Origin: a virus
Taxonomy: Duplodnaviria; Heunggongvirae; Uroviricota; Caudoviricetes
IMG/VR virus record: IMGVR_UViG_2529293139_000009
Length of the DNA: 7,942 bases
Direction: 5' to 3' (one strand)
In this document: positions 1 through 7,942 of the stretch, piece by piece
Position numbering within the stretch: position 1 is the first letter of the stretch
How the letters are laid out: each line of letters begins with the position of its first letter
Notes under the pieces: model-generated
What the model was told of the DNA's origin: nothing
Seen by the model: the letters and a program-made list of their open reading frames with translations, nothing else
The model's database searches: none
Program-made: the position numbers and the translations under genes

Positions 1-144
1 TTAATTTCGATTATTTTTCCCGGATGGAAAATTCTTAGAAACCGATCACATACAGCTGCATTTATTAAGGTTATCATCCGTTTCGCTGAAAAACATAACC
101 CATAAAATGCTAGCTGTACCAGGAACCACCTCCTTAGCCTGTGT

Positions 145-171
145 AATCTCCCTTACACGGGCTTATTTTTT
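145..171. other. Phage attachment-site core (attR), 27 bp, P2-type
   Basis: The reverse complement of 145-171 reads AAAAAATAAGCCCGTGTAAGGGAGATT, which matches the 27-bp P2 att core as I remember it. Its position just past ogr is where attP lies in P2 (ogr-attP-int). Confidence 0.6.
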
Positions 172-212
172 ACGCGTAATACAATGAAATAAAAGGATTT
201 ATTTCTGGTCAC

Positions 213-230
213 GTCCACACATTGACCACA
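213..230 (-). promoter_or_regulatory. Candidate integrase arm-type binding sites (two direct repeats)
   Basis: The minus strand reads TGTGGTCA-atg-TGTGGACG, two 8-bp direct repeats spaced 11 bp start to start (one helical turn), between the ogr terminator and the att core. The link to tyrosine-integrase arm sites is inference. Confidence 0.35.
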
Positions 231-231
231 T

Positions 232-259
232 CGACAAAAAAGCCCCTCGACTGAGGGGC
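232..259 (-). terminator. Rho-independent terminator downstream of ogr, ending the late tail/ogr transcript
   Basis: Minus strand has a GC-rich hairpin GCCCCTC-AGTC-GAGGGGC (plus 242-259) immediately followed by TTTTTTG (plus 235-241), 14 nt past the ogr stop. Confidence 0.8.
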
Positions 260-272
260 TTCCTGTTTGTAA

Positions 273-491
273 TTACATCCACATAATTTGCTGCCCTGAC
301 GGCAACGGGTGCGGTCTTACGGCGTGGACTTCTCCCGGCTTCACGATGTATCGCTGTACCGACTCATAAGTGATAAACGTGGCGCTGCAATTCACGTTCT
401 GACACTGGTGATAACGCTCTTTTGTCGTGTCAGTGATATAGCGGCTTGTACGCGCATGTGCGGCATGCTGGCATAAAGGACAATGAAACAT
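273..491 (-). CDS. ogr: Ogr, zinc-finger late-gene transcriptional activator (72 aa)
   Basis: Translation MFHCPLCQHAAHARTSRYITDTTKERYHQCQNVNC... has the Cys4 arrangement CxxC-22-CxxxxC and is recognised as P2 Ogr. Start placed at the internal ATG at 491, which has an RBS GAGGTG 6 nt upstream, not at the ORF-track start at 554. Confidence 0.9.
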   Translation of the reverse strand: MFHCPLCQHAAHARTSRYITDTTKERYHQCQNVNCSATFITYESVQRYIVKPGEVHAVRPHPLPSGQQIMWM

Positions 492-525
492 CGCGAGCAC
501 CTCTTCCGATTTTGTTGATGGTGCC

Positions 526-554
526 ATTTTAGTTAATTTATCCTTATAAAACAA
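526..554 (-). promoter_or_regulatory. Candidate sigma70-type promoter for ogr
   Basis: Minus strand reads TTGTTT (plus 549-554), a 17-nt spacer, then TAAAAT (plus 526-531), in the AT-rich D-ogr intergenic region. Pattern match only. Confidence 0.3.
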
Positions 555-572
555 ACAGATAAAATAAAAACA

Positions 573-1736
573 TCACTCATCATCTTCTGTTTCGTACTCC
601 ACATCAGAAAGCCTGACCTCAAGCTCCAAGGACGTCGTGAAGCCGCTATTATTCAGAAAATGTGTCACCTTAGTGATTGTCCAGTCCTGCTCGTCTATGA
701 CGCGCTTAAAGCCTGACACTTTGACCGGCGTTTCCGTGTAAATATCTGCCCGACCAGTAGCCAGGCTGATGGAGAACTCCGCAACGCCCCGTTGCAGTTT
801 GTCCCACTTCGCCTGAGCGGCGCGCATAGCCTGCGCTTTTGTGGCATATACCGTGGTCAGGGCAAAAACGTTGTCAGCTTCACCGGCCATGTATTCACCT
901 TCGCGCGCTTCCGGTACTTTTGGCGCTTTCTTCTGCGTGACCGGTTTCGCTTTCGGGTGCTCCAGTGCGCGCAGGTGTTTTTCTTTCTTTTTGCGTTTCA
1001 GTTTTACCTTCTGCTTTTGCGGCTTCGGGTCTTTGGTGTGTAACCACTTTGCCGTTACGCCGGTGTAAGCTCCACGGTCAGCAATCGCAAAATGATGACG
1101 GTCACCGTCGCTGCGGGTGATGGTAATCTGCGGGATTTTTTTACCGCTGGCAGTCACCCCCTGCCCCGCTTTGAGAAACAACAGTTTTCCCATTTTTACC
1201 GACACCTCACCGCCGTTGCGTTCAGCAAGGCGGGTCAGAAATTTCGCATCAGACTCCTGCGACTGGTCGATGTGCGGGATTTTAATTCCGTCCAGTGACG
1301 GCGCGACACTGGCTTCCAGCTTGTTACGGGAGGCTATCGCCTCAACAATCGCACCGAGCGTGGTGTCATGCCATGAGCCTTCACGGCGGGAATTGAGCGT
1401 CCCGCGAAAATCTGCACTCCGGGCGCGGATGGTAACCACATCCGGCGCGCCCCGGTGTTCAACCTCATCAACGGTGAATTTCCCTTTGCATACCAGGGCA
1501 AAACCTTTCCAGCCGATATACACCGTCAGGACAGCGCCACGAACCGGCAGCCCGACCTGCCCGTCGGCATCGTTCAGTTCAATATCAAGCTGGTCAGCCT
1601 CAAAGCCCCGGTTATCCGTCAGGGTCATGCTCATCAGACGGTCGCTGATATTGCCGGTAATATCCCTGCTGTCGAGCATCAGCATGTAATCCGGCGTCAG
1701 CGTACTGCCTGCATCAAATGTCAGCGCATCCAGCAT
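573..1736 (-). CDS. D: Tail protein gpD (387 aa), P2 D-like late tail gene product
   Basis: 387-aa ORF recognised as P2 gpD by sequence and by position (last gene of the tail operon before ogr). Its ATG overlaps the U stop (TAATG). Confidence 0.9.
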   Translation of the reverse strand: MLDALTFDAGSTLTPDYMLMLDSRDITGNISDRLMSMTLTDNRGFEADQLDIELNDADGQVGLPVRGAVLTVYIGWKGFALVCKGKFTVDEVEHRGAPDVVTIRARSADFRGTLNSRREGSWHDTTLGAIVEAIASRNKLEASVAPSLDGIKIPHIDQSQESDAKFLTRLAERNGGEVSVKMGKLLFLKAGQGVTASGKKIPQITITRSDGDRHHFAIADRGAYTGVTAKWLHTKDPKPQKQKVKLKRKKKEKHLRALEHPKAKPVTQKKAPKVPEAREGEYMAGEADNVFALTTVYATKAQAMRAAQAKWDKLQRGVAEFSISLATGRADIYTETPVKVSGFKRVIDEQDWTITKVTHFLNNSGFTTSLELEVRLSDVEYETEDDE

Positions 1737-2215
1737 TATCCCGCCCCCGTCATACCCGTGAATTTAGTCGCCATACTGCCAGCCTTACCGATGAGCGATT
1801 CCGCCTGTTTACCGATATCGCCATAAAGCGCGGCCAGTGATTCATCAACGCGGGTGAGCGACAGCGTAAAATCAATTTTCCGGGGTGTGCCGTCTGCAAA
1901 GAAAATACTCCCTGTTTCATTCACCCTGCTGATGACATACATGCCGTAAATCATGCCGGTGCCATCCAGCAACGGCCACGCCCGACCTTCCTCTGCCATC
2001 AGTCTGAGCGTGGTCATCGTCAGCTTGCCGCCGGTCAGTTCGGGATAAAGCACGCCGGCAAGCGTAATGTTTTCCTCACCCACACCGAGAAACTGAAAGG
2101 CATCCCGTTTACCGATACGGGAATTTGACGGCCAGCGATAATCTGATTCACGCTGCATGGTCTGGTGTGGCAGCGTCTGGCGCATAAAAACAAACATACC
2201 TAACGCGAGCATCAT
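1736..2215 (-). CDS. U: Tail protein gpU (159 aa)
   Basis: 159-aa ORF between T and D, recognised as P2 gpU. A strong RBS GGAGGTGA sits 6 nt upstream, directly after the T stop codon. Confidence 0.9.
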   Translation of the reverse strand: MMLALGMFVFMRQTLPHQTMQRESDYRWPSNSRIGKRDAFQFLGVGEENITLAGVLYPELTGGKLTMTTLRLMAEEGRAWPLLDGTGMIYGMYVISRVNETGSIFFADGTPRKIDFTLSLTRVDESLAALYGDIGKQAESLIGKAGSMATKFTGMTGAG

Positions 2216-2229
2216 TTTTCGTCACCTCC

Positions 2230-4677
2230 TTAACCGTCATGCATCATGCTGGCACGGGCGCGCGCACGTTTATCCCGCTCATATTTTTCGAGCGCATCCT
2301 GTAACTGGCGGTCGAGCTGAGTCCCCGGCGCAGTACCGCCCGTCAGACTGATGTGATATTCGTTTTTACTCTGGTCCACATAAGAGCGGCCAGCCGGTGC
2401 CGTAACCGGCTGATAAGCCTGATAGCCTGCATAAGAGCTGGTCGCCGGAATATAACCACCGGTGCCATACGTGGCGGCATGAGTTCTGGCGGCGGTCTGG
2501 TCAAGTGTGTCTGACTCTTTGTTGATAACACCGAGTTTTTCCAGTACCCAGTCAATACCACTGCGCAGTTTGTTGAACGCATTAAGCGGCAGCATCAACG
2601 CGTCAGCCAGTGCCTGCCCGAACATGACGCCCGTGTCACGGCAACGGTTCAGGGTGTCCTGGGTGGCTTTAACCGGGGCAATCAGGTTTTTAAACCACTG
2701 CCACGCGGCCTGTAACTTTTCGCCCAGCCAGTCAAACACCGGCTTAAGTGGCGTGAACAGTTCCCCCACCGGCGCAAATGCCGCTTTCAGCCCTTCCACC
2801 ACACCGCCAAAGAATGCGCTGACAGGCTCCCAGTATTTACGGATAAGCAACGCCCCGGCGACAATGGCGGCCACCACGGCCACAACCGGCCAGCTAATCG
2901 CTCCGATGGCGGTCATAACAGCACTGCCAACCGTCGTGAAGATTGCCCCCATTGCGCCTGCTGCCGCGATGATGGCATTGATGCCGGTGATAACCGGCCA
3001 GGCTACGAGGCCAATGGCACCGATGACACCAATCAGTGCCAGTGCACCACCGACAATAAGTCCGATGGTTGACGCCAGTGATTTGTTTTTCTGGATCCAG
3101 CCGTCGAGTTTTAACACATACTTTGTGGCCGTCTGCGTGAGCTTACGCAGTGCGCCTTCCTGCTGGTCAAACAGGTCAGTCCCCACCGCCTCATAAGCGG
3201 ACTGAAACTCTTTAAAGTCACCGCCTAGGTTGTCCTGCATGATATTTACCAGCTCGGCAGTCTTCCCGTCTGAGGCTTTAAACGCAGCGGTCAGTTTGTC
3301 CAGCTTTCCGGTTGAGGCGGCAGTCATCAGCACGGCGGCGGCTGAGCTGGCCTCCTCCCCGAAAATAGTTTTCATGTATTCAGCCTGCTGGGCAGTACCG
3401 AGCCGGTTTTTCTCAAAACTGGCCTGCATTTCTTTCAGAATGGTAAATATTGGCCGGGTGTTTCCCTTGCTGTCTGAGGTTTTCACGCCAAGCTCTTTGA
3501 GTGCATCCCATGCTTTTCCCGTCGGTGCCTGCAGGCGGCTTAACACGGCACGGCTTCCCGTCCCCGCCATTGAGCCTGTGATTTTTGCATCATGCAGCGC
3601 CCCGACCATTGCGGCGGTTTCTTCAATGCTGACACCGGCATTTTTTGCCACAGGTGCGGCATAGGTCAGCGCATCGCTCATACCGTCAAAATCGGCGGCG
3701 GTTTTGTTCATCGTCATGGAGAGAACATCCCCGATATGAGCGACCTTATCGTTTGAAAGCTGAAAGGCGGATTTCATCCCCATCAGCAGGGCGGCGTTTT
3801 CTTCCATCGTGCGGCGGTTCGCCAGCGCCATATTCAGCGTGACCGGCGTTGCCGCCTGAATGGCATCAACATCCCCACCCGCTTTCGCAATAATAATCTG
3901 CGCACCGGCCGCATCATCCGCCGAGGCGGCGGTGTTGTCGCCGAGCTGGCGCGCCTGTTTGCGGAGCGCGGCCATTTCGGCGGAGTCTTTTGCCACTCCG
4001 AGCACAGCCTGTAATTCTGAGTTTTTCTGCGCAAACTCATAACCGGGCATCAGCAGCTTAACTCCGGCCATCGTTCCCGCCGCCGCAATCCCCACACCGG
4101 CAGCGCCCACTGAGGCCATATTTCCGGCCAGTTCCTTGCCGGCCTGATAACGCTGTTTGACTGCGTTAAGTTTTGCCTGTTGTTCACTGACACGCGCCAG
4201 TGCATCGCGCTGACGGTTAAGCTGTGCGGTGGTTTCACTGATACGGTTTTTCAGCCCCTGCTCATCATGTGCAAGATTGCGGGTATTAATTCCCACAGCG
4301 GCCAGTTCCCGCTGCTGGCGCTTAACGGAATCCGTCAGGCGGTTATATTTCGCCTGTAAGTCCTCCGCCGCACGCTTCGCGGATTCCAGCACTTTCGCCT
4401 GAGCACGTGTCGGACGTTCAGTGTTTTTAAACTGTGTGGCAAGGGCTTCGGCCTCCTGCCGTGCCTTTTCAAGTGCATGACCAGTCACGGCGAGCTGTGC
4501 GCTGGTCTTGCGAAATCCCTCAATACGGGATGCGTGACCGTTCAGCTCGCGCAGTGATTTTTGTGTTTCCCGGATATCCCCCGACAGCGACTTGCTCGCT
4601 GTGCGGATGGATTTAAACGGGCGGGATGCCTGGTCAACAGCCCTGAGCAATACCTGTAATTTTACATTGTTACTCAT
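2230..4677 (-). CDS. T: Tail tape measure protein gpT (815 aa)
   Basis: 815-aa ORF with an N-terminal coiled-coil-like, Ala/Gln/Arg-rich region and a long Gly/Ala/Ile hydrophobic segment (residues about 533-612), typical of tape measure proteins. Size and position match P2 gpT. Confidence 0.92.
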   Translation of the reverse strand: MSNNVKLQVLLRAVDQASRPFKSIRTASKSLSGDIRETQKSLRELNGHASRIEGFRKTSAQLAVTGHALEKARQEAEALATQFKNTERPTRAQAKVLESAKRAAEDLQAKYNRLTDSVKRQQRELAAVGINTRNLAHDEQGLKNRISETTAQLNRQRDALARVSEQQAKLNAVKQRYQAGKELAGNMASVGAAGVGIAAAGTMAGVKLLMPGYEFAQKNSELQAVLGVAKDSAEMAALRKQARQLGDNTAASADDAAGAQIIIAKAGGDVDAIQAATPVTLNMALANRRTMEENAALLMGMKSAFQLSNDKVAHIGDVLSMTMNKTAADFDGMSDALTYAAPVAKNAGVSIEETAAMVGALHDAKITGSMAGTGSRAVLSRLQAPTGKAWDALKELGVKTSDSKGNTRPIFTILKEMQASFEKNRLGTAQQAEYMKTIFGEEASSAAAVLMTAASTGKLDKLTAAFKASDGKTAELVNIMQDNLGGDFKEFQSAYEAVGTDLFDQQEGALRKLTQTATKYVLKLDGWIQKNKSLASTIGLIVGGALALIGVIGAIGLVAWPVITGINAIIAAAGAMGAIFTTVGSAVMTAIGAISWPVVAVVAAIVAGALLIRKYWEPVSAFFGGVVEGLKAAFAPVGELFTPLKPVFDWLGEKLQAAWQWFKNLIAPVKATQDTLNRCRDTGVMFGQALADALMLPLNAFNKLRSGIDWVLEKLGVINKESDTLDQTAARTHAATYGTGGYIPATSSYAGYQAYQPVTAPAGRSYVDQSKNEYHISLTGGTAPGTQLDRQLQDALEKYERDKRARARASMMHDG

Positions 4678-5097
4678 TCGTGTTTCCGCTTCGCCGGAGC
4701 GCCTTTTCGCGCCATGTGATAAGTTCGGTCAGGCTCATGGGATACAGTTCTGATGGCGGCCAGTGAAATATCACTGCCACATCCGCCATCAGGTCATCGA
4801 CCGAGAGATTTTTCGGAAACGTTACTGCACCGAGTTCGGCGACAAAAAACCGACCACCTTACCGGCCAGCGCCACAAGGTCAGGCAGTTCCAGCGCGGCG
4901 ACCTCCTGCTCGGTCAGCATCGGTGCCGTCATGCGCGGCAGCACTTTAATCAGTGCATCGACTTCGGAGTTTGCGACCGCAGCCAGACTGACACCGCGCA
5001 GCGTCCCGGCATTGGGTTTCATCAGCGTGACCTGTTCGATAACCTGCTCACCACGCTTGACCGGATTGTCCAGGGTAATCACATTTTCTTTGTTCAT
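4670..5097 (-). CDS. E': gpE+E' fusion made by -1 programmed ribosomal frameshift (85 aa of E plus a 57-aa extension, 142 aa total)
   Basis: My hand translation of the -1 frame after the slip site runs VAELGAVTFPKNLSVDDLMADVAVIFHWPPSELYPMSLTELITWREKALRRSGNTNE to a TAA at 4670-4672, overlapping the T start codon by 8 nt. This is the P2 E/E' arrangement, analogous to lambda G/GT. Confidence 0.75.
4822..5097 (-). CDS. E: Tail assembly chaperone gpE (91 aa, zero-frame product)
   Basis: 91-aa ORF between FII and T, recognised as P2 gpE. Contains the slippery heptamer T-TTT-TTG near its 3' end. Confidence 0.9.
   Translation of the reverse strand: MNKENVITLDNPVKRGEQVIEQVTLMKPNAGTLRGVSLAAVANSEVDALIKVLPRMTAPMLTEQEVAALELPDLVALAGKVVGFLSPNSVQ
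4843..4849 (-). other. Slippery heptamer T-TTT-TTG for the E/E' -1 frameshift
   Basis: The minus strand reads GGT TTT TTG TCG in the E frame (plus strand 4843-4849 is CAAAAAA), an X-XXY-YYZ motif. Confidence 0.75.
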
Positions 5098-5125
5098 GGT
5101 TTTCTCACTTCTGAATCAGGGTTAA

Positions 5126-5146
5126 CCGGTCAGCCTGGCTGACCGG
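5126..5146 (-). other. Perfect 21-bp palindrome in the FII-E intergenic region (possible mRNA hairpin)
   Basis: CCGGTCAGCC-T-GGCTGACCGG at 5126-5146, between the FII stop (5154) and the E start (5097). No U-tract follows on the transcript strand, so it is not a canonical intrinsic terminator. Confidence 0.5.
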
Positions 5147-5153
5147 ATGAAAA

Positions 5154-5672
5154 TCACAGGCCGATATTGCGGCGGTGTTGCTCCAGCCGGTCGGCGCCGT
5201 TCACCTTCTCAATCATGTTGATGGTGTCGATTTCGACCAGCTCCTTACCGTCCATCGTCAGCCGGAAATAGGTGCAGACCACGGAAATTTTCGACTCGGT
5301 GTCTTCTCCCTGTTTACCCTCGCCGGTGTCGATTTCTTTCTGACGTCCACGCATGACCACCTCGACGGCTACCGTTTCGCCGGTATCGTCGCGCTGGTAA
5401 GAGCCTGCAAAACGAATCGGCACAGCATCCACACCGGTTGCGGCGTAAAGCTCCCAGATAACCGAATCCGGGAAGCCCCCGAGCGACCACTCCATTGACA
5501 GCGCATCGTCATCAAGGCCGAGGTCTACCGGTGCGCTTCCGTTCATCCCCGCACCGCGATAGTTTTCGAGTTTACGGGTCAGTTTTGGCAGCGTGACGGA
5601 CTTTGCAACGCCCTGATAGCTGTAGCCGTTCAGAAAGACGTTCATTAACTTGAGTTTGCGCGGCATTGCCAT
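5154..5672 (-). CDS. FII: Tail tube protein gpFII (172 aa)
   Basis: 172-aa ORF immediately downstream of the sheath gene, recognised as P2 FII. RBS AAGGAG overlaps the FI stop codon. Confidence 0.92.
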   Translation of the reverse strand: MAMPRKLKLMNVFLNGYSYQGVAKSVTLPKLTRKLENYRGAGMNGSAPVDLGLDDDALSMEWSLGGFPDSVIWELYAATGVDAVPIRFAGSYQRDDTGETVAVEVVMRGRQKEIDTGEGKQGEDTESKISVVCTYFRLTMDGKELVEIDTINMIEKVNGADRLEQHRRNIGL

Positions 5673-5684
5673 CGGTCAGGCTCC

Positions 5685-6872
5685 TTAATTGCTGTTAACC
5701 GAGGTGACCAGATTTGCCAGGTATTTATCGGTAATACGCTGGCGCAGGGTCAGGTTTTCAAGAGGAGGAACCGGGGTATAGTCGTAGTCGATATACAGTT
5801 TTCCGGCCTTAAGGGTTTCCGCATCGTTGGATTCTTTGCTGAACCAGCAGGTCGCATCCACGATATAGCCGTTTGTTTTCAGCTCACGAAATTTGGCATT
5901 GATGCCGTCAACGATGTCGCGAATCAGCGTTGCGGTGATGGGCTTGTCAACCGCCCACATGTGCGCCTCAGCCATCGTGTCGGCCAGCACCTGCGCGGTG
6001 CGGGTGTAGTTTTCAAAGAGGAACAGCGGGTCATCAGAGCAGGTACGGTTACCCCAGAATCGGAAACCGTCGCGGCGAATCAGCGTAGTGACGCCTGACT
6101 CGTTAAGCAGGTCAGCATCGGTGCCGGACTCCTGCAAATCCCAGAATACAGATGCGCTGATGCCGGTAACACCGTTTACCCCGACGTTGGACAGCGTTTT
6201 ATGCCATCCCTGCTCCTGGTCGATTTTAGCGCGCAGACCCAGCGCACGGGCGGTGGCATACGCGGTGGCGGTGGTACTGGTGACCGTATCCCATGCGAGG
6301 AAATCCGGCCAGATGACCATCAGCTCACGCTGGCTGAAATTCTGGCGGTAGGCTTTCACCTCGGAAATGGTCTTACAGCCCCATGCGCTGATATATCCGA
6401 AAGCGCGCAGCTTCTGACAGACGGATGCCAATGCAACTGCCACCTCTTTGGTATCCAGTCCCGGCACACCGAGAATACGCGGTTTAACACCGGTTACCGA
6501 CTCCGCCGCCAGCAGGGCTTTTAGTCCGGTGTACTGACCGTTTTCGTCGGTGGTGCCGATGATATTGGAAACGGTCTGCGCGAGTTTCGTTTCCTCGTCG
6601 CCGGTGCCGTCTTCCACACGCACGACAACGGTGACCGGTTTTGACTGGTCGGCGATGGCCTGCAACGATGCCGCCAGCGTGCCTTTTTTACCGGCCTTTG
6701 CAATTGCGCTCTGCACATTGGTAATCAGCACCGGTTTATTGACGGGGAAGGTTTCCGCATCCGCATCGCTGGCCGTGCAGACCATGCCAACAATGGCGGT
6801 GGATACAGTGGAAATGACGCGGGTGCCGTCGTTAATCTCCAGCACCTGCACGCCGTGATGATAGTCACTCAT
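5685..6872 (-). CDS. FI: Contractile tail sheath protein gpFI (395 aa)
   Basis: 395-aa ORF, first gene of the FI-FII-E-T-U-D block, recognised as P2 FI. RBS GGAG 8 nt upstream of the ATG at 6872. Confidence 0.92.
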   Translation of the reverse strand: MSDYHHGVQVLEINDGTRVISTVSTAIVGMVCTASDADAETFPVNKPVLITNVQSAIAKAGKKGTLAASLQAIADQSKPVTVVVRVEDGTGDEETKLAQTVSNIIGTTDENGQYTGLKALLAAESVTGVKPRILGVPGLDTKEVAVALASVCQKLRAFGYISAWGCKTISEVKAYRQNFSQRELMVIWPDFLAWDTVTSTTATAYATARALGLRAKIDQEQGWHKTLSNVGVNGVTGISASVFWDLQESGTDADLLNESGVTTLIRRDGFRFWGNRTCSDDPLFLFENYTRTAQVLADTMAEAHMWAVDKPITATLIRDIVDGINAKFRELKTNGYIVDATCWFSKESNDAETLKAGKLYIDYDYTPVPPLENLTLRQRITDKYLANLVTSVNSN

Positions 6873-6931
6873 CCGTTTAACTCCGTGGTTAATGGGTGAG
6901 TGTTATTTTCAGTTGTGCCGGAGATGTCAGG

Positions 6932-7525
6932 CTATTTGTCCCGGTTGGCTAAGGGATGACACAATTTATTCTTTGCCGCTGATGAGGGGAGTTTTTTATA
7001 GAGCGTGGACAGGCCAATATCAAAAATCAGCGCCACGCGTTGACGTGATTCACCCGCAGCCAGCAACCGTCCTGCCTGTTCCCACTCACTCGCGGTGAGC
7101 TTCGGACGTCTGCCACCAATACGCCCTTTGGCTCTGGCCGCTTCCAGTCCGGCGCGTGTCCGCTCGACAATGAGTTCTCGCTCCATTTCAGCCAGGGGAC
7201 CCATCACATGAAAGAAAAAACGCCCCATCGGCGTGCTGGTATCAATAGCATCTGTCAGGCTGCGAAAATTAACGCCGCGTTCGCGCAGCTCCTCAACCAG
7301 AATGACCAGATGCCGCATACTACGCCCCAGCCGGTCCAGCTTCCAGACTACCAGAGTGTCACCTGCTGATAATGTTCTGAGCAGTTTTTTCAGTCCCGGT
7401 CGGTCGGACTTCGTGCCGCTGATTTTATCCTCAAAAATCCGCTCGCATCCTGCGCACTCCAGCGCGTTACGCTGCAATTCCGTGTTCTGGTCATTTGTTG
7501 ACACGCGTACATAGCCAATAAGCAT
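6932..7525 (-). CDS. Serine DNA invertase of the Gin/Pin/Cin/Hin family (about 197 aa)
   Basis: N-terminus MLIGYVRVSTNDQNTELQRNAL carries the catalytic serine motif, followed by DTLVVWKLDRLGRS and the conserved GRFFFHVMGPLAEMERELIVERT block, with a C-terminal helix-turn-helix (VALIFDIGLSTLYKK). This is near-collinear with Gin and Hin as I recall them. Start set at the second ATG (7525) because the GGGGG RBS abuts the first ATG at 7531. Confidence 0.9.
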   Translation of the reverse strand: MLIGYVRVSTNDQNTELQRNALECAGCERIFEDKISGTKSDRPGLKKLLRTLSAGDTLVVWKLDRLGRSMRHLVILVEELRERGVNFRSLTDAIDTSTPMGRFFFHVMGPLAEMERELIVERTRAGLEAARAKGRIGGRRPKLTASEWEQAGRLLAAGESRQRVALIFDIGLSTLYKKLPSSAAKNKLCHPLANRDK

Positions 7526-7552
7526 GAGCATCCCCCTGAATAAAAACCGGAG

Positions 7553-7942
7553 ATGATGCCAGTTGCCCGTTATCTCTGCATTTTCATAAACGTTGGTTTG
7601 GGAGAAGGCTCTGCATTACCTGTTGGTGTCCCTGTTCCGTGGCCTTCAGCCACTCCGCCAACAGGCTGGCTGAAATGCAATGGTGCAGCTTTTTCTGCTG
7701 AAGAATACCCGGAACTGGCAAAGGCTTATCCGACAAATAAATTGCCTGATTTACGTGGTGAGTTTATTCGCGGCTGGGATGACGGGCGCGGGGTTGACTC
7801 TGGACGAGGTTTGTTGACGGCGCAGGCGGAAACAAAGATAACTAACCACCACGGCAATGGCGGTAACGCTGATGATATTTCGGCTGGTGTCTCCGGTTCA
7901 CCTCCCAAAAAACTTTGTCAGAAACGCGGATTCGGCAGTTAA
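7553..7942 (+). CDS. Tail-fibre variable C-terminal segment (Mu/P1 S-variable-like), alternate-orientation cassette of an invertible segment; possibly truncated
   Basis: The stretch PVGVPVPWPSATPPTGWLKCNGAAFSAEEYPELAKAYPTNKLPDLRGEFIRGWDDGRG resembles the conserved start of Mu/P1/e14 tail-fibre variable parts just after the crossover site. The first 13 or so codons lie outside the putative invertible segment, and the ORF's stop codon is the last 3 nt of the window. Confidence 0.6.
   Translation: MMPVARYLCIFINVGLGEGSALPVGVPVPWPSATPPTGWLKCNGAAFSAEEYPELAKAYPTNKLPDLRGEFIRGWDDGRGVDSGRGLLTAQAETKITNHHGNGGNADDISAGVSGSPPKKLCQKRGFGS
7581..7606. other. Candidate 26-bp invertase crossover site (hix/gix/cix-like)
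   Basis: TTTTCATAAACG-TT-GGTTTGGGAGAA fits the imperfect-palindrome architecture xxxxxxAAACx-NN-GGTTTxxGAxAA of hixL (TTCTTGAAAACCAAGGTTTTTGATAA, from memory). It lies 55 bp upstream of the invertase start, inside the 5' end of the tail-fibre ORF. Confidence 0.55.

Follow-up and report, generated by a model that had tools for sequence, protein, structure and literature searches.

A P2-type prophage junction at the 3' end of the sRNA gene cyaR

Junctions between P2-type prophages and the cyaR gene of Escherichia coli are ordinary and already documented. Archer et al. (2011, PMC3032704, Table 2) give 'cyaR RNA' as the place where P2-type prophages are inserted in E. coli B, K-12 ('ogr-D'') and W (Wphi2), and Bobay et al. 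(2013, PMC3603311), citing Wassarman et al. (2001), refer to ryeE in E. coli as 'previously known to be targeted by phages'. Integration at the 3' ends of RNA genes is a general pattern (PMC3603311). Concerning the target itself, Hfq-dependent sRNAs require the terminator hairpin and the U-tail for Hfq binding, and 41% readthrough has been reported for the CyaR terminator on a plasmid (PMC9765468). The same article, which cites De Lay and Gottesman (2009) and Johansen (2008), gives cyaR as cAMP-CRP-dependent (PMC9765468).

The K-12 annotation places cyaR (b4438) directly after yegQ/trhP, and the 'cryptic prophage PR-X' starts inside the 3' end of cyaR. In this remnant the D fragment is fused to a truncated second core (...ggagaactc/tgcTACACGGGCTTATTTTTT/atgcataagccc); the remnant arose by a deletion running from inside gene D to inside the core on the int side. 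This K-12 element is the one reportedly described in 1992 by Barreiro and Haggard-Ljungquist. At positions 2800-2835 of the K-12 locus, PR-X ends with ...TACACGGGCTTATTTTTT and is followed by the yegR-side flank. We take the cyaR site to be locI, the attachment site preferred by P2 in E. coli (Yu et al. 1989; Barreiro and Haggard-Ljungquist 1992).

Here we have analysed a stretch of viral DNA of 7,942 nucleotides, hereafter the window, whose features are collected in Table 1. We are highly confident that bases 1-272 of the window represent the ogr-side junction, attR (P-O-B'), of a Peduovirus-type prophage inserted at the classical P2 site, the 3' end of cyaR, between yegQ/trhP and yegR. The junction is named attR in the lambda/P2 convention because it keeps the P arm, as the arms are labelled in the P2 record.

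Table 1. Features of the window around and beyond the junction, and of the insert found at the empty site of strain A25
Feature	Coordinates	Strand	Basis
Host intergenic DNA, yegQ/trhP stop codon to cyaR 5' end; expected cyaR promoter region	1..84	+	position
cyaR (ryeE) sRNA gene, 87 nt, intact	85..171	+	Rfam RF00112; identity to K-12 b4438
CyaR intrinsic terminator, 11-bp stem and 6-nt loop (136-163), then tail TATTTTTT	136..171	+	terminator scan, RNA fold, Rfam structure line
att core (O), 27 bp	145..171	.	crossover region common to attP and attB; identical to annotated P2 core
IHF site, P arm (putative)	170..203	.	ungapped homology to P2 'IHF' protein_bind 24324-24357
Int arm-type sites, P arm (putative)	207..234	.	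P2 'Int, P arm' 24293-24320; sequence identical to P2
Rho-independent terminator of ogr and the late F operon	239..262	-	P2 annotation; T-run on minus strand
ogr, late-gene transcription activator, 72-aa zinc finger	273..491	-	Pfam Ogr_Delta 76.9 bits; annotated ogrK in DCE7, REL606 and K-12
P2 late tail block, all full-length ORFs	573..6872	-	Pfam; gene order as in P2 and DCE7
D	573-1736	-	Phage_GPD
U	1736-2215	-	Phage_P2_GpU
Tape measure T	2230-4677	-	PhageMin_Tail
E	4822-5097	-	Phage_TAC_7
Tube FII	5154-5672	-	Phage_tube
Sheath FI	5685-6872	-	Phage_sheath
Insert at the A25 empty site: P-arm relic, yegR, degenerate core (2688-2714)	A25 locus 1912-2714		same DNA past the DCE7 int-side core, DCE7 locus 12806 down to ~12000

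The first-pass annotation had recognised the reverse complement of bases 145-171 as the P2 att core and had placed this core just past ogr and its terminator. Both observations were correct. Bases 145-171 (AATCTCCCTTACACGGGCTTATTTTTT), the reverse complement of which is the 27-mer quoted in that annotation, are identical at 27/27 positions to bases 24356-24382 of the P2 genome (AF063097), which are annotated there as 'attP' and 'Int, attP core', and the alignment with P2 begins exactly at base 145 of the window. The 27-mer is present once in the window, even when up to 3 mismatches are allowed, with 0 copies expected from 200 shuffles. Over bases 145-272, window and P2 share 95.3% identity, and the terminator scan found a hairpin at 240-261 with 9 pairs, 6 of them G-C, between the core and ogr (273-491). 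By homology with P2, the att site of the window would be expected to bind Int and IHF and to recombine.

The transition from host to phage DNA was then examined by comparing the 110-bp flanks of the core in the window, in the empty attB of strain A25, in P2 attP and at both ends of the prophage of strain DCE7. The left flank of the window matched the empty attB at 110/110 positions and P2 attP at 19/110, while its right flank matched the empty attB at 38/110 and P2 attP at 104/110; the 6 differences from P2 all fall within the ~15 bases next to the core, inside the IHF region. At the int-side end of the DCE7 prophage the arrangement was reversed: the left flank matched the empty attB at 19/110 and P2 attP at 110/110, and the right flank matched them at 110/110 and 36/110, respectively. 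Such a four-way pattern is exactly what attB x attP recombination inside the core leaves behind. One flank of the window is that of the empty bacterial site and the other that of attP, and the switch between them occurs inside the core.

The distribution of the two flanks agrees with the earlier proposal that bases 1-144 are host DNA, since bases 1-171 are present in 5422/5426 complete E. coli genomes, with a median of one copy and at least 99% identity in nearly all of them. Moreover, the comparison with an uninfected relative that had been suggested for this stretch gave the complete identity to the left of the core in A25 reported above. Bases 1-272 are contiguous in only 1273/5426 of the complete E. 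coli genomes. In 82 phage records with similarity to the region, the match is confined to the part right of base 145, or of ~184, with a single exception. This record, which covers 1-272 ('Phage TP', AY639599.1), was rejected as proof that 1-144 can be phage-borne: its 2.4 kb contain ogr and yegQ, the latter annotated as 'putative protease', and are thus chromosomal DNA of the K-12-remnant type. ON470606.1 (vB_EcoM-720R8), the sole further 'phage' record with host-side DNA, was likewise rejected as a phage genome bearing the host flank, as it runs ~2.9 kb past attL into yegR, yegS and gatR. Thus, the continuity of 1-144 with phage DNA in related phages, which would have spoken against a prophage end, was found only in these two chromosomal fragments, and no genuine phage genome with 1-144 was present among the phage records matched. 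Note that both records are filed as phage and carry host chromosome, and they can mislead searches for phage-borne host flanks.

On the host side, the first base of the window is the first base past the yegQ stop codon in REL606, DCE7 and A25. The Rfam model RF00112 matched bases 83-168 on the plus strand over its full length (model 1-85 of 85; 100.7 bits against a gathering threshold of 47; E 7.7e-20), and CyaR/RyeE was the sole Rfam family detected in the window. Bases 85-171 are identical (87/87) to the K-12 ncRNA cyaR, b4438. The predicted fold of CyaR has a free energy of -19.8 kcal/mol (z = -3.0) and includes the terminal hairpin. CyaR is expected to be functional in the window, because its sequence is identical to that of the characterised K-12 gene. 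The first 60 nt of CyaR lie within 1-144 and its last 27 nt are the att core. Within the CyaR terminator, this core comprises the loop together with the 3' strand of the stem and the U-tail.

Upstream of the gene, a CRP-like site at 35-50 (TTAGAAACCGATCACA) matches 8/10 bases of the TGTGA-N6-TCACA half-sites and is centred at -42.5 from the annotated 5' end of cyaR. The cyaR promoter is presumably a class II CRP promoter. We infer that it lies within 1-84 from its position and from the published CRP dependence, and we leave it at that because a generic sigma-70 scan upstream of cyaR found no promoter. Frame 1 is open from the left edge to a stop at 103-105. It was considered as the 3' end of an integrase or other gene and was rejected: none of the genomes inspected has an annotated CDS there, yegQ ends just ahead of base 1, and the bases concerned belong to the promoter and the 5' portion of cyaR.

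These results refine two statements of the first-pass annotation. Bases 1-144 had been described as AT-rich and free of ORFs, which holds (38.2% GC, and no annotated CDS in any RefSeq genome inspected), but they are not featureless, since the promoter region of cyaR and the 5'-terminal 60 nt of the sRNA lie there. The window had also been said to capture one prophage end and to define the integration locus; the flank comparison bears this out, but the locus is the 3' end of cyaR and not anonymous AT-rich DNA. The prophage boundary can now be fixed to the base: phage DNA starts at 172, the shared core occupies 145-171, and the locus is cyaR, between yegQ/trhP and yegR. This carries a warning for annotation, as what passes for non-coding host DNA is an Hfq-dependent sRNA whose Hfq-binding terminator is also carried by the phage.

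The closest relative of the window is the prophage of E. coli strain DCE7 (NZ_CP090611), with 99.0% identity over 1-7806; no genome in the collection was identical to the window. The order in DCE7 is yegQ, cyaR, ogr, D, the other late genes, A, B, cox, C, the tyrosine recombinase and yegR, with the C-like HTH and cox genes beside the integrase. A second core had been predicted ~30-35 kb away, next to an integrase, and DCE7 has exactly two exact cores, 33,537 bp apart, the second lying 78 bp past the stop codon of the tyrosine integrase and adjoining yegR; note that this is the genome of a relative and not that of the window itself. The yegR-side flank past the int-side core starts with atgcataagccctatccc.

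The cyaR-site prophages of DCE7 and REL606 have a variable slot, flanked by gene A (replication) and the portal gene, in which defence-type cargo is found. In DCE7 this slot (DCE7 locus 18956-24436) holds IS5, two reverse-transcriptase genes and a retron Ec48-family effector, and in REL606 (REL606 locus 32570-36261) an ABC-three-component system and an AAA ATPase.

The window also carries, at 6932-7531 on the minus strand, a serine DNA invertase of the Gin/Hin type (Pfam Resolvase and HTH_7; PDB 'DNA-invertase' 3uj3, E 7e-94), flanked by the sheath gene and by a tail-fibre fragment that runs in the opposite direction and has a Collar domain (7553-7942, plus strand). A crossover-like site of 27 bp is present at 7581-7607, and its inverted partner lies 1.86 kb away inside the DCE7 tail-fibre gene. 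The invertase and the tail-fibre segment constitute a Mu/P1-type invertible segment for host range. In REL606 neither such a segment nor a recombinase next to the sheath gene is annotated, and P2 is not known to have a Gin-type invertase or an invertible tail-fibre segment.

Other readings of the junction can be weighed against these data. Were the window derived from a free phage genome, circular or packaged, bases 145-171 would be attP, and the right-hand side is indeed 95-100% identical to the attP regions of P2-like phages; yet across the core P2 continues with the P' arm and the 3' end of int, which the left flank of the window matches only at chance level, whereas its match to the host attB is complete, and the two 'phage' records with bases 1-144 are pieces of chromosome, one with yegQ and the other with yegR, yegS and gatR. 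We regard a free phage origin as extremely improbable. Hardly any more credible is the notion that the 27-mer is merely the terminator of the host cyaR gene and that its match to P2 has no recombinational meaning. The 27-mer does occur in essentially every E. coli genome, lysogenic or not, but phage homology starts exactly at its left edge, host homology stops exactly at its right edge, and lysogens carry it twice, bracketing the prophage. The 27-mer is both the CyaR terminator and the att core, so the two readings are not alternatives.

A more serious possibility accepts the junction as real but takes the prophage to be defective or partly deleted, as in REL606 or PR-X, rather than complete and excisable. 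Precedents are at hand: REL606 has an identical 1-272 junction, and its D and FII genes are internally deleted pseudogenes; the 'E. coli strain C' record (CP029371) has the same junction and a REL606-like defective prophage with deletions in the tail genes; K-12, again with this junction, retains only ogr and a D fragment that ends in the truncated second core. From overlapping counts, ~400 of the 1273 genomes with the junction appear to hold short remnants, and in DCE7 itself the portal gene is frameshifted and a copy of IS5 is inserted. Against this, ogr, D, U, T, E, FII and FI of the window are full-length with complete Pfam coverage, which excludes deletions of the K-12 or REL606 type over the first 7.9 kb of the prophage, where the window ends, though defects farther along may exist, and DCE7, the closest relative, has both ends and the integrase. 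We therefore consider a defective prophage rather unlikely, though by far the likeliest of these three readings. Note that CP029371 is uninformative as an example of the free classical site, as it carries the REL606-like prophage.

Our preferred reading, a Peduovirus-type prophage recombined into cyaR, suggests how this arrangement came about. By analogy with the established P2 system, the tyrosine integrase and the host IHF would exchange strands within the 27-bp core common to attP and the cyaR terminator. Because the phage core is identical to that of the host, cyaR is rebuilt base for base at the window junction and stays intact and unchanged in the lysogen; an orphan second core would be left beside int at the other end, as seen in DCE7. 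Since Hfq binding needs the terminator hairpin and the U-tail, a phage lacking a faithful copy of these 27 bases would inactivate CyaR. The copy carried by the phage should make integration neutral for CyaR, and the locus is a textbook case of a phage that inserts at the 3' end of a structured RNA gene and leaves the gene undamaged. Excision should need Int, IHF and Cox; the Cox sites are located on the P' arm in the P2 record and would lie at the other junction, and the window junction keeps the IHF and Int arm sites required for the reaction. Transcription of cyaR (plus strand) and of ogr with the late operon (minus strand) is convergent here, each presumably ended by its own terminator.

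P2-type DNA joined to cyaR is found in ~23% of the complete E. coli genomes. Judging from overlapping counts, in ~16% of the genomes (860) the insertion is probably too large for the empty-site query to bridge, and the rest would be short remnants. Next, species-representative genomes were scanned for the conserved part of cyaR, which gave at least 120 loci. Among the matches listed, yegQ is upstream of cyaR in 116/120 species loci, and 91 loci are devoid of phage-like DNA, with the start of yegS at a median of 103 bp past the cyaR loop. A strong P2-type P arm directly follows the cyaR terminator in 11/120 of the species loci among the matches listed, including several Citrobacter, Buttiauxella, Enterobacter and E. 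albertii, and ogr and D follow in 4 of these 11 within the DNA examined. Since such loci occur in several genera, the 3' end of cyaR is a P2-family attachment site across the Enterobacteriaceae. The sequence of the terminator stem differs between genera, and the phage cores therefore presumably track their hosts.

The 'empty' site of E. coli may itself have a history. Past the core, toward yegR, E. coli carries CTGGTCACCGTCTTCCATTGACCACATCGA, a 31-bp stretch placed 16 bp after the core, which matches the P2 Int P-arm site at 27/31 positions; the local score of this P-arm relic is 38, whereas 1000 shuffles averaged 14.7 and reached 29 at most, and the relic lies 16 bp nearer to the core than its counterpart does in P2. 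Among the matches listed, yegS lies ~85 bp past the cyaR terminator in 91 further enterobacterial species, one of them a sister lineage within Escherichia, and E. coli has ~800 extra bp between cyaR and yegS. The flank that directly follows cyaR in Escherichia sp. E1V33, the one lineage used for the sister comparison, resumes ~800 bp downstream in E. coli, immediately ahead of yegS, and the bases in front of it there are GAATCCCCATACCTGAACTGACTTTTT. This 27-mer resembles a degenerate core (16/27 ungapped, ~19/27 with one gap); it is weak by itself and takes its weight solely from its position at the expected junction. Moreover, of the 120 species loci listed, that of E. coli alone had yegR.

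A phage origin of yegR as such was considered and is unsupported: YegR has no Pfam family, and searches for phage relatives of YegR or of the 800-bp E. coli-specific DNA found none beyond the two mis-delimited records, neither of them a genuine phage homologue. A scenario to which we give an even chance is that a P2-type element entered cyaR long ago and that its decayed remains were fixed in E. coli, with yegR as surviving cargo, while present P2 phages enter the leftover attR of this ancestor, possibly helped by the residual arm-type site. If so, the E. coli attB would be the scar of an older insertion, which bears on the origin of att sites and of orphan genes such as yegR. This is the only, mildly new angle that the junction offers; the rest of it is known.

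Finally, the locus can be set beside the known systems. It shares with P2 attP the identical 27-bp core and the order core, IHF site, Int P-arm sites, ogr terminator, ogr and D. Unlike P2 attP, the window is a recombined junction, P-O-B', and its prophage is a relative of P2 that has a Gin-type invertase and an invertible tail-fibre segment. The K-12 element PR-X (ogrK - yegZ, 'ogr-D'') has the same cyaR/ogrK arrangement and matches the window at 110/110 positions to the left of the core and 109/110 to the right, but K-12 keeps only ~630 bp (ogr and the D fragment), whereas the window holds at least 7.8 kb of intact late genes. As occurs with the tyrosine-integrase phages found in the 3' ends of tRNA, tmRNA and sRNA genes (tRNA sites, ssrA, and ryeB/SdsR of Salmonella), the core overlaps the 3' end of the RNA and a replacement copy is carried by the phage. 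In contrast to integration at tRNA sites, the target here is the terminator of an Hfq-dependent sRNA and not the T-arm or acceptor stem of a tRNA.

Follow-up and report, generated by a model that had tools for sequence, protein, structure and literature searches.

A probable Mu G-type invertible tail-fibre segment beside the F operon of a P2 prophage in Escherichia coli

The 7,942-nucleotide stretch analysed here (hereafter the window) resembles phage P2 along most of its length, but its last kilobase (6932-7942) carries a recombinase gene and a short tail-fibre reading frame that P2 does not have at this place, which raises the question of what has been put next to the P2 F operon and whether it could switch the host range of the phage. 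An initial annotation had described a complete Gin/Pin/Cin-type invertase gene on the strand of the tail operon, a crossover site and an oppositely oriented tail-fibre cassette, had called the whole a shufflon in the position of the P2 Z/fun locus, and had attributed the end of the window to an assembly break. We consider, with a probability of about 0.88, that the last kilobase is the invertase end of a Mu G-type invertible tail-fibre segment in a true P2 prophage of E. coli near yegQ.

The P2 backbone and the replaced block

Positions 145-6952 of the window align with P2 (NC_001895) 17572-24382 at 97.0% identity in a single BLAST alignment of about 6.8 kb. The open reading frame listing and Pfam place ogr (273-491/554), D (573-1736), U (1736-2215), T (2230-4677), E/E' (4822-5097 plus the frameshift product) and FII (5154-5672) on the minus strand, followed by the tail sheath gene FI (5685-6872, minus strand), which is the first gene of the P2 F operon, has Pfam sheath domains, is 97% identical to that of P2 and, as the flank of the insert, defines its position. 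A 28-nt copy of the P2 attP core with one mismatch (144-171) marks the prophage-chromosome junction next to yegQ, presumably also the site of the ogrK remnant in E. coli K-12. From the P2 alignment and the attP core it follows that the window covers the right-hand end of a true P2 prophage together with the point where it joins the chromosome. Collinearity with P2 at high nucleotide identity extends to the late genes, to ogr and to the att core, and in the source scaffold V-W-J-I are 95% identical to P2, so that the prophage, judged from its sequence, is an otherwise intact-looking P2. The source is an E. coli draft scaffold of 2.64 Mb (GL871772.1, assembly GCA_000190815.1), in which the window corresponds to positions 2446-10387 of the locus that we refer to as L005. 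Compared with the closest complete genome, FI also shows an in-frame deletion of 3 nt at window position 6597 (395 aa instead of 396).

In P2, fun(Z) (15675-17261) lies on the opposite strand directly upstream of the activator site of the late promoter PF (17555-17583) and of FI, as the initial annotation had it. The P2 homology of the window ends at 6952, equivalent to P2 17572 and thus inside the activator site, and this is the right-hand boundary of the replaced block. According to the P2 annotation and the alignment, the counterpart of this Ogr-binding activator site lies at 6941-6969 (minus strand), where the last 12 or so codons of the invertase gene overlap it (6932-6969); with P2 homology starting at 6952, conserved promoter DNA thus encodes the C-terminal tail of the enzyme, and only 59 nt separate the invertase stop from the start of FI. 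On the far side, in the source scaffold, the P2 homology ends within gene I. With boundaries at 6952 and in I, the replaced block therefore comprises the end of I, H, G and fun(Z). The invertase and the cassette do occupy the Z/fun position as first proposed, but the replacement goes well beyond Z/fun. DNA invertases have been noted as often present at the Z/fun hotspot (bioRxiv 10.1101/2024.10.15.618418).

The invertase, its crossover sites and the cassette

The invertase gene lies on the minus strand at 6932-7525 and encodes a Gin-like serine DNA invertase of 197 aa beginning with MLIGYVRVS. Translation from another in-frame ATG, at 7531, would yield 199 aa; the ATG at 7525, which is the RefSeq start in the relatives, is likely the real start. 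The protein combines a Resolvase catalytic domain (Pfam, E 1e-51) with a C-terminal helix-turn-helix (HTH_7, E 7.6e-13), matches the PHROG family 'DNA invertase' at E 5e-99, and matches the Gin crystal structure 3UJ3 over residues 1-184 at E 6.7e-94, compared with E 2e-32 for gamma-delta resolvase, which places it closer to the invertases than to the resolvases. Its sequence identity is 77% with Mu Gin, 87% with a pinE-type enzyme and 99% with WP_000905106.1 from related prophages. The catalytic Ser9 (MLIGYVRVS9TNDQ) and the catalytic residues D64, R65 and R68 are present and invariant across the alignment. In Hin, the Fis-contact residues Q151/R154/L155 and the basic residues 47/48/51 of helix B are uniquely conserved in the Fis-dependent DNA invertases (PMC3798978). 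The window invertase has all of them, as Q150/R153/L154 and K46/K47/R50 respectively (Gin numbering being that of Hin minus 1).

An invertase-proximal 26-bp crossover site, TTTTCATAAACG-TT-GGTTTGGGAGAA, is located at 7581-7606, with its core TT at 7593-7594 and its inner half-site at 7595-7606. It differs from the hix/gix consensus by 0 or 1 mismatch on the two strands, while 200 shuffles gave a chance expectation of 0.00, and it lies 55 bp upstream of the ATG at 7525, where it aligns with Mu gixR at the same position relative to gin. Beyond the window, about 1.5 kb away in the source scaffold, a second site in inverted orientation, TTCTCGCATACC-TT-GGTTTGGGAGAA, lies inside gene H (L005 11542-11567), exactly at the border between the constant and the variable part of the protein (...AYL/GLGEGS...). 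In the source scaffold as well as in the six related complete loci described below there are exactly two 26-bp sites, inverted with respect to each other and sharing the TT core and an identical inner half-site. The invertase, the crossover site and the opposed cassette of the initial annotation are thereby confirmed, and so are its expectations of a second inverted site within a few kilobases and of a constant tail-fibre part upstream. The word shufflon, however, fits only loosely: the strict, R64-type shufflon has a tyrosine recombinase (Rci) and more than two sites, whereas two sites and a serine enzyme make a segment of the Mu G type.

The 5' part of the invertase gene contains a candidate recombinational enhancer (7440-7505, minus strand), which by its position and by homology would be sis-like and Fis-binding. 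Two G-N13-C 15-mers occur at the Mu-homologous positions 7490-7504 and 7441-7455, the former about 96 bp from the crossover core; in Hin, the enhancer lies about 100 bp from hixL (PMC3798978). The 5' coding DNA of the invertase aligns with the gixR-gin region of Mu, which includes the sis enhancer, without gaps and at about 80% mean column identity, a value that coding constraint alone could explain. From what is known of the family, the enzyme would depend on Fis and on this enhancer. A simple scan of 6800-7700 for invertase promoters gave no sigma-70-like candidate, and it returned terminator-like matches inside the coding sequence. A terminator-like hairpin with a T-run was also noticed between the crossover site and the invertase start (7545-7564, minus strand). 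It is partly kept in Mu and, speculatively, might restrain transcription that runs on from the H operon towards the invertase.

The first 350 nt of the invertible segment (7593-7942, plus strand), starting at the core TT, constitute a C-terminal tail-fibre cassette, which we call cassette X. It was recognised through an open reading frame at 7553/7556-7942 (129/128 aa depending on the start ATG) that encodes a Phage Tail Collar domain (E 8.5e-16) and runs opposite to the tail operon. We rejected the annotated reading frame 7556-7942 as a real gene and regard it as an artefact of ORF calling. Cassette X is predicted to be silent, given that it is promoterless and N-terminally incomplete, and inversion would fuse it to the constant part of H. 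In the same scaffold it recurs in mirror image, one A apart, as the variable end of H. Elsewhere, cassette X is found beside the invertase in an E. coli W prophage, fused to H in CM2010-0578/1, and fused to a fibre gene in strain 165; together these settings show the usual exchange of cassettes between unrelated phage families. In strain 165 the fibre belongs to a Mu-like prophage with a pinE-type invertase (loci L003 5525-6280 and L007 5525-6280), and the crossover sites of that prophage share the inner half-site GGTTTGGGAGAA.

Relatives in both orientations and comparison with known systems

The isolated phage pro483 (NC_028943) and prophages of complete genomes are 94-99% identical to the window on the invertase flank, up to 7806-7817. 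Among these relatives, which include the prophages of DCE7, MS20653, CM2010-0578/1 and AHM21C2872I, six related complete prophages have fully assembled segments and the full layout, and a Mu G-like order H - site - [Hv, G / G', Hv'] - site - invertase - FI is annotated, with the constant fibre part outside the segment and, inside it, convergent C-terminal cassettes that each have an assembly-chaperone gene of their own. In order to test whether the sites are used, we built in silico the inverted junction of DCE7, the closest relative, and found it as one contiguous stretch in at least 139 complete genomes (98-99.9% identity). In addition, the 1.9-kb interior of the AHM21C2872I segment is the reverse complement of that of DCE7 (95% identity), with flanks that are about 99% identical. 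Near-identical copies of the locus are present in hundreds of complete E. coli genomes.

The sequences show the invertase gene, the two inverted sites, the cassette with its border in frame in H and the assembly-chaperone gene directly behind it, the position in P2 and the two orientations among the relatives. That the segment flips in this strain and that flipping affects host range we infer; for the flipping, the two orientations among the relatives, the mirror-image arms of the source scaffold described below and the inversion measured in other P2-like prophages speak indirectly. In phage orientation the locus would read H(constant) - site - [Hv, tail-fibre-assembly gene / second assembly gene', Hv'] - site - invertase - PF - FI. 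The Gin-like serine invertase would bind the two inverted 26-bp sites and, by analogy with the family, would be activated by a Fis-bound enhancer in its own 5' coding region; cutting at the central TT followed by a 180-degree rotation would then flip the segment of about 1.5-1.9 kb. Each flip would join the constant part of H, its N-terminal 272 residues, to one of two C-terminal receptor-binding cassettes and would also place the matching assembly-chaperone gene downstream, and progeny phage would accordingly carry one of two host ranges.

The closest match in architecture outside the P2 group is the G segment of Mu with its invertase Gin (NC_000929), which has the same order (constant fibre - gixL - [Sv U / U' S'v] - gixR - gin), sites of 26 bp that follow the same consensus, and an invertase whose 5' end is about 50 bp from the site and which is transcribed away from the segment. 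It differs in that the phage here is P2 (Peduovirus), that the segment measures about 1.5-1.9 kb as against 3 kb in Mu, and that the core dinucleotide and the half-site sequences are not the same; also, the window invertase has a longer C-terminal tail than Gin, reading into the PF promoter region. Nearer still, pro483 and its relatives share the tail operon, the invertase, the sites and the position, but they have other cassette combinations, with two different cassettes, and invertases with A110 and F179. The P2-like prophages of EPEC E2348/69 likewise switch tail-fibre C-termini with an invertase and inverted repeats, although one of their two loci, with three repeats and four variants, is a true multiple-inversion system, unlike the two sites found here. 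In these prophages inversion was measured by whole-genome sequencing, and both orientations were present in single-colony cultures (PMC4272514). The C segment and Cin of P1, the P segment and Pin of e14, and Hin of Salmonella belong to the same Fis- and enhancer-dependent subclass of serine invertases and use 26-bp sites, but they reside in other host elements, and what Hin inverts is a promoter, not the end of a coding sequence. P2 itself agrees with the window over the F operon, ogr and the att core (97%), but has a fixed H-G pair and fun(Z), and neither an invertase nor an alternative cassette. The H gene of P2 nevertheless keeps a relic gix-like site, TTATCGAATATCTCGGTTTACAGGAA (13857-13882; L013 4858-4883), which departs from Mu gixL at 3 of its 26 positions and suggests an invertible ancestor for the fixed fibre of P2.

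The mirror-image arms and the state of the switch in this strain

The window does end inside the invertible segment, within cassette X and with the second site beyond it, as the initial annotation had stated. Its end is no assembly break: on the left it begins after the yegQ stop and on the right it closes with the stop of the cassette reading frame, both edges are thus the ends of gene calls, and the window was therefore cut at gene calls and not at the end of a contig. The suspicion that inversion had troubled the assembly was nonetheless right in substance, though not as to the place, given that a gap of 503 N (L005 10549-11051) starts 161 nt past the window end, after the start of a tail-fibre assembly gene and still inside the segment. 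Past the gap the same sequence returns in mirror image and runs into an intact H gene of 430 aa (L005 11089-12381, minus strand). From the central TT to the gap, over about 509 nt on either side, the two arms are identical except for one A; each arm was assembled over these first 509 nt or so only, comprising cassette X and the start of the assembly gene, and the N-gap stands for the interior. A unique, static region would not give such a gap, and two explanations are left: a chimera, or a real long inverted duplication.

Most likely the sequenced culture contained both orientations and the assembler joined them into chimeric arms, since mixed orientations are documented in P2-like prophages (PMC4272514) and a duplication is without precedent in the genomes examined. 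The alternative, in which the segment really has two copies of cassette X and of the assembly-gene start, forming a perfect inverted repeat of at least 509 bp at its ends, seems unlikely, although it deserves to be weighed. Long inverted repeats do break short-read assemblies, and an assembler that could not cross the repeat would explain the gap; the identity of the arms from core to gap would also follow, and their single difference, A6 against A5, could mark two physical copies. Against this, the segment ends of the six complete relatives have only the inner half-site of about 14 nt in common, and a segment with cassette X twice was found in 0 of the 32 complete genomes that have this cassette. 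Moreover, the arms differ in nothing but the length of one homopolymer, in a draft that has a second error of this kind close by, and mixed orientations arise in single-colony cultures of P2-like prophages. The 503 N themselves, compared with 1850-1923 nt between the cores in the relatives, fit neither a two-cassette segment nor a symmetric duplication, and were given no weight in this comparison.

The homopolymer in question is an A6 run at 7907-7912 (plus strand), where the copy linked to H and 32 other genomes have A5. The extra A shifts the frame of cassette X, and the resulting stop (7940-7942) is the end of the window. The same scaffold has, about 5 kb away at the orf30 hotspot, a RelA/SpoT-like gene that is interrupted by A7 in place of A8 (L005 15156) and is otherwise 99.8% identical to its closest relative (the gene occurs in 14 complete genomes, in 11 of them at 99% identity or more). 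Because two homopolymer-length frameshifts lie so close together in one draft, the A6 frameshift is probably a sequencing error rather than a sign of decay.

Four observations count against a working switch in this particular strain, namely an A110P substitution in the invertase, the frameshift of the invertase-proximal cassette as deposited, the absence from the assembly of the interior and of any second cassette, and the failure of the simple scan to find a sigma-70-like promoter for the invertase. The invertase differs from the widespread allele WP_000905106.1 by two private changes, A110P (codon 7196-7198) and F179L (codon 6989-6991), and the exact protein is on record in this assembly only. 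Position 110 is A in all the other invertases of our alignment (eight aligned) and lies in helix E, the oligomerisation helix, between the equivalents of Hin M109 and L112, residues of the ratchet or rotation interface; judging by this location, A110P may cripple the enzyme, or may be another error of the draft. The locus could accordingly be read as a frozen remnant, in which A110P inactivates the invertase and the invertase-proximal cassette is a frameshifted pseudogene. Both substitutions being private to this assembly among all gene positions on record, the position of A110P among rotation-gating residues that are otherwise conserved and the frameshift seen in the window cassette would agree with this. 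We nevertheless regard it as rather improbable, and as less credible than the duplication: the second homopolymer frameshift 5 kb away suggests sequencing errors, single substitutions in a draft may be errors too, and a unique, static region would hardly have given an N-gap between mirror-image arms. Furthermore, Gin, Cin, Pin and Hin complement one another in trans, and at least one homologue is present in about half of the complete E. coli genomes, so that the enzyme of another prophage could flip the segment even if this one could not.

If the inverted duplication of at least 509 bp were real and one copy frameshifted, inversion would alternate between an intact and a truncated fibre tip, an ON/OFF rather than an A/B switch, with A110P altering or abolishing the regulation of the invertase; we hold this combination to be very doubtful. 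Least credible by far is that the recombinase is of the resolvase or transposon type, or serves a host function such as a PinQ/PinR-like inversion-based block of adsorption instead of fibre switching, for although small serine recombinases share a fold (hence the gamma-delta resolvase match) and prophage Pin enzymes reportedly have defence roles (PMC12529663), Gin is by far the better match, the Fis-contact residues specific to invertases are present, the gix-like inverted sites sit exactly at the constant/variable border of H, and the prophage looks otherwise like an intact P2.

An invertible tail-fibre segment in a P2 prophage thus remains the preferred reading. Gin-type fibre switches in P2-like prophages are already described, are widespread in E. 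coli and have been measured in culture, and in biological terms the locus adds nothing new. Its value lies rather in annotation and quality control, in that a short 'phage tail protein' reading frame opposite an invertase marks such a switch in draft genomes, as do N-gaps within the segment, chimeric mirror-image arms and homopolymer frameshifts that give false gene ends. The Z/fun hotspot of P2, which is mined for defence genes, often holds a host-range switch instead.

Lastly, the RelA/SpoT-like gene mentioned above (L005 14999-16098) lies outside the window, between V and S, at the position of P2 orf30. A PADLOC search with the C-terminal half of the broken gene gave no match. In the relatives the gene is annotated as a 'GTP pyrophosphokinase' of 359 aa, and it might be a defence gene of the toxSAS/CapRel type.

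Follow-up and report, generated by a model that had tools for sequence, protein, structure and literature searches.

A 26-bp site identical to pixR beside the serine invertase gene of a P2-like prophage

A short imperfect palindrome lies between a serine recombinase gene and a tail-fibre-like reading frame at the edge of a phage tail module, and the question it raises is whether these elements form a DNA inversion switch and, if so, of which kind. The DNA analysed here (the window) is the whole stretch of 7,942 nucleotides from the IMG/VR record IMGVR_UViG_2529293139_000009. It comes from NCBI assembly GCA_000190815.1, scaffold GL871772.1, to which positions 932–7942 of the window are 100% identical. 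We conclude with high confidence that, in this P2-like prophage, the palindrome serves a Pin-type (Din-family) inversion switch as the crossover site nearer the invertase. Neither the switch, a textbook one, nor its arrangement, which is widespread in P2-like prophages, is new.

The window is the tail module of the prophage, read on the minus strand (Table 1). The host element has the P2-like genes D, U, T, E, FII, FI, H and ogr, with the switch placed between H and FI. The window encodes one recombinase, of the serine type, and no tyrosine recombinase; an inverton of the tyrosine-recombinase kind (Rci shufflon, FimB/FimE type) was rejected because the only recombinase present is of the other class. 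Of 5426 complete E. coli genomes, 2586 have a megablast match to the invertase region. Elsewhere in the module, a slippery run (GGTTTTTTG) at 4843–4851 on the minus strand lies at the end of the E tail-chaperone ORF, with the GpE-domain ORF coming after it in another frame, and looks like the programmed frameshift arrangement of P2 E/E+E′.

Table 1. Features of the 7,942-nt window, with positions counted from its first nucleotide.
Feature	Position	Strand	Remarks
Ogr/Delta zinc-finger ORF, 93 aa	273–554	minus	P2-type late-gene activator; downstream of D
D	573–1736	minus	
U	1736–2215	minus	
Tape-measure protein T	2230–4677	minus	
E and E′	about 4670–5097	minus	
Tube FII	5154–5672	minus	
Sheath FI	5685–6872	minus	
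Serine recombinase ORF	6932–7531	minus	Resolvase and HTH_7 domains
Serine DNA invertase, 197 aa	6932–7525	minus	ATG at 7525; MLIGYVRVSTNDQ N-terminus; Ser9
Predicted Fis-dependent recombinational enhancer	7436–7507	minus	invertase nt 19–90; homology to the cin enhancer annotated in the P1 record
Distal Fis-type G-N13-C 15-mer	7441–7455		gene nt 71–85; gene-sense GCGCAGGATGCGAGC; one base different from cin
Proximal Fis-type G-N13-C 15-mer	7490–7504		gene nt 22–36; gene-sense GTGTCAACAAATGAC; one base different from gin and pinE
Spacer, site to invertase ATG, 55 nt	7526–7580	minus	RBS AGGGGGA; hairpin 7545–7564; plus-strand ATG at 7553
129-aa ORF with phage tail collar domain	7553–7942	plus	
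Crossover site, invertase-proximal, 26 bp, identical to pixR	7581–7606	minus	pixR identity, consensus match, conservation
Outer half-site	7581–7592		
Core dinucleotide	7593–7594		plus TT, minus AA
Inner half-site	7595–7606		
Promoterless alternative 3′ tail-fibre cassette (collar domain)	7595–7942	plus	orientation not fused to H; Pfam Collar 8.5e-16

The 26-bp site and its neighbourhood

The plus strand reads TTTTCATAAACG TT GGTTTGGGAGAA at the site, an imperfect palindrome in which 8 of 12 half-site positions are symmetric, just as the first-pass annotation had described it. Its reverse complement, TTCTCCCAAACC AA CGTTTATGAAAA, agrees at 26 of 26 positions with the published pixR of the e14 Pin system, and the same 26-mer is the pinE-proximal site of e14 in K-12 MG1655 (pix site table and Din-family consensus from PMC3241671). 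The Din-family consensus TTCNNNNAAACNNANGTTTNNNNGAA has a single match in the window, which is this 26-mer on the minus strand with one mismatch, where 0.03 matches are expected; the two 12-bp imperfect inverted half-sites and the 2-bp core fit TTCNNNNAAACN NA NGTTTNNNNGAA. The earlier proposal of a hix/gix-like crossover site is supported, and can be narrowed to a site of the Hin/Gin/Cin/Pin type that is identical to pixR.

The site is strongly conserved among relatives. In 70 unique viral-contig relatives of the invertase, the mean top-base frequency is 0.96–0.99 across the 26-mer and 0.515 over the 40 nt past the inner half, which fall into at least 19 unrelated classes. Its position is fixed about 55 nt upstream of the invertase in 75 viral-contig relatives, with a spacer of 55 or 54 nt (54 nt in Mu gixR–gin), and this spacer is about 90% conserved whichever cassette follows the site (mean top-base frequency 0.90 in the 70 unique relatives). 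When a 46-mer spanning the site was matched exactly against species-representative genomes, the only hits were two e14-like E. coli loci.

Within the spacer, between the site and the invertase RBS, there is a terminator-like hairpin on the minus strand followed by TTTTTATT. It is kept in about 70 relatives and could insulate the invertase from transcription leaving the segment. We also note a viral contig (L044, 3420–3445) in which the invertase-proximal site has an outer half of the H-gene type (TTCTCCCAAACC AA GGTATGCGAGAA) and is followed by the normal invertase spacer; its outer half-site has possibly been swapped, by gene conversion or as an unusual recombination product.

The inner half-site GGTTTGGGAGAA encodes G-L-G-E of the tail-fibre cassette, in frame. 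The palindrome had been placed about 10 codons before a PVPWPS motif, which agrees with the ORF from 7553, where the site ends at codon 18 and PVPWPS begins at codon 27. The parallel drawn with the S genes of Mu and P1 stands in one respect, in that these genes cross over in a site coding for (N/Y)LGL(Q/R)E, but fails in the other, as no PVPWPS or collar motif follows. The placement of PVPWPS nine codons past the site is common to e14-type collar cassettes, unlike Mu or P1 S.

The invertase gene and a predicted Fis-dependent enhancer

The invertase could start at either of two ATG codons. The 197-aa product from the second of these has an exact record in GCA_000190815.1, whereas the 199-aa form from the upstream ATG has none, and we therefore take 7525 to be the true start. 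The ORF is intact, and the product has the N-terminal catalytic domain, with Ser9, and the C-terminal helix-turn-helix of a small serine recombinase (Pfam Resolvase, 1e-51; HTH_7, 7.6e-13); it is 86% identical to PinE of K-12. A simple promoter scan found no sigma-70 consensus promoter for the gene. Residues K46, K47, R50, Q150, R153 and L154 match Hin K47, R48, K51, Q151, R154 and L155, with what is presumably a numbering offset of +1 between the two proteins. In the literature, these Hin residues are listed as contacts to Fis or the enhancer that only the Fis-dependent invertases conserve.

A recombinational enhancer had been guessed to lie in the 5′ part of this gene, at 7350–7520, and that interval does contain a candidate. 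In the P1 record, cin nt 19–90 are marked as the enhancer for inversion by Cin. An alignment of this stretch with the invertase genes of e14, Mu and the window needs no gaps, and places its equivalent here at 7436–7507. Nucleotide identity to pinE, gin and cin is 0.85, 0.74 and 0.78, respectively, in this stretch versus 0.78, 0.69 and 0.66 elsewhere in the gene, whose 5′ part is less variable overall.

The stretch contains two Fis-type cores, 49 bp apart, start to start, in the register used here, whereas the spacing in the literature is 48 bp. The outer edges of the two putative cores are 64 bp apart, and the centre of the proximal core is about 97 bp from the centre of the site; the Hin enhancer measures 65 bp, has Fis sites at both ends and lies some 100 bp from hixL (PMC3798978). 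Across 70 unique genes synonymous variation is nearly nil at codons 9–13, 26 and 28–31, and the codons between vary; as the putative Fis cores overlap conserved codons (VSTND and CAGCE, with the catalytic serine), this conservation is confounded with protein constraint. Homology, geometry and synonymous conservation are suggestive of a Fis-dependent enhancer at this position, not proof of one.

The invertible segment

The partner of the site lies outside the window, in which neither a repeat finder nor a search for the 26-mer with up to three mismatches found a second copy. The first-pass annotation had called for an inverted partner upstream, and it is present beyond the window end in the source scaffold, inside the P2-type H gene: TTCTCGCATACCTTGGTTTGGGAGAA, at scaffold positions 4404–4429, inverted, and in frame within the 430-aa H gene. 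Read from outer to inner it is TTCTCGCATACC TT GGTTTGGGAGAA, with the same inner half and TT core as the window site. The scaffold segment is flanked by two inverted sites with an identical core dinucleotide, 1516 bp apart centre to centre, a distance that includes a gap of 503 N within the segment of this draft assembly. The H frame at the partner site reads ...LLAYLGLGEGSALPVGVPVPWPS..., with the cassette joined in frame. Strain 2023CK-01509 has the same pair of sites, and in phage pro483 and the complete genome of strain MS20653 this pair ranks first among the inverted repeats.

The ORF from 7553 had been regarded as a tail-fibre ORF, a designation that we revise. Its first 13–14 codons are part of the spacer and outer half-site, which are conserved with the invertase whichever cassette comes next, and tail-fibre sequence starts at the crossover; it is probably not an independent gene. 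Where annotation calls a 'phage tail protein' from the invertase-adjacent ATG, the preferable reading is an unfused alternative 3′ cassette of H, and the H C-terminus in any one assembly is one of two states. As assembled here, the ORF ends after 129 aa, because one surplus A in the run at 7907–7912 (A6) puts it out of frame and brings in the TAA at 7940–7942. Apart from this base, the cassette equals the H-fused cassette of the same scaffold and the active cassette of strain 165, both of which have A5, and the A5 form is also present in 32 complete E. coli genomes. The extra A may be a homopolymer sequencing error, or it may mark a real pseudogene.

Among the 32 genomes, the one inspected is strain 165. 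Its locus (L002, 4802–4827) belongs to a Mu-like/pinE prophage, where the cassette is joined to another constant tail-fibre part, and the identity with the window cassette starts at the site core (TTGGTTTGGGAGAA); cassettes are therefore shared between unrelated prophage types. The cassette tip (7780–7942) had no match in the phage collection, distant mode included. By analogy, there is a small chance that the 7553 ORF is translated alone as a free tail-fibre-tip protein that would block host surface receptors against other phages, in which case inversion would also switch a prophage-encoded defence protein. Such receptor blocking was reported in 2025 for the e14 chimera StfE2, whose start is the equivalent ATG beside pinE (PMC12529663).

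In the source scaffold the segment (4404–5945) is assembled as a near-perfect mirror image around the gap (4920–5422). Starting at the core dinucleotide, its arms agree over more than 500 nt, across the cassette and into the beginning of the same assembly-chaperone gene, as far as the gap; they differ only by one A, the H arm having A5 and being in frame and the window arm having A6. These arms may be two real copies, one of them broken, or the culture may have held both orientations and the assembly put the same cassette at either end, the extra A then being a homopolymer error. Should the assembly be correct, a flip would toggle between an intact and a truncated copy; if it reflects mixed orientations, it would itself be evidence of inversion in the sequenced culture.

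Inversion is seen in comparisons among relatives. The prophages of MS20653 and 2023CK-01509, both complete E. coli genomes, are 97–98% identical; their collinearity extends to one base past each 26-mer, and the segment between is inverted, with the breakpoints in the two sites. The tail-fibre assembly protein WP_000228828.1 adjoins H in one of them and the invertase in the other. The annotations give H a complete coding sequence in either strain, with lengths of 393 codons (1182 nt) and 430 codons (1293 nt). Flipping MS20653 in silico at the core dinucleotides gives an inverted junction of which 80% or more is matched in 11 complete E. coli genomes; the best of these (100% coverage, 98.7% identity) is the one full-length match. 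Megablast matches to the invertase flank in phage genomes end at 7592 or 7607, the centre and edge of the site. Exactly one inverted partner lies 1.1–3.4 kb upstream in 50 of 75 viral-contig loci, many of the other loci being shortened by contig ends. For the e14 P segment, sequencing and qPCR have demonstrated inversion at TTGGTTTGGGAGAAGG (PMC12529663); in EPEC, phase-variable inversions of P2-like prophages were documented with sequencing and PCR (PMC4272514). In five viral contigs (L026, L047, L052, L070 and L079) a further, directly oriented pix-type site lies upstream of the invertase-proximal one; these may be three-site systems like the multi-variant EPEC P2-like prophage, or carry a second switch nearby.

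The activity of the switch in this strain, its Fis dependence and its cleavage chemistry we infer from what is known of the family, as follows. Dimers of the invertase would occupy the window site and its inverted partner inside the H tail-fibre gene. If these behave as in Hin, Gin and Cin, both sites would come together, on supercoiled DNA, with the predicted enhancer within the first 90 nt of the invertase gene, bound by Fis. Together with two Fis dimers on the enhancer, the invertase dimers would form the invertasome described for the family (PMC3798978). All four strands would be cut at the central TT/AA dinucleotide with phosphoserine links, one pair of subunits would rotate by 180 degrees, and the ends would be rejoined, turning a segment of roughly 1.5–1.9 kb. 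In either orientation the constant N-terminal part of H, ~275 residues, is predicted to be fused to a receptor-binding C-terminal cassette, a different one each time and with its own assembly chaperone behind it; either cassette would be fused in frame because the inner half-site codes for G-L-G-E in frame.

It is improbable that a genuine pix-type site is all that survives here of a dead switch, with the segment frozen in a decaying prophage. Such decay would fit the frameshift in the invertase-proximal cassette, the gap in the segment of a draft assembly, and the annotation of the e14 counterpart stfE as a pseudogene in K-12. However, the invertase ORF is intact, with its catalytic Ser9 and the residues matching the Hin enhancer contacts, both 26-mers are intact with the same core, and all ORFs of the P2 tail module are uninterrupted. 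The frameshift itself is a single A in a homopolymer run and possibly a sequencing error, and the same cassette on both flanks is what a mixed-orientation culture would be expected to give.

The near-identity of the scaffold arms, over more than 500 nt bar one base, could also suggest that RecA-dependent homologous recombination between long (>500 bp) inverted cassette copies mainly flips the segment, and that the 26-mer is not special. We consider this very improbable, as the long identity begins exactly at the core dinucleotide of the 26-mers, and the mirror arms, with an assembly gap between them, may have arisen in assembly. Moreover, related prophages in complete genomes have an inverted repeat of only 27–30 nt, yet both orientations are present among them. 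A functionless palindrome arising by chance, lastly, is ruled out for practical purposes: symmetry as such is at chance level (23 palindromes of the 12-2-12 form with at least 8 of 12 positions in the window versus 21.3 ± 4.4, or about 21, per shuffled window), but not the 26/26 identity to pixR, the unique consensus match, the conservation in 70 relatives, the fixed 55-nt position in 75 relatives or the break in homology at the site edge.

Relation to known inversion systems

As a Pin-type switch in a P2-like prophage, the locus alters nothing in current understanding, and its main importance is for annotation. P2-like, e14-like and Mu-like prophages all use an identical 26-bp site, to which at least 19 unrelated cassettes are attached; the shared site and varied cassettes fit the established view of tail-fibre tips as exchangeable modules. 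Invertases of co-resident prophages could act on each other's segments, and PinQ reportedly acts on the e14 segment.

The closest named system is e14 Pin/pix. The invertase-proximal site is pixR itself, the inner half-site GGTTTGGGAGAA and the AA/TT core are shared, the spacer from site to invertase ATG is conserved in relatives, and the collar-type cassettes are of the same kind, starting G-L-G-E-G-S-A-L-P-V-G-V-P-V-P-W-P-S. The two differ in that e14 is a lambdoid remnant (P segment stfP-tfaP / tfaE-stfE, with pinE), whereas the host element here is P2-like (Peduovirus-type). The outer half of e14 pixL is CTCTCGAAAACC, in stfP/ycfK, whereas that of the partner here is TTCTCGCATACC, in the constant part of P2 H, and the invertase has a C-terminus 13 residues longer than that of PinE. 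With this partner outer half and a P2-like host element, the locus falls outside e14 Pin/pix in the strict sense; it works like Pin and is a close relative, not the e14 locus.

Mu Gin/gix has the same layout (constant part, site, Sv-U, U′-Sv′, site), with the invertase transcribed away from the segment, a spacer of 54 nt versus 55 nt here, and a proximal Fis-type core that differs at one base. The gix sites have a different sequence with a GA core, and Mu Sv lacks the collar and PVPWPS after the crossover; Gin (or Cin) has about 79% protein identity to the window invertase, the lowest in the compared set. In P1, the cin enhancer aligns ungapped to the equivalent stretch here with 78% nucleotide identity and a distal core one base different, but cin is transcribed towards the segment, cixL overlaps its 3′ end, and the enhancer-to-site geometry differs. 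Hin/hix of Salmonella, the switch of flagellar phase variation, also has two 26-bp sites, and the size and distance of its enhancer resemble those of the predicted one here, but the half-sites differ and Hin flips a promoter, not a coding cassette. The P2-like prophages of EPEC E2348/69, like phage pro483 and many E. coli prophages, are the same type of element, with invertible tail-fibre segments; pro483 has the identical 26-mer and partner. Only the particular cassette tip differs here.

Follow-up and report, generated by a model that had tools for sequence, protein, structure and literature searches.

The window, the whole stretch of 7,942 nucleotides analysed here, very probably closes with the invertase-proximal end of a Gin/Cin/Pin-type invertible tail-fibre segment of a P2-like E. 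coli prophage, judging from gene content and homology. The switch is of the classical Gin/Cin/Pin type, nearest to the e14 P segment in size and sequence and carried on a P2-like backbone, and as such the system is already known. Its sole departure is a private one-base frameshift in the tail-fibre cassette with which the window ends: alignment to intact relatives attributes the early stop of this cassette to A6 in place of A5 at 7907-7912.

The six-frame ORF list contains a P2-type late and tail module, ogr-D-U-T-E-FII-FI, followed by a serine invertase, a 26-bp crossover site and a cassette that reads away from the invertase. The minus-strand genes are as follows.

273-491, minus strand: ogr zinc-finger activator
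573-1736, minus strand: D
1736-2215, minus strand: U
2230-4677, minus strand: tape measure T
4822-5097, minus strand: E
5154-5672, minus strand: tail tube FII
5685-6872, minus strand: tail sheath FI
6932-7531, minus strand: serine DNA invertase of the Gin/Cin/Pin/Hin type (Pfam Resolvase N-terminal and HTH_7)

Annotated E. coli P2-like prophages match this arrangement at 97-99% identity across 98% of the window, with the same product names and synteny. A whole-window search found no complete E. coli genome with the entire window, the best match covering 98% and ending at 7806-7817, and the exact tail module and the silent cassette occur together in none of the complete E. coli genomes searched. 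In the closest relative, strain DCE7 (L004), window position 1 directly follows the yegQ stop codon (L004 4500/4501), and the prophage is located downstream of yegQ. Both edges of the window are gene-call boundaries, 7942 being the final base of a stop codon, and the coincidence of stop and edge probably reflects how the window was cut, not the end of a contig. Elsewhere in the window, the FI sheath gene has a 3-nt in-frame difference near 6600 on the minus strand (395 aa, against 396 aa in the closest relative). Plus-strand ORFs of up to 229 aa, at 792-1689 and 2507-3664, run antisense to D and the tape-measure gene; these look like shadow ORFs of GC-rich coding sequence, not genes.

The recombinase next to the cassette has both the resolvase catalytic domain (Pfam Resolvase, 1e-51, profile positions 2-144 of 145) and a C-terminal helix-turn-helix (HTH_7, 7.6e-13), and its N-terminus, MLIGYVRVST, carries the catalytic-serine motif. 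Its reading frame opens at 7531 with two in-frame ATGs (7525-7531), the second at 7525. RefSeq relatives are annotated with a 594-nt 'recombinase family protein' beginning at the second ATG (MLIGYVRVST), and the sequence has a GGGGGA Shine-Dalgarno 5 nt ahead of that codon, a better spacing than for the first. The true start is likely the second ATG, at 7525. The C-terminal tail of the invertase, ending ...LPSSAAKNKLCHPLANRDK, is longer than that of K-12 PinE (197 aa vs 184 aa).

Beyond the invertase lie the two elements that join it to the cassette.

7532-7580, no strand assigned: fixed spacer serving as invertase leader, from the invertase start to the crossover site, conserved alongside the invertase in relatives
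7581-7606, no strand assigned: 26-bp crossover site at the invertase-proximal end of the invertible segment, recognised by its dyad and by pairing and breakpoints in relatives

The site reads TTTTCATAAACG-TT-GGTTTGGGAGAA, two 12-bp half-sites around a central TT at 7593-7594. The dyad is imperfect, with 8 of 12 positions matching between TTTTCATAAACG and TTCTCCCAAACC (the second half-site as its reverse complement), and the whole site occurs once in the window against 0.00 occurrences expected by chance. In four relatives (L001, L003, L004 and L011), a 27-nt arm identical to 7581-7607 pairs with an inverted copy inside the tail-fibre gene H, the two arms standing 1824-2799 nt apart; homologous sites are 1848 nt apart in a Mu-like prophage (L002) and 1797 nt apart in K-12 e14 (L005). 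Every relative fetched, these six, has the second, inverted site in a tail-fibre gene, in the frame ...LGLGE. Furthermore, in several phages that share the invertase, homology ends exactly at window position 7607 (query position 708). The site codes for (N)-V/L-G-L-G-E, in frame with the ...LLAYLGLGE that closes the constant part of H. On this combination of dyad, pairing and breakpoints, 7581-7606 is identified as the recombination site.

The relatives also present the segment in both orientations, an observation that pertains to them and not to the window's own genome. The E. coli W prophage (L003) and the IMG/VR contig L011 are one prophage with flanks 100% identical, between which the middle 2.8 kb is inverted at 99.97% identity (L003 5814-8645 vs L011 1467-4298). 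The first inverted base corresponds to window position 7593, and the junctions of the block fall within the homologue of 7593-7607. The E. coli W segment has an IS3-family element between a 189-nt 'hypothetical protein' ORF and H, and it is because of this element that the segment is enlarged to 2.8 kb. The cassette occurs in three settings: fused in frame to a P2-like H as a 510-aa open frame (L008, L011; ...LLAYLGLGE-GSALPVG), fused to 252-aa Mu/e14-like fibres (L002, L006, L007, L013; ...ALENLGLGE-GSALPVG), and silent beside the invertase with the leader MMPV(A/S)... (L003, L010, L012, L015). An alternative C-terminal cassette would be expected to occur in this way, both fused and silent. 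For e14 and P2-like E. coli prophages, experiments have shown such segments to invert, and phase variation of P2-like invertible loci has been measured in EPEC (PMC4272514).

An identical cassette, with 0-9 differences in 350 nt, is common to P2-like prophages (L003, L008, L011) and Mu/e14-like prophages (L002, L006, L007, L013), joined to unrelated fibre N-termini at the conserved GLGE crossover motif. We regard this as a clear case of horizontal exchange of the cassette between the two kinds of prophage.

With the crossover in place, the anatomy of the last ORF of the window can be read as follows.

7553-7942, plus strand: cassette ORF as called, 129 codons, from an ATG-ATG start to a TAA stop
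7625-7768, plus strand: Phage Tail Collar domain (Pfam PF07484) in residues 25-72, which forms the proximal, conserved portion of the variable cassette

The preliminary description of this DNA had reported this ORF and proposed that its 5' end is chimeric, that its start is fortuitous, and that in the other orientation the variable part would be fused to the constant N-terminus of the fibre. The ORF exists as described, its TAA (7940-7942) forming the last bases of the window, and the comparison with relatives agrees with the chimeric 5' end. The fixed, invertase side supplies codons 1-13 (7553-7591), and the crossover centre falls within codon 14. Authentic cassette sequence fills codons 15-119, after which codons 120-129 (KLCQKRGFGS) are read in the wrong frame. 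Both the end of homology at 7607 and the beginning of the L003/L011 inversion fit this division, and the latter pair is a natural example of the proposed fusion. Across the junction the silent ORF reads MMPVARYLCIFINV-GLGE, its junction peptide being MMPVARYLCIFINVGLGE. Fusions of the cassette to a fibre N-terminus lack the invertase leader, the constant fibre N-terminus having taken its place wherever the cassette is expressed.

The ATG-ATG at 7553-7558, which a gene caller takes as the start of the cassette ORF, falls in the invertase leader, and the view that it is fortuitous is well supported by analogy with annotated systems. In K-12, the equivalent e14 ORF, stfE, is annotated as a pseudogene, and in the Mu record a GeneMark CDS for S' exceeds the G-segment boundary by 29 nt toward gin. 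By this analogy, the chimeric start of the window ORF is the same gene-calling artefact as that of Mu S'. We infer that the cassette is unexpressed in its present orientation.

An alternative is that the ORF is an independent small gene read from the ATG-ATG, for example one for a free collar-domain protein, and more than merely a silent cassette. In its favour, the P2-like, Mu-like and e14 versions share an in-frame ATG that precedes the crossover by a few codons, and RefSeq usually labels such ORFs 'phage tail protein'. However, GGAG stands 0 and 3 nt before the two ATGs, a poor Shine-Dalgarno spacing, and a sigma-70 consensus scan of both strands over 7350-7942 found no promoter; the scan likewise missed the promoter of the invertase, so it says little on expression. 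The fixed-side codons also differ freely among elements, K-12 curators treat stfE as a pseudogene, and the overrun of Mu S' is labelled a GeneMark prediction. Moreover, descent of the invertase leader from a common ancestor accounts for the shared ATG. We therefore consider an independent gene very improbable, and we continue to read the ORF as a silent cassette.

Two further observations concern the leader. Relative to the crossover site, the in-frame ATG stands 12-13 codons to the outside in the P2-like (MPVARYLCIFINVGLGE; window 7553-7594), Mu-like (MPVSHNLCIFLNVGLGE; L002 7696-7728) and e14 (MPFACYFFIFINVGLGE; L005 4124-4156) versions, which is probably a matter of common ancestry. In addition, a weak hairpin followed by a T-run occupies 7545-7564 on the minus strand, between the crossover site and the invertase start, in a region with three terminator-like sites against 0.8 expected. 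This hairpin may reduce transcription that reads into the invertase gene from the fibre operon, or its presence may be due to chance.

The collar domain places the cassette among tail-fibre tips. The match to PF07484 has E = 8.5e-16 and 58.1 bits against a cut-off of 24, and an intact homologue has PDB matches to the T4 gp37 tip (2xgf, 4e-16) and to a short tail fibre (9cuy, 7e-15). Intact cassettes have 168 codons in E. coli W, 172 in MS20653, 178 in K-12 stfE and 180 in DCE7, counts that take in 12-13 fixed-side codons. An intact e14-type cassette thus extends about 155 codons beyond the crossover, vs some 319-335 variable codons in Mu. Intact copies run on ...NAGSGFTAFGSGNLTMNGVTSYFGVRPRNIAFNYIVRAA-stop, the stop overlapping the ATG of the tail fibre assembly gene, and all of them carry the conserved C-terminal RPRNIAFNYIVRAA, which the window ORF lacks owing to the frameshift and to the end of the window.

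The cassette could also be a naturally very short receptor-binding tip truly ending at 7942. That e14-type cassettes are naturally modest in length (168-180 codons vs about 320-335 variable codons in Mu) speaks for this idea, whereas the absence of RPRNIAFNYIVRAA, conserved in all relatives and in T4 gp37, speaks against it. We reject a naturally short tip, the chance of which we regard as practically nil, on the ground that nucleotide homology continues unbroken through the stop to the window edge in another frame. The preliminary description had called the ORF shorter than Mu/P1-type variable parts: the shortness is real, relative to intact copies of 168 codons, yet the comparison with Mu and P1 partly reflects a trait of the family, and the portion actually missing is 39 codons. 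The three causes it offered fared differently, the frameshift standing and both the degenerate cassette and the unusually short tip falling away. A degenerate cassette is rejected on the ground that, apart from the extra A, there is no difference from intact copies.

The features that define the frameshift are the following.

7907-7912, plus strand: A6 homopolymer, the frameshift site, one A more than in every intact copy
7914-7940, plus strand: authentic frame after the insertion, FVRNADSAV, +1 relative to the ORF and open to the window edge
7940-7942, plus strand: premature TAA, existing in the shifted frame only (GCA GTT AAT read as ..GC AGT TAA)

Where the window reads CCCAAAAAACTTT (A6), E. 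coli W and strain 165 read CCCAAAAACTTT (A5), and this is the sole distal difference when 7532-7942 is aligned. Against five independent intact copies (L002, L006, L007, L009 and L015), the sequence from 7593 to 7942 has 0 mismatches and 1 gap over 350 nt. All 12 fetched copies have A5. Removal of one A restores ...SPPK-NFVRNADSAV up to the window edge, and bases 7913-7942 are identical to those of intact copies, so that the preliminary suggestion to look for homology in another frame is borne out as far as the window extends. The window ORF thus differs from near-identical intact homologues by a single-base indel after which homology goes on in a new frame: 49 authentic C-terminal residues, ending RPRNIAFNYIVRAA, are replaced by 10 aberrant ones through the +1 shift. 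The cassette looks like an unusually short tip because one homopolymer base shifts its frame.

The A6 allele was sought in several collections. Among 32 complete E. coli genomes with the cassette end, 31 span 162 nt for a 163-nt query and the remaining one spans 159; none matches the query at 100%, and none has A6. The exact A6 pattern had 0 matches in each of the genome, metagenome and viral contig collections. A control pattern with A5 matched 8 viral and 2 metagenome contigs, which validates the exact-pattern approach; it matched nothing in the genome contigs, a collection limited to one genome per species. An exact-protein look-up among some 15 billion proteins returned no record of the 129-aa product.

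These observations leave two main explanations for the extra A. We lean, with some reserve, toward a real mutation, which on the alignments would be a very recent slippage in a cassette under weak selection. The other explanation, to which we attach appreciable but lesser probability, is a homopolymer error of sequencing or assembly, in which case the real cassette would be intact at 168 codons and its early stop artefactual. Homopolymer length errors are a typical failure of several sequencing chemistries, and a lone homopolymer change without other divergence, in a cassette otherwise identical to five independent intact copies and as an allele seen nowhere else, has the look of a base-calling error. 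On the other hand, over 7788 nt the window differs from its closest relative by no single-base indel and by one in-frame 3-nt difference, and every other gene in the window is intact; therefore, the window sequence is not generally error-prone. Slippage from A5 to A6 is also common as a real mutation, and a silent prophage cassette is weakly selected.

A third explanation makes the A-run a site of recoding or phase variation, through programmed ribosomal frameshifting or through transcriptional or reversible slippage, that would superimpose a further on/off control on the inversion switch. A change in a homopolymer directly after CCC may be taken to point this way, and a place inside the receptor-binding part would suit a switch. 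A run of six As, however, is shorter than expected for a contingency tract or for transcriptional slippage, and all other copies examined have A5 and one continuous frame, with no length polymorphism. Programmed frameshifting in particular is rejected, there being no conserved two-frame architecture. We hold recoding or phase variation at the A-run to be extremely improbable. Hardly more weight, and still very little, goes to the pair of ideas that a slippage-prone A-run might reversibly disable one tip or that the 'silent' cassette might be translated from its conserved ATG as a free collar-domain protein. A private mutation in a silent cassette remains our preferred reading.

Known inversion systems help to place the window. 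The e14 P segment of K-12 (pinE, stfE, tfaE, tfaP, stfP/ycfK) likewise has a serine invertase beside a segment bounded by inverted repeats, and it shares the size class of about 1.8 kb between repeat arms. The window's cassette family has INVGLGEGSALPVGVPVPWPSATPPTGWLKCNGAAFSAEEYPELAKAYPTNKLPDLRGEFIRGWDDGRG and the C-terminal ETRPRNIAFNYIVRAA in common with stfE, the silent cassette of e14 (178 codons). The carrier differs: the window's cassette sits on a P2-like myovirus tail module, that of e14 on a defective lambdoid element whose fibre N-terminus is short (about 210 aa). The central variable stretch of the cassette also differs, and the +1 frameshift belongs to the window copy only. The G segment of Mu (S/U, S'/U', gin) is similar in having a constant fibre N-terminus with two alternative C-terminal cassettes, an assembly chaperone for each cassette, an invertase just outside the segment, and a gene-called S' CDS that passes the segment boundary toward gin by 29 nt. 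It differs in its variable parts (about 319-335 codons vs about 155), its segment size (about 3 kb vs about 1.8 kb) and its phage backbone.

The P2-like invertible loci of E. coli, found in the W prophage, in phage pro483 and in EPEC E2348/69 prophages, have the same gene order, namely FI sheath, invertase, crossover site, silent cassette with tfa, second tfa, and H, of which the window covers the part up to the silent cassette. Many genomes carry annotations of loci of this kind. The E. coli W locus has the same cassette type at 97.4% identity to the window, and unlike the window none of these loci has the A6 allele. A more distant likeness is to the long-tail-fibre tip of T4 gp37 (PDB 2XGF), with a homologous collar domain (E = 4e-16) and a shared C-terminal NIAFNYIVR. 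The chain in the gp37-type fold returns from the head to the collar (PMC12609058). T4 gp37 differs in having seven HxH motifs, vs a single HH in the window family, whose needle is much shorter, and it is not part of an inversion switch.

Taken as a mechanism, the cassette in its present position would be silent, lacking a fibre N-terminus and having for its 'start' an ATG-ATG in the invertase leader. Synteny suggests that H and the second crossover site lie beyond 7942 in the window's genome, which would make the switch complete. The predicted invertase would recombine 7581-7606 with its inverted partner inside H, so that the cassette and its downstream assembly-chaperone gene would join the constant part of H in frame at ...LGLGE, and the fibre tip, hence the host range, would switch. 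If the extra A is real, the cassette once switched on would give a fibre without the returning strand and RPRNIAFNYIVRAA: in a fold whose chain returns to the collar, loss of the last 49 residues would take away both the returning strands and the C-terminus that closes the collar. The early stop, about 117 nt before the chaperone start, would moreover uncouple translation of the chaperone. The fibre made from an A6 cassette would then most likely be dead.

Our findings matter little past annotation hygiene. Gene callers give silent cassettes 'chimeric' starts, as in K-12 stfE and Mu S', and one homopolymer base can mimic an unusually short receptor-binding tip. If the extra A is real, fibres made after induction of the prophage would be defective in one of the two states of the switch, a minor instance of how the unexpressed arm of a bet-hedging switch may decay.
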